Source of the DNA: Delftia acidovorans NBRC 14950
Lineage (GTDB): Bacteria; Pseudomonadota; Gammaproteobacteria; Burkholderiales; Burkholderiaceae_C
Assembly: GCF_001598795.1 (NCBI RefSeq)
Contig: NZ_BCZP01000019.1
Coordinates: 30,001-62,000, forward strand
Reading direction: 5' to 3'
Length of the DNA stretch: 32,000 nucleotides
Below, one piece after another: positions 1 to 32,000 of the stretch (positions are counted from its first letter, which is position 1; every line of letters starts with the position of its first letter). A program made the translations under genes and the position numbers. The notes under the pieces are model-generated. The model saw only the letters and a list, made by a program, of their open reading frames with translations, was not told the DNA's origin and did not search any database.

Positions 1-303
1 TGGAGCGGCCTGGGCCTCCAGCTCCTGCCAGCGCTTCACCACCTTCATGCGCGCCACGGCGTCGTAGCCCAGCAGCAGGGTCAGGCAGGTGTCGCGGTCC
101 AGTTCGTACTGCGGGTAGCGCTGGCCGTTGGCACCCGCGTAAGTCGTTGTTTCGCAAACAGGCTTCAAATCTGAAGCCTGCAGGTCGTCCAGCAACGTGC
201 GGATGTCGCGCATCACGTTGCCGTGGTCGCGGCCCGTCAGCTCGGCGATTTCGCGGCTGCTCATGGTCAGCACGGCGGCGGAAATTGCAGTGATCGCGTT
301 CAT
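1..303 (-). CDS. Rha-family phage regulatory protein, N-terminal part (C-terminus beyond window edge)
   Basis: My translation from ATG 303..301: MNAITAISAAVLTMSSREIAELTGRDHGNVMRDIRTLLDDL... The MSSREIAELTG..H..VMRDIR signature is typical of the Phage_pRha domain. ATGA overlap with the upstream ORF. Confidence 0.8.
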   Translation of the reverse strand, partial: MNAITAISAAVLTMSSREIAELTGRDHGNVMRDIRTLLDDLQASDLKPVCETTTYAGANGQRYPQYELDRDTCLTLLLGYDAVARMKVVKRWQELEAQAAP

Positions 304-725
304 CGGGCAGACCCTCCGAATTCGGGGGCCCCAAAGGGTCCTATGAGCGATTGCAGTCGGCTGGCAGACTGCTCCTCATGCATCAACTTCTCAGCCACCA
401 TCTGCCGATAGCTGCGCTCCCAGGTCATCACGTAGATGGCATCGCGCAGCACCGTGGAGGTGTCCGTTCCCTTCAGCACGCAGTTGCGGCGGAACTGCTC
501 GGCAGTGGACTCGTCCACCTTGGTCTTGAGCTGGATGTCCAGCTTGCCCAGCGGGCCGGCAACGCCGCGCGCGAACATGGGCGCGCCAGCTTCTTCATCC
601 AGTTGGTCTTGCACATGAGCCAGCACGCGCTCAACCTGCTCGGCATCAAGCACGGCCAGCGCCGCCTGGATCGCCTTCACGGCAGCCGCTTCAGCCCGGC
701 TCAGCTTTTCGTGGGTGTCACGCAT
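300..725 (-). CDS. Hypothetical phage protein (141 aa)
   Basis: ORF track. AGGAG lies 9 nt upstream of the ATG on the minus strand. The stop overlaps the Rha start (ATGA), implying translational coupling. No family recognised. Confidence 0.7.
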   Translation of the reverse strand: MRDTHEKLSRAEAAAVKAIQAALAVLDAEQVERVLAHVQDQLDEEAGAPMFARGVAGPLGKLDIQLKTKVDESTAEQFRRNCVLKGTDTSTVLRDAIYVMTWERSYRQMVAEKLMHEEQSASRLQSLIGPFGAPEFGGSAR

Positions 726-822
726 GCGGGACTACTCCTGGGGTTGATTCTGGGAAAAGGTGCCCGCCGCCTCCCGGGGCAGAATGGAAGTTCCTACACA
801 ACCATTCCCAGGAGGGGCGGAC

Positions 823-1095
823 ATGAACGAAGAGACATTGCGCAAAGCGCTTGTTGCACTGGAGTGCGATGCGCAGATCACGCGGATCCTTTTGGAGCAA
901 CTGATCGCGCAAGCACCAGCGCCAGAACTGCTATTGCAGAACTTCCGAGCAGCCATCGAATCGATGACGACCTCGGCGCCTTCGGACATAGATCCGGAGC
1001 AGGTAGTGGAGCTACGGGCTCGCGCGGCGCAGACGGAGCTGCTCGTGCGACAAACGCTGCTTGCCTCCAGCGCAGGGAAGCGAGGGAATCAGTAG
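823..1095 (+). CDS. Hypothetical helical protein (90 aa), convergent to the cro operon
   Basis: Internal ATG of ORF 760..1095 preceded by GGAGGGG. Hand-counted GC3 is about 68% in this frame versus about 44% in the overlapping minus frame. Confidence 0.5.
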   Translation: MNEETLRKALVALECDAQITRILLEQLIAQAPAPELLLQNFRAAIESMTTSAPSDIDPEQVVELRARAAQTELLVRQTLLASSAGKRGNQ

Positions 1096-1276
1096 TCCCT
1101 GGCAGCACGTCATCTGTACGCGCCATGGCTGCCACGGATTGCAGGTGGGCCTTGCGGATGGCGTCCGGCACAGCCTGCTCACGGCCTTCCTGTTCCGCGG
1201 TGCGCCCCTCGACATTGACGCCATCTGCCGTGACGAAGGACTCCCCAGGTCGAAGGGTGATCGCGCGGCTACGCAT
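878..1276 (-). CDS. Possible ORF in the cII-equivalent position; only the first ~60 codons look coding
   Basis: ATG at 1276 overlaps the cro stop by 8 nt. GC3 is about 70% for 1276..1100, then drops to about 44% where the frame runs antisense through 823..1095. No stop occurs before 878. Confidence 0.3.
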   Translation of the reverse strand: MRSRAITLRPGESFVTADGVNVEGRTAEQEGREQAVPDAIRKAHLQSVAAMARTDDVLPGTTDSLASLRWRQAAFVARAAPSAPREPVAPLPAPDLCPKAPRSSSIRWLLGSSAIAVLALVLARSVAPKGSA

Positions 1277-1535
1277 GGCCTTGCTCCTGGGCGGCAGGCT
1301 GCGCAAGCTCGGGCCAGATGTCCTGCCAGTCGTTGGGGCGGAGGTCACGGCGGGAGACAGTCCCACTGGACAGCGCTTCGATCCTGGGGCTAAGCGCCTT
1401 CGGAACCGGACGCCGCCTCTTGATCCACTGGTTCACAGTGGGCGGGGATACCTGTAAGGCGCGAGCCAGGGCAGCTTGGCTGCCGACAAGATCGACAACC
1501 GCCTGCACCGCAAGTCCGGGGTGTAAGTACGTCAT
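1269..1535 (-). CDS. Cro-like / YdaS-family HTH regulator (88 aa)
   Basis: GSQAALARALQVSPPTVNQWIKRRRPVP...IE..S.G.V.R.DLRP resembles YdaS/Cro (DUF1019-type) proteins. It is divergent from the CI-like repressor across the operator region. Confidence 0.85.
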   Translation of the reverse strand: MTYLHPGLAVQAVVDLVGSQAALARALQVSPPTVNQWIKRRRPVPKALSPRIEALSSGTVSRRDLRPNDWQDIWPELAQPAAQEQGHA

Positions 1536-1540
1536 ACCCC

Positions 1541-1617
1541 ATGATAAGGCTCTGCCTAATTTTGATCAATAGGCATTGCCTACGCACACTCACACATGGA
1601 ACATTAGGCAATGCTTA
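1541..1617. promoter_or_regulatory. OR-like region: three operators plus divergent promoters
   Basis: Operators are TAAGGCTCTGCCTAA 1545-1559, the perfect 13-bp palindrome TAGGCATTGCCTA 1570-1582, and TAGGCAATGCTTA 1605-1617. On the minus strand, -35 TTGATC (1569..1564) and -10 TATCAT (1546..1541) face cro. The third operator covers the repressor ATG. Confidence 0.75.
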
Positions 1618-2333
1618 CTGGTGAAAAATTAGGCCAAGCCATCGCTGAAGCCATCGAACTGAAGGGCGTCTCCAAGAAGGAGGTGGCCGAGCACTTTGAG
1701 GTAAGGCCTCCGTCCATCCAAGACTGGGTGAATCGTGGAACCATCAGCAAGGACAAGCTCCCAAAACTCTGGAGCTACTTCGCAGACGTAGTCCAGCCAG
1801 CGCACTGGGGGCTGCCCGATTACCCGCCAGGGACTACCGCCGAGACATCCAAGCAAGGGGAGAACGTGATCCAGGTCATCGATGACACCCCGCCGCCCGG
1901 CTACGTACGCCTACAGCATCTCTCGGTCCGGCCGTCGATGGGTCCTGGCTCGCACATGGACGAGGCCGTGCAGATCGTCCGGCATCTCGATGTCTTGGAA
2001 AGTTGGGTCCGCAAGAAGATCGGGACCGTCAATCCCGAGCGCATCAAGATCATGACGGGCAACGGCCACAGCATGAAACCAACGATTCAAGATGAAGACC
2101 TGGTGTTTGTGGATATGGGGCAGAGGACCATTGACGCACAGGGTATTTACGTCATCGATGTTTACAACCGCCTCTTGTTGAAGAAAGCACTAATACTGTC
2201 TGACGGCACACTGGTCCTTCGCAGCGACAACATCGTGGACTATCCCGACGAAGAGCGAATTGATCTTCGCAAGGCATCTGAGTGCATCAACATTGCCGGC
2301 AAGGTGTTGGCGTGGTGGACTATGAAGCATTGA
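1611..2333 (+). CDS. CI-like prophage repressor, XRE-type HTH plus S24 (LexA-like) peptidase domain (240 aa)
   Basis: N-terminal HTH (GVSKKEVAEHFEVRPPSIQDWVNRG). C-terminal S24 motifs GNGHSMKPT (Ser) and LLLKKA (Lys). Divergent from the cro-like gene. Confidence 0.9.
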   Translation: MLTGEKLGQAIAEAIELKGVSKKEVAEHFEVRPPSIQDWVNRGTISKDKLPKLWSYFADVVQPAHWGLPDYPPGTTAETSKQGENVIQVIDDTPPPGYVRLQHLSVRPSMGPGSHMDEAVQIVRHLDVLESWVRKKIGTVNPERIKIMTGNGHSMKPTIQDEDLVFVDMGQRTIDAQGIYVIDVYNRLLLKKALILSDGTLVLRSDNIVDYPDEERIDLRKASECINIAGKVLAWWTMKH

Positions 2334-2358
2334 ATGCCAACGCCCCAGCCTGAGACCC

Positions 2359-2383
2359 GAGCCCGCCATGAGCGGGCTTTTTC
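2359..2383 (+). terminator. Intrinsic terminator after the repressor gene
   Basis: GCCCGC-CATGA-GCGGGC followed by TTTTT. Confidence 0.7.
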
Positions 2384-2424
2384 ATGACCGCTGGCTGGCG
2401 AGCTACGCGCCATGCAACAAATTA

Positions 2425-2440
2425 CTGTACACGCATACAG
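2425..2440. promoter_or_regulatory. LexA (SOS) box
   Basis: CTGTACACGCATACAG is an exact CTGT-N8-ACAG. In the context TACTGTACACGCATACAGTT it matches 15/20 positions of the E. coli consensus. Confidence 0.7.
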
Positions 2441-2488
2441 TTGTCATGCATACTTTAACTGTGTTTTTAACCAGCACCAAGGATGCAC

Positions 2489-2788
2489 ATGACCACTTCC
2501 GCCCTCACCTCGTTCCGAGTCACTCTTCAAGACTGCATCGGCATCGAGCACGACATCAAGGCCAAGGCCGAAGCCCGCTTCGCCAAGGTGATTGAACGCA
2601 GCTTCCCCAGCCAAGAGGCCATGACCCGGGCCTACAAGCTCTTCAACGATGCGGCCGAGGGCGGCGTAATCGGGAAGGCCAACGAGGCAATGGCGCTTTC
2701 CTGGCAGAAGGCCTATGAGGCGGCCCAACAAGCCGGACTTCAGGGGATAGCCGTGGAAGAGGCCTACTTCGAAGTCCGCCTTCACTGA
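2489..2788 (+). CDS. Hypothetical protein (99 aa) downstream of the LexA box, in the rexAB/sieB-equivalent slot
   Basis: ORF 2483..2788. AAGGA at 2479-2483 favours ATG 2489. No family recognised. Confidence 0.6.
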   Translation: MTTSALTSFRVTLQDCIGIEHDIKAKAEARFAKVIERSFPSQEAMTRAYKLFNDAAEGGVIGKANEAMALSWQKAYEAAQQAGLQGIAVEEAYFEVRLH

Positions 2789-2793
2789 GCGCA

Positions 2794-2857
2794 AAGGCAG
2801 CGCATAGAAATTAATAAGGCAACGCCTATTGCAGAAAATTAGGCATCGCCTTATCAT
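2794..2857 (+). promoter_or_regulatory. OL/PL-like module: operators plus rightward promoter
   Basis: Operators are TAAGGCAACGCCTAT 2815-2829, TAGGCATCGCCTTA 2840-2853, and a weaker AAGGCAGCGCATA 2794-2806. Promoter: -35 TTGCAG 2829-2834, 17-bp spacer, -10 TATCAT 2852-2857. The 42 nt at 2816-2857 match the reverse complement of 1541-1582 at 35/42 positions. Confidence 0.75.
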
Positions 2858-2863
2858 CGCCTT

Positions 2864-3304
2864 CAACGTACCTAGCCACCGCACATGCGGACCGGCCGGG
2901 AAGTTGGGCACCACGGCATCGACCGAGCAAGCCCCGGTCTTTCACAAGTCGCACGCCGATGTTGCTTGCCCCACCCGAGGGGCATTCGTCCGGCGAAATG
3001 GCGCTCCTGGGCATGGGCCAGGTCAGCGCGCCGCGTCTCCGCGCGGTTGCCAGTCCGTCAAAGCACGGTTCACGGCATAGGGAAGGAACTGCGGGCGGGA
3101 TGCCCTGTAGAGAGTAGGCGGGAGGCTGTGAAGGGTGCGCGCCAGCGCATTTGGAGCCGACGATGGAACACCGCCCTGGCATGCCGGTGACGAACGCAGT
3201 GAGATGACACCACGGAGCAAATAAACGGTGCGGCATGTTGATGCCGCGCAGCTGCTACCAGATGCAGCACGCCCTCCCCGAGCGCATCGGGGCGAAACAA
3301 AAGA
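2864..3304 (+). other. ORF-poor, hairpin-rich leader / candidate non-coding RNA downstream of PL
   Basis: No frame on either strand gives a protein-like translation or an SD-preceded start. Several 5-7 bp hairpins are present (e.g. GCGGCAT-GTTG-ATGCCGC, CCCCGA-GCGCA-TCGGGG). The region ends at an intrinsic terminator. Confidence 0.35.
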
Positions 3305-3335
3305 GGCTTCTCGATGCGGGAGGCCTTTTCTGTTT
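3305..3335 (+). terminator. Intrinsic terminator (tL1-like)
   Basis: GGCUUCUC-GAUGC-GGGAGGCC (8 bp including 2 G-U pairs) followed by UUUUCUGUUU. Confidence 0.6.
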
Positions 3336-3361
3336 CCACCACCACCACAGGAGAGACCACC

Positions 3362-3727
3362 GTGAACCATTCCAATTCCCTCGCTCATCTCGGCAGCGGC
3401 CCCACCGTGCTGCAGCGTGCCGCCGAATCGGTTGCCCGTGGCGCAGCATATGAAAGCGCCCAAATTGCCCCGGCCCCGCAGAGCCAAGTCGAAGCCGCGC
3501 TCAGCAACATCGATGCAGGCATGGAGGACTTGCAGAACACCATCAGGCGCATTTCCGGCCGGTTGGAGCCTGTGCTGTCGGCGGCCGGCGTCTCTGCCGA
3601 GGGCAGTGCGCACGAAGCCGAGCCTGCATCCCCCACTCCTCTGGTGCGCCGACTCAACGAGCTCGCCACTCAGTTGCGAAAGGACCGCGCAGCCCTGCAG
3701 GACCTGGAGCGGCGCCTCGCGCTGTGA
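3362..3727 (+). CDS. Hypothetical protein (121 aa), C-terminal coiled-coil-like
   Basis: In-frame GTG 3362 preceded by AGGAGAG (3349-3355), within ORF 3314..3727. Confidence 0.6.
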   Translation: MNHSNSLAHLGSGPTVLQRAAESVARGAAYESAQIAPAPQSQVEAALSNIDAGMEDLQNTIRRISGRLEPVLSAAGVSAEGSAHEAEPASPTPLVRRLNELATQLRKDRAALQDLERRLAL

Positions 3728-3751
3728 GTTTCGGCCTCGGCGCGGAGCCGG

Positions 3752-3910
3752 GGCCATCACAGATAGGGAATGCGCGGGCGACGCGCGGGGAATGGAAGCA
3801 ACCGGAGCGACAGACTTCCTAGGCCGTACCCGCGAGGGCCATGCGGCTGCCATGAAAAACAGCGCTCGCTTCTGTGCCGGGATCGCGTCCGGCACCTATC
3901 TGTGATGGCC
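3752..3910. repeat. Perfect 16-bp inverted repeat bracketing 127 nt
   Basis: GGCCATCACAGATAGG at 3752-3767 and its exact reverse complement CCTATCTGTGATGGCC at 3895-3910. Confidence 0.9.
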
Positions 3911-4059
3911 AATCGTGACAGGCATTTGCCCGCCTGCAAGCAGTGAGAGTCTTGCCACCGTCGAGTTGAGAATAAGCCCGGGCGAACAGGCCTGGCCATC
4001 TTCATTTCCGGCTGCGATACGATGCCCGCCATACCAATCACAACAAGAGAGGGCATTCA

Positions 4060-4356
4060 ATGCTGAGACTCATTATTTACGTGCTGCTCGCGGCGGCCGC
4101 CTGGAAGGCATACACGACGTATCAGGCCAAGACCGGAGGGCCGGTCCCGGCTCTGCTTCTCAATGAGCCTCGCCCTCGCGACATCGATGTCGGCAGCACC
4201 ACTTCAAGCGCTCCTAAATACACCTGTGACGGTCGCACGCACTGCTCGCAGATGACCTCGTGCGAAGAGGCGAAGTTCTTCCTGCGCAACTGCCCCAACA
4301 CCAAGATGGATGGAGATGGAGATGGCATTCCGTGCGAGCGTCAGCTCTGCAACTGA
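4060..4356 (+). CDS. Membrane-anchored Excalibur (calcium-binding) domain protein (98 aa)
   Basis: N-terminal TM helix (LIIYVLLAAAAW). C-terminus CSQMTSCEEAKFFLRNCPNTKMDGDGDGIPCE matches the Excalibur DxDxDGxxCE signature. Confidence 0.75.
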   Translation: MLRLIIYVLLAAAAWKAYTTYQAKTGGPVPALLLNEPRPRDIDVGSTTSSAPKYTCDGRTHCSQMTSCEEAKFFLRNCPNTKMDGDGDGIPCERQLCN

Positions 4357-4504
4357 TCCCTACCTCCTTTTACCTCCTGTTCATGTTCCGCTGAATATGA
4401 GCAAGGCATACTGACCTCAACAGTTTCGCGCCGAGCCTGGGCTTCCTCCTCCCTCCCTCTCAACTTCCCAGGCACGCCTTTCAAGGCATCGGCACTTTCC
4501 AGCC

Positions 4505-4540
4505 AGGCCCTGCAGCTTCACCAGTTGCAGGGCCTTTTTG
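4505..4540 (+). terminator. Intrinsic terminator
   Basis: AGGCCCTGCA / TGCAGGGCCT 10-bp stem followed by TTTTT. Confidence 0.75.
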
Positions 4541-4567
4541 TTTCGTGGGGCCGCTCTCGCGGCATTG

Positions 4568-4603
4568 GCCCGCCCTGCAGCAATGTGGGGCGGGCACTTT
4601 TTT
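4568..4603 (+). terminator. Second, tandem intrinsic terminator
   Basis: GCCCGCCC / GGGCGGGC 8-bp stem, 12-nt loop, then ACTTTTTT. It ends 10 nt before the next ATG. Confidence 0.65.
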
Positions 4604-4613
4604 GGAATCCACC

Positions 4614-4811
4614 ATGAGAACCAGATTCACCCGTCTGCGCGGCGAACGCAATGCCGCCGCCTATGAGCCGCGCTCTCTTGCCGAATGGAAAGAAGAAGAG
4701 CGCCTGTTGGCAGAGGCTGCAGCCCAGCGCCGACAGCAGCAAGCCACCAACCCCACGAACCCGCCGCCCGGCGGGTTTGCTGTTCCTGGAGTGCCCAAAT
4801 GCAACGAGTGA
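4614..4811 (+). CDS. Hypothetical small protein (65 aa), Arg-rich N-terminus
   Basis: Internal ATG of ORF 4545..4811 (MRTRFTRLRGERN...). Weak RBS. Confidence 0.45.
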   Translation: MRTRFTRLRGERNAAAYEPRSLAEWKEEERLLAEAAAQRRQQQATNPTNPPPGGFAVPGVPKCNE

Positions 4812-5110
4812 TCCCCTCCGAGCCCTTCAATCCCGATCCCGATGCGCGCTTTCTGCGCCAAGCGTCTCGCCCTGGTCCTGTAGTCGAGCCGGGCCCGGCG
4901 CCCCCGCCCGGCGGCTGGCTGCTCCTGTGCCTGGTCCTGCTTGTGGCTCTGGCGCTCAGCGCGTGCGCAGATGCCGGCGCGGCTCAGGAGCCGGTGGCCA
5001 GCGCAGCGGACGTGCAGCGCGCGCACAGCGCCGCCCAGGCCTGTCCGCCCGGCCATGCCGTGGTCTGGAACGGGCCGCAATCCATGGAATGCCTGCGCGA
5101 GCTGCCATGA
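4799..5110 (+). CDS. Putative lipoprotein / membrane-anchored protein (103 aa)
   Basis: Internal ATG of ORF 4685..5110. Hydrophobic stretch ends in the lipobox-like LALSAC. The n-region before the signal is unusually long. Confidence 0.5.
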   Translation: MQRVIPSEPFNPDPDARFLRQASRPGPVVEPGPAPPPGGWLLLCLVLLVALALSACADAGAAQEPVASAADVQRAHSAAQACPPGHAVVWNGPQSMECLRELP

Positions 5111-5199
5111 CCAAACTCCTCGGCTTTTTCCTCTGGTCGGCCTACTCGGCCTTCTGCATTGCTGCTGCGGTCGCCATTTCCGGAGCACCCCTTTTCTGA
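5107..5199 (+). CDS. 30-aa hydrophobic single-TM peptide
   Basis: MTKLLGFFLWSAYSAFCIAAAVAISGAPLF. ATGA overlap with the preceding stop. Confidence 0.4.
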   Translation: MTKLLGFFLWSAYSAFCIAAAVAISGAPLF

Positions 5200-5216
5200 A
5201 CCTGGAGCACCAGCTC

Positions 5217-5513
5217 ATGAGCCAATCCACAGACCCCATCGAAGGCGTGCGCGTCACCCACGAGATCACGTCCAACCACCACGCCCATGCAATGACGCAC
5301 GTGGCCGAGCCGATCATCGAAATCCTGAGCGCCTACGGCCAGCGCAACGGCAACACGTTTGCCCTGTATGGCGGCCTGTATGCCATGGGCTGCGCCCTGG
5401 CCAGCATCGGCGCGAACCTGGAGCCCGGCGTGGATCTGCGTCAGCAGCTCGAACCGATGCTCGCCGGCTACCAGGCGATGCGCGAGTCCCAGGTCAAGGC
5501 ACAGGCCCACTGA
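5217..5513 (+). CDS. Hypothetical protein (98 aa)
   Basis: Internal ATG of ORF 4941..5513, preceded by GGAGCA. Confidence 0.5.
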   Translation: MSQSTDPIEGVRVTHEITSNHHAHAMTHVAEPIIEILSAYGQRNGNTFALYGGLYAMGCALASIGANLEPGVDLRQQLEPMLAGYQAMRESQVKAQAH

Positions 5514-5518
5514 TCGCC

Positions 5519-5806
5519 ATGTCGAACACCGAGAAGCTCAACCTCACGCAGATCTGCGCCAAGTTCTCTCCCTGGCTGCAGCTCAACGCGGCGAATCTCG
5601 CGGCCCTGGGCGTGCCCATCGAGAAGGTTCAAAGCGCGGTGCTGATGAATGCCCGCGACCTGCCACGCCTGGCCGACGCTCTGATCGACCGGCTCTACGC
5701 CAAGCGCGAGGAATTCCTGGCCGGGCCCGCGCCGCGCGTGCCTGCGATCCCTGCGCCCGCCATCCAGCACCTGCCGGCCGACGACACCGAGGGCGGCGCG
5801 ATTTAG
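5519..5806 (+). CDS. Hypothetical protein (95 aa)
   Basis: Internal ATG of ORF 5159..5806, 6 nt after the previous stop. Confidence 0.5.
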   Translation: MSNTEKLNLTQICAKFSPWLQLNAANLAALGVPIEKVQSAVLMNARDLPRLADALIDRLYAKREEFLAGPAPRVPAIPAPAIQHLPADDTEGGAI

Positions 5807-5832
5807 CCGCCCTTCCCCTGCTCTCCCACAAC

Positions 5833-5858
5833 GCCCACCACCTGGTGGGCATTTTTTT
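5833..5858 (+). terminator. Intrinsic terminator
   Basis: GCCCACC-ACCT-GGTGGGC followed by A and seven T. Confidence 0.75.
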
Positions 5859-5882
5859 GCTTTAACCAGACAGGAGCATCCC

Positions 5883-6299
5883 GTGAGCAAGCTCATCAAT
5901 CCCACCCTCAAGGCCAAACGCCAGGCCTTTGCCGACTTCCTGGCCAACAGCGCGCCATTCCTCGGCGAGGAGGCCACCGAGGCACTGAACGATCTGGTGC
6001 ACGCCACCACGGAAACGGGCAAAGCCGGCTCGCTGACCCTGACGATCAAGATGAAACCCATCGGCGGCAAGGCCGGCCAGATGGAGCTGGACACCGATGT
6101 GAAGACCAAGCTGCCCGCGCCCACCAAGGGTCGGACCATCCTCTTCACAACCCCCGACAACAACCTGCAGCGCAGCGATCCACGCCAGCAAACGCTGGAT
6201 GGCGTGCGCGACGTGTCGCAGGAATCCATTGCCCAGAAGGAGCTGCGCCAAACCGCCGCAGCCCCTGAGCAGCAGCCCGGCCTGCGCGTCGTCGGCTGA
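5883..6299 (+). CDS. Hypothetical phage early protein (138 aa)
   Basis: GTG start preceded by CAGGAGC. Sits immediately upstream of the DUF2303-like gene. Confidence 0.6.
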   Translation: MSKLINPTLKAKRQAFADFLANSAPFLGEEATEALNDLVHATTETGKAGSLTLTIKMKPIGGKAGQMELDTDVKTKLPAPTKGRTILFTTPDNNLQRSDPRQQTLDGVRDVSQESIAQKELRQTAAAPEQQPGLRVVG

Positions 6300-6337
6300 C
6301 TCCCATTCCCTCAACCCAGTCCCTCAAGGAGAACCCC

Positions 6338-7189
6338 GTGGACCTGCAAGACACCAAGACCGAAACCGCCAGCCGTGAAATCCAGGCAGCCAGCCATCAA
6401 GCCGTACGCTTCGTCGGAGCCGGCGCACCCATCGTGCTGCTCCCCGAAGGCTTCACCGCTGAAGACCTGAGCCACACGCTCGCGGCTCCGACCCGCAAGA
6501 AGGGCACGGTGCAGTTGAACGATGCCGAATCGTTCATCGCCGTGGTCAACGACCAGAAGGGTGAATCCACTCGTCTGTTCAGCACCATCGACCCGCCCAC
6601 CTTCACTGCCGTGTTCAACCACATCGCGCTCGGCACTGGCTGGGGCGATCACCAGGCCCGGTACAACGCCCCGCTTGCACCCGAGTGGAAGGCCTGGACC
6701 GGCATGGATGGCAAGAAGGTCGGCCAGGTCGATCTGGCCCAATTCATCGAGAGCAACCTGGTTGATGTCGTGTTCATCGCTGCTGACCCAGCCTCGCGTG
6801 AACCCGGCAGCCCGGACGGCTCTACGCTGCTGGAGGTGTGCCGCACGCTGGAGGCCAAGAAGAAGGTGGACTTCAAGAGCAGCGTGCGCCTGTCGGACGG
6901 CTCGACCCAGTTCACCTATGACGAAGACGTGCAGGGCAGCGCGCGCCAGGGCCAGCTGCAGGTTCCCGAGCAGTTCAGCCTGGGCATTCCTGTCTTCGAG
7001 AACGGCGACAAGTGGCGTGTGGATGTGCGCTTCCGCTACCGCATCGACGGCGGCAACCTCGTTATGTGGTTGGAGCTGGTCCGTCCGCACAAGGTGATCG
7101 AGCAGGCCGTGAAGGACCTGCGCGAAAAGATCGCCGCCGCCACCGAGCTGCAGATCCTCAACGGCGCGCCGAACACCGCGCGCAACTGA
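6338..7189 (+). CDS. DUF2303 / YfdQ-like prophage protein (283 aa)
   Basis: GTG start preceded by AAGGAG. Size and sequence character recall YfdQ-family proteins of prophage early regions. Recognised from memory only. Confidence 0.55.
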   Translation: MDLQDTKTETASREIQAASHQAVRFVGAGAPIVLLPEGFTAEDLSHTLAAPTRKKGTVQLNDAESFIAVVNDQKGESTRLFSTIDPPTFTAVFNHIALGTGWGDHQARYNAPLAPEWKAWTGMDGKKVGQVDLAQFIESNLVDVVFIAADPASREPGSPDGSTLLEVCRTLEAKKKVDFKSSVRLSDGSTQFTYDEDVQGSARQGQLQVPEQFSLGIPVFENGDKWRVDVRFRYRIDGGNLVMWLELVRPHKVIEQAVKDLREKIAAATELQILNGAPNTARN

Positions 7190-7195
7190 TCGCGG

Positions 7196-7220
7196 GGGCG
7201 CCTATCTTGGGCGCCCTTTG
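7196..7220 (+). terminator. Weak terminator-like hairpin
   Basis: GGGCGCC-TATCTTG-GGCGCCC followed by only TTTG. Confidence 0.35.
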
Positions 7221-7234
7221 CGAACTCCCCCGCC

Positions 7235-7468
7235 ATGGCCACACCACCTGAAAAGGTCTGCACCACCTGCGGCGAGCCCTGGCCCGCCGATGTGGGCTTC
7301 TTCCGCGCACTGGTCAAAAGCCCCGACGGGCTGGCCGACCAGTGCAACGCCTGCGTGTGTGACAAGTACCGCCGCTATCGCAAGCGCAATCACTCCCGCC
7401 CGCGTATCACCGACACGCTCGCCAGCATCTGGATGCAGCACCCGGTAGCCACGGCCTCAACAGCATGA
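7235..7468 (+). CDS. Small Cys-rich (zinc-ribbon-like) protein (77 aa)
   Basis: ORF track. Contains CTTCG...CNACVC. No clear SD. Confidence 0.5.
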   Translation: MATPPEKVCTTCGEPWPADVGFFRALVKSPDGLADQCNACVCDKYRRYRKRNHSRPRITDTLASIWMQHPVATASTA

Positions 7469-7647
7469 ACCAAGACACCGAGCACCAACCCACGCGCGCC
7501 GAGCGCGATCTGCCAGCCGCGCGCCGCGCCGCCGAACGTGCCCGCGCCCTGTGGTGGGACGAGCAAAAGCCCACGCACTGCTTCGGCTGCGGCGCCGAGC
7601 TGCCCGAAGACCACAGCCGCGGCGATGCCCTGCCCTGCGGCCACTAA
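7465..7647 (+). CDS. Small hypothetical protein (60 aa) with CxxC...C motif
   Basis: ATGA overlap with the preceding ORF. Contains CFGCG...PCGH. Confidence 0.45.
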   Translation: MNQDTEHQPTRAERDLPAARRAAERARALWWDEQKPTHCFGCGAELPEDHSRGDALPCGH

Positions 7648-7671
7648 TCACCATCCAAGAAAGGAAACCCG

Positions 7672-7956
7672 ATGTCCGAATACCAGAACCTGCTGGCCCG
7701 CAAGGCCGAACTCGACGCCCAGATCGCAGCTGCTCAGGCTGAAGCCAAGGCGAAGGCTGTAACCGAAGCCCGCGCGCTGATCCAGGAGCACGGCCTGACC
7801 GCTGCCGATGTCTTCCCAGCCGCGAAGGCCAAGGGCAGCGTGGGCGCCCCGAAGTACCGAGACCCCGCCACCGGGGCGACCTGGACCGGCCGGGGCAAGC
7901 CGCCGAACTGGATCAACGGCAAGGACCGCGCGCCCTTCCAGATCAAGCCCGCCTGA
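7672..7956 (+). CDS. Phage-encoded H-NS-family nucleoid-associated protein (94 aa)
   Basis: N-terminal coiled coil. The C-terminal YRDPATGATWTGRGKPPNW matches the H-NS DNA-binding motif (TWTG[QR]GR.P.W). RBS AAGGAAA. Confidence 0.85.
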   Translation: MSEYQNLLARKAELDAQIAAAQAEAKAKAVTEARALIQEHGLTAADVFPAAKAKGSVGAPKYRDPATGATWTGRGKPPNWINGKDRAPFQIKPA

Positions 7957-7962
7957 CAGAGG

Positions 7963-7999
7963 CATGAGCACAGCGCGTGCAGCGCGCGCTGTCCTCATG
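7963..7999. other. Hairpin between convergent genes
   Basis: CATGAGCACAGCGCG / CGCGCTGTCCTCATG, 15-nt arms with one mismatch. No U-tract on either strand. Confidence 0.4.
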
Positions 8000-8010
8000 G
8001 GCTCAGTCTT

Positions 8011-8283
8011 TCATGATGTTTGCTGTCGTGATATCCATTTGTCTATTGCATGAAAGCCCAATTCAAATGCTTCATGCTGAGATCGTCCTTGAATATCTTG
8101 TGTATCGATTTTTATTGTCTCGCCTTTGCCCTTCTGTATATATGCATGCACAGGAAATCTGTCATGTACTACGTCATACCCTGAAACTACCCTGAGAGAG
8201 TAGTCGAGATAATGACCAGTCGTGACCAATCTCGGTCCGGTCTCAATTAGTGCGGGATGAAATTTTTCAACGTAATTTGCCAT
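8011..8283 (-). CDS. Hypothetical protein (90 aa) in a low-GC island, opposite orientation to the operon
   Basis: GGAGG lies 4 nt upstream of the ATG on the minus strand. Hand count over 8041-8340 gives about 41% GC, against more than 60% in the flanks. No family recognised. Confidence 0.65.
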   Translation of the reverse strand: MANYVEKFHPALIETGPRLVTTGHYLDYSLRVVSGYDVVHDRFPVHAYIQKGKGETIKIDTQDIQGRSQHEAFELGFHAIDKWISRQQTS

Positions 8284-8358
8284 AAAGCCTCCAGAGAAAA
8301 ATTAATGGTACGCAAATGAGCCGCGAGAAAGAATTGATTTAATGTGAGATATTGAAAC

Positions 8359-9402
8359 ATGAACATCATCGAATTCGGCGACTGCCGAGACACCATGCGC
8401 GCCTGGGCGGCCCAGGGCGTCCGAGCCCAGATGTGCGTCACGTCGCCGCCCTACTTCGGCCTGCGCGACTACGGGCACGCCGGCCAGTTGGGTCTGGAGC
8501 AGACGCCAGATCAGTACATCGCGGCCATGGTCGAGGTGTTCCGCTGTGTGCGCGACGTGCTGGCCGACGATGGCACGCTGTGGCTCAACATCGGGGACAG
8601 CTATGCCAGCAAGCCGAACGGGCCGGCGGGCATTCCAAAGGCCGACAGCGTTGCTCCACACGTTGCCTCCCGGACAGCGCACGCCCGCCGATCCAGCCAG
8701 GTGCCGCCTGGGCTGAAGCACAAGGACCTCATCGGCATCCCCTGGATGCTGGCGTTCGCGCTGCGGGCCGACGGCTGGTATCTGCGCCAGGACATCATCT
8801 GGCACAAGCCGAACCCGATGCCGGAGAGCGTTGGGGACCGCTGCACTAAGGCGCATGAGTACCTGTTCCTGTTGTCCAAGGGCCCGCGCTACTTCTTCGA
8901 CAGCGGTGCCATGCAAGAGCCTGCCGCCGGCGTGAACAACTACCCACCCATGGGCGGCCCCGTGCCAGGTGCGCCACCACAGGGAAGGCTCAGGCCCAGC
9001 GTGAAGCGCGGCGGGTTCGCTGGCAAGACCAACGCCATGCCGGGCCGCGAGGCCTTCCGCGCGACCAGCCCAACGCGCAACAGGCGCAGCGTCTGGACCG
9101 TGGCCACCCGGCCATACAAAGGCGCCCACTTCGCCACTTTCCCGCCCGCGCTCATCGAGCCCTGCATTCGCGCTGGATCTCGAGCAGGCGACATCGTGCT
9201 GGACCCGTTCATGGGCAGCGGCACGACAGCGGCCGTCGCGCTACAGCACGGCCGCCAGTACCTGGGCTGCGAGCTCAACCCCGACTACGAGCCCCTGCAG
9301 CGCGAGCGCATTGAGGCCTCTGCCGCTCCGCCCACGGCCAGGCCCCGACGCCGCGCCGCACGACCACCCGAACCAGAGCCCGCACAACGCGGGCTTTTTT
9401 GA
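8359..9402 (+). CDS. Orphan beta-class DNA methyltransferase (N6_N4_Mtase family; SPPY motif IV) (347 aa)
   Basis: Motif IV CVTSPPYF comes before motif I LDPFMGSGTT (beta-class order). No adjacent endonuclease-sized ORF. Confidence 0.85.
   Translation: MNIIEFGDCRDTMRAWAAQGVRAQMCVTSPPYFGLRDYGHAGQLGLEQTPDQYIAAMVEVFRCVRDVLADDGTLWLNIGDSYASKPNGPAGIPKADSVAPHVASRTAHARRSSQVPPGLKHKDLIGIPWMLAFALRADGWYLRQDIIWHKPNPMPESVGDRCTKAHEYLFLLSKGPRYFFDSGAMQEPAAGVNNYPPMGGPVPGAPPQGRLRPSVKRGGFAGKTNAMPGREAFRATSPTRNRRSVWTVATRPYKGAHFATFPPALIEPCIRAGSRAGDIVLDPFMGSGTTAAVALQHGRQYLGCELNPDYEPLQRERIEASAAPPTARPRRRAARPPEPEPAQRGLF
9377..9400 (+). terminator. Intrinsic terminator embedded in the last codons of the MTase gene
   Basis: AGCCCGC-ACAAC-GCGGGCT followed by a T-run. 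The TGA stop (9400-9402) starts in the T-tract. Confidence 0.7.
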
Positions 9403-9550
9403 TCCCGAAGCCCTCCCGGTATGCCGCGAGGGCTTTCCTGTTTCTGCATCCCGTGAATCCCAACTCTTCCCAGTGCCAGCAGCTGCTGCAGCGCGCCGGC
9501 CACGTCATCAACACCACTGCCACCTGGTGGCGCATCGAACGGAGCAACCC

Positions 9551-11302
9551 ATGTCCCAAAAACTGACATTCGTGAATGGCGCGAAGGCTGCATGCGGCTG
9601 CCGCCATGAGTTTTCCTCTGGCGGCGGCGAGTACTCCGATGTCGCCTATGTACATCTGTGCGGCAAGCACGCTGGCGCCCCGGTGTTGGACGACCGCTGG
9701 AAGGCCCGAATGCTCGACGGCCGCGCACCAGAGCGCGACGAGATGGGCTTCGGCAATCACCCCGATCTGCCGTGGCTGGACGAAGGCATGATGCCGCGCA
9801 GCTTCTTCGCCGCGCTCGGCCTTGAACTGGCACACACGTCTGCCGAAGATCAGTTGGACGGCGATGTGCTTGGCGCCATGAGCGAGGCCGTCAACTGGAC
9901 CGACTGGCAGCCCACCGCACCCCAGGGCGACGGCTGGAAGCTGGTTTCCATCTTCGACACCGAAGACGGCCCCGTCGCGTGGTGGCTGCGCGAGCTGCCT
10001 GAAGCCGAAGACGGCACAACGACCATCCGCAACCTGCAGGCCGAGGTCGAGAAGCTGAAGGCTCGCATCGGCCGCGCCGAGGCAGCTCCTGCCGCTGTGG
10101 CGCCCTTCGGCTACGTCAACACGCACACAGGCCAGTTCTTCACGGAGGTGGAGCCGTGCCGCCAGGGCAACGAAGGGCACTGGCGCACCGTGTACCTGCA
10201 GCCTGCCGCTGTGGCTGGGCCGGCCTGGGACAAGACGCGCGACTCCCTGGCAACGCTGCTGTTGGGGCTGGCGCGCCGTCCCTTTCTGGACTTCGATGTC
10301 GCCTGCATCGCACTGGACGCTGCGACGGAGCCCGGCATGCCGCTGGCCTACATGCGCGGCGCCCAGGCAGCGCCCGCCCTGGAAGCGCTTGCAGCCCCCG
10401 CCAGCGATGAGGAGGCCGCTTTCACGAAGTGGTTCCAGGGCGAGCAGGGGAAGCCGTACCAGGGCATGTGGGAGTTCGCGCGTGCAGCGTGGCTGGCCCG
10501 TGCAGCAGCGCCCCAGGCACCGGCTCCAGGCATGGCTGTCACGGCCTTGGCCGGCGAGATCATCGCCGCGCTTGAAGCAGACGAAAAAGACGGCGGATAT
10601 GACCTGACCTCGGGCCTGTTCGGGCCCAAGTTTTCCGCACTCGTCCGCCGTTGGGCCGCATCGGAGTGGGCCAACGTCACCGCACCCCAGGCACCCGACT
10701 GCACACGCTGCAGCGGCTCCGGCGAAGACCCCGAGGGCTATCTGACGCATGGCCACGGCCCCGATGATCACACCGTTGATGGCCCGTGCCGCGAGTGCGA
10801 TGGCTCCGGGGCAGCGCCCCAGGCACCTTTTGCGCCCTGGGCCATGCCCGTGATGCAGGTACACCCTCTCGAAACAGCCCCGAAGGACGGCACGATAGTG
10901 CAGTTGCTGGTCCAGTTTGTGGACCACCCGCCAGGGCAAAAGTCCGTGCTCAACGGCGCCGGGCCGCTTTATGACACAGCGGACCCATGCTGGACCATCG
11001 GCGGCAACACCGTCGAAAACACTGGCGTGGATCACTGGCAGTTCGTCGGCTGGAACTGGGAGCAGGACTGCTTTGTGGACACCAGCACCGATGCGGGTCA
11101 CCGCGTCCTCGGCTGGGCTCCTTTCGACGTGGCAGCACCTGCTGCGCCTGCAGTGGATGCGCCAGCACTCGGCGAATGGGTGGCCACGCTCGAAGTGGAC
11201 AGCGAGGGAGGCCTCGACTACGAGACCGTGCCACCGTGCACGCTGCCGCCCGGCTGCTACCGGCTCTATCGCGCAGCCCAGGCCAAGGAAGGCGGTGCGT
11301 GA
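9551..11302 (+). CDS. Large mosaic hypothetical protein (583 aa) with DnaJ-type CxxCxGxG zinc-finger pair
   Basis: Internal ATG of ORF 9311..11302. Contains CTRCSGSG (10700-10723) and CRECDGSG (10787-10810). Recurring AAPQAP linker motifs. Confidence 0.65.
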   Translation: MSQKLTFVNGAKAACGCRHEFSSGGGEYSDVAYVHLCGKHAGAPVLDDRWKARMLDGRAPERDEMGFGNHPDLPWLDEGMMPRSFFAALGLELAHTSAEDQLDGDVLGAMSEAVNWTDWQPTAPQGDGWKLVSIFDTEDGPVAWWLRELPEAEDGTTTIRNLQAEVEKLKARIGRAEAAPAAVAPFGYVNTHTGQFFTEVEPCRQGNEGHWRTVYLQPAAVAGPAWDKTRDSLATLLLGLARRPFLDFDVACIALDAATEPGMPLAYMRGAQAAPALEALAAPASDEEAAFTKWFQGEQGKPYQGMWEFARAAWLARAAAPQAPAPGMAVTALAGEIIAALEADEKDGGYDLTSGLFGPKFSALVRRWAASEWANVTAPQAPDCTRCSGSGEDPEGYLTHGHGPDDHTVDGPCRECDGSGAAPQAPFAPWAMPVMQVHPLETAPKDGTIVQLLVQFVDHPPGQKSVLNGAGPLYDTADPCWTIGGNTVENTGVDHWQFVGWNWEQDCFVDTSTDAGHRVLGWAPFDVAAPAAPAVDAPALGEWVATLEVDSEGGLDYETVPPCTLPPGCYRLYRAAQAKEGGA

Positions 11303-11586
11303 TGGCATGTCCTGGATACACCCCTGCCGTCAAGCAGGCAGACGACGCGATGCGAGCAGCACGGGCCGCGATCATGGTCGCGCTGGAGGGCGACTTCCCC
11401 AAGGGCTGCCAGGTTCGCGTCCACCATGGGCGCGGATCTTTCGAGGCAACCGTCGTTGGCTGGATCGCGTATGGAGAGCCGCGAATCAAACTCCGGCACA
11501 ACCGGACGGGGCGCCACTTCCGCCGGGGAGCCGAGTATGTGGAGGCCCTCGCAGCCCAGGCAGCAGCCCAGGGGGAGCACGCATGA
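11302..11586 (+). CDS. Hypothetical protein (94 aa)
   Basis: TGATG overlap with the previous gene. In frame with ORF 10987..11586. Confidence 0.5.
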   Translation: MACPGYTPAVKQADDAMRAARAAIMVALEGDFPKGCQVRVHHGRGSFEATVVGWIAYGEPRIKLRHNRTGRHFRRGAEYVEALAAQAAAQGEHA

Positions 11587-11855
11587 AGCGAGACAAATTG
11601 CTGTCCTTTGCCCAGCAGGCGGGCATCGAAGTGCACTACCGCAAGCACCAGGCACGCATCGGCATCGATGAGCTGACTGGTCAGGACTCGACAGGCAAGC
11701 TGGAGCGATTCGCCGCCCTGGTGGCGGCCGCCGAGCGCGAGGCCTGCGCCAAAGACGCCGAGGCCTTCCATCACCATGGCTACGACTTCACCGGAAATTT
11801 GGAGCTGCACGAGTGGCTCCGGGCGCGCCCCACTGGGCACAAGGAGAGCACATGA
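11583..11855 (+). CDS. Hypothetical protein (90 aa)
   Basis: ATGA overlap. In frame with ORF 10917..11855. Confidence 0.5.
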   Translation: MKRDKLLSFAQQAGIEVHYRKHQARIGIDELTGQDSTGKLERFAALVAAAEREACAKDAEAFHHHGYDFTGNLELHEWLRARPTGHKEST

Positions 11856-12481
11856 CCAACGCATTGAACGGCGCAGGCACATCCCTGCGCGAAACGAAGA
11901 TCCTGATCCCCGAAATCCCCGGCGAGTGGACGCGGCGCATCCGCAGCGGCAGCACGCAGGTCTGGAATGACAAGCACTCGCCGCAGGACGGGCTCCCGGA
12001 GGTGCGTTTGGAGCCGCCCGCCAAAGGCCTGATCGCCGAACGCGTAGACGGGGCCTGGTACTGGGTGTGCGGTTGCGAGAAGTGCCTGGGCAGCGGCAAG
12101 TCGTTCAACTACTCCCCATGCGATGCGCACGACCGCTGCGTGACCTGCAACTGCACCCGCGCCGAGCTGACCGAAGTGCCGTGGGGTGCGCGCGATGGCG
12201 GCTGGCGGTGCAAGCCCTGCCAGGACCGCCTGGACGCGGCCCGGAAAGCTGAAGCGCTTGCCGCAGCCGAGGCGAAGGGCCACAGCGAAGACGACTGCGT
12301 CTACACGAGCGACATCATCTGCCCGTACTGCGCCACCAAACAAAGCAGCGATGACCGCCACGATTCGGCTCAGGGCCTCGAATGCGGCACCTGCGGCGGA
12401 AAGTTCGACCTGGAGGTGGAGTGGTCGCCGAGCTACACGACGACCAAGGCGCGCGCCCAGGCGCAGCAGAAAGGACCGTGA
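11852..12481 (+). CDS. Cys-rich multi-zinc-ribbon protein (209 aa)
   Basis: AAGGAGAG RBS and ATGA overlap. Motifs CEKCLGSG, CVTCNC, CKPCQ, CPYCAT, CGTCGG. Confidence 0.6.
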   Translation: MTNALNGAGTSLRETKILIPEIPGEWTRRIRSGSTQVWNDKHSPQDGLPEVRLEPPAKGLIAERVDGAWYWVCGCEKCLGSGKSFNYSPCDAHDRCVTCNCTRAELTEVPWGARDGGWRCKPCQDRLDAARKAEALAAAEAKGHSEDDCVYTSDIICPYCATKQSSDDRHDSAQGLECGTCGGKFDLEVEWSPSYTTTKARAQAQQKGP

Positions 12482-12482
12482 C

Positions 12483-12716
12483 ATGGGCTACATCAACCCC
12501 CTGCTGGACCTGCCTGCGGGCCAGGCGCTGCAGCAACTCCCACCTGGTGACCGCGCGCGGATCGAGGCCGTGATGCGCGAGCTGCGCGACCAGGCCAACG
12601 TCGAGGCAGAGAAGGCATGGCGCAAGCGCAAAGGCCCCATGGCTGCCTACTGGCGCGCCGTGGCCACCTATGCCCGCCATACCGCGCACGCACTCTCGAA
12701 AGGACAGACCCCGTGA
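12483..12716 (+). CDS. Hypothetical protein (77 aa)
   Basis: ATG 2 nt after the previous stop. In frame with ORF 12186..12716. Confidence 0.5.
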   Translation: MGYINPLLDLPAGQALQQLPPGDRARIEAVMRELRDQANVEAEKAWRKRKGPMAAYWRAVATYARHTAHALSKGQTP

Positions 12717-12985
12717 CAACAACGAAGACCATCGCCATGGAAGGCACGCCCGTCGAGATCGGCGCCGCCGTATTCATCAACCTGTGCATACCAGCGGTCC
12801 AGCAGGCGCAGACCCAACTTCAAGCCACGCCAAACCAGCTCGCACAGCTGTACTGCGGCTTTCTGCAGGCATGCATGGGCGCCATGGCCAATGACTTTGG
12901 CCAGGAACAAGCCGCATCCATCGGGCAGACCATGGTCGATACATTCCGGTGTGTCGATATGGGCCGGGACGCGGCAAAGCACTGA
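12713..12985 (+). CDS. Hypothetical protein (about 90 aa; alternative ATG at 12737)
   Basis: GTGA overlap with the previous stop. In frame with ORF 12617..12985. Confidence 0.45.
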   Translation: MTTTKTIAMEGTPVEIGAAVFINLCIPAVQQAQTQLQATPNQLAQLYCGFLQACMGAMANDFGQEQAASIGQTMVDTFRCVDMGRDAAKH

Positions 12986-12995
12986 GGAGAGCACC

Positions 12996-13925
12996 GTGAC
13001 CACAGCACCAACACCCTCCGAGGCGCATGAGCTGCTCGACTGGTTCCGCGAGAGCGACGGCTTCGGCCAGGGCACAAAGGCGCCGCACAAGTGGGTCCTG
13101 CGAGCCGAGCAAGAGTTGCGCCGCCTGCAGGCCGACAACGAGGCCATGCGCGAGACGCTGGAGTTCGTGGAGCGCTGGGCCGTGCACCACGCCAGCAAGC
13201 CGCACATGACGGCAGAACTAGCCCTGGGCAGCATCCAGCATCATCCCGAAATCCGCGCCATCACCGAGCGCTACGCAGACGGCAAGCGGCCGGAGACCTT
13301 CGACCCATACGCCCGCATCGCAGAGCTGGAGGCGCGCAAGCCGCTGCCGCTGAGCGATGAGCAGATCGACGCCATTGCCGACGGCATGCCGCGCGGCCTG
13401 GCCGGCTTCATGAAGACCTGGGGCTGGCGGCAGTTCGCGCGGAAGATCCTCGACCTGCGCGCCATGCCGACCTGGGAGCCTGGGTTTGATTTCATGGCCC
13501 CAGGGCAGGAGGAACTGGCAATGCAGTTCTGCCTTGAGATCGCTGGCCCGCGCGGCAAGAAGGGCAGCCCGCCCGATCCTGTTCGCTTGATGGAGATGTG
13601 CCAGGCGCTCTACAAGGCCGAGGCGGACGCGCGTCTGGTTGACAAATCGCCGGATCTGCAAGAACCGTTGGTTGACAAAACCGCGAATTTGCAAGATCGG
13701 CCGCTGCCGCTGAGCGATGCCGAAATCATCGCGGCCCAAGCAGCCCTCGCGCTTTCTCGCTCCCGCATCGGCCTGCCCTGCAGCAGGTGCGAGTCCGGGA
13801 AATACCGTGCTGACAGCAATGCGTATCACGACTTCCACCGCTGCGACAGCTGCATGCATGTGCCCATGTGGGGAGAGGACGGCAAGGAGATCGGCCCGCC
13901 AACGTGCGCAGGAGAATCGTCATGA
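12996..13925 (+). CDS. Hypothetical protein (309 aa) with internal repeats and C-terminal Cys cluster
   Basis: GTG preceded by GAGGAGAG. Duplicated PLPLSD(E/A).I motif. Tandem LVDK..LQ(E/D) repeats. CSRC...CDSC at the C-terminus. Confidence 0.6.
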   Translation: MTTAPTPSEAHELLDWFRESDGFGQGTKAPHKWVLRAEQELRRLQADNEAMRETLEFVERWAVHHASKPHMTAELALGSIQHHPEIRAITERYADGKRPETFDPYARIAELEARKPLPLSDEQIDAIADGMPRGLAGFMKTWGWRQFARKILDLRAMPTWEPGFDFMAPGQEELAMQFCLEIAGPRGKKGSPPDPVRLMEMCQALYKAEADARLVDKSPDLQEPLVDKTANLQDRPLPLSDAEIIAAQAALALSRSRIGLPCSRCESGKYRADSNAYHDFHRCDSCMHVPMWGEDGKEIGPPTCAGESS

Positions 13926-14398
13926 AGATGGCCAAGCCCAGCGAACGCGACATCGACGCGGCCGGGGAACTGCTCTCCCTGATGAACGACCTCTCCAGCG
14001 GGTACTGCCCGTGGGATGGGGACGAGGACGCCACCTACTTCGATCCTGATGACCGCCAGCACCTGCGCCGTCTCTACGACACTCTCGACAGCCTCCTGGA
14101 TCGCGCGCCAGGCTTCACTAACCGCGTGATCGGCGGCATGTGCTACGTGATCTGCTGGGACCGCAATGAGATCCTGGACCCGGCGGACGATTGCCTGTCT
14201 CTGCACCCTGACCTGCTGGCCGGGCTGCGCCTGCTGCAGGCCCAGCGCGCGGACTTCCTGCCGCGCTTGGAACGCGAGGCGCGCGCGGCCGTGGCCAGCA
14301 CCATCGATGCGGCGGCCACGCGACACCTGGCCGAAATGCGGCTGTCCTCCGACGTTGCGGCGATCCGGCGCACCACGCCCAACTGCTGGCTGCCATAG
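13922..14398 (+). CDS. Hypothetical protein (158 aa)
   Basis: ATGA overlap. In frame with ORF 13868..14398. Confidence 0.55.
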   Translation: MKMAKPSERDIDAAGELLSLMNDLSSGYCPWDGDEDATYFDPDDRQHLRRLYDTLDSLLDRAPGFTNRVIGGMCYVICWDRNEILDPADDCLSLHPDLLAGLRLLQAQRADFLPRLEREARAAVASTIDAAATRHLAEMRLSSDVAAIRRTTPNCWLP

Positions 14399-14463
14399 CG
14401 CTGCCGCAAACACCCGTCACCCAGCCCCGCCCTTGAGCGGGGCTTCTCACTTCTGGGCCTGCA

Positions 14464-14706
14464 ATGAACATCAACCAGCTCACCACCTTCTACGGGGTTC
14501 CGGTATTCCAGACTCCATATGCAGAGACCGTTCATGTGTCCTGGGAGTTGCGCCGGCACCCAATCGCCAAGCGCCGCCGACGCTGGGCCGCAGTCCGCGT
14601 GGAAAGCAGCTCGCCTGCTTGCTTCCGAACCCCACAAGGACTGTTTATGCATCCGGCCATGTTCGCTCGGCTGCGCGAGCACTTCGGGGGGTACACACCG
14701 CCATGA
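14464..14706 (+). CDS. Hypothetical protein (80 aa)
   Basis: ORF track. Follows hairpin AGCCCCGC-CCTTGA-GCGGGGCT (14423-14444). Confidence 0.5.
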   Translation: MNINQLTTFYGVPVFQTPYAETVHVSWELRRHPIAKRRRRWAAVRVESSSPACFRTPQGLFMHPAMFARLREHFGGYTPP

Positions 14707-14918
14707 CAACAGCCACCAACGCATGGGAGGCCGCTGACAAGGCCTACCAGGCTCATCACTTCGCGTGCCCCCAGTGTTGCACAGCTGGCGTCCTGCCTGG
14801 GCGGCAGGAGCGTTGCCATGCTGGGCAGGCGCTCTGGAGCCAATACCTCAATGCCGGTACGCCGCCGCACTTCACCTGGATAAATCAACCCAGAGTGCGC
14901 GGAAAGAACCCGTTTTGA
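14703..14918 (+). CDS. Small Cys-rich hypothetical protein (71 aa)
   Basis: ATGA overlap. In frame with ORF 14166..14918. Contains CPQCC...C. Confidence 0.45.
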   Translation: MTTATNAWEAADKAYQAHHFACPQCCTAGVLPGRQERCHAGQALWSQYLNAGTPPHFTWINQPRVRGKNPF

Positions 14919-14939
14919 GTTCCAAATTCGGTGGATTAC

Positions 14940-15188
14940 ATGAAACACACAGTTACAGAACCTGGCGCCCCAGGAAATACCGTGCCATCCCAGGGCGCGG
15001 ATTGGGTGCTTGCCACGAAATACAAGGAAATGACTGGCATCACGCCCATGACCATCCATAACCGCCGTCGCGCCGGCATTTGGCTGGATGGCACGCACTG
15101 CGGCGTCGTGGGCAGACACCTCTATGTAAACGTAAAGGAAGCAGATCAGTGGATAAAAAACCAGCTCCATCAACTCCGGCGGGCGTGA
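14940..15188 (+). CDS. xis: Excisionase-like protein (82 aa)
   Basis: GGTGGA RBS lies 5 nt before the ATG. WVLATKYKEMTGITPMTIHNRRRAGIWLDG...YVNVKEADQWI resembles lambdoid excisionase-like proteins. Sits immediately upstream of int. Confidence 0.7.
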   Translation: MKHTVTEPGAPGNTVPSQGADWVLATKYKEMTGITPMTIHNRRRAGIWLDGTHCGVVGRHLYVNVKEADQWIKNQLHQLRRA

Positions 15189-16324
15189 CAGTCCGGGAAA
15201 TGGCCACGGGCGCTCGAATTCAGATCGCGTTCTCGTGGCACGGGCAGCAATGCCGGGAGCTCCTGCCTCCTGGGCCGGTCAACAAGGGCAGCATCCAGTA
15301 CGCAGCGAACCTGCGCGCTGAGATTCGGCGCAAGATCACAGATGGCACGTTTGTGTACGCTGAATACTTCCCGGCCAGCGCGAAGGCCCGAGCGCCAGAT
15401 CCGCTTTCCTGCCTGATGGAAGAGATGTTGGTGAAGCAATTGGAGCTGTACCGCAGGCAGGTCGAGAACGAGAAGATGTCGCCGGCCACATTCCGTGGCT
15501 ACGAAAAAAGCATCAGCGGGGAGCGCATGCGGCGATGGCATGGCCTCAAGCTCCATGAAGTCACGCCTTCCGCCCTCCGGGAGTGGATCAGCGGGATGGA
15601 ATGCACCAGCAAGGCTATCCGCAATATGCTGATTCCATTGCGCAGCGTGTTTGAAGATGCGCTGAACGACGGACTCATCGAGTTCAATCCCTTCGACCGG
15701 CTCGCGCTCACCAAGCTCATCCGCCAGACCAGCCGGGCCAGCGACTATGTGATCCAGCCCTTCACTCAGGCGGAGCGGGAGCAGATCCTGCTGGCGTGCA
15801 GAGACGATGAGCGGCCGATGGTTCAGTTCTGGTTCAACACGGGTCTGAGGCCGGGCGAACTGCAGGCCCTCGAATGGAGACACATAGACTGGGAGAAGGC
15901 AACGGCCCGGATCGAGCAAAACCAGGTCGTGGGTGTGCTCAAGGCACCAAAGACGGCCGCAGGCATCCGCAGCGTGGACCTGAACTTCGAGGCCATGGAG
16001 GCCCTGCGAACACAGAAGGCCTACAGCATGCTCCGCGGCGCACGGGTTTGGCTCAACCCTCGGACGCTCGAGCCGTGGACAACTGATGCCCAGGTGCGCA
16101 AGACCGCATGGATGCCCATCATGCAGCGTTCCGGCATCTCATACCGGAACCCCTATCAGGTGCGGCATACCTACGCTTCTTCGATCCTGACCGCCGGCGC
16201 CAACCCGTGGTATGTCGCCCAGCAACTGGGCCACGAAGATGTGGAGATGGTCTTTCGCACCTACGGGAAGTTCATCCGCGAGGACTACCAGAAGCCCCGG
16301 GCCACGCTCCAAGCGGTGAACTGA
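15185..16324 (+). CDS. int: Lambda-type tyrosine integrase with N-terminal arm-binding domain
   Basis: IQIAFSWHGQQCRELL...YAANLRAEIRRKITDGTFVYAEYFPAS resembles the arm-binding DUF3596-like domain. C-terminal RHTYAS...LGH...TY catalytic motifs. GTG 15185 overlaps the xis stop; alternative ATG at 15200. Confidence 0.9.
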   Translation: MTVREMATGARIQIAFSWHGQQCRELLPPGPVNKGSIQYAANLRAEIRRKITDGTFVYAEYFPASAKARAPDPLSCLMEEMLVKQLELYRRQVENEKMSPATFRGYEKSISGERMRRWHGLKLHEVTPSALREWISGMECTSKAIRNMLIPLRSVFEDALNDGLIEFNPFDRLALTKLIRQTSRASDYVIQPFTQAEREQILLACRDDERPMVQFWFNTGLRPGELQALEWRHIDWEKATARIEQNQVVGVLKAPKTAAGIRSVDLNFEAMEALRTQKAYSMLRGARVWLNPRTLEPWTTDAQVRKTAWMPIMQRSGISYRNPYQVRHTYASSILTAGANPWYVAQQLGHEDVEMVFRTYGKFIREDYQKPRATLQAVN

Positions 16325-16328
16325 GCCC

Positions 16329-16361
16329 GTGTGAATCCGGTGTGATTCCGGTGTGAATTTC
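16329..16361 (+). repeat. Three tandem 11-bp repeats (candidate integrase arm-type sites)
   Basis: GTGTGAATCCG / GTGTGATTCCG / GTGTGAATTTC, directly after the int stop. Confidence 0.7.
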
Positions 16362-16390
16362 AGGGCAACACAGGGCAACGAGCGGGCAAG
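16361..16390 (+). repeat. Three tandem 10-bp repeats (candidate Xis/Int/accessory sites)
   Basis: CAGGGCAACA / CAGGGCAACG / AGCGGGCAAG. Confidence 0.6.
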
Positions 16391-16394
16391 AAAA

Positions 16395-16434
16395 AACGCC
16401 ACACATCGGGTTCTCCGTTGTGTGGCGTTGTTTT
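16395..16434 (-). terminator. Intrinsic terminator of ssrA (bidirectional hairpin, also closes int)
   Basis: AACGCCACACA / TGTGTGGCGTT 11-bp stem. T-run on the plus strand (GTTTT) and TTTTTT on the minus strand. Confidence 0.75.
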
Positions 16435-16437
16435 GGA

Positions 16438-16816
16438 TGGTGGAGCTGGCGGGAATTGAACCCGCGTCCGCAAGCCTTCGCCGGGCAGATCTACATGTTT
16501 AGCGTTCTGTTTTGAGTCTCGCCTCCCAAGTCGCGCAGGCGCACGCTACCCGGGATGCCAGCTTCCTTGGATCTTGCCACGTACTAAGAAGCCCAGCACG
16601 CAGCCAGCTGATGTAAATTCCCTTGCAGCCGGGAGGTATTGCTACCCCCTTGCCCAGCCCATCAGCGTGCTGTTGCAAGGCTCACCGGATTTAAGCGGCG
16701 AGTGCGAAACGTTCGTCGTTTGCAGTTAGTTTTTTGAATGGAGATTTACGAGCGTCACTCAAGCTCGACATGCACCACACCGGTCCCGAACCCACGTCGA
16801 AACCAGGACAGCCCCA
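16438..16816 (-). ncRNA. ssrA: tmRNA (SsrA), tag peptide ANDERFALAA
   Basis: Minus-strand 5' end is GGGGCTGTCCTGGTTTCGACGTGGG. The 3' end is GCGGGTTCAATTCCCGCCAGCTCCACCA. The tag reading frame GCA AAC GAC GAA CGT TTC GCA CTC GCC GCT TAA is at 16723..16691. Confidence 0.95.
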
Positions 16817-16824
16817 AGGCTCCT

Positions 16825-16851
16825 ATCTTAGCCTCTTTCCAGCAGTTTCAA
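16825..16851 (-). promoter_or_regulatory. Candidate ssrA promoter
   Basis: Minus strand TTGAAA (16851..16846), 15-nt spacer, TAAGAT (16830..16825), about 9 nt before the mature 5' end. The -10 overlaps the upstream gene's stop codon. Confidence 0.45.
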
Positions 16852-17502
16852 GAGCTCCAGCGGAGAATAGATTTGCGCATCCGCCTGCCACTGCAGCGTA
16901 TCGCCCGCTGCACCAAGGTAGCCGTAGCAGGCCGCCACGGTCTTCATGCCTGCGGCCTTGCCTGCAACGATGTCGCGCTCATCATCACCCACATAGACAA
17001 AACACTGCGGGGGCAGGCCGATACGCGCGGCAGCTTCCAGCAACGGCGCTGGATGGGGCTTTGCGTGGGGCGTGGTATCACCGCTGACGATGGCACCAGC
17101 GCTCGCGAAAAGCGGCATCTGCTGCGTCAGCGGATCGGTGAAACGCATGGATTTGTTGGTGACCACACCCCAGGGCATGGATGCCGCCTGGAGCTGTGCA
17201 ATGAGCTCCGGGACACCATCGAACGCATAGGTGCGCTCGGTCATGCACTGCTCGTAGTTGCGGAAAAACTCCTCGCGCATCTCCGGAAACTCCGGCGAGT
17301 CAGGCGTGAGCCCGAAGCCCACCCCCAGCATCCCCCGTGCCCCGGCGCCCGCCATGGGCCGATACCGCTCATAGGGAAGCGACTGCAGGCCACGGTCAAT
17401 GCGCATCCTGTCTGCGGCCGCACCCAGGTCGGGTGCACTGTCGATCAAGGTGCCGTCCAGGTCAAACAGAACAGCTCGGACTTCTTGCCACATGCGGCTC
17501 AC
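16828..17502 (-). CDS. HAD-family phosphatase (phosphoglycolate phosphatase Gph / MupP-like)
   Basis: Contains [10 protein letters not shown] and GDD..D HAD motifs. 4-nt overlap with ubiG, a conserved ubiG-HAD phosphatase pairing. Confidence 0.8.
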
Positions 17503-18221
17503 CCTTCTGCCCGGCGCGTTGCCAGCATGTAGTTCACCGATGTGTCCGCGCTGAGCCAGTAGCGCCCGGTGATGGGGTTGTGCTGCAGGCCCTTGCTGGC
17601 CTGCAGGTCAAGGCCAGCCTGACGGGCAAACATGGCGAGTTCGCTGGGCTGGATCAGCTTGGCGTACTCATGCGTCCCCTTGGGAATCATCTTGAGCAGG
17701 TACTCCGCCGCCACAATGGCCAGACCAAAGGCCTTGGCACTGCGGTTGATCGTGGAGAAGAACACCCAGCCCCCAGGCTTGACCAGCTCGGCGCAGGCCG
17801 CGACCACGGAAGCGGGATCGGGCACATGCTCGAGCATCTCCATGCAGGTCACCACGTCAAAGGAGCCCGGCTGCTCCTCGGCCAGACGTTCCACGCTGAC
17901 TTCGTGGTAGTGGATGTTCGGAGTACCCGTCTCCAGCGCATGCAACTGGGCCACGCGCAATGCCTTGGTGGCCAGGTCGATGCCCACCACCTCTCTCGCC
18001 CCCTTGCGGGCCATGGAATCGGCGAGGATGCCGCCACCGCAGCCGACATCAAGGACCCTGCGGCCCTTCAAGGGAGCTTGCGCATCAATCCAGTCCAGGC
18101 GCAACGGATTGATCTGATGCAAAGGTTTGAACTCACTTTCCGGGTCCCACCAGCGATGGGCCAGGCTGGAGAATTTCTCCAGCTCCGCCGGGTCGGCATT
18201 GACGTTGATTGCGTTGCTCAT
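17499..18221 (-). CDS. ubiG: Ubiquinone biosynthesis O-methyltransferase
   Basis: [11 protein letters not shown]...[12 protein letters not shown], the SAM motif [12 protein letters not shown], and MLEHVPDP. Confidence 0.92.
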
Positions 18222-18260
18222 GGCTCGATTGTCGGTGATTGCGACGACCGTTCGGCCATA

Positions 18261-18287
18261 AAAAAAGCCCCGTTGCCGGGGCTTTTG
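18261..18287 (-). terminator. Intrinsic terminator after the OmpA-family gene
   Basis: Minus strand GCCCCG-GCAA-CGGGGC followed by TTTTTTT. Confidence 0.7.
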
Positions 18288-18305
18288 CGGGAAGCAATCG
18301 AAAGA

Positions 18306-18965
18306 TTACTGAGCGGCGCGGGTGCCGACCACTTCGATTTCCACGCGACGGTTCTTTGCGCGGCCTTCCTTGGTCTTGTTGTCGGCGATGGGCTGCTTTT
18401 CGCCCTTGCCTTCAGTGTAGACGCGGTTCTTTTCGATGCCCTTGGACACCAGGTAAGCCTTCACAGCTTCAGCGCGGCGAACCGACAGCTTCTGGTTGTA
18501 GGCGTCAGAGCCAACGGAGTCGGTGTGACCGACGGCGATGACCACTTCCAGGTTGATGCCCTTGACCTTGGAGGCCAGGTCATCCAGCTTGGCCTTGCCT
18601 TCGGGCTTCAGAACCGACTTGTCGAAGTCGAAGAAAGCGTCAGCAGAGAAGGTCACCTTGGAAGCCACGGCCGGAGCGGGAGCCGGTGCCGGAGCGGGAG
18701 CTGCCGGAGCGGGCGTTGCGGCAGGAGCCACAGCGGCTGCCACAGGCTTCAGGGCACCGTCGCAGTCAGCTGCTGCAGTGGCGGGCGTCCAGTTGGCATC
18801 GCGCCAGCACAGTTCGTTCGTGCCGTTCTTCCACACCAGTTCGCTGGTGCCGTTTTGCCAGTTGTCGATGGTCTTGCCACCGTCAGCAGCCTTCACTTGT
18901 GCGCCAGCAGCCGTTGCGAGGGCGGCAGAGGCAAACAACATCGCCACTTTGTTCAGTTTCTTCAT
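18306..18965 (-). CDS. OmpA-family outer-membrane / peptidoglycan-associated protein (219 aa)
   Basis: Signal peptide, Ala/Pro-rich linker, and an OmpA_C domain (GHTDSVGSDAYNQKLSVRRAEAV...NRRVEIEV). Confidence 0.88.
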   Translation of the reverse strand: MKKLNKVAMLFASAALATAAGAQVKAADGGKTIDNWQNGTSELVWKNGTNELCWRDANWTPATAAADCDGALKPVAAAVAPAATPAPAAPAPAPAPAPAVASKVTFSADAFFDFDKSVLKPEGKAKLDDLASKVKGINLEVVIAVGHTDSVGSDAYNQKLSVRRAEAVKAYLVSKGIEKNRVYTEGKGEKQPIADNKTKEGRAKNRRVEIEVVGTRAAQ

Positions 18966-19194
18966 GGTTCTCCTCTTGGGGAAAAAGCCGCAGCAGGGCT
19001 GCGAATCTGTGGACGTTATCAGTGACCATCACCAAAAACGTTGAATTGATTGTGCCATACGTCACAAGCAGACGGACCGCCAAGCGGGCGCCAACAAGTA
19101 GGACAGCGGCGGAATTCCAGGGTTATGTTGCTCGGCTGCTACACGTCATTCGACCTAAAATGGGCCTTTTCCCGCCGTCAGAGTATCGCCACAC

Positions 19195-21861
19195 ATGACC
19201 CAGTTTGCTAAAGAAACCCTGCCCATCAGCCTCGAAGAGGAGATGCGTCGCAGCTATCTCGATTACGCAATGAGCGTGATCGTGGGCCGGGCGCTGCCCG
19301 ATGCGCGAGATGGTCTCAAGCCTGTGCATCGGCGCGTGCTGTTCGCCATGCACGAGCTCAACAACGACTGGAACCGGCCGTACAAGAAGTCGGCGCGTAT
19401 CGTCGGCGACGTGATCGGTAAGTACCACCCGCACGGAGACAGCGCGGTGTACGACACCATCGTGCGCATGGCACAGGACTTCTCGCTGCGCCACATGCTG
19501 GTCGACGGGCAGGGCAACTTCGGTTCGGTGGACGGGGACAGCGCGGCGGCGATGCGTTACACCGAAATCCGCCTGTCCAAGATCTCCCACGAGATGCTGG
19601 GCGACATCGACAAGGAGACGGTGGACTACGGCCCGAACTACGACGGCAGCGAGCGCGAGCCGCTGGTGCTGCCTGCGCGGCTGCCCAACCTGCTGGTCAA
19701 TGGTTCCTCGGGCATTGCCGTGGGCATGGCCACCAACATTCCTCCGCACAACCTCAACGAGGTGGTGGATGCCTGCCTGCACCTGCTGCAGACGCCTCAG
19801 GCCACCATCGACGAGCTGATGGAGATCATTCCCGCGCCTGACTTCCCCACGGCCGGCATCATCTATGGCATCAACGGTGTCAAGGAAGGCTACCGCACGG
19901 GTCGCGGACGCGTGGTGATGCGCGCCAAGTGCCACTTCGAGGACATCGATCGCGGCCAGCGCCAGGCCATCATCGTTGACGAGCTGCCCTACCAGGTCAA
20001 CAAGAAGACGCTGCAGGAGCGCATGGCCGAGCTGGTGCACGAGAAGAAGATTGAAGGCATCAGCCACATCCAGGACGAGTCCGACAAGTCGGGCATGCGC
20101 CTGGTGATCGAGCTCAAGCGCGGCGAAGTGCCCGAGGTCGTGCTCAACAACCTGTACAAGCTGACCCAGCTGCAAGACACCTTCGGCATGAACATGGTGG
20201 CGCTGGTCGATGGCCAGCCCAAGCTGTGCAACCTGAAGGATCTGGTCGAGGTCTTCCTGCAGCACCGCCGCGAAGTGGTCACGCGCCGCACGGTGTATGA
20301 GCTGCGCAAGGCGCGCGAGCGTGGCCATGTGCTGGAAGGCCTGGCGGTCGCGCTGGCCAATATCGACGACTTCATCGCCATCATCCGCAACGCGCCGACG
20401 CCGCCTGTGGCCAAGGCCGAGCTGATGACGCGCAACTGGGACAGCAAGCTGGTGCGCGAGATGCTGACGCGCACCCGCACCGATGGCGGCGTGGTCAACG
20501 CCGACGACTACCGCCCCGACGGGCTGGAGCGCGAATTCGGCATGCAGGCCGATGGCCTGTACCGCCTGTCCGAAACCCAGGCCCAGGAAATCCTGCAGAT
20601 GCGCCTGCAGCGACTGACCGGCCTGGAGCAAGACAAGATCGTCGCCGAGTACAAGGACGTGATGTCCGTCATCGAGGACCTGCTGGACATCCTGTCCAAG
20701 CCCGAGCGCGTGTCGGCCATCATTGGCGACGAGCTCAAGCAGATCAAGGCCGAGTTCGGCCAGAGCAAGGTCGGCGCCCGCCGCAGCACGGTCGAGTACA
20801 GCGCGCAGGACCTGTCCACCGAGGACCTGATCACGCCCACCGACATGGTGGTCACGCTTAGCCACACGGGCTACATCAAGAGCCAGCCGCTGTCCGAGTA
20901 CCGCTCGCAAAAGCGCGGCGGACGCGGCAAGCAGGCCACGGCCACCAAGGAAGACGACTGGATCGACCAGCTGTTCATCGCCAACACGCACGACTACCTG
21001 CTGTGCTTCTCCAACCGCGGCCGCCTGTACTGGCTGAAGGTCTGGGAAGTGCCTGCAGGTTCGCGCGGCTCGCGCGGACGCCCCATCGTCAACATGTTCC
21101 CGCTGCAGGATGGCGAGAAGATCAACGTGGTGCTGCCGCTGACGGGCGAGTACCGCAGCTTCCCGGCCGACCACTATGTGTTCATGTCCACCAGCATGGG
21201 CACCGTGAAGAAGACGGCGCTGGACGAGTTCTCCAACCCGCGCAAGGCCGGCATCATCGCCGTGGGCCTGGACGAGGGCGACTTCCTGATCGGCGCAGCC
21301 CTCACCGACGGCAAGCATGACGTGATGCTGTTCAGCGACGGCGGCAAGGCCGTGCGCTTCGACGAAAACGACGTGCGCCCCATGGGCCGCAACGCGCGTG
21401 GCGTCAAGGGCATGAACCTGGAAGAAGGCCAGAGCGTGATCGCCATGCTGGTGGCCGAAGACGAGTCGCAAAGCGTGCTCACGGCCACCGAGAACGGCTA
21501 CGGCAAGCGCACCTCCATCGTGGAGTACACGCGCCATGGCCGCGGCACCAAGGGCATGATTGCCATCCAGCAGTCCGAGCGCAACGGCAAGGTCGTCGCC
21601 GCCACCCTGGTGCATGCCGATGACGAAATCATGCTGATCACCGACACTGGCGTGCTGGTGCGTACCCGGGTCTCGGAAATCCGCGAACTGGGCCGCGCCA
21701 CCCAGGGCGTGACGCTGATCTCCCTGGACGAAGGCGCCAAGCTCGGCGGCCTGCAGCGCATCGTTGAAAACGATGCCAACGAAGTCGAGGACGAGGCCAC
21801 GGGCGAGGAGGCCACGGGAGGCGACGAAGCCGCTGCCGAAGGCACGGGCGAGCCCGCCTGA
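19195..21861 (+). CDS. gyrA: DNA gyrase subunit A
   Basis: Canonical N-terminus and the [21 protein letters not shown]. 888 aa with an acidic C-terminal tail. Confidence 0.97.
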
Positions 21862-21984
21862 TGACCCAGCCGCCGCTGGGACTGCCTCCCGCACCGGGAG
21901 CACAGCCCCAGCGGCGGCCCAGATTTTTGACAGTTGCAGGCACCGCCCGAACTGGCGCCTGCGCGTGACTTGACAGTGAACTCC

Positions 21985-23094
21985 ATGAACCGCCCTTACA
22001 ACTTCTCCGCCGGCCCCGCCGCCATTCCCGCCGAAGTGCTGCAGCAGGCAGCCGCCGAAATGCTCGACTGGCACGGGTCCGGCATGAGCGTGATGGAGAT
22101 GAGCCACCGCGGCAAGGAGTTCATCTCCATCTATGAACAGGCCGAGGCCGACCTGCGCGAGCTGCTGGCCGTGCCGCCCGAGTTCAAGATCCTGTTCATG
22201 CAGGGCGGTGGCCTGGCCGAGAACGCCATCGTTCCCCTGAACCTGTCGCGCGCAGGCACGGTGGACTTCGTGCTCAGCGGCAGCTGGAGCCAGAAGTCGG
22301 CCAAGGAAGCACGCAAGTACGTGGCCGACGCGCACATCGCGGCCAGCGGCGAGGACGGCAAGTTCACCGCCCTGCCCGCCCCCGAGAGCTGGCAACTGAG
22401 CCGCGGCGCCAGCTACGTGCACATCTGCAGCAATGAAACCATCCATGGCGTGGAGTTCCAAGAGTTGCCCGACCTGAAGGCGCTGGGCTGCGATGCTCCG
22501 CTGGTGGTTGATTTCTCCTCGCACGTGGCCTCGCGCCCCGTCGATTGGAGCCGCGTGGGCCTGGCGTTCGGCGGCGCGCAGAAGAACCTGGGCCCTGCCG
22601 GCCTGACCCTGGTCATCGTGCGCGAGGATCTGCTGGGCCACGCCCTGCCGGCCTGCCCTTCGGCCTTCGACTACAAGACCGTGGCCGACAACCAGTCGAT
22701 GTACAACACGCCTCCGACCTGGGGCATCTACATCGCGGGCCTCACATTCCAATGGATCAAGCGCCAGACCGAAGGCGGCCTGACCGGCGTGGCCGCCCTG
22801 GAGGCGCGCAACATCGCCAAGGCCGACCTCTTCTACCAGTACGTGGACCAGTCCTCGTTCTACGTGAACAAGGTCGCTGCCAATTGCCGCTCGCGCATGA
22901 ACATCCCCTTCTTCCTGCGCGACGAATCGCGCAATGACGCCTTCCTGGCCGGAGCCCGGGAACGCGGCCTGCTGCAGCTTAAGGGCCACAAGTCCGTCGG
23001 CGGCATGCGTGCCAGCATCTACAACGCCATGCCCATCGCTGGCGTGCAGGCGCTGGTGGAGTACATGCGCGAATTCGAACAGCGCAACGCCTGA
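21985..23094 (+). CDS. serC: Phosphoserine aminotransferase
   Basis: [15 protein letters not shown]...[10 protein letters not shown]. Internal ATG of ORF 21934..23094. Confidence 0.93.
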
Positions 23095-23113
23095 CCGACC
23101 CACACTCCCGCCC

Positions 23114-24214
23114 ATGAGCACCACACCCCAAGCCTCTCCCGATCTGGCGCATCTGCGCGTGCAGATCGACGATATCGACCAGCAACTGCTGGACCTGCTG
23201 AACCGACGTGCCCGCGTGGCAGAGCAGGTCGGCGAGGTCAAGAAGCGTGAAGGCACGCCCTTCTTCCGCCCGGACCGCGTGGCCCAGGTCATCCAGAAGA
23301 TCGAGTCCGCCAATCCCGGCCCGCTCAAGAATGGCCATGTCTCGGCCATCTGGCGCGAGATCATGTCGGCCTGCCTGGCGCTGGAGTCGCCCCAGCGCGT
23401 GGCCGTGCTGGGCCCGGCGGGCACGTTCTGCGAGGAAGCCGCCATCCAGTACTTCGGCGGCGCGGCCGATCTGATGTACTGCAACAGCTTCGACGAGGTG
23501 TTCCACGCCACGGCCGCAGGCAGCGCGCAGTACGGCGTGGTGGGCGTGGAGAACTCCAACGAAGGCGTGGTCACGCGCTCGCTGGACATGTTCCTGCACA
23601 CGCCCTGCCACGTGGTGGGCGAGGTCAGCCTGCTGGTGCGCCACAACCTGCTTCGCAGCAGCAACACGACCGAGGGCATCGAGGTCGTGGCAGCCCATCC
23701 CCAGGCCCTGGCCCAGTGCCAGGGCTGGCTGGCCAAGCACCTGCCGCATGCCGAGCGCCGCCCGGTGTCCAGCAATGCCGAAGGCGCCCGCCTGGCCGCG
23801 CTGCACCCCAACATCGCCGGCCTGGCCAGCGAACGCGCGGCCCAGCAATTCGGCCTGCATGTGGTGGCGCATGCCATCCAGGACGATGCCTACAACCGCA
23901 CGCGCTTCGCCGTCATCTGCCTGCCGCACACGCTGGCCACGCCCTCGCCCAGCGGCCAGGATTGCACCAGCATCATCATCTCCGTGCCCAACCGCCCCGG
24001 CGCCGTGCATGACCTGCTGGTGCCGCTCAAGAGGCACGGCGTGTCGATGACGCGCTTCGAGTCGCGCCCCGCGCGCACCGGCCAGTGGGAGTACTACTTC
24101 TACATCGACCTCGAAGGCCACCCGGCACAGCCCAATGTGGCCAGCGCGCTGGAAGAGTTGCGCGGCCTGTGTGCCTTCTACAAGGTGCTGGGCACCTACC
24201 CGGTATCCAAGTGA
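23114..24214 (+). CDS. pheA: Bifunctional chorismate mutase / prephenate dehydratase (P-protein)
   Basis: N-terminal CM_2 (LRVQIDDIDQQLLDLLNRRA), then PDT and ACT domains (TRFESRP...YYFYIDLEGH). Confidence 0.92.
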   Translation: MSTTPQASPDLAHLRVQIDDIDQQLLDLLNRRARVAEQVGEVKKREGTPFFRPDRVAQVIQKIESANPGPLKNGHVSAIWREIMSACLALESPQRVAVLGPAGTFCEEAAIQYFGGAADLMYCNSFDEVFHATAAGSAQYGVVGVENSNEGVVTRSLDMFLHTPCHVVGEVSLLVRHNLLRSSNTTEGIEVVAAHPQALAQCQGWLAKHLPHAERRPVSSNAEGARLAALHPNIAGLASERAAQQFGLHVVAHAIQDDAYNRTRFAVICLPHTLATPSPSGQDCTSIIISVPNRPGAVHDLLVPLKRHGVSMTRFESRPARTGQWEYYFYIDLEGHPAQPNVASALEELRGLCAFYKVLGTYPVSK

Positions 24215-25092
24215 TGCAGCCCTTTGAACAACTGGGCCTGATCGGCTGCGGCCTCATGGGCGGCTCGTTCGCCCTGGCGCTCAAGCAGGCAGGGCTGGTC
24301 AAGCGCGTCGTGGGTTACAGCAAGTCGCCTTCGACGACCGAACGCGCTCGCCAGATGGGCGTCATCGATGTGGAGGCCCCCTCCGCCCTGCTGGCCGCCG
24401 CCGGTGCCGACTTGGTGCTGCTGGCCGTGCCTGTGGCGGCGACCGAGGCCACGCTCAAGTCCATCAAGCACCTGGTCACGCCCGAGATGATGATCATGGA
24501 CGTGGGCTCCACCAAGGTTGATGTGGTGCATGCCGCCCGCTCGGTCCTGCGCGACCAGCTCGGCTCCTTCGTGCCGGCCCACCCCATTGCAGGCAAGGAA
24601 GTCTCGGGCGTCGAGCACTCCGACCCCCAGCTGTACAAGGGCGCACAGGTCATCCTGACACCCACCGAACGCACGCTGACCGACCACCTGCAAAAGGCCC
24701 GCTCCCTGTGGGAACTGCTGGGCTGCCGCGTGCGCGCCATGTCGCCCGAAGCCCACGACAGCGCCTTTGCCACGGTCAGCCACCTGCCGCATCTGCTGGC
24801 CTTCGCCATGATGCAAAGCGTGATCACCCAGCCCGACTCCGACGACGTGCTGTCCCTGGCCGGCCCCGGCTTCCGCGACTTCACGCGCATTGCCGCAGGC
24901 GATCCCAAGATGTGGCGTGATGTGCTGCTGGCCAACAGCGAGCAGGTTCTGGCACAGTCGCGCCAGTTCCAGCAGGCGCTGCAGCAACTCGAATCCCTGA
25001 TCCAGACCGGTGACGGACAAGGTCTTGAAGACCGCCTGACCCTGGCCAGTGCCGCGCGCGCCCACTGGCGCATGGGCGCTCCGCGCCGCTGA
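24214..25092 (+). CDS. tyrA: Prephenate dehydrogenase
   Basis: GLIGCGLMGGSFALALK Rossmann motif. TGATG overlap with pheA. Confidence 0.88.
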   Translation: MQPFEQLGLIGCGLMGGSFALALKQAGLVKRVVGYSKSPSTTERARQMGVIDVEAPSALLAAAGADLVLLAVPVAATEATLKSIKHLVTPEMMIMDVGSTKVDVVHAARSVLRDQLGSFVPAHPIAGKEVSGVEHSDPQLYKGAQVILTPTERTLTDHLQKARSLWELLGCRVRAMSPEAHDSAFATVSHLPHLLAFAMMQSVITQPDSDDVLSLAGPGFRDFTRIAAGDPKMWRDVLLANSEQVLAQSRQFQQALQQLESLIQTGDGQGLEDRLTLASAARAHWRMGAPRR

Positions 25093-25206
25093 CGCGCAAC
25101 GCAGGGCAAGCGCCAGACGCAAGCCCGGCGCACCCAAAGCGCTCCTGTGCATTGCGGCCAGCGCGGCCGCAATGCCTCCCGACAGCCTGTTTGCCTTCGA
25201 ATTGCC

Positions 25207-27234
25207 ATGTTCAGTACCGCCTTTCTCGATATCCCCCCTCTTTCCCGCGCGCAGGGCACGGTGAGCCTGCCGGGCTCCAAGAGCATCTCGAACCGCGTGC
25301 TGCTGCTCGCGGCACTGAGCCAGGGCACGACCGTGGTCCACGACCTGCTCGACTCGGACGACACGCGCGTCATGCTCCGGGCCCTGCAGCAACTGGGCTG
25401 CACGGTGGAGCCCGCAACCATCACCCTCGGCCAGCCTGTGCGCATCACCGGCCTGGGCGGCGTCCTGCCCTCTGGCGCCAGTGCCGAACTGTTCATGGGC
25501 AACGCCGGTACGGCCATGCGGCCGCTGACGGCAGCCCTGTCCGTGCTGGGCGGCGACTTCAAGCTCAGCGGCGTGCCGCGCATGCATGAGCGCCCCATCG
25601 GCGATCTGGTCGATGCGCTGCGCCAGCTCGGCTGCCGCATCGACTATCTGGGCAACGAGGGCTTTCCTCCGCTGCACATCCGCCAGCCCGATTTCTCGCA
25701 GCTGCCGCACAGCCCCATCCAAGTGCGTGGCGATGTCTCCAGCCAGTTCCTGACCTCGCTGCTGATGGCGCTGCCGCTGCTGGCCAACACGCGTGACATC
25801 ACGATCGAAGTCGTGGGCGAGCTGATCTCCAAGCCCTACATCCACATCACGCTGGAATTGCTGACCCGCTTCGGCATTGCCGTGCACAACGAGAACTGGC
25901 AGCGCTTCACCATCCCGGCCGGCAGCCGCTACAGCTCGCCGGGCGAGATCCATGTCGAGGCAGACGCCTCGTCGGCCAGCTACTTCATCGCACTGGGCGC
26001 CATCGCCTCGGACAGCGCCGAAGGCATCCGCATCCTCGGCGTGGGACTGGACTCCATCCAGGGCGATATCCGCTTTGTCGAGGCCGCGCGCGCCATGGGC
26101 GCCGAGGTGGAAGGCGGCCCCAACTGGCTGCGCATCCGCCGTGGCGCATGGCCGCTCAAGGCAATCGACCTGGACTGCAACCACATCCCCGATGCCGCCA
26201 TGACGCTGGCCGTCATGGCCCTGTATGCCGATGGCACGACCACGCTGCGCAATATCGCAAGCTGGCGTGTCAAGGAAACCGACCGCATCGCGGCCATGAC
26301 CAAGGAGCTGCGCAAGCTGGGCGCCGATGTCGAGGAGGGCGCGGACTACATCCGCATCACGCCGCCCGCGTCCACCGCCGCATGGCGTGCGGCCAGCATC
26401 CACACCTATGACGACCACCGCGTGGCCATGTGCTTCTCGCTGGCGGCCTTCAACCCGGCCGCCCTGCCCGTGCGCATCGAAGACCCCAAGTGCGTCGCCA
26501 AGACCTTCCCCGACTACTTCGAGGCCCTGTTCTCGGTCTGCGAGACGGCCCGCGCGCGCATTCCCGTGATCTGCATCGATGGCCCCACGGCCTCGGGCAA
26601 GGGCACGATTGCCGCCGAGGTCGCCCAGGCTCTTGGCTACCACCTGCTGGACTCGGGCGCGCTGTACCGGCTCACGGGGCTGGCCGCATCGCGCGCCGGC
26701 CTGGTGCTGGACGAACCGCACGCCCAGCAGATCGCCGTGCTGGCGCGCGAGCTGCCCGTGCGCTTTGACGCCGAGCAGCGCATCTGGCTGGATGACGAGG
26801 ATGTCACCCTCATCCTGCGCAGCGAGGAGTCGGGCATGAACGCCTCGCGTGTCTCGGCCCTGCCTGCCGTGCGCGACGCGCTGGTGGACCTGCAGCTGTC
26901 CTTCCAGCAGCTTCCGGGGCTGGTTGCCGATGGCCGCGACATGGGCACGGTGATCTTTCCCCATGCTCCCCTCAAGGTCTATTTGTCGGCCTCCGCCGCC
27001 TGTCGCGCCGAGCGCCGGCATAAGCAGTTGATTTCCAAAGGAATTGCCGCTAACATAAGCGCCCTTCGGGCTGACCTTGAAGCACGCGATGCGCGGGACA
27101 TGAACCGCAGCGTCGCACCGCTCAAGCCCGCCCAGGATTCCATGCTGCTTGACAGCTCCGAACTCTCCATCGAAGAGGTGGCAGAACAGGTGCTTTCGTG
27201 GTGGCAGGAACGCCAGCCGTTCGGCCGCGACTGA
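25207..27234 (+). CDS. aroA: Fused 3-phosphoshikimate 1-carboxyvinyltransferase (EPSP synthase) / cytidylate kinase
   Basis: N-terminal [17 protein letters not shown] (AroA). The C-terminal ~225 aa, [15 protein letters not shown]...LDSGALYR, is Cmk. One uninterrupted frame of 675 aa. Confidence 0.9.
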
Positions 27235-27418
27235 TTGCCAGTTGCGCCGCACGTCGGCAAACCCGCCCTCCGGGCCCAGACATGGCGGCACCGCCCCATG
27301 TACGGCCCGAGGTCCATAGACTCCAACACCGTGGTTGAACCCACAACACCTCCGCAAACAGTCCTAGAAACGCCTGGCAATAGTGCCGGCGGAAACCTGT
27401 TTGCGGGCAAGGAAATAC

Positions 27419-29104
27419 ATGTCTGAATCTTTTGCCTCCCTGTTTGAAGAATCGCTGCAACGCACGGAAATGCGTCCTGGCGAGGTCATCACCGCTGAAG
27501 TCGTGCGCGTCGAGCACAACTTCGTCGTCGTGAACGCTGGCCTGAAGTCGGAAGCCTACGTGCCAATCGACGAATTCAAGAACGACCAGGGAGAAATCGA
27601 AGTCCAGGTGGGCGACTTTGTGTCGGTCGCCATCGGCTCGATCGAAAACGGCTACGGCGACACCATCCTGTCGCGCGACACCGCCAAGCGCCTGGCCTCG
27701 TGGCTGGCCCTGGAAAAGGCCCTGGAATCGGGCGAATTCGTGACCGGCACGACCTCCGGCAAGGTCAAGGGCGGCCTGACGGTGCTGGTCAACGGCATCC
27801 GCGCCTTCCTGCCCGGTTCGCTGATCGACACCCGTCCGATCAAGGACCTGACTCCGTACGAAAACAAGACGATGGAGTTCAAGGTCATCAAGCTGGACCG
27901 CAAGCGCAACAACGTGGTGCTGAGCCGCCGCGCCGTGGTCGAAGCCTCGATGGGCGAAGAGCGCGCCAAGCTGATGGAAACGCTGAAGGAAGGCGCCATC
28001 GTTCAAGGCGTGGTCAAGAACATCACCGAATACGGTGCGTTCGTGGACCTGGGCGGCATCGACGGCCTGCTGCACATCACCGACATGGCATGGCGCCGCG
28101 TGCGTCATCCCTCGGAAGTCGTGCAGGCTGGCCAGGAAATCACCGCCAAGATCCTCAAGTTCGACACCGAGAAGAACCGTGTCTCGCTGGGTCTGAAGCA
28201 AATGGGCGACGACCCGTGGATGGGCGTTTCGCGCCGCTACCCCTCGAGCACCCGCCTGTTCGGCAAGGTCACGAACATTGCCGACTACGGCGCGTTCGTC
28301 GAGCTGGAACCCGGCATCGAAGGCCTGGTGCACGTCTCCGAAATGGACTGGACCAACAAGAACATTGCTCCGACCAAGCTCGTTACCCTGGGTGACGAAG
28401 TCGAAGTCATGGTGCTGGAGATCGACGAAGACAAGCGTCGCATCTCGCTGGGCATGAAGCAGTGCAAGGCCAACCCCTGGCAAGAGTTCGCGCAGAACAC
28501 CAAGCGCGGCGACCGCGTCAAGGGCCCGATCAAGTCGATCACCGACTTCGGCGTGTTCGTGGGTCTGGCTGCCGGTATCGACGGCCTGGTGCACCTGTCC
28601 GACCTGTCCTGGAACGAGCCCGGCGAAGCCGCCGTGCGCAACTACAAGAAGGGCCAGGAAGTCGAAGCCATCGTGCTGGCCGTGGACGTCGAGCGCGAGC
28701 GCATCTCCCTGGGCATCAAGCAGCTGGACAGCGATCCCTTCACGACCTTCGTGACCGTGAACGACAAGGGCCAGATCGTGTCGGGCAAGGTCAAGACGGT
28801 GGACGCACGTGGTGCTGAAATCGACCTGGGCGAAGACATCATCGGTTACCTGCGTGCTTCGGAAATCGCCGTGGACCGCGTGGAAGATGCCCGCTCGGTG
28901 CTGAAGGAAGGCGACGAGATCACCGCCGTGGTGGTCAATGTGGATCGCAAGACCCGCAACATCCAGCTGTCGATCAAGGCCAAGGACCAGGTCGACCAGC
29001 AAGAAGCCATGGCTTCCCTGTCCGCTCAGTCGGCCAAGGAAAACGCCGGCACGACCAGCCTGGGCGCCCTGCTGCGCGCCAAGCTGGACAACTCCGACAA
29101 GTAA
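27419..29104 (+). CDS. rpsA: 30S ribosomal protein S1
   Basis: [13 protein letters not shown]..., six S1 repeats, 561 aa. Confidence 0.97.
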
Positions 29105-29139
29105 TCAGCAGCCAGTCTGCTGACCGCTGAAGGTCGGAT

Positions 29140-29175
29140 GCGACGGGCGCCTCCGGGCGCCCGTCGCCATTTCAA
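29140..29175 (+). terminator. Hairpin terminator after rpsA
   Basis: GCGACGGGCGCC-TCCG-GGCGCCCGTCGC (12 bp) followed by CATTT. Confidence 0.6.
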
Positions 29176-29194
29176 CCCCTGATTCCTATCCTTG

Positions 29195-29536
29195 ATGACC
29201 CGATCCGATCTCGTCGAAGAACTCGCCGCCCGCTTTGGCCAACTGAGCCAGCGCGATGCCGAGCAGGCCGTCAAGACGATTCTTGACGCCGTCAGCGATG
29301 CCCTGGTGCGAGGCCATCGCATCGAAATCCGCGGCTTTGGCAGTTTCTCGGTCAACCATCGCCCGCCCCGCATGGGCCGCAATCCCCGCAGTGGCGAGGC
29401 CGTCCACATTCCGTCCAAGCGCGTGCCGCACTTCAAGCCCGGCAAGGCCCTGCGCGAAGCCGTGGACCTGCGCCCCGGTGCAGCCATCGATACAGACAAC
29501 ACAGGCTCCGGCACAGGCACCGGCCCTGCCGCCTGA
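29195..29536 (+). CDS. ihfB: Integration host factor subunit beta
   Basis: [11 protein letters not shown]...IEIRGFGSF...R.GRNP.SGE.V.I...VPHFKPGK. Gly/Thr-rich C-terminal extension. Confidence 0.93.
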
Positions 29537-29616
29537 AAGCGGGCTGACCGGCTGCGCGCGCCGCAGCCGCCCTCTCCGCCAGGCTCTAGAATCGTTCCCG
29601 TCACACAAGGGAACAC

Positions 29617-29937
29617 ATGAAGTACTTCCTGTGGCTGCTCAAGGCGGCCATTTTTTTTACGCTGTTCGCTTTCGCCCTGAACAACCAGCAGGACGCGACG
29701 GTGCACTTCTTCTTCGGCACCTCCTGGACTGCGCCGCTGGTACTGGTGGTGCTGGCCGCCTTCGCCCTGGGCCTGATCGTGGGCGTTCTGGGCATGGTGC
29801 CGCGCTGGCTCAAGCACCGCAACGCCGCGCGCTCGACCCAGGCCACGGTGCCTGCCGCAGCCGAGGCACCGGCAGCGGCCACGGTGCCCAAGCCCGCCCC
29901 ATCCCCCATCCTGCCAGGCGACGTGCATGGAATTTGA
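29617..29937 (+). CDS. lapA: Lipopolysaccharide assembly protein LapA (YciS family)
   Basis: Two TM helices. Sits immediately upstream of lapB and overlaps it. Confidence 0.75.
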   Translation: MKYFLWLLKAAIFFTLFAFALNNQQDATVHFFFGTSWTAPLVLVVLAAFALGLIVGVLGMVPRWLKHRNAARSTQATVPAAAEAPAAATVPKPAPSPILPGDVHGI

Positions 29938-31102
29938 TCTGAGCTGGATACTGCTGGGCCTGCCCGTCGCCTTCGTGCTGGGCTGGCTGGCCTCGCGCTG
30001 GGACCTGAGGCAGATTCGCGCCGAAAACCGCCAGGCGCCCAAGGCCTATTTCAAGGGTCTGAACTTCCTGCTCAACGAGCAGCAGGACAAGGCCATCGAC
30101 GCCTTCATCGAAGCCGTGCAGAACGACCCCGACACTTCGGAGCTGCACTTCGCGCTGGGCAACCTCTTCCGCCGCCGTGGCGAATACAACCGCGCCGTGC
30201 GCGTGCACGAACACCTGCTGTCGCGCGGCGACCTCAGCCGTGTGGACCGCGACCGCGCCCAGCACGCGCTGGCCCAGGACTTTCTGAAGGCAGGCCTGCT
30301 CGACCGCGCCGAGGACGCGCTGCGCCGCCTGGAAGGCACGGCCTTCGAGGCCGAAGCCCGCCTGGCTCTGCTGGCCATCTACGAACGCTCGCGCGACTGG
30401 ACACAGGCCGCCGCCATTGCGCGCCGCATGCAGGAAGCCAACCAGGGCGACTTCAGCGGCCGCCTGGCCCACTACCTCTGCGAAGACGCCCAGGCCCTGT
30501 TGACCCAGGGCCAGCAGGCCGAGGCACTGCAGCGGCTGCAGCAGGCCATCACCACCGCCCCACAGGCCGCACGCCCGCGCCTGGAGCACGCGCAGCTGCA
30601 GCACCGCATGGGGCAATCGGCCCAGGCCCTGCACACGTTGGAAAGCCTGGCCGAGCAGTCTCCAGCCTCGCTGCCGCTGGCGGCTCAGCTGCTGGTGGAC
30701 ATTGCCGCCGCCACGGGCCAGCGCCAGCACATCCACCAACTGCTCAGCCAGCAGTACGAGCAGGCACCCTCGCTGGATCTGCTGCAGGCCCTGGTCGCGC
30801 TGGACGCTCAGATTGAAGAACAGAGCAACGATGGTGAAACCAAGGCACCGGGACGCGCACGCCTGGTCCAGCATCTGGACAGGGAGCCCTCCCTGGTGGC
30901 TGCCGCGCAGTGGCTGGCAGGGGAGAAACTGGCCGAGGAGCAATACCACCCGGCCGTGCAACGCGCGCTGGACCACGCGGCCAAGCCGCTGACCCGCTAC
31001 CGCTGCGCGGCCTGCGGCTTCGAGGCACGCCAGCATTTCTGGCATTGCCCCGGCTGCCAGAGCTGGGACAGCTATCCGGCCCGGCGCGTCGAGGAGCTGT
31101 GA
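29927..31102 (+). CDS. lapB: Lipopolysaccharide assembly protein LapB (YciM): TPR repeats plus C-terminal rubredoxin-like zinc finger
   Basis: N-terminal TM helix, then YFKGLNFLLNEQQDKAID. C-terminal YRCAACGFE...WHCPGCQSW. Confidence 0.9.
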   Translation: MEFDLSWILLGLPVAFVLGWLASRWDLRQIRAENRQAPKAYFKGLNFLLNEQQDKAIDAFIEAVQNDPDTSELHFALGNLFRRRGEYNRAVRVHEHLLSRGDLSRVDRDRAQHALAQDFLKAGLLDRAEDALRRLEGTAFEAEARLALLAIYERSRDWTQAAAIARRMQEANQGDFSGRLAHYLCEDAQALLTQGQQAEALQRLQQAITTAPQAARPRLEHAQLQHRMGQSAQALHTLESLAEQSPASLPLAAQLLVDIAAATGQRQHIHQLLSQQYEQAPSLDLLQALVALDAQIEEQSNDGETKAPGRARLVQHLDREPSLVAAAQWLAGEKLAEEQYHPAVQRALDHAAKPLTRYRCAACGFEARQHFWHCPGCQSWDSYPARRVEEL

Positions 31103-31362
31103 TGCGGGGCAGGCGCGAGAGGCAGCTCCACCCCCTGCATCGCGTCACCCCCATTGGCAAACACCGCATGGACGGTGTATTTTCAGAGTATTCCTAGAAA
31201 CCGCCTTGGCAGGCGCATGGCCATTGACTTTGCACACGTTCGGCCATGCCTGCACGGGCCTGCTGGCCCCCTTCACCGCCTAGCCGCACGCCAAGGCCCT
31301 GCATAAGATGCCTCTGGGTCGCAATGTTGCGGCCCTCAACATTTTGGGATCAGGAGGTTTGT

Positions 31363-31773
31363 ATGTTCAGAAAACTGATGGCTGGCTTCATTGCACTGCT
31401 GTGGTCCGTGATGGCCCTGGCTGCCGTGGAGGTCAACAAGGCGAATGAAGCCGAACTGACATCCATCAAGGGCATTGGCCCGGCCATGTCGGCACGCATT
31501 CTCGAGGAGCGCAAATCCTCCGCCTTCAAGGACTGGCCCGATTTCATTGCCCGCGTCAAAGGCGTGGGCGAACCGACCGCCGCCAAGTTCTCGGGTGACG
31601 GCCTGACGGTCAATGGCACCAGCTACAAGGGCCAGGGAGCCAAGCCCGCTGCAAAGGATACGGCGGCCAAGGATGCCAAGGATACCAAGGACACGGCAGC
31701 CAAAGGCACCAAGCCGACCAAGGACCAGGCCGCCAAACCGGCCACGCCGGCCAAGGCCGGCGCGGCCTCCTGA
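31363..31773 (+). CDS. ComEA-like helix-hairpin-helix DNA-binding protein with Lys/Ala/Thr-rich tail
   Basis: CAGGAGG RBS, signal peptide, VNKANEAELTSIKGIGPAMSARILEER HhH motif. Confidence 0.8.
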   Translation: MFRKLMAGFIALLWSVMALAAVEVNKANEAELTSIKGIGPAMSARILEERKSSAFKDWPDFIARVKGVGEPTAAKFSGDGLTVNGTSYKGQGAKPAAKDTAAKDAKDTKDTAAKGTKPTKDQAAKPATPAKAGAAS

Positions 31774-31794
31774 GTACGCCAACTGTCTCTATCC

Positions 31795-31816
31795 AACCCG
31801 CTTCGGCGGGTTTTTC
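31795..31816 (+). terminator. Intrinsic terminator
   Basis: AACCCGC-TTCG-GCGGGTT followed by TTTTC. Confidence 0.75.
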
Positions 31817-31912
31817 ATGCGTACTAACCTCGGGGTATGCGCGGCCATAGCCTGAAACATGCTCAGGTTTTCATAGCGAAGCAAAAAACCTTGCCCGTAA
31901 AATGAACCGCCC

Positions 31913-32000
31913 ATGCCCCTGATCACCCTCATCCTCCTACCCTTCATCGGCAGCCTGATTGCCGCAATGCTGCCCGCCAATGCGCGCAATACGGAGTCAA
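31913..32000 (+). CDS. Start of a polytopic membrane protein, probably a monovalent cation/H+ antiporter subunit A (MrpA/PhaA-like); truncated by window
   Basis: My translation MPLITLILLPFIGSLIAAMLPANARNTES resembles MrpA N-termini. Only 29 codons are visible. Confidence 0.4.
   Translation, partial: MPLITLILLPFIGSLIAAMLPANARNTES

Follow-up and report, generated by a model that had tools for sequence, protein, structure and literature searches.

Immunity region of the prophage

The stretch of DNA analysed here (the window, 32,000 nucleotides from Delftia acidovorans NBRC 14950) begins inside a lambdoid Delftia prophage. The gene order is cro-OR-cI-slot-OL/PL, and all components of a lambda-type immunity region are present, i.e., cro, OR, cI, an accessory slot and OL/PL, with PR and PL being paralogous (Table 1). 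The operators in OR and OL were read from the sequence. The region at 2815-2857 was assigned as OL/PL because its operators are of the same type as those in OR and its promoter almost copies PR. The PL arm carries a DNA methylase, a DUF2303 protein and then the integrase. Since the integrase gene adjoins the tmRNA gene, the element is a prophage integrated at ssrA. A Delftia acidovorans protein matches its CI with 100% identity, and the nearest related loci are found in Delftia genomes and in IMG/VR contigs.

Table 1. Positions of genes and sequence elements, counted from the first nucleotide of the window.
Feature	Position	Strand	Remarks
cro-like HTH gene	1269-1535	-	divergent from cI; Pfam YdaS_toxin (7e-19) and P22_Cro (2e-6); PHROG 35, transcriptional repressor
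OR-like region	1541-1618		three AGGC-N3-GCCT-type operators at 1545-1559, 1569-1583 and 1604-1618
PR	1569 to 1541		leftward; TTGATC-N17-TATCAT; promoter-scan match within the OR-like region
CI repressor	1611-2333	+	N-terminal HTH and C-terminal S24 domain; Pfam Peptidase_S24 (1.6e-11); PHROG 4 and 6201
Intrinsic terminator closing cI	2359-2383	+	stem 2359-2379 and T-run; -17 kcal/mol, z = -4.2
SOS box 1 (predicted)	2423-2442		TACTGTACACGCATACAGTT; exact CTGT-N8-ACAG core CTGTACACGCATACAG at 2425-2440
-35-like hexamer	2426-2431		TGTACA, inside box 1
-10-like hexamer	2449-2454	+	CATACT, 17 nt after TGTACA
SOS box 2 (predicted)	2457-2476		core CTGTGTTTTTAACCAG at 2459-2474; one mismatch (CCAG)
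ORF99 with Shine-Dalgarno sequence	2479-2788	+	AAGGA at 2479-2483; ATG at 2489; 99 codons; stop at 2786-2788
OL-like operators	2815-2829, 2839-2853	+	differ between immunity types among related loci
PL-like promoter	2829-2857	+	rightward; TTGCAG-N17-TATCAT; paralogous to PR
Burkholderiales-2 RNA motif	2955-3029	-	Rfam RF02917, 84.8 bits; inside the PL leader
23S rRNA L1-stalk-like element	3096-3186	+	91 nt; Rfam LSU positions 2125-2216, 53.9 bits
Intrinsic terminator ending the PL leader	3301-3335	+	-21.1 kcal/mol, z = -4.1
Integrase	15080-16324	+	Pfam Phage_integrase and Arm-DNA-bind_2
tmRNA gene	16438-16815	-	Rfam tmRNA, 194.7 bits; prophage end at ssrA (15080-16815)

An earlier reading of the DNA by itself (the sequence-only reading) had drawn attention to the segment 2423-2788, i.e., an SOS box followed by an ORF of 99 codons, here called ORF99, and had assigned it to the slot which holds rex genes in lambda. 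This placement holds: the arrangement matches cI-rexA-rexB-OL of lambda, and OL/PL are paralogous to OR/PR. The likeness to rexA and rexB is one of position between cI and OL/PL. In lambda, rex is co-transcribed with cI from PRM, whereas ORF99 is insulated by a terminator, is predicted to be LexA-controlled and has no homology to the rex genes. The intrinsic terminator behind cI, likewise claimed at the outset, was recovered by folding; across 18 related loci its loop is variable and its stem is kept. It would insulate ORF99 from PRM, and a transcription unit separate from cI is supported. The statement that no terminator lies between the stop codon of ORF99 and the PL-like promoter is also correct. 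The slot between cI and OL attracts accessory genes. Two of the related loci (L009 and L016) carry additional ORFs between cI and OL/PL, and in some relatives other accessory ORFs, 0.9-2.2 kb in extent, separate cI from ORF99.

The PL leader, 525 nt in length, is unusual in itself. The Burkholderiales-2 motif contained in it recurs 3' of ORF99 in eight related prophage loci. The helices of the L1-stalk-like element are kept by compensatory changes, and the element is present in L004, L008, L017 and L018. Both elements co-occur in other IMG/VR contigs. The first gene of the PL operon has a probable GTG start at 3362; in most loci the homologs align from residue 14-19 onwards.

Two predicted SOS boxes and a putative promoter

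Box 1 contains the exact palindrome CTGT-N8-ACAG, which is the SOS-box consensus in most Betaproteobacteria (PMC6595937). By direct count the 20-mer agrees with the Escherichia coli LexA consensus TACTGTATATATATACAGTA at 15 of 20 positions, precisely as had been noted beforehand; the second box, with its core at 2459-2474, and the -10-like CATACT had been missed. The boxes are spaced 34 nt start to start, and the -10-like hexamer is located between them.

Within the window CTGT-N8-ACAG occurs once against an expectation of 0.46, and 37 of 100 shuffled sequences contain at least one such motif. Consequently, the box is not significant from the window alone, and a single exact motif in 32 kb, being near expectation, would be in line with a chance palindrome beside a spurious ORF without function. 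Evidence for the reality of the predicted box is its conservation across loci, not its occurrence in a single window. Among 19 homologous Delftia loci, whose ORF99 proteins are 64-97% identical, 18 have an exact box 1, always at -66 from the ATG and despite divergent flanks; the sole exception, L005, has a CCAG variant at the same position. Box 2 is present in all 19 loci and takes the exact ACAG form in two of them (L005 and L018), as it does in L020 of Comamonas. In the promoter alignment A5 the core columns of box 1 are invariant, and those of box 2 are conserved as well. Box 1 is therefore an exact palindrome which is retained in orthologous promoters whose flanks have diverged, and we consider both boxes to be probable binding sites of LexA.

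The conserved arrangement TGTACA-N17-CATACT, located within and between the boxes, was not called by a generic consensus promoter scan. The ATACT columns of CATACT are invariant or nearly so in prophage and chromosomal homologs alike. We take TGTACA-N17-CATACT to be a putative sigma-70 promoter with a transcription start near 2461. Another promoter model, TTGTCA (2441-2446) together with the extended -10 element TGTTTTTAA, was rejected because the other loci do not keep TTGTCA.

The two SOS boxes would then bracket the promoter, box 1 covering the -35 element and box 2 the transcription start, so that, with a LexA dimer on each, the gene should be silent in a healthy lysogen. Upon DNA damage, RecA-stimulated cleavage of LexA would derepress ORF99 independently of CI. 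Tandem SOS operators are known from the lexA, recN and colicin promoters. Similar to these, the two predicted LexA boxes of ORF99 flank or overlap the core promoter, which would imply tight repression. They differ in that they stand 34 nt apart around the -10 element, and are neither adjacent nor overlapping as in lexA, recN and the colicin promoters.

The ORF99 protein family

The start at ATG 2489, preceded by a Shine-Dalgarno sequence, is the proper one as far as the alignments go. No Shine-Dalgarno sequence precedes the alternative ATG at 2483, and the equivalent upstream ATG is annotated as a start in only one of 26 aligned homologs (P0001). A word-indexed search returned only 27 close clusters with 64-97% identity, of which those with an organism name are from Delftia. 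The ORF postulated from the sequence is thus a real and conserved protein.

A profile search of 1.84 billion representatives extended the family to 74 clusters (representatives at 50% identity) of about 100 aa with full-length matches. The named sources are Comamonas, Lampropedia, Ramlibacter, Xylophilus, Caenimonas and "Burkholderiaceae", i.e., Comamonadaceae or other Burkholderiales. Functional annotations are absent: with one exception, the 74 clusters bear the label hypothetical or uncharacterised. Sequence identity within the family falls to about 30%, and the predicted fold is stable. With the diverse alignment as input, five AlphaFold models agree (pLDDT 81-85) on a beta-alpha3-beta fold, i.e., a strand at residues 9-14, helices at 21-38, 42-56 and 63-83, and a strand at 93-98. 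The product is modelled as a soluble protein of 99 aa; transmembrane or nuclease features were not found in it, nor was a partner gene.

The sequence-only reading could place the ORF in no family, and this is borne out by Pfam, PHROGs, NCBIfam and PADLOC, none of which contains a family for ORF99; in Pfam and NCBIfam the same result was obtained with 38 family members. In PADLOC, ORF99 had no match at E < 0.01, and one family member reached E = 0.024 to SspG. A Foldseek comparison of two AF2 models with the PDB returned no solved relative (best E = 2, TM at most 0.44), and a comparison with BFVD gave just two weak matches, both uncharacterised phage proteins. No match was obtained when ORF99 was compared by tblastn with 50,697 phage records. 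The profile and structure-prediction searches suggested at the outset delivered 74 clusters and a fold model; they led to neither a known family nor a solved fold. A description of the ORF99 family was not found in the literature either. The family and its status in the SOS regulon appear to be undescribed in the libraries and the literature searched.

A comparison with YebG of E. coli is instructive. Both proteins have about 100 aa, both are LexA-regulated (predicted in the case of ORF99) and in both the function is unassigned. In spite of this, hhalign yields a probability of 0.04, i.e., the two are unrelated, and there is no match to Pfam YebG.

Two of the 74 representatives are longer, about 200 aa, and possess a Pro/Ala-rich linker which ends in QISLF or QLDLF; the QLDLF variant has 201 aa. 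In our view these tails resemble the beta-clamp-binding motif.

Family members outside prophages

Distant homologs were examined at 12 independent non-prophage loci comprising 106.8 kb in total. Named among them are a Delftia chromosome, Comamonas, a Ramlibacter-type locus, Lampropedia, two Xylophilus loci and Caenimonas, and the others come from metagenomic contigs. An exact box is present at nine of the 12 loci and a box with one mismatch at two; one locus, Lampropedia, has none. In the nine loci with an exact box it lies at most about 60 nt before the start codon or 5' of a two-gene operon (L036). Conversely, all ten exact CTGT-N8-ACAG motifs in the 106.8 kb are positioned directly upstream of the family gene or of its operon. 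These ten out of ten indicate that the family is a member of the LexA regulon in its own right. Together with the persistence of the motif across 19 loci with diverging flanks and the conservation of the protein family, they effectively refute a chance palindrome next to a functionless ORF.

The geometry of two boxes with ATACT or ATATT between them is common to Comamonas, the Delftia chromosome and L035. The Comamonas homolog, located in L020 at 5001-5294 and sharing 49% identity, is a solitary gene flanked by a Vut_1 transporter and the aconitase B region. Its synteny holds in four assemblies, and its upstream region has two exact boxes with GATACT between them. Delftia sp. PS-11 has a chromosomal copy with a matching two-box layout, located downstream of an ORF which, reading by eye, we take to be argC. 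No repressor gene was found adjacent to the chromosomal homologs with SOS boxes.

The neighbours differ from locus to locus. L025 and L047 have an SRAP gene next to the family gene, and L029 has a Ku gene there; in Xylophilus the SRAP gene and the family gene diverge from one boxed intergenic region. SIR2-like and SMC-like genes share an island with the family gene in L025. Neither the operon partner in L036 nor the downstream ORFs in L025 and L047 match Pfam, and none of them belongs to the family. The SRAP and Ku neighbours and the clamp-like tails are hints of a role in DNA damage.

These data bear on two of the functions considered in the sequence-only reading. According to one, ORF99 may be an SOS-triggered exclusion or abortive-infection factor, a toxin being a further variant considered here. 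It shares its slot with lambda rexAB, and the island in L025 could be read in the same direction. Nevertheless, we regard such a role as very unlikely. There is no match in PADLOC at the threshold given above, the protein is devoid of transmembrane or nuclease features and of a partner gene, and the Comamonas-type gene is a stand-alone gene in conserved surroundings. A protein that would be made in the lysogen only after DNA damage is also poorly suited to superinfection exclusion. Positive evidence for this proposal did not emerge.

The other proposal is that the promoter reads through OL/PL and so bypasses CI. In the form examined here it would serve mainly for CI-independent expression of the early-left operon, the ORF being incidental. 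Physically this is feasible here: here and in most related prophages the stop codon is followed by PL with no terminator between them, and the unit is always located immediately 5' of OL/PL. The feature is not conserved, however, as in L016 a canonical terminator directly follows the ORF. Moreover, transcripts would encounter the strong terminator at the end of the leader (3301-3335), OL-bound CI would impede the polymerase, and a comparable downstream operon is absent from the chromosomal copies. Nor would conservation at identities as low as about 30%, together with a stable predicted fold, be expected of an incidental ORF. A read-through function is thus quite unlikely.

The CI repressor and its hinge

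The CI protein has the motifs GHSMKP, LLLKKA and RPSMGPG, and its only Ala-Gly is in NIAGKV, in agreement with the sequence-only reading. When PDB sequences were searched with CI by phmmer and with a profile, only the HTH domain was aligned and the S24 domain was left uncovered. For this reason CI was aligned directly with LexA, UmuD and lambda CI, taken from annotated genomes. Ser154 and Lys191 align with S119/K156 of LexA, S60/K97 of UmuD and S149/K192 of lambda CI. In an alignment of 30 homologs with differing N-terminal domains (A3), M110, G111, G113, S154 and K191 are invariant; the hinge follows the pattern GYVRLxHLSxxPSMGxG, and position 112 is variable. The placement by MAFFT relative to G85 of LexA is ambiguous between G111 and G113 of CI. 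A comparison of CI with phages by tblastn returned only uncharacterised repressors at 30-37% identity and, at 50-55%, matches confined to the N-terminal HTH region.

The textbook determinant of cleavage is an Ala-Gly or Cys-Gly bond (PMC8565304). The hinge of CI has neither, and the Ser-Lys pair is in place. The invariant Met-Gly together with an intact catalytic pair suggests a variant scissile bond, and CI most likely self-cleaves at the unusual Met110-Gly111 bond via Ser154/Lys191. A description of S24 cleavage at Met-Gly was not found in the literature.

A different possibility had been raised from the same hinge, namely that induction may proceed via a LexA-controlled antirepressor, as with Tum of coliphage 186 or the Gifsy and N15 antirepressors (GfoA/GfhA and AntC), instead of autocleavage of CI. 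On this view ORF99 would bind and inactivate a CI that cannot self-cleave. The case is not without merit. An SOS-controlled gene is situated inside an immunity region, the canonical Ala-Gly is absent from the hinge, and SMGxG is found in every prophage CI beside ORF99. ORF99 shares with these antirepressors a LexA box upstream and, by prediction, expression upon damage which is independent of the phage repressor. Here the similarities end. The repressor partners of Tum and of the Gifsy and N15 proteins are not self-cleaving, and the antirepressors are restricted to phages, whereas the CI in question has an intact S24 pair, with Ser, Lys and Met-Gly kept invariant, which is not expected if cleavage had been lost. 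ORF99 has chromosomal orthologs with the same SOS boxes and no neighbouring repressor, and it has no similarity in sequence or fold to the known antirepressors; no PHROG or Pfam antirepressor family was matched.

A cognate linkage to CI is equally missing. ORF99 proteins of 80-97% identity are paired with CIs that are 100%, 73% and 26-29% identical, i.e., with at least three immunity types, and the OL operators vary accordingly (AGGC-N3-GCCT vs. TAGCGATGCGCTA vs. a third type). Judged from these pairings, ORF99 does not co-vary with immunity specificity. The accessory ORFs interposed between cI and ORF99 in some relatives argue in the same direction. An antirepressor for an uncleavable CI is therefore unlikely. 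Still, all four types of CI beside ORF99 share the SMGxG hinge and lack Ala-Gly there, including the type with 29% identity in which the hinge reads CASMGPG, so that ORF99 may have some link to this class of repressors.

A probable borrowed SOS gene

Segment 2423-2788 is probably a self-contained, LexA-repressed moron which derives from an uncharacterised family of the Comamonadaceae SOS regulon. The family itself belongs to the LexA regulon on Comamonadaceae chromosomes, and this makes the prophage copy a moron, i.e., a host-type SOS gene. Because related family genes stand behind LexA boxes on the chromosomes of relatives, ORF99 is most likely a borrowed host-type SOS gene and not a new switch for prophage induction. 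Its product may act on a general DNA-damage process of the host rather than specifically on the CI of this phage; candidate targets would be replication or translesion synthesis, repair, and the RecA/LexA axis.

Copies of host SOS genes with LexA boxes are familiar from lambdoid prophages, e.g., the dinI-like genes of enterobacterial prophages. ORF99 resembles the latter in several respects: a small soluble protein, a promoter of its own that is predicted to be repressed by LexA, SOS homologs on chromosomes of the host clade, and the position as an accessory gene of a lambdoid element. It differs from DinI in that there is no match to Pfam DinI, the topology is beta-alpha3-beta and the gene is sited between cI and OL.

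A generic moron would not account for the constant position of ORF99 just ahead of OL/PL. This placement and the repressors with an SMGxG hinge leave a minority probability of a link to induction. One may conceive of the family as an SOS effector of Comamonadaceae acting on a core component, such as the beta-clamp/replisome or the RecA-LexA/S24 self-cleavage step, with the prophage copy in Delftia coupling or timing the induction of a Met-Gly CI with the SOS response. The QLDLF and QISLF tails of the long variants suggest a link to the clamp. We judge this extended proposal as rather unlikely at present.

The regulatory logic, i.e., an SOS-boxed accessory gene of a prophage with tandem operators, is well known; it is the protein family that appears to be undescribed. 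What emerges is a testable new member of the LexA regulon in Comamonadaceae, an unannotated family of about 100 aa with 74 clusters for which the comparative evidence of SOS control is unusually clean, and of which a prophage copy is found in a rex-like slot. The appeal of a novel antirepressor is thereby removed. At the same time a class of phage repressors is brought to notice in which the Met-Gly of the hinge is invariant and the cleavage chemistry is of interest. Should ORF99 turn out to influence the replisome, RecA or S24 cleavage, a new SOS effector and a new means of tuning prophage induction would be at hand; and if it indeed times the induction of its prophage, the lysis-lysogeny switch would possess a second, LexA-gated input.

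RNA elements in the PL leader

The PL leader, i.e., the stretch between the PL-like promoter and the first gene of the early-left operon, contains an element which matches the L1-stalk region of the 23S rRNA model. In the alignment to this model compensatory changes preserve the helices, and the loop motifs are conserved. The element appears to mimic the L1-binding site structurally rather than to be a recent rRNA fragment. A version about 95% identical is present in four related prophage loci (L004, L008, L017, and L018) and absent from the remaining related prophages.

The same leader harbors the Rfam Burkholderiales-2 motif, on the strand opposite to PL. Downstream of ORF99, the 99-codon gene situated between cI and OL/PL, this motif recurs in eight related prophage loci (L003, L004, L008, L012, L013, L014, L017, and L018). 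Two more IMG/VR contigs carry it as well (L041, 9500-9574; L043, 6041-6115), and in both an L1-stalk-like core lies about 90 nt further on, so that the two elements form a module. A literature search found no paper mentioning the Burkholderiales-2 motif.

Features of the window and of loci with distant ORF99-family genes
Feature	Position	Strand	Characteristics
23S rRNA L1-stalk-like element	3096-3186	+	91 nt; aligned to 23S rRNA model positions 2125-2216, 53.9 bits, E about 1e-13
Rfam Burkholderiales-2 motif	2955-3029	-	84.8 bits
Intrinsic terminator	3301-3335	+	strong, -21 kcal/mol; closes PL leader
98-aa protein of PL operon	4060-4356	+	N-terminal hydrophobic segment and Excalibur calcium-binding domain
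Integrase and tmRNA gene	15080-16815		tyrosine integrase with Arm-DNA-binding domain directly adjoins tmRNA gene
SRAP (SOS-response-associated peptidase) gene	L025 4170-4907		adjoins family gene
SRAP gene	L047 1918-2595		adjoins family gene
Ku-like gene	L029 4219-4851		adjoins family gene

The early-left operon and the prophage boundary

The long structured leader and the terminator at its end suggest that the early-left operon is under antitermination control. The ATG at 3314, from which a 137-aa ORF was listed, falls within the loop of this terminator; the true start is probably GTG 3362, which has GGAGAG ahead of it. Further into the operon, the gene for the Excalibur-domain protein is a probable additional accessory gene. 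The integration site of the prophage is ssrA, and past about 16.8 kb the window presumably consists of host chromosome.

Accessory genes between cI and ORF99

In related prophages the interval from cI to ORF99 contains additional accessory ORFs. In L009 (3044-3845) these encode two proteins: one is a coiled-coil protein, and the other has a hydrophobic stretch near its C-terminus, from which we read it as membrane-anchored. In L016 (2125-3848) four small ORFs are distributed over both strands. This slot is a moron hot spot, while the position of ORF99 beside OL/PL is constant.

Distant members of the ORF99 family

Two family proteins of roughly 200 aa, P0191 and P0198 (L024, 5001-5606), possess a Pro/Ala-rich linker, and their last residues read QISLF or QLDLF. 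These tails resemble the beta-clamp-binding motif found at the C-terminus of SOS polymerases. The SRAP genes neighbor family genes in two unrelated loci, and in Xylophilus the 58-nt divergent intergenic region between the SRAP gene and the family gene contains a single exact LexA box. Locus L036 (3460-4294), from a Xylophilus ampelinus MAG, has the family gene as the second of a two-gene unit. An exact LexA box precedes the first gene by 45 nt, and the 161-aa product of that gene matched no Pfam family.

The hinge of the CI repressor

An alignment of the prophage repressor CI (1611-2333) with its family, 30 homologs in all, demonstrates an invariant PSM-G-x-G hinge, lacking Ala-Gly, alongside an invariant Ser/Lys pair. 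SMGPG is present even in a CI of only 29% identity (L003, 2654-3547). Among the S24 phage repressors, these may constitute a class whose scissile bond is Met-Gly.

Follow-up and report, generated by a model that had tools for sequence, protein, structure and literature searches.

A boxA-headed, structured leader RNA behind the early promoter of a Delftia prophage

The early region of the prophage

We analyzed a 32,000-nt stretch of Delftia acidovorans NBRC 14950 (assembly GCF_001598795.1, contig NZ_BCZP01000019.1, positions 30,001 to 62,000 of the forward strand; hereafter, the window). The window carries, in order, a cro-like gene, an S24 (cI-like) repressor gene, an operator-flanked promoter, a segment of about 470 nt that appears empty, and an operon ending in an integrase gene next to a tmRNA gene. 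A preliminary description had read 2858-3335 as a hairpin-rich segment with no credible ORF that ends in a terminator just before the first gene. This observation is confirmed. The features of the region are as follows.

2815-2853 (no strand assigned): two 15-bp repressor operators, TWAGGC-N3-GCCTWA, at 2815-2829 and 2839-2853, flanking or overlapping the promoter hexamers
2829-2857 (plus strand): sigma-70-type early promoter, -35 TTGCAG (2829-2834), 17-nt spacer, -10 TATCAT (2852-2857), with an inferred start near 2864
2921-2939 (plus strand): hairpin GACCG-N9-CGGUC abutting boxA, in the position that boxB occupies in rrn leaders
2936-2947 (plus strand): rrn-type boxA, GGUCUUUCACAA, the presumed NusB-NusE(S10) loading site
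2955-3029 (plus strand): two-hairpin core, P1 enclosing P2 (2955-2994) and P3a/P3b with conserved loop GCAUGG (3001-3029), the reverse complement of the Rfam Burkholderiales-2 motif
3031-3080 (plus strand): second conserved domain, a local hairpin (3031-3046), then helix P5 (UGCC/GGCA) enclosing hairpin P6 (CCGU-CAAAGC-ACGG, 3055-3068)
3088-3200 (plus strand): helix ACUGCG/CGCAGU (3088-3093 with 3195-3200), whose loop holds the inserted module
3096-3186 (plus strand): 91-nt mimic of the 23S rRNA L1 stalk (helices 76-78)
3208-3292 (plus strand): 3' domain of four hairpins, CACC...GGUG (3208-3230), GCGGCA-UGUUGA-UGCCGC (3230-3247), CUGC-UACCAGAU-GCAG (3252-3267) and CCCCGA-GCGCA-UCGGGG (3276-3292)
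3305-3335 (plus strand): intrinsic terminator, 26 nt before the GTG of the first gene (3362)

The promoter hexamers lie where the preliminary description had placed them. The -35 matches only 3 of 6 consensus bases, so a simple promoter scan does not list it. In addition to the two operators at the promoter, three more lie between the cro-like and repressor genes, where the other sites cluster at 1545-1643. In all, we identified 8 operator matches in the window against 1.3 expected, and 0 of 100 shuffles reach 8. The promoter is therefore repressor-controlled. Homologous loci have a promoter-like site on this strand in 20 of 46 distinct upstream flanks, compared with 0 of 46 on the other strand and 2.2% of control windows.

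The terminator at 3305-3335 reads GGCUUCUCG-AUG-CGGGAGGCC followed by UUUUCUGUUU, and its two U-G wobbles pair only on the plus strand. A terminator scan also finds the previously listed terminators at 4505-4535, 4568-4595 and 5833-5850, and a further terminator at 9377-9400 is seen directly. Terminators 3305-3335 and 4568-4603 end 26 nt and 10 nt before start codons. Read-through is therefore obligatory in this operon. The preliminary description had also placed an integrase and an excisionase at the far end and had recognized no N- or Q-like gene. The integrase is confirmed at 15080-16324, but the excisionase is not. Pfam and PHROG searches of 23 ORFs returned no N- or Q-like domain, and the first downstream genes are not homologous across loci. 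A very diverged N elsewhere is not excluded.

A conserved, covarying, non-coding RNA on the plus strand

ORFs exist in this GC-rich stretch, including an arginine-rich ORF of 101 aa at 2885-3190 that had been considered as a possible diverged N analogue. A conserved protein-coding frame across the region had been named in advance as a finding that would overturn the non-coding reading, and we did not find one. Among 20 close variants, 4 have in-frame stops and 3 are frameshifted. Variable sites fall 15/17/9 on codon positions 1/2/3 and thus show no third-position bias. The first part of the ORF is replaced in relatives of the type of locus L009 (L numbers designate the loci of the family), and more distant relatives differ by 1-2-nt indels in loops and by compensatory pair changes. 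The hidden N-like protein is rejected, and we consider it very unlikely.

An Rfam search, one of the checks proposed beforehand, showed that the leader matches two models at their gathering thresholds. The first is RF02917 (Burkholderiales-2), an orphan candidate motif classed as cis-regulatory (Weinberg et al. 2017, PMC5737381). The 74-nt model is matched over its full length (1-74) at 2955-3029, with 84.8 bits against a gathering score of 67.9, on the minus strand. The second is the L1-stalk region of 23S rRNA, considered below. We identified at least 64 loci of this RNA family in prophages and phages of Burkholderiales, with one copy in each of 64 loci; relatives score 78.7-100.1 bits against RF02917. 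The conserved RNA extends well beyond the Rfam motif, to about 210 nt of shared core plus 3' domains, or about 400 nt in the window.

The fold is strongly supported by covariation. Across 41 pairs, 95.8% are paired, against 35-40% when the partners are slid; 20 pairs change on both sides, and 0 of 500 shuffles reach the observed values. An R-scape test with a phylogeny-aware null on a larger alignment was not run. RNAalifold recovers six of the ten helices on its own. P5 and P6 covary, for example CCGC/GCGG against CCGU/ACGG, and ATCC/GGAT, TCCC/GGGA, CTCC/GGAG. In the 3' domain, loops are conserved and stems covary across sub-types. A pseudoknot between CCGU (after P4) and the distal ACGG was considered and dropped, because it shows only mismatches and no compensating changes. 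Fold energy alone is weak evidence (z = -1.5 for the plus strand).

All four hairpins listed in the preliminary description are real and conserved. The hairpin at 3007-3023 is helix P3b, which covaries, and that at 3137-3150 is the tip of the L1-stalk-like module. The hairpin at 3229-3246 has a conserved UGUUGA loop on a covarying stem (GCGGCA/UGCCGC, GCUGAA/UUCAGC, GCUGCA/UGCAGC), and that at 3275-3292 has a conserved GCGCA loop on varying stems.

The orientation of the Rfam model raises the possibility that the functional RNA lies on the minus strand, as an antisense or cis-regulatory RNA running towards the promoter. The RF02917 consensus includes a conserved G-U pair that exists only in that orientation; the orientation of its seed sequences relative to flanking genes was not examined. 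Against this reading, the plus strand carries boxA, the promoters, U-tract terminators, ribosome-binding sites with start codons, and the LSU and tRNA model hits. G-U against A-C counts are 74 to 29 overall, and within the Rfam part plus-strand G-U pairs outnumber minus-strand ones 17 to 3. An invariant U-G extends P1 on the plus strand, and the minimum free energy is -185.8 kcal/mol on the plus strand against -168.9 on the minus strand. In the minus orientation, nothing lies downstream except the promoter and a convergent ORF. The minus-strand reading is rejected as highly improbable.

The rrn-type boxA and variable leader modules

The element at 2936-2947 is the only match to the family's boxA pattern on either strand of the window. 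Among 43 distinct upstream flanks, 32 match GCTCTTTAACAA with at most 3 mismatches, ending 6-9 nt before P1, compared with about 1% of control windows. A degenerate pattern gives 36 of 42 flanks against 6 of 585 controls. Overall, boxA lies 6-11 nt upstream of the fold in 35 of 43 flank types. The 8 apparent exceptions carry a perfect or near-perfect boxA 160-513 nt further upstream, separated from the fold by inserted modules. Close juxtaposition is therefore not essential. A hairpin just 5' of boxA, as in the window, is also seen in several homologues, although it was not tested statistically.

Prophage copies from Comamonas (L030, L040, L070) read GGTCTTTAAAAA, identical to the boxA of the Comamonas rrn leader, while the Comamonas rrn spacer reads GTTCTTTAAAAA. 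Copies from Alcaligenaceae and Burkholderia hosts read GCTCTTTAACAA, the boxA of the E. coli rrn leader. Family copies are identical to these or differ by 1-3 bases; the window copy differs from the Comamonas leader boxA at 2 of 12 positions. The phage boxA follows the host's rrn boxA variant, a sign of adaptation to host Nus factors. Model R1 hits rrn operons only at their four boxA sites, so the core fold has no similarity to rrn leaders beyond boxA. A permissive Rfam search of L004, a representative of the majority form, found nothing beyond RF02917.

The module at 3096-3186 matches positions 2125-2216 of the Rfam bacterial LSU model at 53.9 bits (gathering score 50) on the plus strand and keeps all three helices of the L1 stalk. 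It is present only in one shallow sub-lineage, where all 20 variants keep it. It is a precise insertion relative to L045, L048, L011 and L003; L045 and L048 instead have CUUGCG/CGCAAG closing a 17-nt loop. The module is not a recent copy of host 23S, as it is only 78.5% identical to real Comamonas 23S over 65 nt and its outer stem is unrelated in sequence.

The module may be a passenger with no function, a piece of host 23S rDNA captured by illegitimate recombination and now drifting. It shares Comamonas-specific states with Comamonas 23S (GAAGGGUG and GCCGACG), which points to capture from a host of that family. Three nucleotides strongly conserved in bacterial 23S are changed (A to G in GAUAG, A to G in UGAAA, and U to C in AUACC), and these changes are fixed in all 20 variants. 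By our numbering, the module differs from the bacterial consensus at conserved T-loop positions E. coli 2112, 2113, 2117, 2169 and 2172. However, the divergence keeps the fold. H77 changes from GGUGGG/CCACCC to GGCGGG/CCGCCC, the H78 tip is re-paired, and, by our numbering, the tertiary pair 2117:2172 changes from A-U to G-C; rRNA databases were not searched for natural stalks with this G-C pair. Changes among the 20 variants fall on wobble or stem positions, while the T-loop and H77 parts are invariant. The module still passes the LSU gathering score, and its exact insertion in a hairpin loop leaves the host fold intact. We regard the passenger reading as possible but tentative. GGGAGGC, GGAGCC and H77 are retained, although binding of ribosomal protein uL1 was not assayed.

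The leaders of the family are modular. The core RNA, a second element closed by a long helix (window 3754-3908), and other inserts occur in different orders behind a single boxA. A tRNA-like fold scores 48.1 bits in L072, the only hit of the tRNA covariance model, and ARAGORN finds no tRNA genes in the second element. The L1-stalk-like module and this tRNA-like module are rare examples of translation-machinery RNA folds within phage transcripts.

A candidate antitermination leader and its relation to known systems

The RNA always lies at the 5' end of a protein-coding operon, directly behind a repressor-controlled promoter and in the same direction as the genes. We identified 26 loci with the S24 repressor gene upstream on the same strand. 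In the cultured Bordetella phage vB_BaM-IFTN2, which carries a full-length copy, the RNA lies between the repressor genes and the exonuclease VIII and RecT genes, and the deposited genome annotates a hypothetical protein across it. Strong co-directional terminators number 40 against 7 on the opposite strand in 158 kb downstream of family members; terminator numbers in lambdoid prophages of Burkholderiales with and without this RNA were not compared.

We favor, with moderate confidence, the reading that the segment is the untranslated leader of the early-left (PL-like) operon and works as a nut-like processive antitermination site built from RNA and host factors. In this view, loss of the S24 repressor lets RNA polymerase start near 2864, and the nascent RNA exposes boxA. 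BoxA would load NusB-NusE and, with NusA and NusG (possibly SuhB), form the kind of complex that the host assembles on its rRNA operons. The conserved fold that follows (2955 to about 3290) would stay with this complex as the phage-specific component, in the role of boxB plus N in lambda, boxC with S4 and SuhB in rrn, or put RNA in HK022. The modified polymerase would escape Rho on the 470-nt untranslated leader, read through the terminators at 3305, 4505, 4568, 5833 and 9377, and reach the distal genes, including integrase. In this sub-lineage, the inserted L1-stalk mimic may recruit uL1 as an extra cofactor. Consistent with this view, a boxA relieves Rho-dependent polarity caused by a long non-coding 5' UTR in a NusB- and NusG-dependent way (PMC4807359), and rrn complexes use Nus factors plus ribosomal proteins instead of N (PMC8632103).

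Our analysis establishes that the segment is non-coding and lies on the plus strand, that boxA is conserved and matches the host rrn boxA, that the structure covaries, that the promoter is repressor-controlled, that the layout matches the lambda PL operon, and that two genes sit directly behind terminators. Nus-factor binding, antitermination, and any role of the fold or of uL1 in it are inferences, and no experiment bears on this RNA. Some findings also weigh against the favored reading. There is only one copy per prophage, with nothing comparable to nutR or putR on the PR side within the DNA examined. In 8 of 43 flank types, boxA and the fold are separated by 160-513 nt of inserted modules. 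Several loci (L016, L028, L045 and L048) have no strong terminator in 6 kb downstream, and the swappable modules look more like cargo than like parts that grip RNA polymerase.

The interpretation offered in the preliminary description is partly supported. It had proposed that processive antitermination seems required in this operon, and that the leader could be a put-like cis-acting RNA antiterminator, could be a free-standing ncRNA, or could hide a diverged N analogue. The leader is indeed non-coding and structured and heads an operon with genes directly behind strong terminators. But the description had missed that the leader carries a recognizable antitermination signal, the boxA, which makes the element nut-like or rrn-like and probably Nus-dependent, and it had missed the two Rfam matches.

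The free-standing RNA remains a live, though more tentative, alternative. In this reading, the RNAs are the product, and boxA only protects a long, untranslated, highly structured transcript from Rho and helps it fold as it is made, as on rRNA operons. The fold and its modules would act elsewhere, for example as decoys, sponges or scaffolds for host factors such as uL1 or tRNA-binding proteins, perhaps against host defence. Terminator 3305-3335 would define the 3' end of a discrete RNA of about 470 nt, and downstream genes would be expressed by residual read-through. The modular leaders, the variable modules that mimic parts of the translation machinery, the 160-513 nt that can separate boxA from the fold, and the single copy per prophage fit this reading, and PMC4807359 and PMC8632103 stress the RNA-chaperone role of boxA complexes. 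However, the terminator after the RNA is not a constant feature, and genes placed 10-26 nt behind strong terminators still need efficient read-through. A Nus complex loaded at boxA would in any case travel on into the operon, so the two readings are not mutually exclusive.

A riboswitch-like attenuator, in which the fold senses a cellular ligand, protein or RNA (for instance free uL1 or a tRNA) and decides whether the terminator at 3305-3335 forms, appears unlikely. Rfam classes RF02917 as cis-regulatory, the fold lies upstream of non-homologous genes, and a terminator follows it in the window and in some relatives. L1-stalk-type double T-loops bind tRNA elbows, as in T-box leaders. But no conserved alternative pairing between the fold and the terminator was seen. 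A strict scan finds a terminator within about 500 nt after the core RNA in only 11 of 46 non-redundant loci, and in L083, L086, L075 and L018 the terminator is replaced by other sequence. The candidate sensor module is optional, and an attenuator would not explain boxA.

A more speculative possibility is that a large folded RNA replaces the N protein. The phage would dress the start of its early operon as a ribosomal-RNA operon, with the host's own rrn boxA followed by a dedicated fold of 200-400 nt and, in one lineage, an exapted L1-stalk mimic that recruits uL1. The host's rRNA transcription machinery would then assemble on phage RNA and carry the polymerase through both Rho-dependent and intrinsic terminators. 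If true, this would be a third kind of phage processive antitermination, beside protein-plus-nut (N, Q) and the small RNA-only put, and the first case of a ribosomal-protein-binding rRNA mimic used as a transcription cofactor site. If the antitermination mechanism holds, it shows how temperate phages outside the enterobacteria solve the terminator problem without N, by copying the host's rRNA-operon signal and adding a large RNA.

For RF02917, these results give an orphan motif a probable strand, a fivefold larger extent, a genomic setting (the nutL position of lambdoid phages of Burkholderiales, including cultured Bordetella avium phages) and a testable function. The boxA, the phage context and the variable modules were not found described. 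The main text of PMC5737381 does not mention the motif, and no paper in the library searched, which did not include that study's supplements, mentions Burkholderiales-2, an L1-stalk mimic in phage, or boxA in Burkholderia phages.

The RNA sits where lambda has nutL and N, just behind the repressor-controlled leftward promoter, downstream of cI, at the head of an operon that ends in int and is interrupted by terminators. Like nutL, it starts with a boxA, about 72 nt after the inferred start. But this boxA is the full rrn type and not the shortened lambda CGCUCUUA. Lambda has a boxB hairpin of about 15 nt with a pentaloop a few nucleotides after boxA; here, a 75-nt two-hairpin domain begins seven nucleotides after boxA, the loop of its first hairpin (P2) is not conserved, and a fold of 210-400 nt follows boxA instead. 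Lambda also has a site in each early operon, whereas we found one fold and one boxA in the window, which includes only 1.5 kb of the other operon.

As in the bacterial rrn antitermination and chaperone complex (boxB-boxA-boxC with NusA/B/E/G, SuhB and S4; PMC8632103, PMC4807359), the boxA is identical or nearly identical to the host's rrn boxA, follows a hairpin placed as boxB is in rrn leaders, and heads a long untranslated, structured transcript, which in one lineage even carries a 23S-like module. Here, however, the transcript continues into protein-coding phage genes, and the core fold has no similarity to rRNA beyond boxA. No boxC was identified, although no boxC consensus was searched for, and binding of NusB-NusE, SuhB and S4 was not measured.

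The HK022 put RNAs (PMC9378689) are likewise cis-acting RNAs close to the promoter, at the place where other lambdoid phages have nut, in phages with no recognizable N, and the core next to boxA is also a two-hairpin unit of about 75 nt. But put is about 70 nt in total, has no boxA, needs no Nus factors, and occurs twice (putL and putR), whereas the RNA described here is longer, is preceded by boxA, and occurs once per prophage. No sequence or structure similarity to put was tested or seen, nor was binding to the beta-prime zinc-binding domain examined. Finally, L1 binds both rRNA and an mRNA mimic, the L1 operator on L11-operon mRNA, through one shared structural motif (PMC2175363); the L1-stalk-like module resembles the 23S stalk in its three helices but is embedded in a phage leader RNA.

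A conserved RNA in the early leader of a lambda-like prophage

The window is a high-GC prophage with a lambda-like immunity region. Its main features are as follows (coordinates, strand where assigned, description).

1269-1535, minus strand: cro-like gene (YdaS/P22_Cro)
1611-2333, plus strand: cI-like S24 repressor gene
2361-2382, plus strand: intrinsic terminator GCCCGC-CAUGA-GCGGGC followed by UUUUU, right after the repressor gene
2483-2788: 101-aa ORF between this terminator and the early promoter, with no family match and not conserved among relatives
2829-2834 and 2852-2857: promoter hexamers TTGCAG and TATCAT
2936-2947, plus strand: boxA, GGTCTTTCACAA
2955-3029, minus strand: match to Rfam RF02917, the Burkholderiales-2 RNA
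3096-3186, plus strand: match to the L1 stalk of the bacterial LSU rRNA model
3305-3335: intrinsic terminator
3754-3908: second conserved non-coding element, inside the non-coding stretch 3728-4059
4060-4356: gene for a small secreted-looking protein with an Excalibur calcium-binding domain
4505-4603: two tandem strong terminators
7672-7956, plus strand: gene for a phage-encoded H-NS-like protein (H-NS C-terminal domain, E = 9e-13) in the early-left operon
15080-16324, plus strand: integrase gene
16438-16815, minus strand: complete tmRNA gene (194.7 bits, tag ANDERFALAA), the likely attachment site

The tmRNA gene lies next to the integrase gene, far downstream of the immunity region. The prophage is probably integrated at ssrA, and the window from about 16.4 kb onward is probably host DNA. 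The Excalibur gene and the terminator pair that follows it look like a moron (an independently acquired gene cassette) inside the early operon. The terminator pair gives a weak, sub-threshold match to the Burkholderia anti-hemB sRNA (24.2 bits against a gathering score of 49.5).

The features on which the preliminary description rested held up on inspection. The promoter hexamers are in place and are bracketed by two 15-bp operators of the form TWAGGC-N3-GCCTWA. The same operator occurs three to four times between the cro-like and cI-like genes, and there are 8 matches in the window against 1.3 expected. The promoter is therefore repressor-controlled and PL-like. The four reported leader hairpins and the terminator at 3305-3335 are all present, and the terminators at 4505, 4568, 5833 and 9377 are real and strong. 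Two terminators, 3305-3335 and 4568-4603, end 26 nt and 10 nt before start codons, which leaves no room for a promoter.

A scan of the apparently empty leader against Rfam, a check proposed beforehand, gave two matches at curated thresholds. RF02917 matches 2955-3029 on the minus strand at 84.8 bits (gathering score 67.9). Positions 2125-2216 of the bacterial LSU rRNA model, corresponding to helices 76-78 (the L1 stalk), match 3096-3186 on the plus strand at 53.9 bits (gathering score 50). No paper in the library searched mentions Burkholderiales-2, and the paper that reported the motif (PMC5737381) does not discuss it in its main text.

We identified relatives through pattern scans based on the Rfam motif. 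These scans recovered 18 viral contigs and about 35 loci in genomes of Comamonas, Delftia, Acidovorax, Ottowia, Giesbergeria, Simplicispira, Alcaligenes, Paenalcaligenes, Bordetella, Achromobacter, Kerstersia, Pigmentiphaga, Pandoraea and Burkholderia. Nine cultured Bordetella avium phages also match. In one phage, vB_BaM-IFTN2 (OM293951.1, our locus L082), a full-length copy lies between the repressor genes and the exonuclease VIII and RecT genes. The deposited annotation places a hypothetical protein (vBBaMIFTN2_48, locus 4561-4857, minus strand) on the opposite strand across the conserved RNA (locus 4497-4704, plus strand), which is probably a spurious gene call. A covariance model of the extended RNA finds exactly one copy in each of 64 loci and matches the window at 2931-3114 on the plus strand at 116.9 bits.

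The conserved unit is much larger than the Rfam motif. In most members about 210 nt are alignable, comprising, in order, boxA; helix P1 (GCCG/CGGC), enclosing hairpin P2; hairpin P3a/P3b with loop GCAUGG; helix P4, enclosing P5 and hairpin P6 (CCGC-CAAAGC-GCGG); GUGAGG and hairpin P7; CAAGAACAGAAACGGUCAC; and hairpin P8 with the invariant loop UGGAAU. On 24 diverse sequences, our ten-helix model has 41 pairs. Of the cells, 95.8% are paired, against 35-40% when the partners are slid, 20 pairs change on both sides, and 0 of 500 shuffles reach any of the observed values. RNAalifold recovers P1, P2, P3a, P3b, P7 and P8 unaided. The 3' domain of the window type also has conserved loops on covarying stems. 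A conserved coding frame had been named in advance as an observation that would overturn the RNA interpretation, but ORF 2885-3190 is not conserved as coding: 7 of 20 close variants have stops or frameshifts, and there is no third-position bias.

Strand and boxA

Every independent indicator places the RNA on the window's plus strand, the complement of the Rfam model. G-U against A-C counts in paired columns are 74 to 29 overall and 17 to 3 inside the Rfam part, and an invariant U-G pair extends P1 on the plus strand. Promoter-like sites occur in 20 of 46 distinct upstream flanks on the plus strand, 0 of 46 on the other strand, and 2.2% of controls. Ribosome-binding sites with start codons follow on the plus strand, and strong terminators downstream number 40 on the plus strand against 7 on the minus strand. 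The LSU and tRNA model hits are also on the plus strand. Finally, the minimum free energy is -185.8 kcal/mol (z = -1.5) on the plus strand against -168.9 (z = +0.15) on the minus strand.

We identified a 12-mer immediately 5' of P1 that reads GCTCTTTAACAA exactly in six flank types and GGTCTTTCACAA in the window. Of 43 distinct flanks, 32 are within 3 mismatches, ending 6-9 nt before P1, as are about 1% of control windows. GCTCTTTAACAA is the boxA of the E. coli rrn leader, which we verified in an E. coli rrn operon along with the spacer variant GCTCTTTAAAAA. The rrn operon of Comamonas odontotermitis has GGTCTTTAAAAA in its leader and GTTCTTTAAAAA in its spacer, and the prophage copies from Comamonas (loci L030, L040 and L070) read GGTCTTTAAAAA. 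The phage element therefore follows the host's variant. The eight flank types that seemed to lack boxA have a perfect or near-perfect one 160-513 nt further upstream, with other modules inserted in between. With a degenerate pattern, 36 of 42 flanks have a site against 6 of 585 controls, and the window has a single site on either strand.

Our model R1, run on rrn operons, hits only their four boxA sites. In the Comamonas rrn leader (L096:1213-1250), boxA is followed after 6 nt by GCCGAU, and the invariant P1 of the phage RNA also starts GCCGAU, 6-9 nt after boxA. The rrn spacer has GUUGCU after its boxA, as in the phage GCCGAUGUUGCU. These may be chance matches of 6 nt. Model R1 sees no similarity beyond boxA.

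Variable modules of the leader

The L1-stalk-like module is a precise insertion of about 91 nt into the loop of helix ACUGCG/CGCAGU. Relatives L045 and L048 have the covarying helix CUUGCG/CGCAAG with a 17-nt loop, relatives L011 and L003 have a short hairpin, and the majority have P7 and P8 instead. The module is found only in one shallow lineage, represented by 20 distinct variants from viral, genome and metagenome collections.

The module is not a fresh copy of host rDNA. The best natural match in the plasmid collection is Comamonas 23S, at 78.5% identity over 65 nt. The module shares Comamonas-specific states, yet its stems are re-paired: H77 changes from GGUGGG/CCACCC to GGCGGG/CCGCCC, and the H78 tip changes from GGAU/GUUC to GCGC/GCGC. 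Three nucleotides conserved in the bacterial model are changed. In our E. coli numbering, 2117:2172 goes from A-U to G-C, which would preserve a known tertiary pair of the 23S model; this step was not made with a tool. L1 recognizes one shared motif in rRNA and in mRNA (PMC2175363), although binding of uL1 to the module was not assayed. Variation among the 20 copies is confined to stems and wobble positions.

The second conserved non-coding element (3754-3908) lies in the same operon. A 14-bp helix, CCAUCACAGAUAGG/CCUAUCUGUGAUGG, closes about 130 nt of structured RNA. Nine loci have the same CCAUCA...UGAUGG frame, and the rest of the helix covaries. In relatives L013, L021, L033, L083 and L086 the element follows the first RNA directly, in L041 an element of this type lies between boxA and the first RNA, and in the window gene 3362-3727 lies between the two. 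In relative L072 (4212-4334, plus strand), the inside of the second element matches the tRNA covariance model at 48.1 bits (gathering score 29). This match has D and T arms, but the anticodon loop is replaced by a tetraloop, the variable region holds a 58-nt insertion, and the acceptor stem continues into the long closing helix. ARAGORN does not call it. It is a non-decoding tRNA-like module, a parallel to the L1-stalk mimic in the window's lineage.

In six relatives (L009, L010, L018, L022, L046 and L035), the 480-510 nt between boxA and the core RNA hold an inserted cassette with a small ORF on the opposite strand. This ORF encodes a hydrophobic product of about 30 aa (for example, MKTSVRVSIKIDVAKCLQAIGYIVLLLML), its substitutions look codon-like, and it is flanked by a GACCCGUGGCCACGGGUC hairpin. 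It resembles a type I toxin gene that the boxA-headed transcript would cross in antisense.

This modular make-up, with the core RNA, a second long-helix element, and L1-like and tRNA-like modules in variable order behind a single boxA, supports a reading in which boxA only protects and helps fold RNA products that act elsewhere. The single copy per prophage supports it too. We regard this reading as possible, and as the main rival to the one that follows.

Proposed function and relation to known antitermination systems

The best-supported reading is a nut-like site, which we consider about as likely as not. In this view, boxA loads NusB-NusE and the other Nus factors, as on rRNA operons (PMC8632103). 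That complex relieves Rho-dependent polarity on long untranslated leaders (PMC4807359). The conserved fold would be the phage-specific part that makes the complex robust against the intrinsic terminators, which must be read through to express genes lying 10-26 nt behind them. This reading and its rival can both be true.

The 74-nt motif is already in Rfam as an orphan. We found no description of its strand, of the boxA and the way it follows the host rrn boxA, of the full extent and modularity of the RNA, of its nutL-equivalent position in lambdoid phages of Burkholderiales, or of the L1-stalk mimic.

Genomic position relates the element to lambda. In 26 loci the S24 repressor gene lies upstream on the same strand, while the genes downstream are not homologous. 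The order is repressor, operator-flanked promoter, boxA plus RNA, then recombination genes through to integrase. That is the layout of lambda's PL operon, with this RNA where lambda has nutL and N. No N- or Q-like domain was found in the searches made here. The interpretation offered in the preliminary description is supported in part: its general idea of an RNA-based antitermination leader is supported, but its comparison to the put RNA of HK022 does not fit, because put has no boxA and is Nus-independent (PMC9378689).
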